A stretch of 64,000 bases of DNA from the NCBI RefSeq assembly GCF_006345805.1, contig NC_043020.1, forward strand, positions 21,142,001 to 21,206,000, read 5' to 3'. Both the position numbers and the translations under genes were made by a program. Each line of letters starts with the position of its first letter. The stretch's first letter is position 1. The notes beneath the pieces were generated by a model. The model searched no databases. It saw only the letters and a list, made by a program, of their open reading frames with translations, and was not told the DNA's origin. The stretch comes from Octopus sinensis. Lineage: Eukaryota. Below, piece by piece: positions 1 to 64,000 of the stretch.

Positions 1-2044
1 CTATACATAAATCTCTTCAGGGAGGATATAAAAAACAGTACTCATCAAATAGACATTTTAACAGATATATGAAGCTTCAGAAAATGTGACGTATATATAT
101 GCATATGCAAACATGCACACATATATGCAACATGTGTTTAGATTAAACATATATTTTTTACAAATATTACATATATACATATAAACACACACATTGATAC
201 ATACATATATATGCACATACATACATGCATACGCAAACCCATATATATATATACACATATATACATATACACCAACACCATATGAGACTAGGTTTTTCCA
301 ACACCTACAATATTTTACAAATTGTAGCATCACATAACAGCTGTGTTCTAAGAGGTTACAGTGTCTCTCCTAATAACCCTAGCAACTTTAATTAAGTTTA
401 CAATAATATTAACGATAATCTCTCCTTAAATCATAATATCAATGAAACTAAGCCTTGCAATTGTGGTCCTCATATAGTCTGTGTCCGAAATGGAAACTGG
501 AGAATTAAGAATGCCATGTACCAGTACAAGATTACCTCTTGTAACAAGGAATATTTTTATATAGGATTCTCCTCTACAGAACTGAAATTGAGACTGGCTA
601 ACCATTTCTCTACCTTCAAATACAATCGTAAGTGTAATTCCACAGGGCTTAGTAAACTAATCTGGCACCTTAAGGACTCTAACAAGCTTTTTTCTTTAGG
701 CTGGAAAATTTTATTTTCATCATTTCCCTATGACAAAGGGAAACCTTTGCACAGAGGAACAAAATTTACAATACTGTTTTCCAAACATAATCTGGTGAAC
801 ACATTTATGGAGTGAGTTTACAGATGTAAATACTGGAAAAAACACACCTTCGTTCTTTTTTCAAATAGTATCTACCTAACAATAATTTCTGCAAATTATC
901 CTTTATGTTTTCTTTATTATTTATCCTTACTTCCAATAACCTTTATTCCTCCATTCATTTTTTTCCCATCTTTTATAAAATCCAATTTTGCCCGCTCCTC
1001 TCCCTCACTCTCTTTTAACTTTGTTTTAATTTTTCCCCCCTCCCTATTCACCTATGCCTTCTCTTCTCTTACCTTATGAAGTATATTTCCTTAATGGCAT
1101 TTTCAAATTTTAGCATTCCCTTCAATACTTAGCTTTCCATATATGTATATGCGTGTTTATCTGGTTTTGTCCCTGTATGTATGCTATGTTAGTGCTATGT
1201 GTGTATGTGCTTATCTAAGCATATGTCAGTGTATGTAAGTATGCGTTTAGATGTATTGCGTTTTTTTTTGGATGTGTATGCTCCTGTATGTGTAAGTGTA
1301 CTTATGTATGTAAGTACGTAGTCATATATGTCTATTAATGTTAGCATATGTATATATGTATATGTTGTGAGTATATATATGTGTGTAGATGTGTTTGTAT
1401 GTATGTGTGTATGCATGTGTGTATGTATATATGTGTATGTTTGTGTGTATATGTATATATATATATATATATATGTGTATATATATATCAGCATATACAT
1501 GAGCATGGCCACAGCTCTGAGCTGGAACCAAAAAAAATGTATATGTACATATATTTATGTGTGGATGTATATATATGTACATGCGTATATGTGCCCTTCT
1601 ACACGTGTATGTGTATAAATGTATATATAGAAATATATATGTTTGTATGGGTATATGTATGTATATATGTATCCATATGTATGTGTGTGTGTGTATATGT
1701 ATATATATATGTATATATATATATATGTATATATATATATGTATATATATATATATGTGTGTATGTATGTATGTGCATATGTATATATGTATATATATAT
1801 ATATATAATAAAATATTAGGGAATAAATCCAAACTTACAGGGAAAAAATCAGATTTAGGATTAATTCCAATTTTATAGTATAAATATATTATATTATATT
1901 ATATTATATTAAATTAGAGATAAAACCACTATTAGGCAAATCAAACAGTGAAAAACATAAGCCAATACATAAAATTAATTTAATTTATATTATTTTAAAT
2001 ATATATCAAAAGTATTAAAAGTTTAATAAAAGATAAAGAGTAAA

Positions 2045-2138
2045 ACACTACGATCGTTTCATGGCTGTACAATTCGAATAACAATAATTTAAATTCAATT
2101 AATAATTCGAGTTATGGTTACAGTCAATCTTCAGGTTA
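2045..2138 (-). ncRNA. Type I hammerhead ribozyme motif (long stem II, weak stem I)
   Basis: Minus strand: CTGAAGA-TTGACTGTA...TACAGCCAT-GAAAC-GATC-GTA, with palindromic stem III ACGATCGT. Confidence 0.6.
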
Positions 2139-2999
2139 ATTGAAATATCTAAAAAATAATCAGAAATATTTAAACAATATTTTTAAGATATAAATAATAT
2201 AATAATATTACTTATAATAAACTCTATTATCAAACTAGAAACATAAAACTTAACAATTATGATTATATCAAAATCGACTATAATGTTAAATATTAATTTT
2301 AATTTATAAGGTAGGAAACCCACCAATTATCTAATATCGGTATTAATCTATATCTAATTACATAAATATTTAAAAATGACTATTATAAATAAATTATCAA
2401 TGAAAATATATAAATGTATATAAATATTATAATTAAGATCTAAAATAATCTCTATAAATAAATATATATGCACATATAATAAAAACCTAATAAATTAATT
2501 TTTCATATTTAAAGATGAAATAGCTAATTTCAAAATACAAATAAACAAACTTAAACGAACTTTCGGAAATCTTATGTAAAATACTTATAGAAATAATCAA
2601 TTCGTAGTAATATAGTATCGAATAAATACTATAAATACTAATTACTAAACCTCACTAAGATAAGTATTTATTTATTTATATTTAAGATCTTCAAATTGTA
2701 AATTTTAATATTGTATAAGTCTTTGGTGTAATAATATTTTCCTTATGTAAATATCGTTGTTTATGTAATGATCTAATTATCGTAATTTTCTATATTATTA
2801 GATATTAAATTTAAGTTTATTCGTAAGATACTACTTAGCGATAGATTTGTTGGTTTATTAGATTATTGGTGGGTTTCCTACCTTATAAATTAAAGTTAAT
2901 ATTTAACATTATAGTCGATTTTGATATAATCATAATTGTTAAGTTTTATGTTTCTAGTTTGATAATAGAGTTTATTATAAGTAATATTATTATATTATT

Positions 3000-3419
3000 A
3001 TAAGCGGGACCAGCCATCTGAATGTGGCTAGGGACAGGGCGGGGTGGTGGGGGTGTTACTGATGCATTTAGCCCCAGGCGACTAAAGACGTCACCAGGAG
3101 AGCCGACACCATCACGGTGTCCTTGCTAGCCTGTAAAGGGAGATCAGCCTCCCCGAAGATACGGATGCTACACACGGACCGGTTTCGAGGTGGTCGCCTC
3201 TCGTCAGTGCATGGCAAGCACCGGCTGATCTCCCTTTACAGGCTAGCAAGGACACCGTGATGGTGTCGGCTCTCCTGGTGACGTCTATAGTTGCCTGGGG
3301 CTAAATGCATCAGTAACACCCCCACCACCCCGCCCTGTCCCTAGCCACATTCAGATGGCTGGTCCCGCTTATATTACAGAGCAGTTACTGTTTATACCTC
3401 GCTTAGAGATTTATTATTG
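3000..3419. mobile_element. GC-rich fold-back insert (about 150-bp arms) with a hammerhead in the loop
   Basis: Arms 2999-3149 and 3223-3373 are near-perfect inverted repeats. The 13-bp direct repeat TTATTATATTATT at 2987-2999 and 3420-3432 is a candidate TSD. Confidence 0.8.
3171..3213 (-). ncRNA. Minimal type I hammerhead ribozyme motif
   Basis: Minus strand: catgca-CTGACGA-GAGG cgacca CCTC-GAAAC-CG-GTC-cgtgtg. Stem III is the palindrome ACCGGT, the triplet is GUC, and the first stem I pair is an A-C mismatch. Confidence 0.7.
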
Positions 3420-3486
3420 TTATTATATTATTTATATCTTTAAAATATTGTTTAAATATTTCTGATTATTTTTTAGATATTTCAAT

Positions 3487-3580
3487 TAACCTGAAGATTG
3501 ACTGTAACCATAACTCGAATTATTAATTGAATTTAAATTATTGTTATTCGAATTGTACAGCCATGAAACGATCGTAGTGT
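3487..3580 (+). ncRNA. Type I hammerhead ribozyme motif (mirror of 2045-2138)
   Basis: CTGAAGA at 3491, GAAACGATCGTA at 3565-3576, stem II GACTGTA/TACAGCC. Confidence 0.6.
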
Positions 3581-4088
3581 TTTACTCTTTATCTTTTATT
3601 AAACTTTTAATACTTTTGATATATATTTAAAATAATATAAATTAAATTAATTTTATGTATTGGCTTATGTTTTTCATTGTTTGATTTGCCTAATAGTGGT
3701 TTTATCTCTAATTTAATATATATATATATATAATATATATATATATGGGTTTGCATATGCGTGTGCATATGTATGTATATATTAATGTGTGTGTGTTTAT
3801 ATGTATATATGTAATATTAATAAAAATATAATTGTTTATCTTGACATATGTATTGTGTGTGTGCTGGCATATGCATACGTCACATTTTCTGGGTCTTCAT
3901 ATATTTGTTAACTTGTCTATTTGATGGGTACTGTTTTTTATACTTTCCCTGAAGAGATTGATGCATAGCTGACCATTATATATCCTGTCGGACATATTTT
4001 GGTCACATCCATCAATACACATGTAGGAGATATGAAAATATATTTGATTTAATAACACCTTGAGCACTTGTCCCCTTTTTCTATTCTT

Positions 4089-4122
<34 letters not shown>

Positions 4123-4126
<4 letters not shown>

Positions 4127-5390
4127 GCCATCCTATAAATAATGCAGTATTTTTATAATTCTTTTATTTTTTCGAAATTAAGATAAACAAAGTTCTTTTT
4201 TTAATCTAAAATATACTCTCCTTCATTTTCTATGATGCTCTTCCATCTATCTGGCTGACTTGCAAGGCCCCACTTCCAAAATTCACTTGTCCATGTCAAA
4301 AAATACTCCTCCTGTACTGTTCTGACCTCATCTACAGAATTCATATTTTTTCTGTCCAAATGATTTTAAAGACTACAGAATAAATGATAATCAGATGGGG
4401 CAATGTCTGGCAAATATGGTGGGGAAGGGGCATTGTTTCCTATTCAAACTGCTCCAGCTTTTGGAATGTCATCCTCGCTGTATGTGGCCAAGCATTATCC
4501 TGATGGAAGAGCACCTTTTATCTTCTAGCACTGACCTAAGTCACTCACGCTGCTCGCAATAGATCACCTTTGTTATCATTTGGTTTGGGTTTAAAAGTTC
4601 AAAGTGGACAAAACCTTTCATATCCCACCAAACAGATAACAACACCTGACACATGGGTGAAGACCTTCTTTAGGCTTGGGTGCCAGTGTTTCTCCTTTCT
4701 CTACCCACTGTCTTTGCTGCTTGACATTTTTATAGAGAATCCATTTCTCATCATCAGTCACTATTTGGTCCGAAAAAGGTTCATTTGTGAGGTGTGACAG
4801 CAAAGAAGAGCACACATTCACTCTCTGCACGTAATTAGACTCAGAAAGTTTGTGAGCAACCTATTGACCTAATTTGCTGACATTTCTGATGGCATGCAGG
4901 TGTCAATGAATGGTTAAATGATGAAATCCATGCTTCTCTGCTATTCTTCAACAATTACATTGGGATTTTGTTCCACCTGTATTTGCAGGATGTCCACATC
5001 GAGCTCTACAGATCTTCCAAGATAAGGCTCATCTTCTGGGCTGTAGGCTCTGGCTCAGAATTTCTGGAACCACCTTTGACAATGGTTTACACTTATTGTC
5101 CAATCCCTATATACTGCATTAATATCTCTCGCACTTTCCATTGCATTGTTGCCTTTATTGAACTCATAAAGCAAAATATGCCAAATATGCTCCTATGTCA
5201 CTTCCATTATAGCTTTGAAAAAATAACTGTTAAAATCGAACCTCACTCTCCAAAACTTGCACTAAGAATAAGCACAAGGTAAAATTACTACCTGCTTTTA
5301 TAGCAAGTTGATGCAGGTAGTTTATCCTGTCTCCCTCCAACTTTTAGTTTGTGCAATTGAAAACACCGCATTATTTATGGGATGACCCAA
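4123..5390 (-). mobile_element. Full-length but decayed mariner transposon
   Basis: TIRs TTGGGCCATCCTATAAATAATGC / GCATTATTTATGGGATGACCCAA with TA flanks. Minus-strand motifs IVTDDEKW, HQDNA and PPYLPDIAPSDYHLF, with frameshifts and stops. Confidence 0.9.
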
Positions 5391-5391
5391 T

Positions 5392-5430
<39 letters not shown>

Positions 5431-5960
5431 CACAAGTTGTGGTGCACCTGAGCACTGTATACAATAATTTCATTATTATTATTTTTTAATTGCAGCATGG
5501 AAGGTGTTTATAAACCATTTAAATACACAAAAAAAAAACGTTAGATTCACTTCAACATTTAAATTTAATTTGTCAAAATATTTTCATCGTTTTGAAACCG
5601 TGACCTGTTCAACTGACAAAATTCCATGCTGCATCTGAGAAAGTAACAGTTCATGATATGTATGTGTATGTGTGCATGTAAGTATGTGTGTATGCATGTG
5701 CACATGCATATGCATGCACACCTATACGTATGTATGTATGTATGTATGTATGTACGTAAGTATGTATGTATCTATGTACTTATGTATATATGTATGTAAG
5801 TATTTAGGTATGTGTGTAGACATGTCTGTGTGTGTGTATATGTGTATGTACATGTGAACGTATGTTTATGTACTGATATGTGTGTCTGTTCAAGTTGTAT
5901 ATATGAATATTACTCTGTTGAAGTTTGTATGTATATATATATATATATATATATATAAAT

Positions 5961-6481
5961 ATTACATGGAAAAATGCAAGCATGAAAAGTCATATTCTTA
6001 AGATTATAAACCTAGGAAAGTACAGGACAAGTTATTACACCTGTAAAAGTTTAGGACAAACTATTATTTCAAGTAAAGTAAAGAATAAGAAACTTTTTAC
6101 TTAAAATATTGCAGCAAAGAATGCCAGTTCTTCTAATTTATCACTCTTTACAGTTCTCATCTTTGAAATTTATTGTACAAAACTGTTCAGCTAATTTGTA
6201 AGTTTGTCTAATTAGTCACTTTTTTCTGTATTTAAGGCAGTAAATTAGCCAAATTCTACTTAAATAAATATAGTGTTATTTGTAAACTATAATAAAATAA
6301 GTTTTAATATTCAAATTTTAATTTTAGCTGCAATATTTTGAGTAAAAAGTTTCTTATTCTTTACTTTACTAGAAGTAATAGCTTGTCCTATACTTTTACA
6401 GATGTAATAACTTGTCCTGTACTTTTCCAGGATTATAATCTTAAGAATATGACTTTCCATGCTTGCATTTTTCCATGTAAT
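5961..6481. repeat. Fold-back element (about 155-bp inverted arms) next to (TA)n
   Basis: 5961-6115 is the reverse complement of 6328-6481, with scattered mismatches. Confidence 0.8.
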
Positions 6482-7461
6482 CCATGATTTTTCCTGACAT
6501 TGCTGTTATAAGATAATTAATAATGTGTCAATTAATACTTTAAGGTTTTACCTTATAAAATACTGAAAGATAATATTTCAATTTTTTTCGTGTTTAATTT
6601 AAATATATGTTGTGATTGAATTATTTGATATTACTCATCCACACCAAATTGATGGCAAGGATTTTTACCATGTTGTTGGTTGCACCATGGCTCACCAAAA
6701 GTTACAAACAACAAGACTCCAAAACCATCAGTTACCAGGCTCACCTTAAGTAACCTAATTTTGCAATATTAGGAGGTCACAGGAATTCATTCAACAAAAA
6801 AAAAATTTCCAATGATTCCAGGATTGGTTTTTCCCAAACCAAAAATAAGGGATTTGCTGCATATTAGGAGTTCAGGGCACTTGATTCCATGCAAAAAATC
6901 CAATTTTTTCTCAGTGAAAATCGTGCGGGTGTTAATATAGAAATTGCCCATAATGTTGTTGTTATTTAGCCTCAAATAAACCCTGATACTGCAAACGTAT
7001 CATCAAAGACATTCCAGCCTTCAGCAAACCGTCTTTTAATCTAGGACATTACATACAATGGGCATGTGATTTAGGTAGGGGGATACTTTGGCTGCTATTT
7101 TTATCATGTTGAGCGACTAGGTAGAGGCTCTTCCATTGGTTCAATTGCATGATGAGACTTTTTTACACATACGTGTAATATGTATATATATCATCAGCAG
7201 AAGTTAGAGAGTAAGTCAAAAGCTAAAAGTTTCGTGTATTGGCACTTATCAAACATGAATTTCTCCATTGTCACTCTGTAACTTGTGACAAAGTAACTTC
7301 TAAAATACAAAATTTTGTCAAAAACATTAAGAGTAAAGCCTGTTCTATGTGACACATTCTACCAGTATTAGAAGTTTGAAAGGTTGACTTTGACGTACAG
7401 ATTATTTCATTAATTTTTTAAACTAAAAATTAACGAAATAATCTGTACGTCAAAGTCAACC

Positions 7462-7740
7462 TCGGCGAAATTTGAACTAAAAAACGTAAAGACAGACAAA
7501 ATACCTATTTCTTTACTACCCACAAGGGGCTAAACACAGAGGGGATAAACAAGGACAGACAAACGGATTAAGTCAATTATATGGACCCCAGTGCGTAACT
7601 GGTACTTATTTAATTGACCCCAAAAGGATGAAGGGCAAAGTCGACCTTGGCGGAATTTGAACCCAGAACGTAGTAGCAGACGAAATACCACTAAGCATTT
7701 CGCCTGGTGTGCTAATGATTCTGCCGGCTCACTGCCTTAG
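7462..7740 (-). mobile_element. SINE-like repeat (related copies at about 29250-29390 and 61710-61830)
   Basis: B-box-like GGTTCAAATTCC on the minus strand and a shared core TAAATAAGTACCAGTT(A/G)CG(C/T)ACTGG in three copies. Confidence 0.65.
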
Positions 7741-8441
7741 AAAATAAACATTCATCTTAGAAATATATTCTCTATTGCTTAACCATTACTCCTTTACTTC
7801 CTTACTTACTGACATGAAATTTCATAACATTTTACTTCATAACTCTTTTTCTACTAATTTTTGTTCAATGTGACTAGCGATTCTGAACTCCTCATGCATT
7901 TTTCTATCATTTAAGCCTAAGAAAGATACACTTTTAGTTTAAAATTAAAAACTTTGTTAATTGAAAATGAATATCTGCTTTACTACCCCCCTTGAGGTCA
8001 CAGATATTTTGATGTAACTTTTTTTTCTACTGAACCAAATCTCAAACTATTTATGCCAAAGTGTAGCTGAGGGGGTGTCCTCTTTAAAATTGTTAACAGT
8101 TTGCAATTTAGTTGAGAACTGAATTAGTGGTGAAGCTTGGAAGCTGCTGCGATTGACGAAATGGTGGACTTAATATATTCAACCACAACCACAGTTGAAT
8201 GCTATTTATATATATATATGTCCCTCTCACCACCGTCTAACAGTGAATGGATACATTGTCTTAGATACATACATGCAAATATAAACTTACTTATACAAAA
8301 GTACAAGCACACACAATCATATAAACACATATACACATACACATATATACGTTTATCCATTACACACATATATGTCACTACTTTCGCAGACAACGGTTAA
8401 AATTCAAAAACTTTTTTTCTTGTATTTTACATATATATGTG

Positions 8442-8770
8442 CAGTGATGGACTGGCCAGGTTGCCAGCTTGCCTGATGGCAAGTGGGCTCCTGCACCATT
8501 AGAATCCATATATGGAGGCCCATGTTTGTATCTAAGGGGCCCATCACCTCAAGTTTGAGAGATTTTTTTCACTCCTGGAAGAATGCATTAATTATTTCAG
8601 CTTGGCTGTGTTTGTAAACAGTTGAAAAGAATACTTTTAGCAAAAACATCAAACGATAGCATTGTAGTTGCGGGTGGGCCCCCTTGTAGTTGCAGGTGAG
8701 GTCCCTTGTAGTAGCAGGTGGGCCCCTTAGTTTCCTGGCAACCACTATTTTTAGACTCAGTCCACCACTA
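8442..8770. mobile_element. hAT-type MITE
   Basis: TIRs CAGTGATGGACTG / CAGTCCACCACTA and an 8-bp TSD TATATGTG (8434-8441, 8771-8778). Confidence 0.75.
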
Positions 8771-8821
8771 TATATGTGCATACATACATATATATATATA
8801 TATATATTTATGCATACATTA

Positions 8822-11800
8822 CATTATGGCTGCCCCCTCGTTATCGAGTATGGCCATTGCATGAAGCTTAACTGTTACTGGTGCTGTGATCGAATGTGGC
8901 TTTTTAGCCCAGCTAAAGATCTACAATGTCTTGTACAGAATTGGCAACTAAAACTTTTACTGGTAATAGCCGGCTGTAGTTGTAACTGGGCTTCATGTAC
9001 CTTTGCATGTCATTTAAGTCCTCCTGCTGAATTACACTCTCTTCCACATGCCCGACAGATATGATTAGTATGGTGTGTTACACCACCTCCAGTGGCCAGG
9101 TTGTCACTCATCTGTCTCACTTTATGACTACGAAGATGACTCTTGAGTCCAGCTTTACTGAGGCAGGGTCTTGCACAGACATTGCATGTCAGCATCATAG
9201 GAAGACCCTTCCCATCTGGAAGTGTAACAGCGATGCCCTTCCTGACATCCTTCCTTACTTTCTCATGAGCAACTCAAGATTTCTCAAAAGTGGCTGTCCT
9301 CTCGTGCACAATCCTTCTCCACCTGCTACGATCAATAGCTATGCCTTCCCATGTGTCAGGAGAGATGCAAGCATCTCTTAAGGAAGCTTTCAGCAAGTCC
9401 TTATACTTCATTTTTGGTTTATGTGGAGGTCGTTCTCCTTTAGCTAACTCTCCATAAAAGAGTTGTTTTGGCATCCTTGAATCCTTCATCCTGACCAGAT
9501 GACCACTCCATCTGAGCCTTTGCTTTAACACAAGAGCTTCTATACTTTCACACCGAGAGCCTTCCAATATTTCAAGATCACTGATGCGGTCCTTCCACTT
9601 AATGCCATAGATCCATCTGAGGCACATCTGATGGAAATGTTCCAGTTGTTTAAGGTGGTATCGATATGTGACCCACATCTCACAGGCATAGAGAAGAGAA
9701 GGGAGCACACATGCCTTGTACATCTTTATCTTTGTCTTTCTGCATATGTCTTGCCGACTCCAGAGGTGCTTTTCTAGCCTTCTGAAAGCAACACTTGCTT
9801 TCCTAATTCTATATGGAATTTCATCATCCAAATTGCTATATCTATTAATAGTGCTTCCCAGGTAGACAAACTGATCAACTACATCAAGTCGTTTACCATA
9901 CACATAGATATTTGGTTCACTATACTGCTTACCAGGGGCAGGTTGATGCATGACAACAGTTTTCTTGAGATTGACTGTCAATCCTAAGGCAGTGCAAGCA
10001 TCAGAGAATGCATTCAAGATGTGTTGCATATCAATCTCTGTGTGCTACTAGCTCACAATCATCTGCATACAAAAGGTTTCTTATGATAGAGGTAAATATC
10101 ATTGTTTTTGCAGCAAAGCGCCTGATATTAAATATGCTACCAGAGGTTTGATAATGGATGTAAACACCATATCTGCAGTTTCTGAATGCAATACAGAACA
10201 CCATCGCAAAATATATGGAAAATAGGGTCGGTGCCAGAATATCCCCGTTTCACTCCATTTTGTATTGAAATGGGCTCCAACATTTTCCCTACCTTTCATG
10301 TCTTCATGAAAAGACCTAACCAAAGCAAGGAACTTTTCAGGACACCCAAGTTTCTGGAGGACTTTCCACAATGCTTTTCTATTAACAGTATCAAAGGCTT
10401 TTGTCAGATCAACAAAAACCTGATACAAATCCAGAGCCCGTTCCACACACTTCTCTTGAAGCTGTCTAGCTGAAAAGATCATATCAGCAGTGCCACATCC
10501 CACACGAAAGCCAGATTGACTTTCTGGAAGAACACAATCTGCAACATGTTTCAGCAGATGATCCAGAAGTACTCTGCATAAAACCTTTCCTATGACAGAA
10601 AGCAATAATATTCCCCTATAGTTACCACAATCATTCCTGTTGCCCTTTCCCTTATACAAGACCACCATTACTGTATCTCGCCAGTCCTCTGGTACAGATT
10701 CACTCACCCATATCTTACCAAACAAAGAGTGAAGTTTCTGCAGAAGTTTCTCACCACCATGCTGTAACAACTCTGCATGAATGCCATCCATACCCAGAGA
10801 CTTCGCATTATTCAACCTTGAGACAGCCATTGCAACTTCTTCCAACTTTGGTGGTTCCGCGAGTGCTGCCTTCACAGGCAATCCAGGGATGAGATTGAGA
10901 ACATTCTCACTAACTACAGACTGCTGATTCAAAAGTTCATCAAACTGTTCTTGCCACCTTCGCAGAATTCCTTGTGAATCACGAAAAAGTTCTTTACCAT
11001 CCCTGCTTCAAAGTGGTGTCATCAGGGAAGATGTCGGTCCATAAACTTCCCTTTCCTGTGGCTTTGCTGACAAAAAGCGTGACAAAGTACATCTTTTATC
11101 AGCCAATAAATCATCTATATGTTCATCATTTTCTTTAAACCAATCTTGATGCTTTCTTTGTACCAATCCCAGAACTTTCTTGCCTATATCATAAACTGAC
11201 TTTTTAAGGGTCGGCCAATCCTCCCCAATATCTGCAGCATTCATTTCCTCTCGTAAAGTTCTCTTCACACTATTACACCTAAGATGATCAACATTCAGTC
11301 TTTTAGGCAGGGTAATCCCTGCAGCCCGGATTTTATGTTTTGTGACTAATTTCACTTTTGCACGTACTAGGCGATGGTCAGTCCAACACTCAGCTCCACG
11401 AAGAACACAAACACACTGCACATCTTGTCTGTCACGCACCCTTACAAGGATGTAATCCAGAATATGCCATTCTTTAGATGCAGGGTGCATCCATGTAGTC
11501 TTAAACTTATTCTTTTGTTGAAACATGGTATTGGTAACACACAGACGCAGCTCCTCACACATCTGCAGCAAAGGCATGCCATTACTATTACACTTCCCGA
11601 CGCCATGCTTTCCAATTACAGTCCATGTGTTAAAATCCCTACCCACTCTAGCATTAAAGTCACCCAGTACGATGACTTTTTCTGCCCGAGGGATATTTCT
11701 TATAATGCCCTTCAAAGTATGGTAGAAAGAAATTTTTTCGTATTCAGTATAGCACATAGTTGGAGCATACACACTCACCAAGGTCACATAATTTCCTTTA

Positions 11801-12870
11801 ACCAAAGGAATTCTCATGGACATAAGATGCTCGTTAATTCCGACTGGGAATTCTTCCAACTTGTCTACAAGAGTAGTCTTAACAGCAAATGCCACTCCCG
11901 CCTCTCCTCTAAACTCTTCATTCCTCCCTTTCCAAAAGAATGTATATTTTCCACAAGATTCTGTAAGATGACCATCTCCAGGTAATCTCGTCTCAGATAA
12001 AGCAACGATGTCAAGATCATAGCGTTGAAGCTCATTCGCAACAAACGCAGTCCTTCTTTCAGGACATTCAGAGGACTTGCGGCCAAGCAGTGTCCATACA
12101 TTCCAACAGCCAATATTCACTATTGTCTTTGGTTCTATCACAGTAGCATGATGACAGCCGGGTTCAGACTGTGATGCTCTGGAGCCCCTGCCAGGCCAGA
12201 CTCTTTCAGCTGATGTGGTTCCAGAGTCCTTACTGCCATTTATTTTTATACTGTTTTGGTACATCATTGATTTTCTGCTTTTTAAGGCTACAGCCAGCCA
12301 TTCAGTTGAGACTCACAGTGCCATCAACAATCATGAATTAGTTAATCAATTTAATCAATCAATAAAAGTTGTTATCATGCAATGCCTGTGCAAGAAGATT
12401 TTTTTTAAAGTGAAGAAAGGTTGTGCACTGACTCAATCCCACTCACTAAGCAACAGCAGCCATAATCCGAAAAGAAGAACAAGTCAACATCATCCGTAAC
12501 CACTGAGCCGCAGGTTTTATGTCGGAGTTATCCCAGTTACCTGAGTTACCTTCTCCTAGAAGGATGACCTAACAAAGGCTAGGAGTCCTTCACTCCCAAT
12601 GGTTTAACCACGCGATCGGGTATTCAGTCCGATTATTTCTATGTCCCTGCACATGATACAGCCTTAAGACATTTATTGGATGGCCGTTGACTCTGAAGAG
12701 TTCCTCCACCCTTTGACGGGTTTTGTTTTTCATCCCGCAGGGTGTCCAATAAACACCCTCCTCACCAAGCAAGCTGGGTGGGGTTGCCGGATTAAGTCGC
12801 CGACGACCTGACCATGCAACAGGTTGTACTGGGTTACATGTTACCAGTAGCACTCAAAAGTGACCTGACA
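8822..12870 (-). mobile_element. Near full-length RTE-clade LINE (APE + RT + C-terminal C2H2 fingers), frameshifted
   Basis: ORF 11008-12267 is APE (GCWNV, SETR, VYAPT, GDFNAR, LDYIL, TDH). ORF 10099-10932 is RT (NYRGI, ESQSGFR, FVDLTKAFD). ORF 9274-10029 carries FVYLGS and RLRWSGH. C2H2 fingers lie at about 8878-9186, and the 5' UTR runs to about 12870. Confidence 0.92.
12787..12865 (-). ncRNA. Candidate HDV-like ribozyme at the RTE 5' end
   Basis: Minus strand: P1 GGTCAC/ATGGTC, P2 CCAGT, P3-L3 ACA-ACCTGT-TGC, GG, P4 TCG-TCGG-CGA, J4/2 CTTAA. The 3' strand of P2 is degraded in this copy. Confidence 0.45.
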
Positions 12871-12912
12871 TAGATATACATACATACATACATATATATA
12901 TATGTATGTATG

Positions 12913-12987
<75 letters not shown>

Positions 12988-13269
12988 TATATACATGCAC
13001 ATACTCATATGTGCGTGCATATACACACTCATAACACACATATACTCACAAACACACGTACACACACACATACACACGCATGCTAAAATACACATACACC
13101 TACACATACGTACATACATATTAATCTTTGTACACTCATATGATTATATATAACTACATATATGTATTTCAGTATCATGCATCTCAACATGTATGTATGA
13201 ATTTCTACATGTTAAATGAGAGAAAGGGGTGATTATAGATGAGTACTCCTGAGTGGAATCTGGGAGTTA

Positions 13270-15730
13270 CCCCATTTGGATTTACAGTTGAGGGTGGGTT
13301 TGTATCCCTGTATACAGACAGCTTCAGTGACTTGTCTCAGCATTGCATCATTGGGATGTGTAGACAGAATGTCTAACCTAAGCCTTTCTAAGGAGCCATT
13401 GTGGCAATCTACAGTATGCTGATAGAAGAAGGATTTTTTTTTTTATTATTATTGGGTGGAGGATGAGTTCTCAATATAGCTGTCCAGGTGTTCTTCGAAC
13501 CTATCCTTGATACTCTTAGAAGTTTCACCAATATATGACTCTGGGATAATCACGCAAGACCCTTCTTGGCACTTTATCTGGTATACAGAGTTTTTCTTTT
13601 TGCAGTTCATATGTGAGTTTGTAGAACATACTGCACAGCTATTTTGACACGTGATTTTATCAAATGGGTATAACTTACTTAATACAGATCTGATAATCCT
13701 ACCTGTCTTTTCTACAACCTTGATTTTAAAGCCAGTTGTGTGCAGGATTTTCTTAAATGCCCTACTTAATTTGTTCCTAGGTGTAGCATCAACAAACATT
13801 ACACTGTGAAACTTCTTGTTATCATACCAAGTATTATTTCTATTTCTTTTGTTGGGTCCCTCTCCAACTTATTCCAGAACTTGTTGCAGAATATGCCGTT
13901 TTTATCATCTCTTAGAATGCATTCGAATCTTGTTTTTGCTCCTTTGTACACTCTGATTCTATCATACTGTGTGTAACCGGAACATTGCATTCGGAATATG
14001 TAGTGCTGGATATGTTGCTGTCGTTCTTGTGGTTGGCATTGTAGGGGTTCATTCCTCATTACTCTAACCAAGTCTGCCATGAAGATGAGGATTTTGGTAG
14101 TACTTGACATCGCTGAGTCACTATGGATTACCAGTGGATTAGCCATAGGTTTACAATAGTGTGCAAAGGCACATGGCTTAGTGGTTAGGGCATTCAACTC
14201 ATGATTGTAAGATCGTGAGTTCAATTCCTGGCAACACATTGTGTCCTTGAGCAAGACACTTTATTTCATGTTGTTCCAGTCCACTCAGCTGGTAAAAATG
14301 AGTTGTACCTATATTTCAAAAAACCAGCCTTGTTACATTCTGTGTCATGTTGAATCTCCCTGAGAACTACGTTAGGCGTACACCTGTCAGTGGATTGCTC
14401 AACCACTTGCACGTTAATTTCACGGGCAAGCTTTTCCATTGATCATATCATCTGGGTCCCTTCGTCATCGTAACCAATGGAGTGCTCCTATGTGGAAGCA
14501 CAATGGCCCAGTGATTAGGGCAGCGGACTTGCAGTCGTAGGATTTCAGTTTCAATTCCCAGACTGGGCATTATGAGTTTAACAGTTCCGTTAATCAGTAT
14601 TTTCTATTTGCAGCTCAGTATCTAGGACAGGTAATCTATTTCTGGGGTTTAGAGGGGTCTACAGTAACCTTTATACTGCTATGGATAGAGTCAGCTATGT
14701 GTTGTATAGTTGTCATCATCTGTTCTTTATTTAGTAGAACGTCCATATGTGTATTACTTTTCACGACAAGGTTAATGTCATCAAATTATCGAGAATACAA
14801 AGCGAAGTGGTATGTCCCATCATACCATGAAGGGGCTAGCAACATCATCAGCGATCCCTACACCAATAGCCTTTCGTCTGTTTATATAGTTTATTATTAA
14901 ACTTTAAAATATGGTTTTTAAGAGTAGTTCTAAGGCTGACACCGATAGCGTATGCGACAGTAATTCTAACGTCATGTACATCTGAAGGTTGGTGGTCTGG
15001 TTTTGTCCAGCCGTGCCAGCATTTACTGTGGGTCTTTTTGTATGCTGAGGTAATAGTAAGTGTTCTACCTCATTTGTTACAGGTGAGACAAGCATATACC
15101 AGTTTATTGTGTGACAGATATTCATTGGTACAAGTTAGGGTCAGGAAGAGGCCTAGTTTATATACATCCACAATTTTAAATATCATATTACTCTCACAAA
15201 TTAACTCTATACATTTTTCAATAGCAAAGTCTACATCAATGGAAGGATATAGTGATAATCACATCCATGCTACCTATGATGTGGTCACTGAGGTTACATG
15301 TGTTACTGTATTCGTGAATCCTGCTAAGTCTTCAGTACTATCGCAAAAATCTGTAAATAACTCTATGAAGGGTTGTAGGAATTGTGAGAGAGAATATGAT
15401 ATTTTGTGGTTGTTAGCATTGTTAGCACCACAAACAGGTCGAGTAGGTGGCCCAAGTACATGAACTAAGTAGCTCTTATGATCTTTCTGAAGGCCATATA
15501 GAGGTGGGATTTCATTGTTGGTGGTTATGAAATTGTTCACTGTACATTTCTCAGACTGGGGAATGATACTCCACATCCTCGTGTGAGCATTAAGGACTTT
15601 TTCATTTTCAGAGTATTCAAGTGTAGTTGTTCTCTGATGTGTGATTGCATGTTTAAATATAGTTTGATAGGTTGTAAACAGACATTCTACTTGATTTGTC
15701 AGTCAGGAAGCATACAATTTCTCTATCTTT
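13270..15730 (-). mobile_element. Decayed Penelope-like element (RT + C-terminal GIY-YIG) interrupted by SINEs
   Basis: IPPLYGLQKDHK...PPTRPVCGAN (15274-15576), HYCKPMANP...ADLVRVMRN (13799-14254) and C-x2-C...VYQIKC...YIGETSKSIKDRFEEH (13449-13799). Confidence 0.85.
14168..14580 (+). mobile_element. tRNA-derived SINE plus a partial second head, inserted in the PLE (related copy at 15745-16030)
   Basis: A-box TGGCTTAGTGG, B-box-like GAGTTCAATTCC and CORE-like GTGTCCTTGAGCAAGACACTT. Confidence 0.7.
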
Positions 15731-18575
15731 GATATATATATATAGTGGTTAGGGTGTTGTACTCACGATTGTGAATTCAGTTCCTAGACTGGGTGGTGCA
15801 TTGTGTTCTTGAGTAAAACACTTCATCTCACATCTCACATCTCACATTGCTCTGCGATCACTTTGATACCTGACACGTAGCACACAGCACACCTGTTCAG
15901 ACAACATCGATTTGATGGCAGGAGTGAACTAATGTATGGTACAAACATTTGATCACTATAAACAAATCATTTGTGCAGATTGTTCAGCAAAAAACTGAAC
16001 GCTCATACGCTGTCTTCAACAGGAGAGTCCACCATATATGTATCTGAGTTCAGACATGGCAGTATGGTTAAAAATTTTGCAATTTGCTATAATAATACTG
16101 AATCGAAGTAATATGGATTATAACTATAGTGGATTAAAATTATCTTGGATTACAATAATTCAACACAATTAACTGAAGTTGTTCTCAATTGTAACATAGC
16201 AATACTGAATTTTAGCAATAATAGGTTAGAAAATTGGATTTTACTCATACAAGATTATGATTAAACAAAATTAATGTTACACTGTATTATAATTAGAATT
16301 AACGAATACTACATTATAATTGTACTGATGTATAGTAATACTGTATACTAGAATATAATATTGCTGGGCTAAAGTTATATTAAAGATTTAAACCATCAAT
16401 ATAAATGGCTACATGTGCTGCTATGTTATTTTTCACATATGTGATACTATATGTATGGTGCTGTATGAGTTTTATAAAGTGACTAAATACATAAATGTAA
16501 ATGTTGGATTATTAATGTGGTGTGTGTGTGTGTGTGTGTGCATGTGCGTGCATATATGTGTGTCTGTGTGTATATCTGCATGTGTTAAAAAAAGAAGGTA
16601 CTTCCAATTTTTGCTGTTAAACCCCTGAAAAATACGCAGCAAAGTGAGAAATTACCAAATGTATTTATCTCCATATAAACACATTCAACGTACCAAAGAT
16701 AACAACAACATGCATACTCGCATGCATATATAAATGCTCATAAATAATGTATGCATATGCACACACATATATGGACACCTACACACACTTACATACATAT
16801 ACATTTTACATATCTCAAATTTCCAGACATGGGTGTTGCTCTCCATTCTTGTGTTTATAATCTGTTTTCATTTGAAATTTCAGTATATTTAACAGGAAAG
16901 TACTTTCTCTGGTTTGTTGTATTTTGATTCACAGACTTTTTCTTGTGTGCTGGATTTCTCAAGTCTTCTGTCTGTTCATGTGTATGTGTGTGTGTGTGTG
17001 TGTGTGTATTCGTGAGTTGTTGCTTAGTCCCAGTTCAACTCTGATAGAGCAGACCTACAGTCAAAAACACTTCAACCATGACCACCTCATCTTTTATCCA
17101 GGCATAGAATGTATAGAGCTATATTAATCAATTTGTACTTCTTCTTTTAAGACTGATGAGCATAACAGTAATTTGATGGAGATTTGGCTATTCCTTGAAG
17201 GTTGAGTACAATATTTCTTGTAGGTTAAGAGCAGTAGTGGGGAAACCCTCACCTATATTCAAATATGAAACTTTCTGCTGATGAAGTCTCTAAAAATAAC
17301 CAGTTTAAGCTCGAAGAACAAAACAGTAATTTAATACATGTGACCCTAGCTATGAATTTCTAAAACTAAAGATTTCAGTATTTATCTCAACACAAATGCA
17401 TTGCTAGAGTTTCACGTACATTTTCAATTCGTCTCTTTTGATGCTTAAGTAGATATCTTAACCATTGTGCAGAGGCTCCTATCACCCACCCACCCCTTTC
17501 TCACACCCTTTGCATCATACACCCCTTTATCACTCATCTTTCTGTCACCAATGTCCCCTGTGCCTTTTTATTTCTCAAGCTTTACAAACCTATTGCTCAT
17601 CACTCAGTCACACCCACTTCTCAATCTCACTCTACCACTGGTAGGACTAAAGAAGGCAGTAGATCCCTTCTGTCCACTGCATTGCTTCTTGTTTAACTAA
17701 GAATTCTACTATACCTCTCTGACCATCTAACTCCCTCATCAAGTCTTGTTTAATGCTGTTCACTAATACAGGAACTCAGTAGCTTTTCATTCCCCCACCA
17801 CCTGATCTCTCTGGCCTATCTCAAAGTGTAAGTATAGGGAGGCTATATTGGACCAACTGTGCCCAGTACACTCTTCCTTCACCTTCCTCCCTTGTGCTAA
17901 ATGTCTTCACTCTGTTTCATTCAGCCTGTCATCATACTCTTGCTTCATCTCTTTCCACATCTTGGGTCTCTGTCATGTTCTATCTCCCACGTCACATTAC
18001 CTTCTGTCACATTGCCTTCAATATACATTAGCTAACTCGAAATACTGAGTGCTCCTATCACTCTCTTATCACAATCTTTCATGCTTCTCACTCTGAGGCT
18101 GGTAAGTAAGCAGAGACATGTGCCAAGGAGATGGTTACCTCTCAAGTGCCATGAAAATGCACCTAGTACGCTCTGTAAAGATAGACATTGATACAGATAC
18201 TGACTAATATTTTAATATAAATGATATAAGACAATACAAATACCAATTAGACACAAAAAAAGAACAGGTCCTCTGTTGGGTGCTGGACCTCATATTCTAC
18301 ACACATACCATACTCAATTAAATTAGATTATATGGTAACAGATGGGATGGTCACAGATGGAATGTCTTTCATTATAAGCCCTCTAGATCAAAACAACAAC
18401 ATTATGTGACTAAAAGTTGATGGTGATGAAGACTGAGGAGCAATATTTTAATACGCAATGGATAGATTATATTACTGTTATTTAACCCTAGGTCAACTTT
18501 AATTGAGAAGACTTTAGATCAAAAGCATTTCAGTCATGATCATCAAGTATATATATATGTATATATTATTTATTT

Positions 18576-19583
18576 ATTTAAAAGTTACAATACATGTATT
18601 AAAGTGCTAATAATAGTTTCATATGTTGAGAAAACTCAAACATATTCTTCAGGTGCAAGCCACATATCATAATGAACTAAAGAAAGTGAATAATAGAAAA
18701 AACGTGAAAAAATTTAGAAGGCAGCATATAGAAAACGCAGACAATAAACAATGGAAAATGGAAAAGGGAAAACAAAAAGCAGAAGCTAAAATATAAAAAA
18801 TAAAAAGTAAAACGGTAAAAAAGCTATCCTCCTTCGACCTTAAATGATAAGGCTGAAAAGATATCAAGTCAGTCAGGAATAGGTGGAATTTTTCAATTCT
18901 TCAAAATATATTTATACATATGATTGCAACTACTGAAAATTTCTGACTTGGAGTTCAATAGAGAGTTAGGGATCTTAGGTCTGAACAGGATCTGTGCTTT
19001 TTCAGCCAAGCAAAGTCTACATTTATTCAATCCATTTACATAAGGAATGAGTTTCCATTTAATTATATGCTGTGTTTCATTATCTTTTAAAGTCCATGCG
19101 TTGCTAGCCAACTTAATAGATTTACTTTTGTCCCTAAGTCAGAAGGAGGCCATGTGGTTGGCATAGCAATTTTAAAATTCACCTTCACATAATCCAGTAT
19201 AGGTCTTCTTATCAGTTGTATTATTTTTATGGATTCATTAGCTTCTGCTAATGATAGATTTATTCAAACATAGTTATGTATATAATCACTCTAGTAATAA
19301 TCAGGATAATATGAAAGCTGAAAATAGGCCAAGGAAAGTTATTTGGTTCGCCCCTCCCTTTTCCCTTATTATAAAAACTAACATTGGTAAAAGATTCCTG
19401 TTTCACCTAGACAAACACTTTCTAGCCACTCACAGATACAAGAAAATATTTAGTAGGCATTCTATGAAATTATCATATAGCTGCTGCCCCAATATGAAGA
19501 GTATCATTACACATGGTCAATACCAAGAACCTGAATCCAGTTACAACTGTCACAACCCAGGATCCTGTCCACTTGACCAATGA
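18576..19583. mobile_element. PLE 3' fragment with an internal inversion and a degenerate hammerhead
   Basis: GIY-YIG C-terminus on - (18893-19210, CRLCLAEK...LNSKSE...CNH) and the RT-EN linker on + (19251-19583, RKVIWFAPPFS...SYSCCPN...CPL). CTGAAGA...GAAAC on - at 18604-18657. Confidence 0.8.
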
Positions 19584-19702
19584 ATTTGATATATGTGTTT
19601 TTTCTTAGTAATTATTGTGATTAGTGATTTTAACATTACTGGCATAAACAGTTCTGTGAGATCAACAATAATAATACTTGAAGTAGAAAACATAAAAACA
19701 AG

Positions 19703-20194
19703 TTATGATAAATCTTTATAAACAACATTATGAGTTTTTCCCACTGGAGTATAAATGAAAAGATTTTTTGAACTTCCAACATGTGAGCATCCAACATATA
19801 TTTGTCCATGGCAGTAGCAAGGCTCCTTTAATTGCAAACCAGTTACTGATAGTGTCTGTTCTTGTGATTTGTTAATGGACCTTACAAACCTTAGTCTAAT
19901 TGGAAACTGTACTCTTTTGAATTGTACTAGTAAATCAGCAGGTATTAATGGAATTTTAGTAATGAATACATTATTGCCTGCTCCACAGCCAGAGAGTAGA
20001 GTAGCTGCTATAACATGCGGCATAATTTTCTTCACAATAAGTCTTACTCCATTGCAAAATTTTGGAGAATCTAAATTTCTTGGAATTATTATTGGTTTCA
20101 AGTGAAGCTTATGAGGAGGTAAATGTGGTGGTTCCAGTGAGTTGAAAAATTTAATTTGATAATTTACTATTCCTGATTGGTCAATAGGTGTCAA
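19703..20194 (-). mobile_element. Helitron PIF1-helicase C-terminal relic
   Basis: LPPHKLHLK...RNLD...CNGVRLIV...FKRVQFPIRL...SINKSQEQTL...HGQIYVGCSHV...NVVYK. Confidence 0.85.
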
Positions 20195-20231
20195 TAGAGC
20201 TGTATGATTGGCAATTTCCTATGTATATATT

Positions 20232-20742
20232 CCTTTATTTGTTTCAGTCATTTGATTGTGGCCATGCTGGAGCTCCACCTTGAAGGATTTTAGTTGAATA
20301 ATTTGACCCCAGAACTTAATTTTTAAGCCTAGTATTTACTCTACCAGTCAAACTGCTAAGTTATGGAGACCCAAACATACTGAAACTGGTTGTCAAACGA
20401 TGATGGAGGGACAAACATGAACACAAAGACACACACACATAAATATATACATATGTATTAGAAGAAATGAGGTACTCAGAAATCCAGATGGTTTTATATT
20501 TACAGATATTTATTAGTATGTTACATGATTTTATACATCATATATCATATATTAGTGCTTTCGTCCATTCTTCAAATTGAACATATGTATATATACAACA
20601 GGCTTCTTTAAGTTTCCATATACCAAATCCACTCACAAAGATTTGGTTGGCCCAAGAATATAGCAGAAGACATTTGTCCAAGGTGCCATCCAGTGTGACC
20701 GAACCTGGGACCAAATACTCAGGAAGTAAGCTTCTCACCACA
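20232..20742 (-). mobile_element. tRNA-derived SINE (main family)
   Basis: Reverse complement of the family at 25157-25605. Confidence 0.75.
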
Positions 20743-21199
20743 CATATTTAAATAAAGGATGCAAATAAGATATCTATTACTAAAAGGGGTATATACAGAG
20801 TGTGTATGCAACTTTGTATAATGGAGGGTATCAACAAATTTGGATAGCTGAGTATGTATAAAAGTTTGTATGGTTGAAGATGTGTAAATATTTGTATAAC
20901 TGATGATGTATATAAATTTATATAATTGGGTCTGTATACGTGTTCATATATTTATATATATCATATATCTATATATATATGCATATATATACATACATAT
21001 ATGTACATACTTAAATATATGATATATGGGTACAGGATGTCACAAAACATAAACAACATGAAATGCAAATGCAAACTTGGGTATGCAAACAATGAGAGAA
21101 ACAAATGGAAAACAAGACAGACAATATAAAGAATGACCCTTCATCAGTTGTTGGCTGTTCATTTATTCCACGTTTTGAGTAATTAACGATCACATTCAG

Positions 21200-22371
21200 A
21201 AGGTACTTTTTACATGCCACCGGCATGGGGAACCAGTAACGCAGCACTGGCAACGACCCACGCATGAATGATGCTTATTGCGTGCCACCAGCACGGGAGC
21301 CAGTCAGGCAGCACTGGTATTGGCCACAACTACAATTTCCATTTGATTGTGATTTGATTTGATTTGATTTTGATTTTGATTTACTTGACTCAATAGATCT
21401 CCTCAAGCATGTCGCCTGACAATTCAAAGGTACTTTTTAAATGGGATGGTTATGCAACACTGGTGTAGGCTATGGCTGTGATCTCACTTTCCTTGCTGGG
21501 TCTTCTCAATAACAGTATATCTCCAGAGGGCTTGGTCTTTCGTCATTGCCTCTGTTAGGCCCAACATTCGAAGGTAGTGCTTCACCACCTCATCCCATGT
21601 CTTCCTGGGTCTCCCTCTTCCATGGGTTACTTCCACTGTTAGGGAGTGACACTTCACATAGCTCTCCTCACCCATACACAGCACGTGACCCTACCAGCAC
21701 AGTCATCTCTCTTGCACACCACATCTGATGCTTTTTATGTCCAATATTTCTCTCAGGGCACTTACACTCTGCCGTGTGTACACACTGACATTACACATCA
21801 GTAGATCATACTAGCTTCATTTCTTTTGAGCTTACGCATGTCTTCAGCAGTCACGGCCCATGTTTCACTGCTGTGTAGCATGGCAGTTTGCACACATGCA
21901 TCATACAATCTACCTTTCACTCTGAGCGAGAGGCCCTTTGTCACCAAAAGAGGTAGGAGCTTTCTGAACTTTGCCCAGGGTATTCTTATTCTAGTGGCAG
22001 TGTTCTCTGATCATCCACCCCCACTATTAACTTGGTCATCTAGGTAGTGGAAGCTATCAACTACTTCTAGTTTCTCCCCCTGGCATGTGATGAAATCAGT
22101 TTTCTGAGCATCTGCAGTGTTTGTTGCTCCTGTGAATCTGCCACACACAAAAGCTATCTTCCCAGTTAACCTTCCTTTGATGTTGCTGCACTTCTTGTGT
22201 GTCCATAGCTTACAATGGGTACATCTTATGGAGTTTCTACCTCCTTTTTTCTACAGATTGTGCAGGGCTGTCTACCTGAAGGGGTTTGTGATGTGTCCGC
22301 CTTCCTACTTACTAGGATTTTAGTTTTTGCAACATTGACTCTAAGGCCCTTCGATTCTAAACCTTGCTTCC
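21200..22371 (-). mobile_element. 5'-truncated RTE LINE (PHD-containing family)
   Basis: GRGRPRKTWDEVVKH; homologous to 39480-40390. Confidence 0.85.
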
Positions 22372-22411
22372 GTGTGTGTGTGTGAGAATTTAAAATTGCA
22401 AGTGAGCAAGA

Positions 22412-22635
22412 AATTATGTTATGAGCTTCATTAGCTCACAGCTGTTTTTGCTATAAGATGCACTCATAGTTGAGTGCTTATGTATCACACTATTGCTTCA
22501 TTGAACCTTCAAAACTGAGCTTCATTTTTTGAAGCTCCAATAAAGTTATAGCTTCATGCTTAAGCATTCAATTATGAGTGCATTGCATCTTATAGCAGAA
22601 ACAGCTGTGAGCTAATGAAGTCCATGATATAATTT
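22412..22635. repeat. Short fold-back element
   Basis: About 22412-22480 is inverted to 22561-22635, and it contains GAAACAGCTGT. Confidence 0.7.
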
Positions 22636-22738
22636 ATAATTGTAATTTTAATGTGTTATATCTGCTCTGTATTCAACTGATGCGTTGTTTTGAAGCACAT
22701 GCATATTGAATTCTAACACCAGGTTATTTGTATTGCAA

Positions 22739-22910
22739 AATAATAATAATAATAATAATGATAATAATAATAATAATAATAATGATAATAAGATGAAGAA
22801 GAAGAAGAAGAAGAAGAAGAAGAAGAAGAAGAAGAAGAAGAAGAAGAAGAAGAAGAAGAAGAGAAGAAGAAGAAGAAGGAGAAGAAGAAGAAAAAGAAGA
22901 AGAAGAAGAT
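22739..22910. repeat. Compound (AAT)n-(GAA)n microsatellite
   Basis: Seen directly; it produces the spurious poly-N/K/R ORF. Confidence 0.95.
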
Positions 22911-23149
22911 GACGACAGTATTACAAATATGAGTTAAAAAGTAAGGAATTGGAAAGTAGTAAGACCTGATGGTGTACAGGGATTATGGACAAAACAGTTC
23001 AGCAGATGCCATAAATTGAGCACAGATCAATTTAATGCATTGATCAATGGAGAAAAAGAAATCCTGGGCTAGTTGACAAAAGGATGAACAGTATTGTGTC
23101 TGAAGGATGCATCAAAAGAAAATGCTGCTGACAATTACAGGTAGCTTGA

Positions 23150-24590
23150 TACAAGAGATTGAGACTTTTCCTCAGCTTTTCTCCCAGGTAGAGCTGAATG
23201 ATCTAGTTTGTGACTTGAACCTCCCAAAAAATTCTGCAGAACTATTTGCTTCCTGACTGAAAGAGAAGAACCATCTAGAGAACAATGTCTGTATAACCTT
23301 TTATCAGAGTCGACATGAAGAGTACCTTTCTTTCTTCACAAAAGGGGAAGAGCTGGTTTACTGCAGAGATATCAGTGGGCTTCTTAATAAACTTAGCATT
23401 CAGGACTACAAACCAGAAGAATGATGTATTTTCATAGACAGCTCTAAGCATAGTTTAAAATGTGTATTGTTGCACAACAGAAGTGTGTATGGCACTGTCC
23501 CACTCGGCCACTCAACAACTCTGAAGGAAAAATATGAAGAAATTAGGTTGGTTTTAGAGAAGAAATTATTTCATGATCATAAATGGGTCATCTGCATTGA
23601 CTTAAAGATGGTGAATTTTCTCATGGGACAGCAATCTAGTTATACCAAATACCCACACTTTGTTTGCATGTGGCTCAGTAGAGACTGAGTAAACCACTAT
23701 GTTAAGAAAGACTGGCTGCCTCGAACAAATATAGCTCCATTTAGAACTTCCAATATATTGAAAGAACCTTTAGTTGACCGAGATCATTCCACCCCCTTTG
23801 CACATCAAAATCGGATTGATCAAGCAATTTGTCAAAGCTCTGGATAAAAATGGGGAGTGCTTCAAGTATATCTGCAGTGTATTTCTAGACTTGACAACTG
23901 AAAAACTTAAAGCTGGGATTTTTGATGGACCACAGATCCGTAAGCTCTTGAAGGACACAAATTTCATGAAAATGAGCAAAAATGAAGCATCATCTTGGCT
24001 AGCCTTTGCAAAAGTAGTACAAAATTTCCTTGGGAAACACAAAAGTGAAAACTATAAAGACCTTGTTACCAACTTGATATCAGCTTTTCGTGATGTTGGC
24101 GCGAATATGAGCATCAAAATGCATTATCTTTTTAGTCATCTTGATAATTTTCCTGGAAATCTTGGAGATATTAGCGATGAACAAGGTGAACGATTCCATC
24201 AGGACATCAAGATGAAAACTCGGTACCAAGGATGTTGGGATGCTGTGATGATGACAGATTCTTGCTGGTGTTTAAAACAAGATACTCATGTAGCTCAACA
24301 TTCACAGTGCACAAAGAAGCGGAAATTTATTCCTTGAATTTTCTGCCCAAAATTTTTGCCAATCTGCATTTTCAATTTTGAGTTTTTATTTGTACTTTGG
24401 TTTGTTTTGTATTATATGCTCTCTTTGTTGATTCTTGTATGAATAAAATACTTACTCTGTCTGGTCTAGTCAGAAAACTAGACCTGATAGAGAAAATCTG
24501 AAGTTATTTTGAATTTATCTGGCAAAATCACTTAGGAATTTGTTGAAATAGTCCAGGCACCAGACAAAAACAGTTTTGTGTTGCCCAGTG
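23150..24590 (+). mobile_element. Chapaev3-like (CMC) DNA transposon, 3' part
   Basis: PPLHIKIGLIKQFVKAL...KLKAGIFDGPQIR...MSIKMHYL.SHLD.FP.NLG..SDEQGERFHQDI. The terminus TGTTGCCCAGTG is followed by TAA (TWA-type target). Confidence 0.7.
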
Positions 24591-25156
24591 TAATAATATA
24601 GGAGTGGCTGTGCGGTTAGAAACTTGCTTCCCAACCCCATAGTTCTGGATTCAGTCATACTACATGGCACCTTGGGCAAATGCCTCAGGCTGACCAAAGC
24701 CTTGTGAGTGGATTTGGTAACGGAAACTGAAAGAAGCACATAAGCACTCAATAAATTAAAAGTAGCCCTCAAACCTACCTCCAGTTGCACCCTAACATTT
24801 TAAAAAGGAAAAGCAAAAAAAAAAAACCATATTGGCTAATGTGACTGGTTGTAAATAAAATGTGTCTGAAATAGTCAAAATTAAAAAAAAAGCAGGATAG
24901 GATGAGCATGGCATGAGAGTATTTTGATTATATCCCTTCAATTATGGCTGGCTTGGAGCTAAATAACAACAGCAGCAGCAGTAATAACCTCATCAGTTGT
25001 CATTTGATGACAATTTTATCTAACAGGGTAATTAAAGGATAGGATTTCATGGTTATAATAAAAAATGCTGTGACAACCCACAGAAATCTCTTTAACGGTA
25101 ATTAAAATTAGCAATGCATATGTATACATATATTTTATCTAGCGTTAATTCCTCAG

Positions 25157-25605
25157 GTGCAGGAGTGGCTATATGGTAAGTAGCTTGCTTACCAACCACA
25201 TGGTTCTGGGTTCATTCCCACTGCGTGGCATCTTGGGCAAGTGCCTTCTACTATAGCCTCAGGCTAACCAAAGCCTTGTGAGTGGATTTGGTAGACGGAA
25301 AACGTATATACATATATACACACACATATATATATACACACATATATCTATGTGTGTGTGTGTATGATTGTGTGTCTGTGTTATTTGTGTTATTGTTTCA
25401 TCTTGATTGTGTGTGTTTGTCCCCCCAACATCACTTGACAACCAATGGTGGTGTGTTTACATCCCTGTAACTTAGCAGTTCAACAAAAGAGACCGATAGA
25501 ATAAGTACTAGGCTTACAAAGAATAAGTGCTGGGGTCGATTTGCTCAACTAAAGGTGGTGCTCCTGCATAGCCACAGTCAAATGACTGAAACAAGTAAAA
25601 GAGTA
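25157..25605 (+). mobile_element. tRNA-derived SINE (main family; other copies 24601-24740 +, 27570-27745 -, 32040-32465 +, 50625-50980 -)
   Basis: A-box TGGCTATATGGT, B-box GGTTCATTCCC, central TTGGGCAAGTG, an internal (TA/TG)n and the 3' end GACTGAAACAAGTAAAAGA. Confidence 0.8.
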
Positions 25606-26106
25606 ACACCATTTCCCCTATCCCTTTCATTATTTCTGTTCTTCAGTTTCACTGAATCATTCTGGAACATTTGACACATTTTACTGTTGATTAGAATGAA
25701 ATATAACTTGTATAAACAGAAATGAAAATATTACATTACTTTTTACATTCAGATTGTCTAATTTTACAGTTTGGCTGTGTTGTAAGAAGTTTGCTTCCCA
25801 ACATATGTTTGACTTTGTGTTTGTCCTCCACCTCACTACTACTTGACAACCAGTGCTGGTTTGTTTACATTTCCATAACTTAGTTAACTTGTACTAGGTA
25901 TGTTAACGATTGTTACTGTGATGTTAGCCAATCACTGTGTGTTGAGTTGCCATCTGTTCATTGTTTTTGTGTTGTGACCGAGCTCTAGCCAGCTGCTGGT
26001 TCAGCTACAGTCTGCTGACTACCATCTTCTGTGTCCAGTCTGATGTCTACTGTCTGTCAAGAGTGGCTAAAATGTGATGAATATATAGTGGTGATCTTGC
26101 TCGGAA

Positions 26107-26174
26107 AAGATGAAATTATTGTTAAATCCGGTTCCACTCAAAAGTGGAACCGGATTTAACAATAATTTCATCTT
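26107..26174. repeat. Perfect 32-bp hairpin with a 4-nt loop
   Basis: AAGATGAAATTATTGTTAAATCCGGTTCCACT-CAAA-AGTGGAACCGGATTTAACAATAATTTCATCTT. Confidence 0.95.
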
Positions 26175-26529
26175 GAACAGTCAGATGTTTTGATGATGTT
26201 GATAGCAAATTGCAATTGTATTCTTGAGATTTTGGGGGTTATTTGCATTCAGATATAATGATCTGAGTTCAAATTGATAAATATTCCTGCTACATATGCA
26301 TATATATATATATAGTATGAAGTCAGAAGTCTTGCAATATTTGGGGAACTTATTTGCTTCATTCTTGAAGTTACAATAAAAGTGGCCGAGCATTCAAAGT
26401 AGAGGCTATTGTGTTGCACCGTCTGAAGAACTCCTTCACTGAAGCTGCCACCTCCTCTTGCTTCATTCAGTGTCACAAGTACAGGAAATGAGCTATTGAT
26501 CAGAACAAATAATAATAATCCAAAATGTT

Positions 26530-26860
26530 ATAATTGATGTCTGCATCAGTTATATGTGGAATGAACTCCAAAGATATCACCCACTTCATAAGCAGTTGTC
26601 CACTGATGAGACATGGTGTTTTAGCCAAGACACTGTATAATGCAATCTGTCAGAAGGATAATCTTGAGGCCAAAGAAATAAAAATCCATAGTATGGTACA
26701 GGCCATAGCTGCTCATAATAAGAAGGAGTACAAGTGGAATGTCCCAATAAAGACCTCAATAAAATGTAAACATAAGAAACCTGGCATAGCTATTTGGGAT
26801 AGAGAAGAGACACTATGTACAGTAGTGGAAATTAATTGCCCAGCAAAAAGAAAATACCTA
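26530..26860 (+). mobile_element. Fragment of an RLE-type LINE endonuclease region
   Basis: ITHFISSCP...RHGVLA...WNVPIKTSIKCKHKKPGIAIWD...VVEINCP; homologous to 35750-36040. Confidence 0.75.
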
Positions 26861-27767
26861 CACTGAATGCTAAAGGGTTAAATACTGCTTTTTTGAAGGA
26901 ACAGTTATATTGTTTAGCAGAAAATCCAAGTTTATGTAGTTCCGTGTTCAATTTGTTTCTCAGATTATTGAGAGTAGTCAACCTTCATACATTATTAATG
27001 TTGACTACATGTTCACATTCAGCTGTATATTTTTGGAAGTGTTGGTTGAATATTGGTTATGCGATGATGCTTGATTGCATGCATATTTAATCCTAACACT
27101 CACAAATTTATATCTCAAAATGCTGCACTGAAGGTGAGAAATAAGTAGATAAATATAACTTTACTTTAATCTCGAAATGGGTTTGTAGCTAATCTGAGTC
27201 ATGTGGATTCATTATTTTTTCTTTTTGCCTACATAAAAAAAGTGTGTTACTGTTTGAGAGATCTTTATGGTAGCAGAAAAGGCATTTTAACTCCTATTTC
27301 TAAGTTCGGTGTGTGGCGAATCAATTACTTGACCCCTGATTATAATTATGTTTATAATTATAGAATATTTGTATATATCATCATCATCATCATCATCATC
27401 ATTTAACGTCTGCTTTCCATGTTAGCATGGGTTGGACGATTTGACTGAGAACTGGCGAACCAGTTGGCTGCGCCAGGATCCAATCTGATCTGGTAGAGCT
27501 TCTACAGCTGGATGCCCTTCCTAAAATGCCAACCACTCCGAGAGTGTAGTTATATATATATATATATACACGATGGGCTTCTTTCAGTTTCTGTCTACCA
27601 AATCCACTTTGGTTAGCCTGAGACTATAGTAGAAGACACTTGCCCAAGGTGCCATGCAGTGGACTGAACCCAGAACCATGGGGTTGGGAAGTAAGCTTCT
27701 TACCACACAGCCATGCATGTGCCTATACCACACAGCCACACCTGTGCCTAAATATATATATATATAT

Positions 27768-29050
27768 ATCATCATCATCATCATTGTTTAATGTCCGCTT
27801 TCTATGCTAGCATGGGTTGGACAAATGACTGAGGGCTGGCGAACCAGATGGCTGCACCTGGCTTCAATCTTGTTCTGGCAGAGTTTCTACAGCTGGATGC
27901 CCTTCCTAACGCCAACTACTCCGAGAGTGTAGTGGGTGCTTTTACGTACCACCGGCATGGGGCCAGTCAGGCAGTACTGGCAATGACCTCACTCAAACCT
28001 TTTACACATTCCACCGGCACAGGTGCCAGTAAGGTGAAGCTGGTAACGATAACGCTCGAATGGTGTCTTTTACATGCCACCGGCACGGAGGTCAGATAGC
28101 TGCTCTGGCAATGATCACGCTTGGATGGTGCTCTTAATACCCTACTAGCACGGGGCTTGAGTGTCAGTAAGGCGATGCTGGTAATGATCACGCTCAAATA
28201 GTGCTTTTAAGTGCCACTGGCATGGAAGCCGGTTAGCCACTCTGTCAATGATCACACTCGTATGGTGCTCTTTGCACCCCGCTAGCACGGACGCCAGTCA
28301 TCGAATTTGATTTTGATTTTTATTTTGATTTTGATTTTTGATTTCACTTGCCTCAACAGGTCTTCGCAAGCAGAGTTTTAGTGTCCAAGAAGGAAAAGGT
28401 ACGCATAACTGGGCTGGTAACGCCTCTGGCATAGGCCACGAGATTATGGTCTCACTTGGCTGGCCGGGTCTTCTCACGCATGGCATATTTCCAAAAGTCT
28501 CGGTCACTAGTCATTTCTTTGGTGAGGCTTAAAGTTCGAAGGTTGTGCTTCACCACTTCATCCCGGGCCTTCCTGGGTCTACCTCTTCCACAGGTTCCCT
28601 TAACTGCTAGGGTGTGGCACTTTTTCACACAGCTGTCCTCATCCATTCTCGCCACATGACCATACCAGCGCAGTCGTCTCTCTTGCACACCACATCTGAT
28701 GCTTCTTAAGTCCAACATTTCTCTCAAGGTACAAGGTACTTACACTCTGTCAAGTGTGCACACTGACATTACGCATTACGCATCCATCAGATCATACTGG
28801 CTTCATTCCTTGCGAGCTTATGTATGTCCTCAGCAGTCACAGCCCATGTTTCACTGCCATGTAGCATGGCTGTTCGTACACATACATCACACAGTCTACC
28901 TTTTACTCTGAGCGAGAGGCCCTTTGTCAACAGCAGAGGTAAGAGCTCTCTGAACTTTGCCCAAGCTATTCTTATTCTAGCAGCTACTGACTTGGTCACC
29001 TAGGTAACGGAAGCTATCAACTACTTCTAGTTTTCCTCCTTGGAATGTGT
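27768..29050 (-). mobile_element. 5'-truncated RTE LINE (PHD family) with an (ATC)n tail
   Basis: AWAKFRELLPLL, RRLRWYGHVARM and GRGRPRK, plus the repeated 3' UTR motif GTGCTTTTACGTGCCACCGGCA. Confidence 0.88.
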
Positions 29051-29816
29051 ACATATATAAAGGACAAGTGAGTAAGTACACAGGCTTAGACACATGCACA
29101 TATATAATATCATATATAGATTTTATCCTAAATTTTTAAATATTTAAACATGTTGCCAGACATAGGTCTTCCAGCAGCCACCCTATTGACACGGGGCAGT
29201 ACTACCCCCTCCAGGCACTTGATGTTGTCCATGTGGGAAGATGAATGAAGGTTGACTTTGCCTTTCATCATTTCAGGGTCGATTAAATAAGTACCAGTTA
29301 CGTACTGGAGTCAATATAATCGACTTAATCTGTTTGTCTGTCCTTGTTTGTCCCCTCTGTGTTTGGCCCCTTGTGGGTAATAAAGAAATAGATGTTGACT
29401 GGATATTTGGTTTTTATCATGTTTTGGGGACACAGCAAGCCAACGGATGTTGTTCACCATTTGTTTGTGTTGGAACTTCTGGCATGAATGCCAAGCAGTA
29501 CAGCATTTCATTACCAAATTTCTGGCAGAGTGAATTGTGTCATAGTGCTGTTTCTCTTACAGGCAGTACCCAACTGACCCTACTATACTGTGTAGTCAAC
29601 AAAGTCAAAAACAAACAATTCATGAAATTAAAAATACAAAATGGCAACAATTTACTCATTGCACTCTGTATATATATATATATGAGTATTATATTATATA
29701 AGTGTAGCATTATGATGTATAAGTTTTTATATTTTACATTTTTATATTTTTATATTTTTATATTTATATGTATATGGTTATATAATATTTTTCACAATTA
29801 TAACAAATTTAATTTA

Positions 29817-29930
29817 ATTCTCTGAAGAGGCCGTGGGGCATCCTTGTTAATGCCTCATTTATACCTGCCTTTATGGCTTATAGGTTAAATGAGGTATGAC
29901 TGCCCTCACTGCCGAAACAGCTGTCAGTTT
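29817..29930 (+). ncRNA. Type I hammerhead ribozyme motif with an extended stem II
   Basis: CTGAAGA-GGC CGTGGGGCA...TGCCCTCACT GCC-GAAAC-AGCT-GTC, with palindrome ACAGCTGT. Stem I has only 2 good pairs. Confidence 0.6.
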
Positions 29931-30118
29931 TGATTTAATTGCATATTATATTTGAAATTTTTACTTATATCTCTTTATCTTTTTACTATTACTGTATATC
30001 TCATTTTGTATAATGCTTTTACTCATATGTAATGGTGTATTAAAGTATTGATTGGGTATCATCGGATAGTTGATGTTTTATTGATTTAAGTATGTTTCTC
30101 CATTCTCTAATTTTGTAG

Positions 30119-30163
<45 letters not shown>

Positions 30164-30409
30164 ATCGTCATCATTATTATCATCATTATCGTCATTTGAC
30201 ATCCATGTTCCATGCTAGCATGGGTGTGACAGTACCACAAGAGCCACCTGGGCCGAAGCCTGCACCAGACTTCTGTGACTGTTTTAGCAAGGTTTTTACA
30301 GCTGAATGCTTTCCTAACACCAACCACTCAGCAGAATGGACTTAGTGCTTTTTATGTGGCACAAGCACAAGGAAGGTGAGTTGTGCTTTTCGTGTGGCAC
30401 AAGCACAGG

Positions 30410-30657
30410 CTTCCACCTTTCCAACCATTAAGTCTTTTTTGAAGGGAAAGCACTTTTCAGATGATGATGAACTTATTTCCAGATGCAACCTACTGCCTTC
30501 TACAGACAAGGTCTTCACAGCTGCATAAAGCAGTGGGAGAAGTGCGTTACCTTTGGTGGTTGTTATGTAGTGAAGGACTAATAATTATGTCAAGTTTCAT
30601 TTATCCTAGTCCTTGAGATGTGGATCAGGGGAAATCATTAATGAACATCACTCGTAC
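30410..30657 (+). mobile_element. Mariner 3' fragment
   Basis: Frameshifted FHLF/...IKSFLKGKHFSDDDEL, followed by a terminus-like sequence ending CTCGTA. Confidence 0.55.
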
Positions 30658-30766
30658 ATCAATTAAAATTCCCCTTTTATGTAGTTTTTACTTTTGTGAC
30701 CCAACTATCAGGAAATAGATATAATATAATTTCTAAACTAAATGGTTACATTTCTGAAGACAAAAC

Positions 30767-31663
30767 GTGGTATCAAAAAATTCCCAAACTAGTTATGTTT
30801 AAAAAAAAAATTTATTTACCCAAATTTTAACATCTCCTTTGAAATAGTCACTTGCACAGCAATACACTGATCCTAGCAGTCCTGCCACTTTTGGAATCCA
30901 ACCTGGAAGTTGTTTTTCTGTAAATGAGTCCAGGACCTTCTGTAATTCACTCTTGATCTCGACAATGGTATTAAAACAGTGACCTTTGAGCTGCATTTTC
31001 CTTTTGGGGAAGAGATGGAAGTCCACAGGTGCTAAATCTGGGGAATAGGGCAGGTACAGAAATGATACCATGTTGTTTTTGGCAATAAACTCACAAGTGT
31101 GGAGAGCTCGGTGACAGGGCACATTGTTGTGAAGAACCCAATTCTTTGTGTTCCACACATCTGGGGTCGCTTTTGCTGAATGTCCTCCCTCAAATGCTTC
31201 AAAACATCATTGATTCTCCTCCAACGATCCTCATGCACAAGCTGATGAATTTTCTCCACATTTCCAAAGGTGATGGTCATGGCAGGTCTTCCATATCACT
31301 TATTATCTTCCAGGGATATTTTTGAAATACCTGTGTCACTTGAAACATTATGTACGACCCATTGCCTCATCACCATAAGCTTGCTGAAGCATGCTCAATG
31401 TCTCTGTAGCAGACTTCCCTAGTTTAAAGCAAAATTTCACATTAGCTCTTTGTTCCAACTTTTTGTCCGTGACAAAATTGCAGACTACAGCATACAGCTG
31501 ATCACAAGAACACAAATTTCACAACTTGCAAAGTAAACACAGTGATGTCACTTGGCACACTGATTCATGAAGGTCACTGCTGGCTCTCACTGAGCATACA
31601 CACATGTACTGCTATCTGTTGGCATGCTACAAAACTGGTCTGGGAACTTTTTGAAGTTCCTTA
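30767..31663 (-). mobile_element. Internally deleted mariner (5'-end relic of the same family at 59383-59600)
   Basis: Imperfect TIRs GGTATCAAAAAATTCCCAAACTAGTT / AACTGGTCTGGGAACTTTTTGA; motifs LHNNVPCH and YSPDLAPVDFHLF. Confidence 0.8.
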
Positions 31664-32884
31664 TAAAGGAACTTATAAGTTTATGTCTGCCACTGGTACA
31701 ACAATACAACTGCAGTTTGTCTTTCTTTTAAAGATAGACTAGGTCATGCCCAAATCTTGTCCTTGTCAAATGAAATAAGTTTAAAAGAACATTATTTATT
31801 GTTTGGAACACAACATATGTATAACCTAATCTGACTGGATAATATATTTACAATACAATCTGACAGATGTGTGTGTATATATATATATATATAACTGCTG
31901 TGTATCACATTTTCCTCTTTTGTGATTTAGTTATTTCAAATACTCTCAACCTTTTCTGTAAAATTTCTTGTGACTCAAATTACATTTTTTCTTAACTTGA
32001 TAATCATATTTTTCATTTACATATAACAGTAATAAAAAGGTTGGCTGTGTGTTAAGAAGCTTGCTTCCCAACCACATGATTCCAGATTCAGTTCCACTGC
32101 ATGGCACCTTGGGCAAGTGTCTTTTACTATAGCCTCATGCTGACTGAAGCCTTGTGAGTGGATTTGGTTGACAGAAACTGAAAGAAACCCATCGTGTGTG
32201 TGTGTGTGTGTGTGTATGAGTATGTATATATATCTATGCGCATGTTTTTGTGTCTGTGTTTGTCCCCCACCCCCACTGCTTTACAACCAGTGTTCATATG
32301 TTTACATCCCCATAACTTAGTGATTCAACACAAGAGACCAATAGAATAAGTACTAGGCTATAAAAAATAAGTCATGCAGTCGATTTGTTCAACTAAAACC
32401 CTTCAAGGCAGTGCTCTAGCATGGCCACAGTCTTGTAACTGAAACTAGTAAAAGAATAAAAGAATACTATATATGCCCATTATCTGTGAATTTAGAAATT
32501 ATAATTATTCAAATACTGTCATTCAAAACTTTAGCAAAGAACAATTCCTTCTATTAACAGGTTTCATTCTAAGAAGGAAATAGTTATATAATACACCATG
32601 GACTCAAACAAATACTATAAATATTAATTATCTATGTATTAAGAAGTAAATTTTTTCTGATTCATTATATCACAGCTAATTCAAACTCGAAACTCCCTGA
32701 ATAAACTCAATAAATTGGTTATATTTTCATGGGTATAACTTTCAGCCTTAATATATGTACCGACACAGGACAAAGTTTGATGACATGTCAGCTGCAGCTC
32801 TAAAATACATTGAATTTAATATCATATCAAAAAAGCAGATAATTCCTTCTGCTCAGTGTCACATCTGTCTTTATACTGTGAGAA

Positions 32885-32927
<43 letters not shown>

Positions 32928-33162
32928 TATGTATGACATTGTTTGCCTCTACTTTTCAAGCTAATGTTTTCCATGTGAGTATATTAAAGATTGTAATTAT
33001 TTATATTCAAGGCAATAATTATAATCTTGGCTGTCACTTTATTTGTACATCATATTGGATCTTGGCTAGCATAGTTTTTCAAAATGAAAAGGAGATCCAT
33101 AAGACTTTGATCAATTTTAATTTTCCAAGAAAAAATAACTTTGGCTTTCAAGTAGTCCCTTG

Positions 33163-36100
33163 AGGAGAGAGTATTCTCTACCAAAGTAAGTAAAAAAAAA
33201 CACCAGATACAGTATTAAAGCTATTAACGAAATTGATGATGAGTATTTACAACGGTGTGATGAACCTATATACTGGCAATTAACGCCTGTCTATACGCTC
33301 TGGCTACTACTGTAAAACAGTGCATGCATGATATTCAGAAAGTAAACAAAACCGAAATAACAAAGAAAGAACCATCATGGGTTTTGAAGACAGAGAAAAA
33401 GATAACTGGTTTACGGAAGACCATTAGTCATGTAATGATGCTTATTGCATGCAAACAAGCAAATCACTATACGTCCAACCAACAGAAAGTAAAGAAGGAG
33501 GCAGAAATAATGTTTGGAGACAGCAAAAAGAGGACACACTGACAAACTGATTACCCTAAAGTATGAGTTAAAAGCTGTCAGTGTAAAACTCCGACATCAG
33601 AAGAGAATAACCGAGAAAAGAACAATAAACCAAAAGTTTAACCGCAACCAGGCAGCAGTATACAGAGACATGAGAGGAGGAGCAGTAAACATCACGGAAG
33701 CTTCTTCACGAGAAGTCATAGATTCCTTCTGGAGGAAAATCTGGAGTGAAGAGAAAGAATTTAACCAAGATGCTCTGTGGCTGGAAGAAATCTGAAATCC
33801 AAGACATACAACATTGATGGTGAAACTATTGCAACAGAGTGATCCAGAAACTCCAGGATGGAAAAGCACCTGGAAGAGACTTAATTGTTGGATATTGGTA
33901 CAAGATGCTAACATTCTACCGACCATATTTTATCAATCTGTACAGCAAGCTTTCATTAGGAACAGTAGCATACAACACTGGTTAGCTTTGGCAGAGACAA
34001 AATTGATACCCAAATGCAGAACCAGCTACATAGCAAAAATCTACTGACAATTGCATGACAGAATTTAATGTATAAGATATATAAAGCATGTTTAACCCTT
34101 TAGTATTTAAACCGGCCATATCCGGCCAAAATAGCTAATCTGTTTTATGTTCAAACTGACCAGATCCAGCCTCTCACACCTACCCTACAATGTTATTCTA
34201 CATTAAGTAATTACACCATCAAGATCTTGAAGATATGAGATAATGCATGATTAATTCAAATCAATGGGAATCAATAAGCATTATGTTTGATTGAATAATC
34301 TGAACACTAAAGGGTTAAACCTCTTCCTCAGGGACCATTGTGAAACTAGTAACATCATCACAGCAGAACAAGCAGCTGGGAAGACGGGAGTCTAGAGATG
34401 TACCGAGCAATTGCTAATCAACAAAACTGTGATGTCAGAGGTGTGAGAGCATAGTACAAACCTAGTTTTAATGTGGCTAGGCTACAAGAAAGTCTTTGAC
34501 TTTGTTCCCTACTCATGGATGCTAGAAGCCCTAAAGTTCCAATGAGAATAGTGAAAGCCATAGCTGACCTGACTTCATCATGGGCCACCATCTTGAAATT
34601 AAACACAAAGAGTGACTGTATTATCACTGATAGAATACAATATCATAAAGGTATATTCCAAGGAGACAGCCTCTCTGTGATGTTGTTTATACTTTCTGTA
34701 AACCCCTTGTCATTCATGTAAAGGAAATCTGAAGGATATCTCACTGGTTCACAAGGAAACAGAAATACCAAAATTACACAGTTTCTTTGTGGATAACTTA
34801 AAACTTTATGCAATGAATATGCATGAGATGAAAAAGAGTCTTGACCTAGTTACAACATTCTCAAAGGATGTAGGATTGGAGTTTGGTCAGGATAAATGTT
34901 GTTATATGGTTGTGAAAAGAGGGAAAACTATAAACCAGACTAGTAACATGTCCATCAATGATTTGACTGTCTCCCCTGTATCTGACGAGGAATGTTACAG
35001 GTATCTAGGGGTGAATGAAAACATATCTTACAATGGCACCTGTAACAAAACATGTGTCACTAAAGAATATTACAACCAAATAAAGAAAATTTGGACCTCA
35101 GAACTCTGCATTCAATAAAACTGTAGCCCACAATGTGTTTGCAGTGCCAGTACGCATACCAACATTTGGCCTGCTTGATTGGATGCTTGATGAGATCTGA
35201 ACCATTGATGTGAAAACCCAAAAAATACTAACAAGCACACACAATTCCCACACAAACAGTGATGTAGACTGCCCCTACCTAAAATGAAAATGAGAAAGTA
35301 GAGGCTTTGAATGTTGTATAATATCTCTTTGGCAGTGTCTTTGAACCACCAAGTGTCAAAGTGCATCCTTTGACTAAGTTTGCATACATGAAGCTGATAA
35401 CATCATAAGACTTAGAAGGCAGCTCCTTGAGCAACACTCTTTGTCTGATAACCTAGAATACATGCCCAAAGAAATTGTACAACTCTACTGCAACATATCA
35501 TCAAATGAAAGGTTGAGCCCATATGAGCAGGAGGCTATTCATGAATATGTTAGTAGAAAGCTACGTGATGATAGTAACATTGAGCATCAAAATAGTTTAT
35601 CTTGGACTAATAGCCGGATTACTACCTCCCACTTTGAAAGATATGCATTTTCAATCCAGAAACAGGAAATATCAACCTGATGCACAAAAAGGATAGAGAT
35701 GCAGGAAAAGCTGTAAAATGTGACAACCAATGCAGACTTTGTGAAGTTCACACTGAATATATCTCCCACATTATAAGCAGTTGTCCAAAAATGTCATCAC
35801 GATATTATCTACCGATGAAACATGATGTTGTAGCTAGGACACAGCACAATGAAATCTGTCAGAAGGATAATCCCAGGACAAAGAAATAAGAAGCCACAAT
35901 ATGGTAGAAGCATAGCCAAGGAATACTGGTGGAATGTACCAGTAAAGGCCTCAATAAAATGTAAGCGCAACAGACCAGATATAATGATCTGGGCTACAGA
36001 CAAGAAACTGCGCACAGTTGTGAAAATTAGCTGCCCAGTGGATGTTAATATAAAATTGAAGATCAGTGAAAAAGAGAACACCTACGCTAAACTATTGAGA

Positions 36101-36310
36101 AATCTGCAGTTACTCTATCCAGATTACAAGTTCAGGTTTATACCTGTAACTATTGGGGCCCTAGGATATGTAACACACTGCCTAAATACCAATCTTGAGA
36201 AATTAGGCTTCTCAAAACCAGAGAGGAGAAAGCTGATTTGATGACTACAGATCCAAGCCATCACTGGAACTGTAAAACTCTCTAAACCTTTCCAGAAGTT
36301 TATCATTTAA
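33163..36310 (+). mobile_element. Decayed R4/Dong-like non-LTR retrotransposon (RT + CCHC + restriction-like endonuclease)
   Basis: GIFQGDSLS, DNLKLY, YRYLG, CRLC...HIISSCP, KHDVVA and RPDIMIW...ISCP...KENTY. Confidence 0.85.
34096..34314. mobile_element. piggyBac-type MITE inserted in the RLE LINE
   Basis: TTAA|CCCTTTAGT ... ACTAAAGGG|TTAA, giving a TTAA TSD and CCC-starting TIRs. Confidence 0.85.
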
Positions 36311-37312
36311 GTATATATGAAGACATCTAAACATACAACTATATGCACGAAAATACATACATAAATCAACCCATACAAATCTGCATATATACATACAAAA
36401 ATACTCTGTTGATGTTGTTGAAATTCCAATGAAGGACCCTTGGATCTAGGTTAGAAACCAGCTCTTTATTGACAAGAAATTTTGAAATAAAACTGAATAA
36501 TGACATACATACATATGTACATACATCCCTCCCTCCCTCCCTCCATCCATCCATCCATACATACATACATACATACATGCATACATACATACATGTATAC
36601 AAATACATCTATGTAAATAATGATTGAAGATATATAAATAGGTAATGGGTGTATATGCATATTTCAGGAGTTATTGCTCCTTCTTCAGCACCACATCCAC
36701 CCTACTAAACCATCCATGAATACATCTCTTAAATACTCGCTAAGTTTAGCAGTATTGGATAACCCAACTGTGTTGTTGAAGAAGAAGCAAGAACTCCTGA
36801 AATATGCACCCTTTACCTATTTTGATATCTTCAATTGCAATGTGTATAAATGTATTTGTATACAGAACATCATAACTTTCATTTCTGGCTCCAAATTCTT
36901 TTGAATATCTGTAGAGATAAACTTAAAATTGAAAACAACACAATGCTAACACAAAAGCAGGACATAGTGTTAACTTATAAACCCTTAATGAACTTGATAG
37001 TATATTATGGTTGTCAAATGAAATACAGTGTTCCTACCAACAGCATTAAAAATATTTTGTTTCTTATATATTATAACTTATTGTGTCTCCAGAAGATAAT
37101 CTCTAACCAGTTAGTTATAATGTGAACCAGGCTATTATAGTTCTTCCAGAGACTGTTATTAGTTCAGTGGTCTTGTGAGCCCCAGAATCTATTGCTGGAG
37201 GTGTGGGGAAGAAATATGCTAATTATTTGTGAAATTTTCTCACTAATTTACCAATTCTGAGACTCCTAACCTTCTTATATTTGTCTATCTCTTATTTTCT
37301 TTTCAAAAATAG

Positions 37313-37548
37313 ATCTGCTGAGGTTTCAGAAACAGTCCAAGCAAAGAGCATTGGGAAATTTTGCTGTTCTAGTAAGACCTGTGCTGCTTCCATTGTTTAT
37401 TTGTCACTGTTCTACAATGTGTTTGTTTGCAGTGGGGTACCAATATCTTTGGGTGTCATGTACCCTGAACTCAAAGCAAGTTTCTCCAGTACAAATGCTG
37501 AAGCAGCAACTATTGTATCATTAGCAATGGGTCTCCTCACATCTGGTG
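37313..37548 (+). CDS. Internal coding exon of an SLC16/monocarboxylate transporter-like MFS gene (TM1-TM2 region)
   Basis: Polypyrimidine tract plus AG acceptor (37311-37312) and GTAAGT donor (37549). It encodes SAEVSETV...IVYLSLFYNVFVCSGVPISLGVMYPELKASFSSTNAEAATIVSLAMGLLTSG, which is MCT-like (G-x-x-x-S-x-G-V-x-Y-x-E-L...F). It ends in phase 1, matching the next exon. The upstream exon with the start codon was not identified. Confidence 0.8.
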
Positions 37549-37669
37549 GTAAGTTTCTACATTTCTTTTCTAACACTATTATAATCATTTTGGACTATTT
37601 GTACTTGCCTGCCTCAGTGTGTATTTTGTGTGTGTGTGTGGGTGTGATAGAGAAAGAAAGAGAGAGAGA

Positions 37670-37710
<41 letters not shown>

Positions 37711-38798
37711 ACACACACACACACAGGAATAGTATTAAGATGTTTGGTTTCTGATCTAGCAGTTCAAGCTTTCCCACTAGTTGTACCAATAACTCTACCT
37801 CTCCAATCTTGCCTGACTAGCAAAGAGGAACTATATTTTATTATAAGTCCTAGTTCAGGTTTATAGAGAGTCAATAGGTATGAGAATAACAAAGGCTATT
37901 CTTAGGGAAGCAATCTTTTAGCAATAGCGAGGTTTAAAATGCAGAACCATTTTGAAGGTTTTAGTTGTGTGTTCTCTGAGTTAGAAGATTGTTTGTTTAT
38001 TATTTTTTTTTACACACAGTAATTGTCTATATGTACTATTGAAGGAGAGAAGAATATATTCAAAATTTCTCTTCTTAGAGGCAACCAAATTCATTCACAA
38101 GGCCTTGGTCAGTTTTGAGTTATAGTTGAAAATACTTTTGTCTTTCTAGAAACACCTCCATTTATCATCATCTTCCCTGCCCATTGTTTCCACCAGTCAC
38201 TTCCTTCCTCTGCCTTCAGCCACTACTCTCTCTCTTTCTCTCTCTCCCCACTGCTTTACTCCATCTTTAACACCTCTCTTATTTGCTACCACTCCCAATG
38301 CCCTCACACATCTCCCCATAACCCACCCCACCCCATGCTACTCCTGTATATCTTACCATCACTTACTACAGTCACCTCTATCCCATCTGGAACCATTTCT
38401 CCTCACATTCTTATGAAACTGTCCTCTCTATCCCCCTGCCCTCCCACTCAGCTCAATCCTCTATCATTTCATGGCTATTTACCACAAATTCTCTTTTTCT
38501 CTAAGTCTGTCTTTCTCTCCTTTATTTTCCAGCTGAGCTATACTTGTGTCTCTTCCACAGTAGGACTCTTATCTTCATTCCTCTATTATTCTTTTTAATC
38601 TTTCATCAGCTGATACTAAGGCACTTCTCTCCTCTCAATAATACTCCCCCTCCAATATAAGGTGTCTTTGTTTTGCAATTCACTTGGTGACCCTGCAAGT
38701 GCTGGTGCCATGTAAAAACTCTGTAAAGTACACTCTGTAAAGTAGTTAATATTAGGAAGAGCATCCAACCGTAGAAACCATGCAAAACATATATATAT

Positions 38799-41547
38799 AT
38801 CATCATCATCATCATCATCGTTTAACGTCTGTTCTCCATGCTAGCATGGGTTGGACGGTTCGACCGGGGATCTGGGAAGCCAGAAGGCTGCACCAGGCTC
38901 CAGTCTTATCTGGCAATGTTTCTACAGCTGGATGCCCTTCCTAACGCCAACCACTCCGTGAGTGTAGTGGGTGCTTTTTACGTGCCACCTGCACAGGTGC
39001 CAGGCGAGGCTGGCAATGGCCACGGTCGGATTGGTGTATTTTATGTGCCACCGGCACGGAAGCCAGTCGAGGTGGCGCTGGCATCGGCCACGAGTCGGAT
39101 AGTGCTTTTTACGTACCACCAGACCAGGGATCCTGGCTGGTTCAATTCGATTTCGCTTTCGCTTGCCCCAACATGTCTTCGCAAGCAAAGGGGGGTTGGC
39201 ATTGGTGCCTGTCGTACGGTCGGATCGGTGTATTTTACGTGCCACCGGCACGGAAGCCAGTGGAGGCGGCACTGGCATCGGCCACGAGTCGGATAGTGCT
39301 TTTACGTACCACCAGACCAGGGATCCTGGCTGGTTCAATTCGATTTCGATTTCGCTTTCGCTTGCCCCAACATGTCTTCGCAAGCAAAGGGGGTTGGCAT
39401 GGGTGCCTGTCGTCGGATGAGGTTCTATATCGACTTCGCTTACCTCAACAGGTCTTTGTGTCCAAGGGAGGAAAGGCATTCATAAGTGGGCTGGGCTCAC
39501 TTGTCCTGCCTGGTCTTCTCACGTACAGCATATTTCCAGAGGTCTCGGTCGCTGGTCATTTCCTCAGTGAGGCCTAAAGTTCGAAGGTCGTGCTTCACCA
39601 CCTCGTCCCAGGTTTTCCTGGGTCTACCTCTTCCACGGGCTTCCTCAACTGCTAGGGATTGGCACTTTCTCACACACCTATCTTCATCCATTCTTGCCAC
39701 ATGACCATACAAGCGCAATCGTCTCTCTTGCACACCACAACTGATGCTTCTTAGGTACAACATTTCTCTCAAGGTACTAATGCTCTGTCGAGTATGTACA
39801 CTCACATTACACATCCATCGGAGCATACTGGCTTCATTCCTCACGAGCTTACGCATGTCCTCAGCAGTCACGGCCCATGTTTCACTGTGATGTAGCATGG
39901 CTGTTCATACACATGCATCATACAGTCTGCCTTTTACTCTGAGCGAGAGGCCTTTAGTCACCAGCAGAGGTAAGAGCTCCCTAAACTTTGCCCAGGCTAT
40001 TCTTATTCTAGCAGTTACACTTTCAGTGCACCCACCCCCACTACTGACTTGGTCACCTAGATAACGGAAGCTATCAACTACTTCTAGTTTTTCCCCCTGG
40101 AAAGTGACGGAAGTTGTTTTCTGCAGATTTTCGGAGGTTAATGCTCCCGAGCATCTGCCACATACAAAAACTATCTTCCCAGTTAGCCTACCTTTGACAT
40201 TGCTGCACTTCTTATGTGTCCATAGCTTACACTGGGTACATCTTATAGAGTTTCTACCTACACCTTTTCTACAGATTGAGCAGGGCCATCTTCCTGAAGA
40301 CATTTGTGGATTGTCTACTTTCCTACTTATTAGTACTTTGGTTTTAGCTAGGTTGACTCTAAGGCCCCTCGATTCTAAACCCTCCTTCCACACCTGGAAC
40401 TTCTCCTCCAGTTCTGATAGTGACTCAGCAATTAGAGCAAGGTCGTCAGCGTAGAGGAGCTCCCAGGGGCAACCTGTCTTGAATTCCTCCGTAATTGCCT
40501 GGAGGACTATGATAAATAGGAGGGGGCTGAGTACTGAACCCTGGTGGACCCCAACCTCTACTTTGAATTCTTCTGTGTACATGTTGCCAACCCTAACCTT
40601 ACTTACGGCATCTCTGTACATGGCTTGCACAGCCCTCACCAGCCATTCATCTATCCCTAGTTTCCTCATTGACCACCAGATAAGGGATCGGGGGACCCTA
40701 TCAAAGGCTTTCTCCATGTCAATGAAAGCCAGGTACAGGGGCTTATCTTTGGCTAGGTATTTCTCCTGCAGCTGCCTTACCAGGAATATAGCATCAGAAT
40801 AATTACAGAATGGGATAAAGAGAGTCTGCCGAATGTCAACCCAACAGAGGGACCAGCCATCCGAGCTGAAAATTCTTTGGTAGTTAAAGCAATTAGAAGC
40901 ATGAAGACAGGGAAAGCCCCAAGCCCATCAGGAATTACTGCAGAGATGCTCAAAATATCTGACATTGCTGCACTTCTTATGTGTCCATAGCTTACACTGG
41001 GTACATCTTATAGAGTTTCTACCTACACCTTTTCTACAGATTGAGCAGGGCCATCTTCCTGAAGACATTTGTGGATTGTCTACCTTCCTACTTATTATAG
41101 TCAACCAGGTGATAACCTGGTTGACTATACGGGTGACTAGGTTATAGCCGACACTGCCAGATATTTGGAGCATCTCTGCAGTAATTCCTGATGGGCCTGG
41201 GGCTTTCCCTGTCTTCATGCTTCTAATTGCTTTAACTACCAAAGAATTTTCAGCTCGGATGGCTGGTCCCTCTGTTGGGTTGACATTCGGCAGACTCTCT
41301 TTATCCCATTCATTTTCTTTATTCAGCAACCTTTCATAGTGGCATCTCCAAACCTCTCTCTTTGCATCCTCATTTAGCGCAAGTAAACCATCATCCATGC
41401 GAACACACTTCTCTCCTACCACATCACGGTTCTCTCTCACACACTGTCTTGCAACACGAAATACCTCAAGTCTTTCATCCTCACGGCTCAGTACATTGTC
41501 AAATTTTTTCTTATCCGCTTCCCCTCTGGCTAAATAAACCTGTCTCC
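38799..41547 (-). mobile_element. Relatively young, 5'-truncated and rearranged RTE LINE with a PHD finger inside RT
   Basis: [32 protein letters not shown]4HC3 finger, FRYLG and GRGRPRKTW. It has an (ATC)n tail and a tandem duplication of about 190 bp in the 3' UTR. Confidence 0.92.
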
Positions 41548-41555
41548 TATATATA

Positions 41556-41604
<49 letters not shown>

Positions 41605-41615
41605 TTATATATATA

Positions 41616-41691
<76 letters not shown>

Positions 41692-41692
41692 G

Positions 41693-41723
<31 letters not shown>

Positions 41724-41823
41724 ATATATACAAATACATATATATATATAATATATATATACAAATACATATGTATATATATATATAATGTATATATATA
41801 TATATGTTATATATATACTATAT

Positions 41824-41899
<76 letters not shown>

Positions 41900-41992
41900 A
41901 AATATTATTCGAGACAAAACCACTATTTTGCAAAACAAACAAGGAAAGACTTAATCAATACATAAAATTTTAATAAATAGTCAAAAAAACCG

Positions 41993-42035
41993 CCACTACA
42001 ATCGTTTCTTGTCTTGATCGACAATCTTCAGGTGG
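41993..42035 (-). ncRNA. Type I hammerhead ribozyme
   Basis: Reverse complement of 42088-42130. Confidence 0.8.
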
Positions 42036-42087
42036 ACTTCCAATAATTCAGTGTCAAATTATAATTTGACACTGAATTATTGGAAGT

Positions 42088-42130
42088 CCACCTGAAGATT
42101 GTCGATCAAGACAAGAAACGATTGTAGTGG
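42088..42130 (+). ncRNA. Type I hammerhead ribozyme
   Basis: CCAC-CTGAAGA-TTGTC gatcaa GACAA-GAAAC-GATT-GTA-GTGG, with a 4-bp stem I, 5-bp stem II and GUA triplet. Confidence 0.82.
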
Positions 42131-42307
42131 CGGTTTTTTTTGACTATTTATTAAAATTTTATGTATTGATTAAGTCTTTCCTTGTTTGTTTGCAAAATAG
42201 TGGTTTTGTCTCGAATAATATTTTATAATATTTTACTATAAAATCGATTTAATCCTAAATCTGATTTTTTCCCTGTAAATTTGGATTTATTCCCTAATAT
42301 TTATTAT

Positions 42308-42395
<88 letters not shown>

Positions 42396-42396
42396 G

Positions 42397-42447
<51 letters not shown>

Positions 42448-42488
42448 ATATATTATATATATATATATACAAATACATATGTATATAA

Positions 42489-42565
<77 letters not shown>

Positions 42566-42571
42566 ATATAT

Positions 42572-42631
<60 letters not shown>

Positions 42632-42636
42632 TATAT

Positions 42637-42967
42637 ATTGTTATATTTCGTAATGGTCATATTGCCATTTTAGCCAATAAAAACACACGCACTATATATT
42701 TGGTGTTATTTTGCTTCAGTGTTATTTATTTTTTACATTAATCTTAATCTTATTTCGGCCAGAGTTCTTTCATCACACTCCTGTGACCGCATCAGTGGTC
42801 CTTTGTTTTCTTCTTACTTATTTGTGTCTCTCCTTACTAACCGTCAGCCATTTTGTAGTGCATGTGTTTTTATTGGCTAAAATGGCAATATGACCATTCC
42901 GAAATATAACAATATCTGTTTCAACACACGACTTCACATAAAAAATCTTGCACAACAAATATTTAAC

Positions 42968-43007
<40 letters not shown>

Positions 43008-43012
43008 GTATA

Positions 43013-43098
<86 letters not shown>

Positions 43099-43738
43099 AT
43101 ATATACGTTTAAATATTTGTTGTGCAAGATTTTTTATGTGAAGACGTGTGTTGAAACAGATTTTGTTATATTTCGGAATGGTCATTTTGCCTTCCCCCTT
43201 TTATTTTTTTTCAATTCAAATTATTATTATTACTAGTATTGTTGTTATACATACATACATACATACATATGTAATGATAATAATAGGTGGATGTAAACAC
43301 ATGAACAAAATAAGAATAAACAAAAACAACAAAAACAAAAACAAAAAACAAAATACAAATTACATGAACATATAAAATTACAAATTACATGAACATATAT
43401 AAACAGAAGATACAAATATTACAGGCATCCCCCACATACATACACTAAATAAACATAAACGCACATAGAGATATAAGCATGTGCAATTGAAGACATACAA
43501 TAGAAATACAAAATGGCTGACGGTTAGTAAGGAGAGACACAAATAAGTAAGAAGAAAACAAAGGACCACTGATGCGGTCACAGGAGTGTGATGAAAGAAC
43601 TCTGGCCGAAATAAGATTAAGATTAATGTAAGAAATAAATAACACTGAAGAAAAATAACACTGAAGCAAAGTAACACCAAATATATAGTACATGTGTTTT
43701 TATTGGCTAAACTGGCAAAATGACCATTCCGAAATATA
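42637..43738. mobile_element. Two fold-back mini-elements of one family, tail-to-tail across a (TA)n tract
   Basis: 42637-42693 is inverted to 42857-42912. The tail 42913-42968 is inverted to 43106-43160. About 42640-42856 is inverted to 43510-43738. Confidence 0.75.
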
Positions 43739-43843
<105 letters not shown>

Positions 43844-43862
43844 GTTAGATAAGCTGGTTTAC

Positions 43863-43923
43863 GGGATTACCTTAGGTTTCATGTACATAAAAGGCTTAAC
43901 TTTATGACATATCATCAGATCCC
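43863..43923 (-). ncRNA. Type I hammerhead ribozyme
   Basis: Minus strand: GGGAT-CTGATGA-T-ATGTCATAAA...TTTATGTACAT-GAAACC-TAA-GGTA-ATCCC, with a perfect 5-bp stem I. Confidence 0.8.
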
Positions 43924-44069
43924 AAAACCTGTTGGCTTAAGGTCTCTCTAGCAAGTGGTCTTTCTAGAATATGGAAGATGAAAGGACCTCACTGTATGTA
44001 TATATATATATATTAAGTGAAGGGAAGAAATGGAGCTGAACGAAGATTCTACAAAATTCCTTTTTATTA

Positions 44070-44153
44070 TTTTCTACATATGTTTCAAAGGCTGCAAATT
44101 TCCAAATTTGGATTGAATAAGGAGACCATTTTGCAGCTTTCTCTTCAGGAAAA
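44070..44153 (-). ncRNA. Type I hammerhead ribozyme (mirror of 45141-45224)
   Basis: Reverse complement of the 45141-45224 motif. Confidence 0.8.
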
Positions 44154-45140
44154 ACCAGGAATTTAAATCTCCAAACAAATGCACAGCAAGCTATTCGAAC
44201 AAAGCGCTCCCTAGGAGCCCATGTTAAGGCACAAAACTTCACAACATTTCGCGATTTTAGAAAACAACACGCGACCGGACTGAGTAAATTAATCTGGCGT
44301 TTGAAGAACGCGAATTCAGCATTTAGACTGGAATGGTCGATTTTATCGGTGTCTGCACCGTTTAATAGAGGCAAAAGAATCTGTAATCTCTGCAACTCTG
44401 AACTTTTTCACATTTTGTTCGCCCGAGGGCAGCTGGTTAACGCGATTTTGCAAAACTCTTTCAGATGTTCCCACTGGAGGTGGCACTCATTTCTTGCATA
44501 CAATTGAAGCCTAAGATAATTAACACCTTGATGTCCTAAGAAAAGAAAAAAATTTTGGAAAAAATTTTGAAAAAAATTTTGAATTAAATTTGTAAAGGGA
44601 AATTACTTCCCTTTTAGCGTATGATCTGCTACTTATTTAGAAACAATATCAGGGATTATACTCCCCTTGTTTGACAAGTCATCTGTGTATAAACTGACCA
44701 CAGACGAACACACAGACACAGGCTTTTATCAGCCGCTTGACCTACAATATCTGCAATATATTTTCCCTCTAGCTGCTTCCTAACATACTGCCACACATAC
44801 ACAGGCGCACACGCACATACATGTAAGTAGTTTCTCACACCCAAATAAGATAGCTTTCATTCTTAAAACAATTCGAACATTAACATTAGTTATACAGAAT
44901 ATATTCACTCTCTTTGGTTTTCTGGAATTCTTCCCCTACCAAATTTAACCGCAGTTTGACCTCGAATTCTTCCCCTACCAAATTTAACCGCAGTTTGACC
45001 AACGGACTTTTTCGTCAGCCTTCACCCACCCTGACGTCAACGCACATTGAGAGACAATTTTGTGCCTTACCATGGGCTCCTAGGGAGCGTTTTGTTCGAA
45101 TAGCTTGCTGCGCATTTGCTTGGAGATTTAAATTCCTGGT

Positions 45141-45224
45141 TTTTCCTGAAGAGAAAGCTGCAAAATGGTCTCCTTATTCAATCCGAATTTGGAAATTTGC
45201 AGCCTTTGAAACATATGTAGAAAA
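45141..45224 (+). ncRNA. Type I hammerhead ribozyme
   Basis: TTTTC-CTGAAGA-GAAAGCTGCAAA...TTTGCAGCCTTT-GAAAC-ATAT-GTA-GAAAA, with palindrome ACATATGT. Predicted cleavage is after 45219. Confidence 0.82.
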
Positions 45225-45451
45225 TAATAAAAAGGAATTTTGTAGAATCTTCGTTCAGCTCCATTTCTTCCCTTCACTTAATATATAAAACTTCAATTAT
45301 CCGCGCTAAGGCACGGTTGCGACACCCCATGGTTGTAACCTCAACCGTATTTTTTCTGTTGTGATTTTTGCTACCCAGGTATCGGTTAAATTTTGAATAA
45401 TCCGTAACAAGATAATTCATTTATCCATTTCAATAAATATATATATATATG

Positions 45452-45503
<52 letters not shown>

Positions 45504-45590
45504 TATTAGAGACAAAACCACTATTTTGCAAAACAAACAAGGAAAGACTTAATCAATACATAAAATTTTAATAAATAGTCAAAAAAACCG

Positions 45591-45633
45591 CCACTACAAT
45601 TGTTTCTTGTCTTGATCGACAATCTTCAGGTGG
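45591..45633 (-). ncRNA. Type I hammerhead ribozyme
   Basis: Reverse complement of 48601-48643. Confidence 0.82.
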
Positions 45634-48600
45634 ACTTCCATACGGACAAATAAACACATACATCCCCCAAAATGGGCGTAATCCCACTCACACCAATCAT
45701 ATGTATACAATTATACACACTAGAATAATACATAACTAACCCAAATATACAGAACATATTAAAAATCACCAACAAACCACCATCACAAATGAAACCTACA
45801 CCCATACAATGACAAAACTCCCCCCTCCATACCCAATTTACACCCACATAGCAATCCCAATATATTCATCCATACATGGACGCACGTGCGTGAAGCACAT
45901 GCACACAATAAATACGTACAACCCCCCAATACACACTCATATACATACGTATCAAGCTCGACATCCACAGCAATACGCTTACACCCACTCACACCCAGAT
46001 GGGTGAATTGCACAACCAGGGAACGCACACACACACGTGTGCGTATTTTGATTGTGCAACTCGCCCATATGCATGTATGCGGGCGCGATTACATTGTTGC
46101 ACATATCGAGCCCAACTAGCATGCATATGTACATGAGGGGGTACACGTACATGCCGTGCGCGTGTACCCCCTGCATTTATACCCGTGCGTGAATATACAC
46201 ATGGAGACTACCACACAGGTACAATTGTGTATAGTAATGGGAGCCCCATCACTACACTCAATGTATACTCTCACCCATCCGCACGGATGTGAAAGCGAAT
46301 CTCCGGTGTATATGTTGAGGCTTATATGTAGCGCTGTGGAGGTGAACGTCGTTGAAATTGTGAATGAATGGGTGGAGTTGGGAATTGTAACCGGGTGGTG
46401 GGCTAGCGTTGCTTGGAATTGGGAATGGAATAGTGTAGTAGTAAGGCAGGCATCGAGAATAGATTTGGGTTACTGCAAGTTGTTTGTTAGAGCTGCTAAG
46501 ATGAGCTAAAGCTCATAAATGTATATAATAATTTATTATGGTAGTTTTATTAAAGAATCCATTCATAATAAATTTTTTTTAAGTAGTGTTGGTTTGCCAC
46601 GTGGATATAGTTTTTAGTTCCATTTATTCTATTTCTCCATTCAAAATTTTAAATGACGTTTACTTTCCATGGCGCGTATTCTTTTTTTACATAAGTTATA
46701 TTTCTATGGTAACGTAATTTTGGTTTGATTTTTTTTAACGGCTAAGAATTTAATTTCACTTCATAATTTGAAACTGACTTGTAAGTATGTATTTTATTTC
46801 TCCTTATGTCATATTGTTATTTTTGATATTCTGGTTAATTACGATGTATTTAATGTTGTTTTTTATTGGAGTGTTTATGTATATGAGATTGTGTGTAAGT
46901 TTTTAGTTGTATAATTTATTTATCTGTATGAGTGTGGGTGTGTAAATATTGTTGTATATATCGAGTTTAGTGAGTATGTATATGCGTATATGTGAGGGAG
47001 TATATGTATCTGTTGTGTGTGTGTGTTTTGCGTGTGTGTGTGTTTGTGTGTGAATGTGTATATGGGTTTGTTATTTAGGTTTTGGGATGTATGTGTTAAT
47101 TTGTCTGTGTGGGGAGGGAGTGGGTTTTTGGTGTATATTGAGGTTTATAAGTTAGTATAGGTATGTGTATAAGTCGTGGGTCTGTGGTTTACGTGTGTGT
47201 TTTTTGTGTGTGAATGTTTAGGTTAGGGGGATTGCTATATAGGTTTGTTATAGAGTTTAGCAAAGGGAGATTTTATCGTTATATGTTTTTAAGAGTTTTG
47301 GTTTATCATGGTTTTTTTAGGGAATTCGTGGTAATTGTCTATTTTCGATGTTGGTTGTTTTATTACATTGTTTCATTCATAATTTTTGAGTGGTGTTCGT
47401 TTTGCCACGTGAATATTATTTTTAATTCCATTTATTCCATTTCTCCATTCATTATTTTAAAAGATGTTCGTTTCCAGGGCGGTTATACTTTTTATACATA
47501 TGTTAAGTTCCTTGTAAAGTAATTTTGTTTGGTGTATATGTTGAGGCTTATATGTACTTGTGGGTGTGTGTGAGTGGGGTGGGTGTTTGTATTTGTTATG
47601 GGTGTGTGGTTTACGTGTGTGTATTTGTGTGTGAATGTATAGGTTAAAGGGATTGCTATATAAGTATGTTATAGTGTTTAGTAAAGGGAGGTTTTATCAT
47701 TTATGTTTTGTGAGTTTTAGCTTATCATGGTAGTTTTATAAAAGAATCCATTCATAATTTTTGTGTTTATTTGTCTGTGTGGGTTGAGTGGGTTTTGGAG
47801 TATATGTTGAGGTTTATATGTATGTATAGGTATGTGTAAGTGGTGTGGGTATTTGTATATGTCGTGGGTGTGTGGTTTACGTGTGTGTATTTGTGTGTGA
47901 ATGTTTAGGTTAGGGGGATTGCTATATAGGTATGTTATAGAGTTTAGTAAAGGAGATTTTATCATTATATGTTTTTATGAGTTTTGGTTTATCATGGTAG
48001 GTTTGTTAAGGAATTCGTAGTAATTTGTGTCTATTTGCGATGTCTGTTGTTTTATTGCATTGTTTCATTCATAATTTTTAAGTAGTGTTCGTTTTACCAA
48101 GTGAATATAATTTTTAATTCCATTTATTCCATTTCTCCGTTCATAATTTTAAGTGATGTCCGTTTTCTAGAGCGTGAATGTGGGTTGTATGTGTGTGTGG
48201 GAGTATGAATAAGTATTGTGTTGAAGTATTTAGCTATTTTATTTATTTATAGTTGCCTAGACGTTTTTATGTGTATGTATAGGATATATATATAGGTGTG
48301 TGATTTAGTGTATGTAGTTAGATATGGTTATATATAATTAGGTATATGTGTATGGGTGTATATATAGTTTATTATTATATTATTATTATTTTTTTGTTTT
48401 GTTTTATATTTTATATTTTATATTTTATATTTAATTGTTGATAGGTTTATTTTAGTTTATATATTGTTTATATATTGATTATATATGGATTATATATAGG
48501 TTATATATGGATTATATATTTATATTTTTTCATTCATACTTTAATTATTTTAAAATTATTATTTTTATATTTTAAAATATTGATATTTTAGATTGGAAGT

Positions 48601-48643
48601 CCACCTGAAGATTGTCGATCAAGACAAGAAACAATTGTAGTGG
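48601..48643 (+). ncRNA. Type I hammerhead ribozyme
   Basis: CCAC-CTGAAGA-TTGTC gatcaa GACAA-GAAAC-AATT-GTA-GTGG, with palindrome ACAATTGT. Confidence 0.85.
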
Positions 48644-49007
48644 CGGTTTTTTTGACTATTTATTAAAATTTTATGTATTGATTAAGTCTTTCCTTGTTTG
48701 TTTTGCAAAATAGTGGTTTTGTCTCTAATAATATTTTATAATATTTTACTATAAAATTGGATTTAATCCTAAATCTGATTTTTTCCCTGTAAATTTGGAT
48801 TTATTCCCTAATATTTATTATTTATATATATATATATTTATATATATATATACATATATATATATATACATATATTATATTAAATTAGAGATAAAACCAC
48901 TATTAGGCAAATCATACAATGAAAAACTTAAGCCAATACATAAGATTATTTAATTTATATTATTTAAATATATAACAAAATTATTTAAAAAAATATAATT
49001 AATATAA

Positions 49008-49072
49008 CACTACGATCGTTTCATGGCTGTTAATTTCTTTAAATTTTCGAGTTACAGTCATTCATCAGGTGG
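49008..49072 (-). ncRNA. Type I hammerhead motif in a short element (48875-49130) related to 1808-3720
   Basis: Minus strand: CAC-CTGATGA-ATGACTGT...ACAGCCAT-GAAAC-GATC-GTA-GTG. Confidence 0.7.
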
Positions 49073-49946
49073 TTTAAATATTTAACTTGGCGAGGTTTAA
49101 TCAATGATTTATTCCCTAATATTTATTATATATATATATATATATCAGATTTCTTCAGGATTTGTGTATCTGGAGTTTTTAAGGTCCAGCCAACATTCAG
49201 AATGTGTCTCAGACATCTCTGATGGAAGCATTAAAGGACCATTACATGACTTTTGTAAAGGGTCCATGTCTCACATGAGTAAAGGAGTGATGTCAGTACA
49301 CATACACAGTACATAGCAATTTTTGTTTGCCTTGTAATGCCATGTTAGGACCAGACACAAGACTCATGAGAAGGAATCAGTTGTTCTACAGCCTGAAAGA
49401 TATTTCATGTTCCAAGGAGCAAGAACGGTTGAGTGTGCTGCCCAGGTAGACAAACTTGTCTGCCACTTTCAGTATTGTTCTTTCAACCAAGATAGCTATA
49501 ATAGTACTTCTGAATAAAAATATATATAAATATAGATCTAAAAATAAAAAGAGAAGCAATGCACATGTAAAGGGAAAATATCATCAATGCCTGTGCAAAG
49601 TTTTAGGTCTAATAAGGCCTGATAGATCCTCTCCACTCTAATGACATTATCCAGAGACAAGCCAAGGCAAGATGTTGGGTACCAATTTGAGTTGCAGGCT
49701 CAGGGTTTTGAGAGTGCCATGATCTCAAGCATAAGCAAAATCTGGTTTTATATCAGAGTAGTTTTCTCCTAGAGTCATGCTTCAACAAGTGGTCTTCCAG
49801 CACACCGAACACCATCCTGGAATTTCTCTATGCCCATGCTATTGCTAGATAGTTGTTGAACCTGCACTAAGTTCATCCAGCCTTTTAACAGGTCTTGTTT
49901 TTAGTTCTGCTGGGTTCCCAGCAACCCTTTTCACCAGTCTAGTCAG

Positions 49947-50034
49947 CAGTTTAGTCGCTGACAACCCAACCATGCAACAGGTTGTACTGGGTTCCATGTT
50001 ATCAATAGCACTCATGAGAGCCTCACAAGTGACC
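49947..50034 (-). ncRNA. Candidate HDV-like ribozyme in a solo RTE 5'-UTR relic (about 49650-50040)
   Basis: Minus strand: GGTCAC...CAGT-ACA-ACCTGT-TGC-ATGGTT-GGG-TTG TCAG CGA-CTAA-ACTG. P2 (CAGT/ACTG) is intact; homologous to 12787-12865. Confidence 0.5.
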
Positions 50035-50069
50035 TGACACATACATACATATATACATACATACATACA

Positions 50070-50099
<30 letters not shown>

Positions 50100-50100
<1 letters not shown>

Positions 50101-50611
50101 TGGGTTGTCCAGAAAGTTTGTGTTGATTTTTAAAGGAAAGGAAAAGGTCAATAAATACCTGCCATTACATTTTTAATCAACCAAATATGAACCATTTTGT
50201 TGCACAATGCATCTCCATCTTTCCTTTAACTTGAAAATACCCTATTCTCAGAACTGAGGTGCTTTCATGGCAAAGAATTAATCAAGGTATCTTTTTACAT
50301 CATCCAAGGAATCGAAATTTTTACCATTAAGACTATTCTGCAGAGACCTGAGTAAGTGGAAATCCGAAGGAGCAATATCTGGTGAATATGGAGGGTGGGG
50401 TAATACATCCCAGCCGAGCTGCAGCAGTTTTTGTTTGGTTCCCAAAACATCAAGTGCCGAAAATGAACTTTCCTATCTTCCATTTTAAAGGGTTACAGAA
50501 TTAACACAAATGGAGGTGTAGTCAAATCCCATTTTATGGATTCAACCATGTTCTAAAATAAGTTGAAAGGTAAGCTACTATAAATCAGCACGAACTTTCC
50601 AGACAACCCAA
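50100..50611 (-). mobile_element. Mariner internal-deletion derivative
   Basis: TIRs TTGGGTTGTCCAGAAAGTTTGTG / CACGAACTTTCCAGACAACCCAA; HPPYSPDIAPSDFHL on the minus strand. Confidence 0.85.
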
Positions 50612-51486
50612 TGCATACATACATACCACCTTGAAGAATTTTAGTCTCATGAATTGACACCAGTACTTTTCCTTTAAGCCTGGTACTTATTCTATCAGTC
50701 TCTAACTGCTAAGTTATGGGGTTGTAAACAAATTTGCACCAGTTGTCAAGTGGTGGGAAAAATATATACCCAAAGAGACACACACACACATAATATCTGT
50801 GTATGTGTGTGTGTATGCATACACAAACAACAGGCTTCTTTCAGTTTCTGTTCACCAAATCAACTCACAAGTGTTTAGTCAACCTGAGGCTATAGTAGAA
50901 GATACTTGTCCAAAGTGCTTTGCAGTGGCACACTGCATCTGGAAATATGTGGTTGGGAAGCAGACTTCTTACCACACAGTGGGAAGACCATCCTGCTTCA
51001 TAACGAGGTGATAAAGAAGATTTAAAAACTATTCCCCATATGCCTCTTGTTTCACCTCTATAAGCTGTTTACAAAGGGCATATCAAAACAGCCCAACAAC
51101 AAACAACCAAGTGAGCAAGCAATACAATAGATCACGTATTCACTCTCACACAGCTCAAAAATATAAATTACAAAGCAAATAGACCAAAATTGGTCAATGA
51201 AAATAAAAATAAAAAGTATAAATATAAATCAACCAAATCTAAAAGCATGTCTCTCTTTTTATGTAAATGCTTTTCTTCAAAGGACACGTAGTCATACCAT
51301 TATATAAGTGGTTTGCCAGTCCACCTGTAAAGCTTAATTTCAGTTGTCCTAGTACCCATCACAGATGCTTAATGAGTCATTAAAAGATGCAATCACAGAG
51401 GAAGAGATTTATTTGCCTGCATCCATATATACACACGTATGTTCATTAACCCATTGTATACATAGAAATAATTATATTTAAATATA

Positions 51487-52713
51487 CAAGGGTTGGCTGA
51501 AAAGTCATAAGCTGACTGTGAAGGAGTGATGCTAGAGCTGTGAAATCTTGCATGCATTAATTTCACTCTCCTTTTTAATAGCATTGTTTCTTTCCAGGTA
51601 AATTGATATCTGACTGTTCAAAGACTTCAAAAGTATACACTAGCAACTTCTATTGAAAATTCAGACAAAATTTGGCATCGTGGTGTTATCAAATACCTGC
51701 AGAAAAGAGGTTTAGCTCCTAAGGTTATTCATGCTGACATAGTTGCCACATTAGGAGATGATGCTCCAGCTTTATCAACACTGCAAAAGTGGGCAGCTGG
51801 TTTTATAAGGGGAAGGGAGAGTCTTAAAGATGTTTAGATGTCCTGTAGCTGCCACCACTGAGGAAAACATTGTTCACCACATGCTGATGGATGACAGGTG
51901 ATGGACTATAAATCAAATAGCCAATGCTTTAGTATATCCCGTTAGAGAGTTGAGAATATTCTGCACAATGAATTTGGAATGTCATAGGATTTTGCTCAGT
52001 GGGTGCCACATCTTCTGACACCTGATCAAAAGTGCACCAGGTTGATCAGATGGCAAAATGTAACATTGTGTGACACAGATGCAGTTGGTTTCCTTGAACA
52101 GTTCCTAACCCAGGATGGGTGTTGGCTTCATCACTATGAGCCAGAGACATGCAGTGGAAACATCCTTTCTCACCTGCTCCAATGAAGGCTAAGGTTGTTT
52201 TATTTGCAGGGAAGGTGACAACCTCAGATTTTTAGGATACAATAAATATTGTGTTTATTGATTGTCTTCAAAAGGACCACTCCATCAATGGAGAGTACTA
52301 TGCTAACTTGCAGTTACAAAAGGCTGTCAAGAACAAATGCCCAGGAAAGGGGTTTTGTTTCATCAGGACAATGCTCCAACACACAAGTCATTGGTTTCAA
52401 TGACTGGTGTTTGTGTTTGTTGCTTTGCACTGGTTGCTTACCTTCCATATTCTCCTGATTTGACCCCATCTGACTATCATCTGTTTCCCAACATGAAAAA
52501 CCACTTGGATGGGAACCAGTGTCCTAGCAATGATGACATCATATCTTTTTTACCAACAGGATGAAAGCTTTTTCACCAACCGGATCCAAACACTGCAATA
52601 CCAATGGAAGGAGTCTGTGAACTGGAAGGGGGACTAGGTTGAAAAATAATCTCATTTGGTAATATTCTATGAGGATATCTTAGTCAACTTACAAACTTTT
52701 CAGCCACATACTC
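51487..52713 (+). mobile_element. Decayed full-length mariner
   Basis: Imperfect TIRs (GGCTGAAAAGT / ACTTTTCAGCC); WVPHLLT, TQDGCW, HQDNAPTH and YSPDLTPSDYHLF. Confidence 0.88.
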
Positions 52714-52879
52714 TCATGCAGACATGGTTTCCAATTGTTCATTGATACTGGCTCAAACAAGATGCAAGGTCAATATACTAAGCAAACTGATTCATTTTGC
52801 AAAAAATCTCCTTCAGTCCTCATTGCCAACTTGTGTATTACCTATCTATCTATCTATCTAACTGCAGTCATGGATCAAA

Positions 52880-54005
52880 AAGAGGCCGAGGAAGGGCGAA
52901 TGGCACCGCGAGTGTCGCGTTGCTCTCAAGCAACTCTGCCATCCCGGGTCGACCTTGAGTGACTTCAACACAACCAAAGCATTCTATAGGGGATTAGTGG
53001 AGGGGAGATACGACGACGATCTCGGGCCAAACCTGGGCGTCGACGAGGAATACCTGACCCATCTGTTTCAAACGACTTTCGGCCCGGGACCTATGGACAA
53101 CTTCCAGAGATCCCTGGCCTGGCGGTGCTACCGAGAAGCGCTACCCGTTCAGGATAAGCTCTATAGGCATGGCTCGAGAAACACAGGGCCGACCTGCCCG
53201 AGATGTGGGCAGAGCGACGAAACCGCTCTGCACGCAATCGTGCAGTGTCCAGCAATTTCCGACCTGTGGGCTTATGTCGAACGACTGCTGTCACATGTGG
53301 GACGTGTCGGTTTATCAGCCGAGTCTATCGTTAATATCGTCACGCCTCCTTCCTTCAAATGGGAAGGAAGAGCTATTTTTATCATACTTGTGGCTATGGC
53401 GAAAGAATGTATCTGGTGGACGTGCCTGAAAGGATTAGAGACAAACACTTTCCTCTCTGGTCAATCTCTCATCAACTTATTCAAGTATCACTTGAAGAGG
53501 AAAGTGAGAGTAGAGAGGCAAGTTTTGTCTAGTGAATGTTTTAAAAAAAGATGGGTGAATGTAGCAAGGATGGCACATATGAATGACGAAGCCACCTTGA
53601 CTATGATTCTATGAACCGTAAAAATTAATAGAGAGTTGCTTATTTGCAAAAAAAAAAAAAAAAAAAAGAAATATAACATGTGACTTCATTGACCGAGGTT
53701 ACCGTGGTCTTTTCCGTAGGCTTTTCTTTCCACGGGTAAACCTCACCTGTCCTCCCCTTTACACTTCATATTGACATTTCTGTGATTACGATCCCTATTG
53801 ATCAACTTTTTTTTTCCTCTCCCCTTTTCTTTTTTTTCCTCTCCCCCCCTTTTTTTTTTAAATCCTCCCCTTTTTTGTCCTCTTTCTTTCCTTTTACGAT
53901 CCCTTTTGATCGAAAACCAACCCCCTTTTTTTTTACCCCCAAAAGAAAAGCTCTACCTTGTAATTTGTTCTGTCTGTGTGCAGCCCTGTGTGGCTAATAA
54001 AGAAA
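52880..54005 (+). mobile_element. L1/Tx1-like LINE 3' fragment (zf-RVT region)
   Basis: ORF 52955-53614 reads ALPVQDKL...TCPRCGQSDETALHAIVQCP...LW, followed by a pyrimidine-rich 3' UTR and AATAAA at about 53996. Confidence 0.75.
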
Positions 54006-54120
54006 CATATCTACTTACTACCTAACTACCTACCTACCTACTTACCTCCCTACCTACATACCTACCTATCTATTTATCTCTCTCTCTCCCACTCTCACCC
54101 CTCTCTCGCTCTTTCTCTCC

Positions 54121-54187
<67 letters not shown>

Positions 54188-54199
54188 TATAAATAAATG

Positions 54200-54590
54200 A
54201 AAAATATGGCATCACTTTGTCTCCAACAATTCAGTGCGACACCAGTGCAGAATCACCTCCCTCCGACAAGTCATCCTAACGAGACATCTGCGTTGGCTGG
54301 GTCATGCCCTCCATTGTCAACCAGGAGAATTCATCTACGAAGCAATTGCCCCAGCTCCCCTTCAGGGTTGGCGAAAGCGATGTGGTGGACAACGAAAAAC
54401 CTGGCTGATGACAGTCAAGGCTGATCTGGAACTCAACCTAGGACCCCATATCTACAGTGTTCGCCGCTGGAATAAGGAGTGGTTGGAGATCACACGGTCG
54501 TTAGCCTCAAATTGTCAGGCCTGGTCGGCGTTTGTGAGAGATGCAACATTGAGGATGAATGAAGCCAGCTCAACCCACCCCAGGTGAATG
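54200..54590 (+). mobile_element. RTE LINE 3' fragment
   Basis: RHLRWLGHAL...GGQRKTWL..VKADL, ending near a short (AAG)n. Confidence 0.7.
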
Positions 54591-55379
54591 CTGTAAGAAG
54601 AAGAAGAAGAAATGAAAAATATATGGTAAATAAACAAATGACATAACGTATACTGAATGGAAAAACAAACAGGAGACAAACAGAAGGTCCATAATTCTTC
54701 ATCAGTTATCGACCAATTGGTAATATTCAGTTTCGCACCTTTAACGATAAGTTTGAACATTCAAACTTCAAGTTTATTTCCAGTTAGTATAATGGTCCAA
54801 CACGTGTTTCAATCACACCAATTGCATATTGTTGCATATTCATATGCAGTGATTTGTGCATTATATATGATATTGTTTGAAGAGGAATTTTCCTCCTCAG
54901 TTAGTTCGAATTAGACTTGGTGGTGGTGGCAGCAGCAGCAGCAGCAGTAGCAGTAGCAGTAGTAGTAGTAGTAAATGCTGAACATTCCACAATGGGATGT
55001 TTGGGTGAAATTCAGTAGCATCAGCAGCAGTGATTGTTGAGGCCAGCAATTGTTCTTGGCTAGTGGTTAATTATAGAATACTTTTTTTTTTAATAATTCT
55101 ACATACTTTAGAATCACAAGGCATATTGATGGATTTCAGAGTTCATTATATTATTTGAATTTTGTGAAGGTTATTAATAATAGTAATGGATAATTTCTAA
55201 TCAGTAAGAATCATGTGGTTATTAAAAGGAAGTAGTCAGTTGCATTTTATACATTTTTAACTTATTACTTTTTACTTTTATTGTTTTTAAGTGTTTTATA
55301 TAAATTATATATAAAAGGTTTATGGATATTATATAAATCAATTCATTCTGTTATTTAAATTTTTTTAAGAAGAAAACGT

Positions 55380-55755
55380 TGTTTGTGTAAGCAATTAAAA
55401 CTTCTTTCTTGTCTAGTGTTAACTAATTTATTTTTCAAAGTAAATATTTGGTATAATTCCTCCATAAGTTGCATTGTTCATCCCCAGTCTTATAAGGTTT
55501 TGCAGTACTAATAATTTCCCATTTTAATGAATATTTAAGATTTTCATTCTCCAGCGACCATGTGAGTTTACTAAGACCTGTTGAAAATTTTCTAGTATTA
55601 TTTCTATGCAAACTTTCATGAATTGCTATTCTTTGTTTTATAAAGCATGAGCTAGCACCTATGTGGTAATGTTTATTTTTATCAGTTATGACTACACATC
55701 TATAGACAATATTTTTTTTTTTAATTTGCATTGCGTTCTCCTTGTACAATCGCAT
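55380..55755 (-). mobile_element. PLE GIY-YIG relic
   Basis: NIVYRC...HYHIGASS...KQRIAIH...STGLSKLTWSL...KPY...CNL. Confidence 0.75.
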
Positions 55756-56034
55756 TTTCTAATGTATAGAGTTATCTACATTTTTGTTATTAGATTTAAT
55801 AATATTTTTGTTTGCTTTATGTTTTAGCTGATTATCTTATTATTGTTTTCATAACAGTCACTACTTTTTCTAGTTACCATATGTGTTTGTCTATTAGCTA
55901 TAGAATCTATAGCATAATAGCCTGGAACAATTACTGACCTCAACATTCACTGATGCTGGTGCTACTGAATTTCACCCAAAACAAACAGTTAAGAAAAACA
56001 TCTCATTGTGGAATGTTCAGAATTTACTACTTCT

Positions 56035-58500
56035 ACACTGGCCCCTATTGCATGTACAATCATTTCTTTCACCTGATTGTTGTTCTTGGGGTTTTGGGTG
56101 CGTGTGGTCCAGCAATTCAAGCACTCTGTGGTGCTTTTCTTCACAGCTGAAGTGATGGTGGGTGGGCTTCCTCACTGTGACCTGGTGGTGCAGAATCTAC
56201 TAAGGTCATGGTTATCTAAATAGTCACTGTTGTAGCTTAGTCTGAGGAGGAGGCCCAGTTCCCTTGTATTGACCTTATGGAACTCCACTTCAGGTAAAAT
56301 TACCTGAATGCATTCCTCCACAGCAAAATCTAAGTCTATAGATGGGTAGAGTGAAATTACACCCATACTACCCACTACACAACCTGTGAGTTTGTTGGAG
56401 TGGTTGCAAGTACTGATTTTACTGAGGAGATCTTTCGTGCTCACACAGACATCCAGAGACATCTCTATGAGAGGTCATAATACCTGTGAGAGGAAGTAGG
56501 ACAGTCTATAGTTGCTGGAGATATTTGCTTTGTAAACTGGTCTGGTTGGGGGCCCCATGACAAGGTTTATGTAGGGTTTGTGGTCTTTGCGTAACCCGTA
56601 TAGTGCAGGAACATCATTTTGGATGCTTGGAAATTGTTTGCCACCCTTTTCATAGGTTGGAGTATGTTGCACCACATTCCCATGTGTGCATTGAGGAATT
56701 TTTCTACTCTTTCATGTTCCTGTGCTTGCAGCTTCTGTCATGCTACTGATGTGTTGTTGCATGGTCTGGACATAGTTATGTGGGCTGTCTATTGACAGTC
56801 TGCCAGATTTGTCCATAGAGAGGCACACTAATTCTCTATTCCTAATTCACTGTTTCAGTTTTTGTAGGCCTTTGTCAACAGATGGACTGAGTTGGTGGGT
56901 CCCCTCCTCACTATGCTTTTTAGTGGATTTGTTGTATCGGTCTAAGACATGTTGGAGTCTGTTTCTAGCTAAGGAGATCTTTGCTTCTGTTTCACTGTCA
57001 ATTTGGAGTGGGATACAGTGACTATTTAGATGACCATGACCTCAGTAGATTCTGACCCACCAGGTCACAGAGGGGAAGACCACCCACCATCACTTCAGCA
57101 GTGAAGAAAAACACCACAGAATGCTTGAGTGGCTGGACCGCACCCACCCAAAAACCTTAGAACAACAATCAGGTAAAAGAAATGAGTGTGCATGCAATAG
57201 GGGTCAGTGTAAAAACCACCTTGAAGAACCACATAGTAAAGTTTAACCAAAAACTATACAGGCAGGTTTATGGTGCAGCCATCGGTGTCAATGTAGCAGG
57301 AGATGTGGCCGGCCTCTTCATGACCTGGTGGGACAGAAAACTTAAGTAAATGTTAGCAGAACCGTCCACAACTCTTCTACTCTACAGTAGATATGCAGAT
57401 GACATTAATGTCATAATTAGGACCAACTCTAATAATGGTAGTGTAGAAACTGAGAGGAACATAATGGAGAGCATCCAGTGAGTAGCTAACTCCATCCACC
57501 AAAGTATCAAGGTAGCTATGGATTACCCCACTAAGCACCCCAACAATAGACTCCCCGTACTTGATACTGAACTTTGGTTAGAGACTGTGAACAACAGAGT
57601 GCAGCTCCTCCACTCCTATTACATGAAACCCATAGTTTCAAAATATATTGTTCACAAGAACTCAGCTCTGTAATGCAACATGAAAATTAACATACTAATA
57701 GCAGACTTAGTAGGATAATGAACAATGTGTCCCCACTATGCAAACCCTATGAAACGAAAAAACATATACAGAACTTCATACACTGCATGCAGTTCTCTGG
57801 ATATGATCAGAATGATAGGTTTTGAGTATATAGGGGTGCTAGAAAGAAATTACATAACATTATACATAATGATACCAGTGGTACCTGCCCTAGATATAGA
57901 AACAAAGACTAGAATATGATACAAAGAACTTGTGACAAAGCAAACAGGGCGAACACGTGGTATAAAACCGACAATTATCAAGGAGTGATGTTTGCAGAGG
58001 CCACAGCCCATGGAGAACTAGCCTGTAGATTTAGAAAAGCTCTGAAGGAGACCAAACTCAACATTAAGTTTGTTGAAAAGCCAGGGAACTCCGTCAGATC
58101 ACAACTATGTAGAACGTACCCATTTGAGAATACCATATCCACCAATGATAACTGCATGGTATGTAGGATTAGCCCTGGCATTAACTGTAGAACTAGAAAT
58201 GTAGTTTACAGCATAAGATGCACAGAAGGTGCTTGTAAAGGCATGAACAGGACATACATAGGGGAGACATCTAGGAGCATTGTGGAATGACTAAATGAAC
58301 ATTTGAGACAATATGACAACAAAAAAACAGTCCTCCATACTCTACCAACATGCCAAGGAACAACAAGGAGGTAACCTGGGTCAACATGACACCCGTATCT
58401 TATCCAAGCACCCCTAAGACCCAACACTCAGACAAATATGGGAGTACGTCCTCATAAATGAAACATCCCCAATACTAAATAGGAAATATACATAGTAGAT
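56035..58500. mobile_element. Decayed PLE with an inverted 5' half (RT N-part on -, RT C-part + GIY-YIG on +)
   Basis: PALYGLRKDHK and SLYPSID on -; GAAIG, YSRYADD, LPVLD and VYSIRC...YIGETSRS on +. 56035-56230 is inverted to 57016-57211. Confidence 0.85.
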
Positions 58501-59799
58501 ATCATACCCCTATACCCACAGTTTACACAGGTAGAGTAGAATAGTTAGTGGGCTGTTATGTAGATAGATGTATGTATGTGTGTGGGTGTATATATGTATA
58601 TGCACGTGTATGTAAGCATATGGGTATGAAAGTAAACAGATCAACATACAGATGGATAGGTACATAGGTTATATGAACAGACAAACACACATGCGCAAAT
58701 GAAGACTGAAACACATGACCATATATATACACACACACTTTACTTCACACAAGGACACATATGGAGACACACGTCTACACATATGGAGATGCACATCCAC
58801 ACATACAAACACAGCACATAGTTGCAAAGCACACATGCACACACACTCAGACATGCGCACGCAAGGAGACAAAGGTACACACATACATATACAAACACAC
58901 ACATACATAAAAACACACAAACACAGACACACAAGCACACCAATATGTAGAATACATAGACAATATATACACATATACATATGCACACACACATACATTA
59001 CACACACATGCATACATACATACATGCATGCATGTATAGACACACACACACACACGGACTTCCACACATGTGCACAAACAAACAAAAAGGAATGCAGTGT
59101 GAATAACGGACAGAGTCAAAACTATTGAAAAGATTACAAAATGCAACGAAAATTTTAGAAAAATAAAAATTAAGTGGAAATTTTACCAGTGAGTGTGTTA
59201 AATTATAAAGCACTAAAAGAGAATGAATCTCTCCAGACACAACAGCTTATCCTTATCTTCATTTGTTTAAAAACATTTGTGAACAACATGGGCAAAAATG
59301 GCTGCTTCAAGCTCATGCTTTTGATTTTCTTTCTGGTTTCCATGATAATATTATTATAAACATCTTAAACTCCATACATCCAAGGTGGTATCAAAAAGTT
59401 CCCATACTAGTTCTGTAGCACACCAACAGATGGCAGCACATGGATGCATGCACAGTGAGAGCAGCTAGCAGTGATCCTCATGATCATCACTGTGTTTACT
59501 TTGCAAGTTGTGAAATTTGTGTTCTTGTGATCATGTGTATGCTGTAGTCTGCAATTTTTCTCATGGACAGGAAGTTGGAACAAAGAGTCAATATGAAATT
59601 TGAGGCACACCCACATACATATACATATATATACATACATGAGTGTGGTGTGTGTGTGTGTGTGTGTGTATGCATGGATGACGTCAGTATTATGGCATTT
59701 AAAGTGAAGTGAATTGTATGATTTGCATAATTGTTGTTAGAGCTGATTGCATGCAGCCACACATTTACCTATTACATGTTTGTTTACATTTTCTCTCAG

Positions 59800-59943
59800 G
59801 AATCATTGGTGGATTCTTGTGCAACAAAATTGGTGCTAGGAAAACCATAGCAATGGGAAGCATCCTGTCTTTCAGTGGAGCCTTTGCTAGTTATTTCGCA
59901 GAGAGCATACTCACATTAATGTTTACGCTTGGTGTTTTTGTTG
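59800..59943 (+). CDS. Next coding exon (144 nt) of the SLC16/MCT-like MFS transporter (TM3-TM4, motif A)
   Basis: ttttctctCAG acceptor (59797-59799) and GTAAGT donor (59944), phase 1 on both sides. It joins in frame to 37548 (G|GA = Gly) and encodes IIGGFLCNKIGARKTIAMGSILSFSGAFASYFAESILTLMFTLGVFVG, with MFS motif A (GFLCNKIGAR). Confidence 0.85.
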
Positions 59944-60441
59944 GTAAGTAAACATTTACACTAAATTTTCCATGTGGGCCTATTTATCAGTTTTAGAATT
60001 GAATATGTAACTAGCTAATTAGAGTAGATTAGGTTTGGTTTACAGACAATAGTAGATTGCATACTGTGAGATGTATTGGAAGCATGATGGCTATTGCTTA
60101 TAATGGCAATGATGATAATGATGATGACTATAACAATAGCAGAAAGACATTGTAATTTGTTTGAAGGCAAAGAGCTTTGCACACAATACTAAATAAAGAG
60201 TTAATAATATATTGTTAATTGCTATTTCATTTTTATAATAATGATAATAACAACAACAATGATGATGACAATGATGACAGCAGTGATGATGCTGATGACA
60301 ACAATGATGATGATAATGGTACAGCTCTCATCATATGCAATAATAGTGGAACAGCCCACATCCTAATCAAGATATTATCAATTCAATAGTACAATCCAAA
60401 TACAACAACCCACAAAAACAAGACATACTCTATACAATCAA

Positions 60442-62402
60442 TCTTAATATATAAAATACCCTCTGTGTGTATGTGTGTGTGTGTCCTCTATACATGCTCA
60501 AACCTCAGGATCAATCTGTACCATACTTGGGAAACATGAATAATTTGACCTTAGAAAGAATAATAGAGTCTTGATTTATTTTCTTTTTTTAATTAAAAGT
60601 AAATAATATTGCTCTATATATAAATATTCCCTTCTTCAAATCATTTTCTCAACTTCCTGTGTTTGAACTGCCTGTCTTTGGCGTCCTGACCAGCTATTTA
60701 CACACACACATATTTATACTTTATTACAGTTGTGATGATTTCTGAAAAAAAAAAAGAATTTCTAAAGGTACTTTCGTGTCAGAAAAAACATTTCATACGG
60801 AGATAGACACCTTTTTCTCAATCAATTAAATGAGGTACTGTATATTGTACAATTTTGTTTTCAGGTAATAATGTCAACATTAACCACAAATTTTTTTCAC
60901 TCTAAGTAAATTCCCAGATAAACAGTTCTAATAGAAAGGCAGGAGACATCAGAAGCAAAAATAAGGAATATACGTGCACAGTTAAATATAGAAGTGTAAA
61001 GTATAATTTTTAACATAATCTCTATAATAAACATGACATTGAATGGAATAATTCCCCATTTGAACTTTTTCATTATATATATATGTATGTGTGTGTGAGG
61101 ATACTGAGAATAAGCATTTTTTTTCTACAGATTCCAACCTTATCTTCAACAGAGATTCTGAATATGCAAAAAGATCTACTTTTAGACTTTTTAATACACC
61201 CACTCCTTAACTTTTCAATCTTCTTCCCGAAATTTTACAACTAGTTTTAAAGGTTATATACAAATGCACAAAACGAAGAAACTGAAATAAATATGGATGA
61301 CTTGTTCTGCTCCCCACCGCCAGTGGGGAACAGTTTGCAAAAATAACCTCCAATTGTTTACCCCAAAAATCCTACATGCCTAGTCTGAGGTATATTTGTA
61401 GACAATTTCATTAAAACATATCCATTTTCCTGGAAGACAAGATGAATTGAAGAGGACACTGGTGAATTTTCCGAAAATCCTCCCCACCTGCTCCTAAAAC
61501 ACTTTCCCCCAAAAATTTTGTATATTCGAAATCTACATAATATAACACATATTCGTAGAAAATTTCATTAAAAAATATCCATTTTTCTGAAAGTTATCAT
61601 CATCCAAAGTCGGATGGGGGCAGAAAGCCTGTGGTGAGATGGTACCAACTGTTAATGATCTCATAATGCATTTAATCCCAAACATAGCACAAAATTTTAG
61701 CAACAGTCAATGGCTTTGTTTTTCATCCTTTCGGCGTTGATAAATTAAGTACCAGTTGCGTACTGGGATCAATCTAATCGACTGGTCCCCTCCCCAAAAG
61801 TTTCAGGCCTTGTGCCTAAAGTGGAACAGGATTTATACACCAATTAAAAGACACACTCAAAACATCAGATATTTAGAAGCTCTAGATAATTAAACTGTGA
61901 CTGATTTCCGGATTTGTTTCAATACATTTCTTTATACTCATGTCAGCTGATAGAATTTTTGTTAAATGTACTTATTAACATGATTGGGAGCACCCACAGG
62001 CCGGTTCCTCTCAAATTTATGCATTTTCAGGTTCAACATGTTTCAAATAAGTACTGACAATTGAAAGTGATTTCAGTGACAAAGAACTACCTGGTTTTTA
62101 ACAATTTTAACAGTGAGAACATTGGATAAAACATATTGTTGACATTAATAGTTTGTACTTCAGCTAATTACTATTGAGAACTGCATAATCCATGTTTCAT
62201 TTTACTTATAGATTTAAAAGGCATACTTAAATTTCATTATTTTCAATAACCTGGGAAAGGCCGGGTTATTAACGTATAAAGTTGGTATCTCAGCTACTAG
62301 GAAGTAAGACCTGAATAATCTATATTTCATGTAAGAGATCTAAAAGGCATTTTTAAATTTGATTATTTTCTTTAACCCAGCAACACCAGATATTTCTGCT
62401 AG
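60442..62402 (+). mobile_element. Probable non-autonomous Helitron
   Basis: 5' A|TCTTAATATATAAAA followed by (TG)n. The 3' end is a degenerate hairpin CCCAGCAACACCAG followed by CTAG|T. Confidence 0.55.
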
Positions 62403-62697
62403 TATCCAATAAAGTAAATAACCACCACAACATGTACTTTACAGACCAGATACCAACCAGAACAAATCGCATTACACACACAACACATAATACAAACACT
62501 AATATAACAAAAGACTGCAACCATAACAAAGCAAACGTATGCATTACAATACCCAGAAAGAGTTTGCAATCCCCTAACAACAAAAAAGAGCACACAATGT
62601 TGCACACATCTCAGCAACATGGAAGTGTCGGAGGTGACACAGAAGAAATCTGCTTGAAACAATCAACTGTCAGATAATAAAAATAATATTAATAATT

Positions 62698-63090
62698 ATG
62701 AGCATCAAAATGCATTTGCTTTCTAGTTGTCTTGATCATTTTCTTGAAAATCTTGGAGATGTTAGCAATGAACAAGGTGAACGATTCCAGTGGGACATCA
62801 AGGAGATGGAAACTCAGTACCAAGGACGTTGGAATGCCATAATGATGGCAGACTATTGCTGGTGTTTAAAACGAGATACTCTTGTTGCTCAACATTCACG
62901 GTGCACAAAGAAGCTTAAATTTATTCCTTAAATTTTCTGCCAAAAATCTTTGCCAACATCATTTTCAATTTTGAATTTTTATTTGTTCTTTGTTTTATTT
63001 TTCTAGTTAGAAAACTAGACCTGAGAGAAAATCTGTAGTTATTTTTGAGTTTAGCAGGCAAATCAGGAGGGGCAAATCTTTTAGGGATTT
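62698..63090 (+). mobile_element. Second Chapaev3-like 3' fragment
   Basis: MSIKMH...NLGDVSNEQGERF...MMADYCWCLK; near copy of 24107-24530. Confidence 0.75.
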
Positions 63091-63099
63091 GGGGGGGGG

Positions 63100-64000
63100 G
63101 GTCTGTTGATAAACTTGTTGTTTTGGGGGATTCTGATACTGTTGTTTTTGCTACTGTCGATGTTGGTAGTTCCTCTGCTGTTGTTCTAGTTGTTGCTGCT
63201 ATTGCTGTTGGTACTTCTGTGATTGTAGTTGCTGCTACTACTGTTACTGTTGATTTTGTAGCTGTAGTAGTCACCTATTTTTGTTGGCCTGTTATCATTG
63301 TTGCTGTAGTGGTGGTAGTGGTGTCAGCAAAATTGGGGAACTCATTTCTCTCTTTTGTTGTGAGCAGAAAGCCTTGAAGTAGTTTGTTTCCTGGACAGGT
63401 GACATCTTGGCTTTCTGCCCTCAACAGTCATGTGAAGCTTTGTGCCATCTTGTAGGCTTATGTAGACTGGGATAGCTTCAACACTTTCCTACGCAGCTTG
63501 TATTAGTACCTGCATCTCCTGTCCTAACCAGTTTTGCTTGTGTGTCTTCTGTATTTGCAGAATCATGGTTTTCTCTTCTATGTCAAGGAGAATTGCAGCT
63601 ACTAACCAGCAGATGTTTATCCCTGGAGGGGATGTTAAATATTCTAATTCTGAATACTCATTGACCAAGGTAGATGGGGATGAGAATGAGTTTGTTACTC
63701 ATTAAGGTAGCTGTCAAATTATTTTTAGCCTTCTCCTCTGAGACAAATCTCACCTTGACAGTCCTATATTTCTTCCCCCTGGCTACATAAGTTTGCTTTT
63801 TCAAACTGGTTTTAAGCATTTCTCTATTTGCTTCTGTGTTGCCTGCTCTAATTTCCTACTTTTGTCTTCAATTGTAAAACTGTCAATATGTAAAACTGTC
63901 TGCAAATTAAGTTCTTGTTGGACAGTTCTAGGAATGTTTAATGTCACATTTTTCTCATATTTCTCCAACATGCATTTCACACACTTGAATTCATTTTTGT
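63100..64000 (-). mobile_element. Possible L1/Tx1 ORF1 relic with a Thr-rich tail
   Basis: Broken frames containing YRTVKVRF and TVEGRKPRCHL (zinc-knuckle-like), followed by Thr/Ala-rich sequence. Confidence 0.35.

Follow-up and report, generated by a model that had tools for sequence, protein, structure and literature searches.

The window analysed here, a 64,000-nucleotide stretch of the Octopus sinensis genome, contains a GC-rich hairpin with a hammerhead ribozyme motif in its loop, which raises the question of whether such a rod is an RNA element in its own right or the trace of how a repeat was inserted. The surrounding animal sequence is rich in AT, contains numerous microsatellites, fold-back repeats and LINE fragments, and includes a segment (37400-37560) that reads like an exon of what we take to be a membrane transporter, with no Pfam support. 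We consider it highly probable (roughly 0.85) that the insert is a fold-back of the end of an abundant repeat family, the end that carries the hammerhead, and that it was likely inserted into AT-rich DNA by the reverse transcriptase (RT) and GIY-YIG endonuclease of a Penelope-like element (PLE).

Anatomy of the insert and its nested setting

The insert spans 420 bp (3000-3419), is exactly bounded and lies inside another repeat. Arm 1 (3000-3149) is a tail-less copy of an element end with its sense on the minus strand, and arm 2 (3223-3372) is a 5'-truncated, tail-bearing copy with its sense on the plus strand. The original prediction described near-perfect 150-bp arms with about three mismatches, far richer in GC than the flanks, and this was borne out: the arms mismatch at 2 of 150 positions (3080/3292 and 3085/3287), extension without gaps to 2996/3376 adds one further mismatch, and the GC content is 0.58 in the arms and 0.18-0.19 in the flanks. 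The hairpin loop (3150-3222, minus strand) is a 73-nt 5' extension of arm 1 that is absent from arm 2, and a one-sided tail of 47 nt (3373-3419, plus strand) lies between arm 2 and the right target-site duplication (TSD), with no counterpart on the left. The two halves of the insert overlap by 150 nt, with 73 nt private to arm 1 and 47 nt private to arm 2, in agreement with the proposal of a young PLE-type insertion in which the inverted copy extends 5' beyond the tail-bearing one.

The 13-bp candidate TSD proposed at the outset was also recovered, with copies at 2987-2999 and 3420-3432 (both plus strand). This 13-mer occurs four times in the 64-kb window, counting both strands. In the mirror arm of the surrounding host element it is present once (2193-2205) with no insert, representing a preserved empty site, and the TSD pair together with this single-copy site shows that the insertion is real and exactly bounded. 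No second copy of the insert was found in the window. Two 16-base matches at 40846 and 41255 were considered as a second copy and rejected as chance, both falling in a 5'-inverted LINE fragment. The fold-back at 40808-41311, with 160-bp arms, lies 5' in a LINE fragment that contains an RT domain (39905-40927) and is an overlapping inversion in a non-PLE element. Further fold-back repeats with arms of 160-230 bp were noted at 5961-6481, 42647-43733 and 56034-57211.

The host element (1880-3746), which belongs to a different family, is a fold-back repeat rich in AT, with arms at 1880-2336 and 2856-3746, the right arm being split by the insert. It contains hammerhead cores with a long helix II at 2134 (minus) and 3491 (plus), pointing outward like that of the insert, and a one-sided extension or tail at 1805-1880 (minus strand), copies of which are present at 42230-42307 and 48743-48821. 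Relatives of the host element were seen near 42.2-42.3 kb and 48.7-49.1 kb. An older inverted pair (1-102 and 3867-3968, 86% alike), with CUGAAGA cores at 20 (minus) and 3949 (plus), encloses the host. A fragment inside this older pair (396-812) gave a weak GIY-YIG match (E 7e-4, below the Pfam cut-off), the only match to Pfam among nine candidate PLE fragments of the window, and a search for its longer relatives came back empty. The region 1-3968 probably represents three nested PLE-type insertions.

The repeat family, its age and its origin

The insert or part of it was recovered from 20 of the 24 public sequencing runs listed, under five organism labels, with six runs containing at least half of 30 sampled words. 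The runs with the insert span 10 studies, or 9 if the study of the best run is set aside, and none of those listed is an RNA run. Contigs from 4 of the 20 runs, carrying four organism labels, were aligned to positions 2900-3520, yielding 1602, 1419, 834 and 541 aligned contigs per run with all 30 bins covered in each; the aligned interval takes in about 200 bases of the host flank, which is repetitive too, and the counts should not be read as numbers of copies. Most aligned contigs were less than 99% alike to the insert region. The family of the insert is abundant and diverged in all four runs.

The contigs also indicated where the family ends. Loose ends after 3419 were found in two runs (53 and 51 contigs, with consensus agreements of 0.57 and 0.54) and after 3423 in three runs (5-6 contigs); among the 24 of 330 entries listed, agreement with the consensus at these two positions ranged from 0.54 to 0.61. 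Such heterogeneous ends, as expected for many insertion sites, place the 3' end of the family at the tail, at about 3419-3423. Loose ends before 3381 were present in all four runs (39-63 contigs), with agreements of 0.77-0.86 and one shared consensus among the same 24 of 330 entries. By eye, this consensus matches 3351-3380 at 13 of 30 positions. A shared but divergent consensus points to a diverged sister family that keeps the last 39 nt (3381-3419), and this sister family could be an autonomous partner. Five pieces cross from arm 1 into the loop among the 32 of 4415 listed, with no contig having 31 letters on both sides of that crossing; over the inversion junction (3222/3223), the same 32 pieces from the four runs include no independent contig and no strand-change joint.

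A literature search by text, in which sequence could not be used as a query, returned no description of the family. An octopus repeat annotation (PMC13282606) counts 893 unclassified SINE families alongside 30 Penelope families with recent activity, with ribozymes unmentioned in its accessible text, and the family of the insert may be contained in that repeat library.

The high GC content and seemingly intact CpGs had been taken as signs of youth or of a foreign origin. As for youth, the insertion and the family have to be separated. The low divergence of the insert arms and of the host arms (5 mismatches and 4 gaps in 476 aligned bases) indicates that both insertions are young, unless the arms were homogenised later; the family itself, diverged and common to several organism labels, is not young. 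The CpGs are not generally intact, the observed/expected ratios being 0.49 and 0.42 in the arms and 1.06 in the loop, compared with 0.36 for the whole window, and a CpG transition accounts for one of the two mismatches between the arms. ADAR-type hyper-editing was considered and rejected, since only two differences separate the arms and the positions at which this copy departs from the family majority either show the same change in the two arms or are of mixed types. There is no support for a foreign origin. An abundant and diverged family argues against a new or foreign element, and equally GC-rich stretches occur elsewhere in the window (38.8-39.5 kb and 52.9-53.4 kb). Exact-motif scans of two metagenome collections, one viral and one prokaryote collection, together with a distant phage search, gave no matches, a null result that speaks only against a microbial or viral source because such collections are not expected to hold animal repeats.

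The hammerhead in the loop

As predicted, the loop holds a hammerhead on the minus strand. It is a type I hammerhead at 3163-3222 with its core at 3207-3177, helix II at 3200-3187 and a palindromic helix III at 3183-3178. Read on the minus strand, it runs from CUGACGA (3207-3201) through helix II (GAGG/CCUC, enclosing a 6-nt loop) to GAAA, CCGG and UC, so that the conserved core is complete (C3, U4, G5, A6, G8, A9, G12, A13, A14, A15.1, U16.1, C17 and the pair G10.1-C11.1). The predicted cut lies between 3177 and 3176. A descriptor of the motif, written after the motif had been seen, matched none of 5000 dinucleotide shuffles of the insert. Helix II consists of 4 bp counted from G10.1-C11.1, with no extra base after A9 and with loop 3 present. 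Helix III is 1-2 pairs capped by a 6-base palindrome, for which a 6-pair intermolecular helix of -8.3 kcal/mol is predicted; in this model, the hammerhead would need a second copy for helix III.

Helix I is less regular. It begins with an A-C mismatch (A2.1 opposite C1.1), followed by 5 pairs (two of them wobbles), an internal loop and a distal helix that pairs 3222-3217 with 3169-3163, starting at the last base of the inverted copy. Its U1.7 and the C...A of loop 2 presumably resemble those of the Schistosoma ribozyme. The 5' strand of helix I has an alternative perfect partner within the arm, and by eye no NUH triplet precedes that partner. For this copy the predicted energy of the active register was -8.2 kcal/mol compared with -21.4 kcal/mol for a shifted fold, placing the probability of the active register near zero; fold models omit core and tertiary energy, and this low score is a hint of poor activity only. 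The ribozyme of this copy is thus predicted to prefer an inactive register.

In all four runs the common loop variants fell at 3167 and at 3173, where the change replaces a helix I wobble with a standard pair. No variant at a frequency of at least 5% was listed in any of the four runs at 3174-3222, a stretch that includes both bases of the A-C pair, and this is short of proof of conservation, as contigs had to be at least 85% alike to be compared. The core is likely conserved across the family and the A-C pair likely a family state; the mismatch may not be damage specific to this copy. The accessible literature offered nothing usable on the effect of a 1.1/2.1 mismatch. Summed contig depth drops across the predicted cut site, although contig depth cannot rank parts of the element.

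The hammerhead had been called minimal, a label that does not hold. Minimal PLE hammerheads are described with a helix II of 7-8 bp, an unpaired 5' base and a helix III reduced to conserved bases, and canonical ones with a 4-bp helix II and a helix III of 1-2 bp with a palindromic loop of 2-4 nt (PMC4209133). The hammerhead in the insert shares with minimal metazoan PLE hammerheads its type I topology and the prediction that it works as a dimer via a palindrome, but differs from them in its 4-bp helix II, the absence of an extra base between A9 and 10.1 and the presence of loop 3 (PMC4209133). Its full core, 4-bp helix II and helix III size all match the canonical metazoan type I hammerhead. 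For helix I, the canonical form has 6 bp with contacts between loops 1 and 2; in the insert, 5 pairs follow the A-C mismatch, ahead of the internal loop and the distal helix.

The descriptor identified 10 distinct hammerhead-like sites in the window, several of them as mirror pairs. Near-identical short hammerheads at 42031 (minus), 42092 (plus), 45629 (minus) and 48605 (plus) belong to one AT-rich family and form mirror pairs adjoining long (TA)n tracts. Single hammerhead-like motifs of other families were found at 36688 (minus), 18652 (minus), 29822 (plus) and 49068 (minus); the 36688 motif has near canonical proportions, with a 5-bp helix II and a 6-nt loop. Rfam returned nothing at gathering score in the window, the only hits being hairpin-shaped miRNA models far below threshold.

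Mode of insertion and nature of the master element

The insert likely follows the insertion pattern already described for endonuclease-containing (EN+) PLEs. An inverted, 5'-truncated copy together with a tail of 30-40 bp at one end has been described for PLE insertions (PMC8557442), and PLE units with TSDs of 8-10 bp, head-to-head orientation, AT-rich targets and nesting in other PLEs have been reported (PMC3846280). With such EN+ units (Pen2a_Av and others; PMC3846280; PMC8557442) the insert shares the inverted, 5'-truncated head-to-head copy, the one-sided tail, the TSD, an AT-rich target, a PLE-like repeat as insertion site and a type I hammerhead in the element end. Unlike them, it retains no ORF body, has a GC content of 58% and carries a canonical rather than minimal hammerhead. 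The 47-nt tail (39 nt of it shared with the sister family) and the 13-bp TSD are slightly longer than the published values. A supporting parallel is found in the window itself, where the host element and an element at 44007-45287 are likewise fold-backs with hammerheads and one-sided extensions. The latter has hammerheads at 44148 (minus) and 45146 (plus), and a GIY-YIG-like reading frame was noted by eye at 44121-44504, with no Pfam match.

Because each half of the insert holds sequence that the other lacks, one fold-back cannot supply both loop and tail, and two cDNAs primed at both target nicks likely explain the insert. The endonuclease would nick the two strands 13 bases apart, giving two 3' ends, each of which would prime a cDNA at one of two internal RNA start sites that are separated by 47 nt. 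The top-strand 3' end at 2999 would prime a 223-nt cDNA (3000-3222) from the inner start and through the uncut ribozyme, and the bottom-strand 3' end at 3420 a 197-nt cDNA (3419-3223) from the outer start. The two aborted cDNA ends would then be joined head to head, so that the rod would be made at insertion rather than being a feature of the element's own RNA, with the ribozyme as the usual pLTR passenger. As the longer cDNA continues 46 nt beyond the cut site, the RNA that it copied would have been either uncut or joined again after cutting. In vitro work on a purified PLE protein showed cutting and extension of both DNA strands at AT-rich ATT sites, RT starts at two internal positions that delimit the tail, and the use of uncleaved RNA as template; the protein is predicted to be a dimer (PMC11167929). 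The system in question, PAc (Poseidon of Anolis carolinensis), fits the insert in its both-strand cutting of AT-rich DNA, its two tail-bounding RT starts and its uncleaved template. It differs in layout: the PAc ORF opens within the ribozyme and is entered by 111-118 nt at the RT starts (PMC11167929), whereas the starts of the insert would be about 200 and 247 nt away from helix II, and all three frames contain stops in the intervening sequence. That the inversion was caused by two-ended priming is something that we infer here, and it differs from the published proposal of self-priming on an antisense template (PMC3846280).

Several observations weigh against the PLE explanation. No RT or endonuclease gene of the insert's family was found, and the machinery in the window amounts to the one GIY-YIG match below cut-off. 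Canonical ribozymes in animals are reported mainly from retrozymes rather than PLEs (PMC7229834, PMC7761336, PMC4209133), and none of the independent contigs listed contains the 3222/3223 junction. 

As to coding capacity, scans of public metagenome, viral and prokaryote collections, which are not expected to hold animal repeats, gave no longer copy, and no coding trace was accepted in the insert. The longest ATG frame in the sense orientation is 26 codons, from 3355 through the tail, and its position recalls pLTRs that include an ORF start (PMC3846280). All four variants listed at 3362-3377 are non-silent in this frame, and a coding start at 3355 is considered doubtful.

If the PLE explanation is kept, an autonomous PLE end and a non-coding PLE parasite are about equally open as the master element. 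We regard as tentative, and on balance unlikely, the fuller version of the latter, in which the family is a GC-rich non-coding Penelope parasite whose canonical hammerhead is of the retrozyme type and whose PLE tail has been kept by diverged families. It is likewise doubtful that the family is a non-LTR retrozyme, a tandem hammerhead repeat with a circular RNA, of which this locus would be a truncated, inverted offshoot made by a PLE protein; such a reading overlaps the PLE explanation in mechanism and differs in the nature of the master. Animal canonical hammerheads have been reported mainly from tandem retrozymes with GC contents below 45-50% (PMC7229834, PMC7761336, PMC6155905), and retrozymes have been argued to derive from PLE ends (bioRxiv 10.64898/2026.07.22.740005; the word 'tail' has no match in the main text of this preprint). 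The insert shares with metazoan non-LTR retrozymes (PMC7229834, PMC7761336, bioRxiv 10.64898/2026.07.22.740005) the canonical helix sizes, a weak palindromic helix III, a short and apparently non-coding sequence (there is no convincing frame downstream of the ribozyme) and a large TSD, and the first cDNA runs past the cut site, as expected if a multimer or circle had been copied. Unlike them, it is non-tandem and combines a PLE tail with an inversion. There are no tandem hammerhead units at the locus and no such joint among the contig pieces listed, whether going back or changing strand; the loose ends past the tail are heterogeneous, without one common continuation; the GC content of 58% exceeds the range given for retrozymes (PMC7229834); and the sense strand is not unusually self-paired, although that measurement (z = -0.59) was made on the sequence of this copy, and a complete monomer may extend beyond it.

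The 375-nt ribozyme-bearing rod had further been likened to viroid-like or retrozyme RNAs. That it is a mobile or functional RNA, either viroid-like or a hairpin source of small RNAs, is very improbable. The full hairpin does fold at z = -32, with none of 100 shuffles equally good, and any read-through transcript would form a 150-bp duplex. However, when folded singly, neither sense strand was more stable than expected from 200 shuffles of it (z = -0.59 and -0.02), and an unstructured single arm implies that the rod arises from the inversion and is confined to read-through transcripts of this locus. Viroid-like RNAs further differ from the insert, which is integrated with a TSD and has a hammerhead in one polarity only. 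Fold-backs of unrelated families recur in the window, even in the LINE fragment at 40808-41311, and the same inversion junction appears in no contig listed from the four runs. The long hairpin is likely a by-product of insertion. There is similarly little room for an assembly or amplification chimera: the lack of an independent contig over 3222/3223 among the 32 of 4415 pieces listed would agree with it, but the arms differ at two sites, one a CpG transition, and the TSD, the one-sided tail and the empty site in the mirror arm would all need chance. A MITE-like DNA transposon with the arms as terminal inverted repeats, which would account for a short, non-coding, high-copy sequence with inverted arms and a TSD, is the least credible, given the 47-nt tail outside the arm on one side with the TSD beyond it, the family end fixed at the tail and the hammerhead.

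Read as a PLE-mediated fold-back, the insert is otherwise unremarkable, a further PLE stump among the many in this genome. Its value is as a specimen: with a complete TSD, an adjacent empty site and unique sequence in both halves, it is more readily explained by two-ended priming than by a single fold-back. If the master element is non-coding, canonical-hammerhead elements would be tied directly to PLE machinery, a link that has so far come from co-occurrence and phylogeny. Should the parasite reading prove true, the insert would be anatomical proof that PLE protein moves canonical-hammerhead elements, and a 39-nt cis signal would be defined. The two overlapping cDNAs would then point to two template RNAs per insertion, and the helix III palindrome would possibly hold these RNAs together, as a dimerisation signal rather than a cutter.
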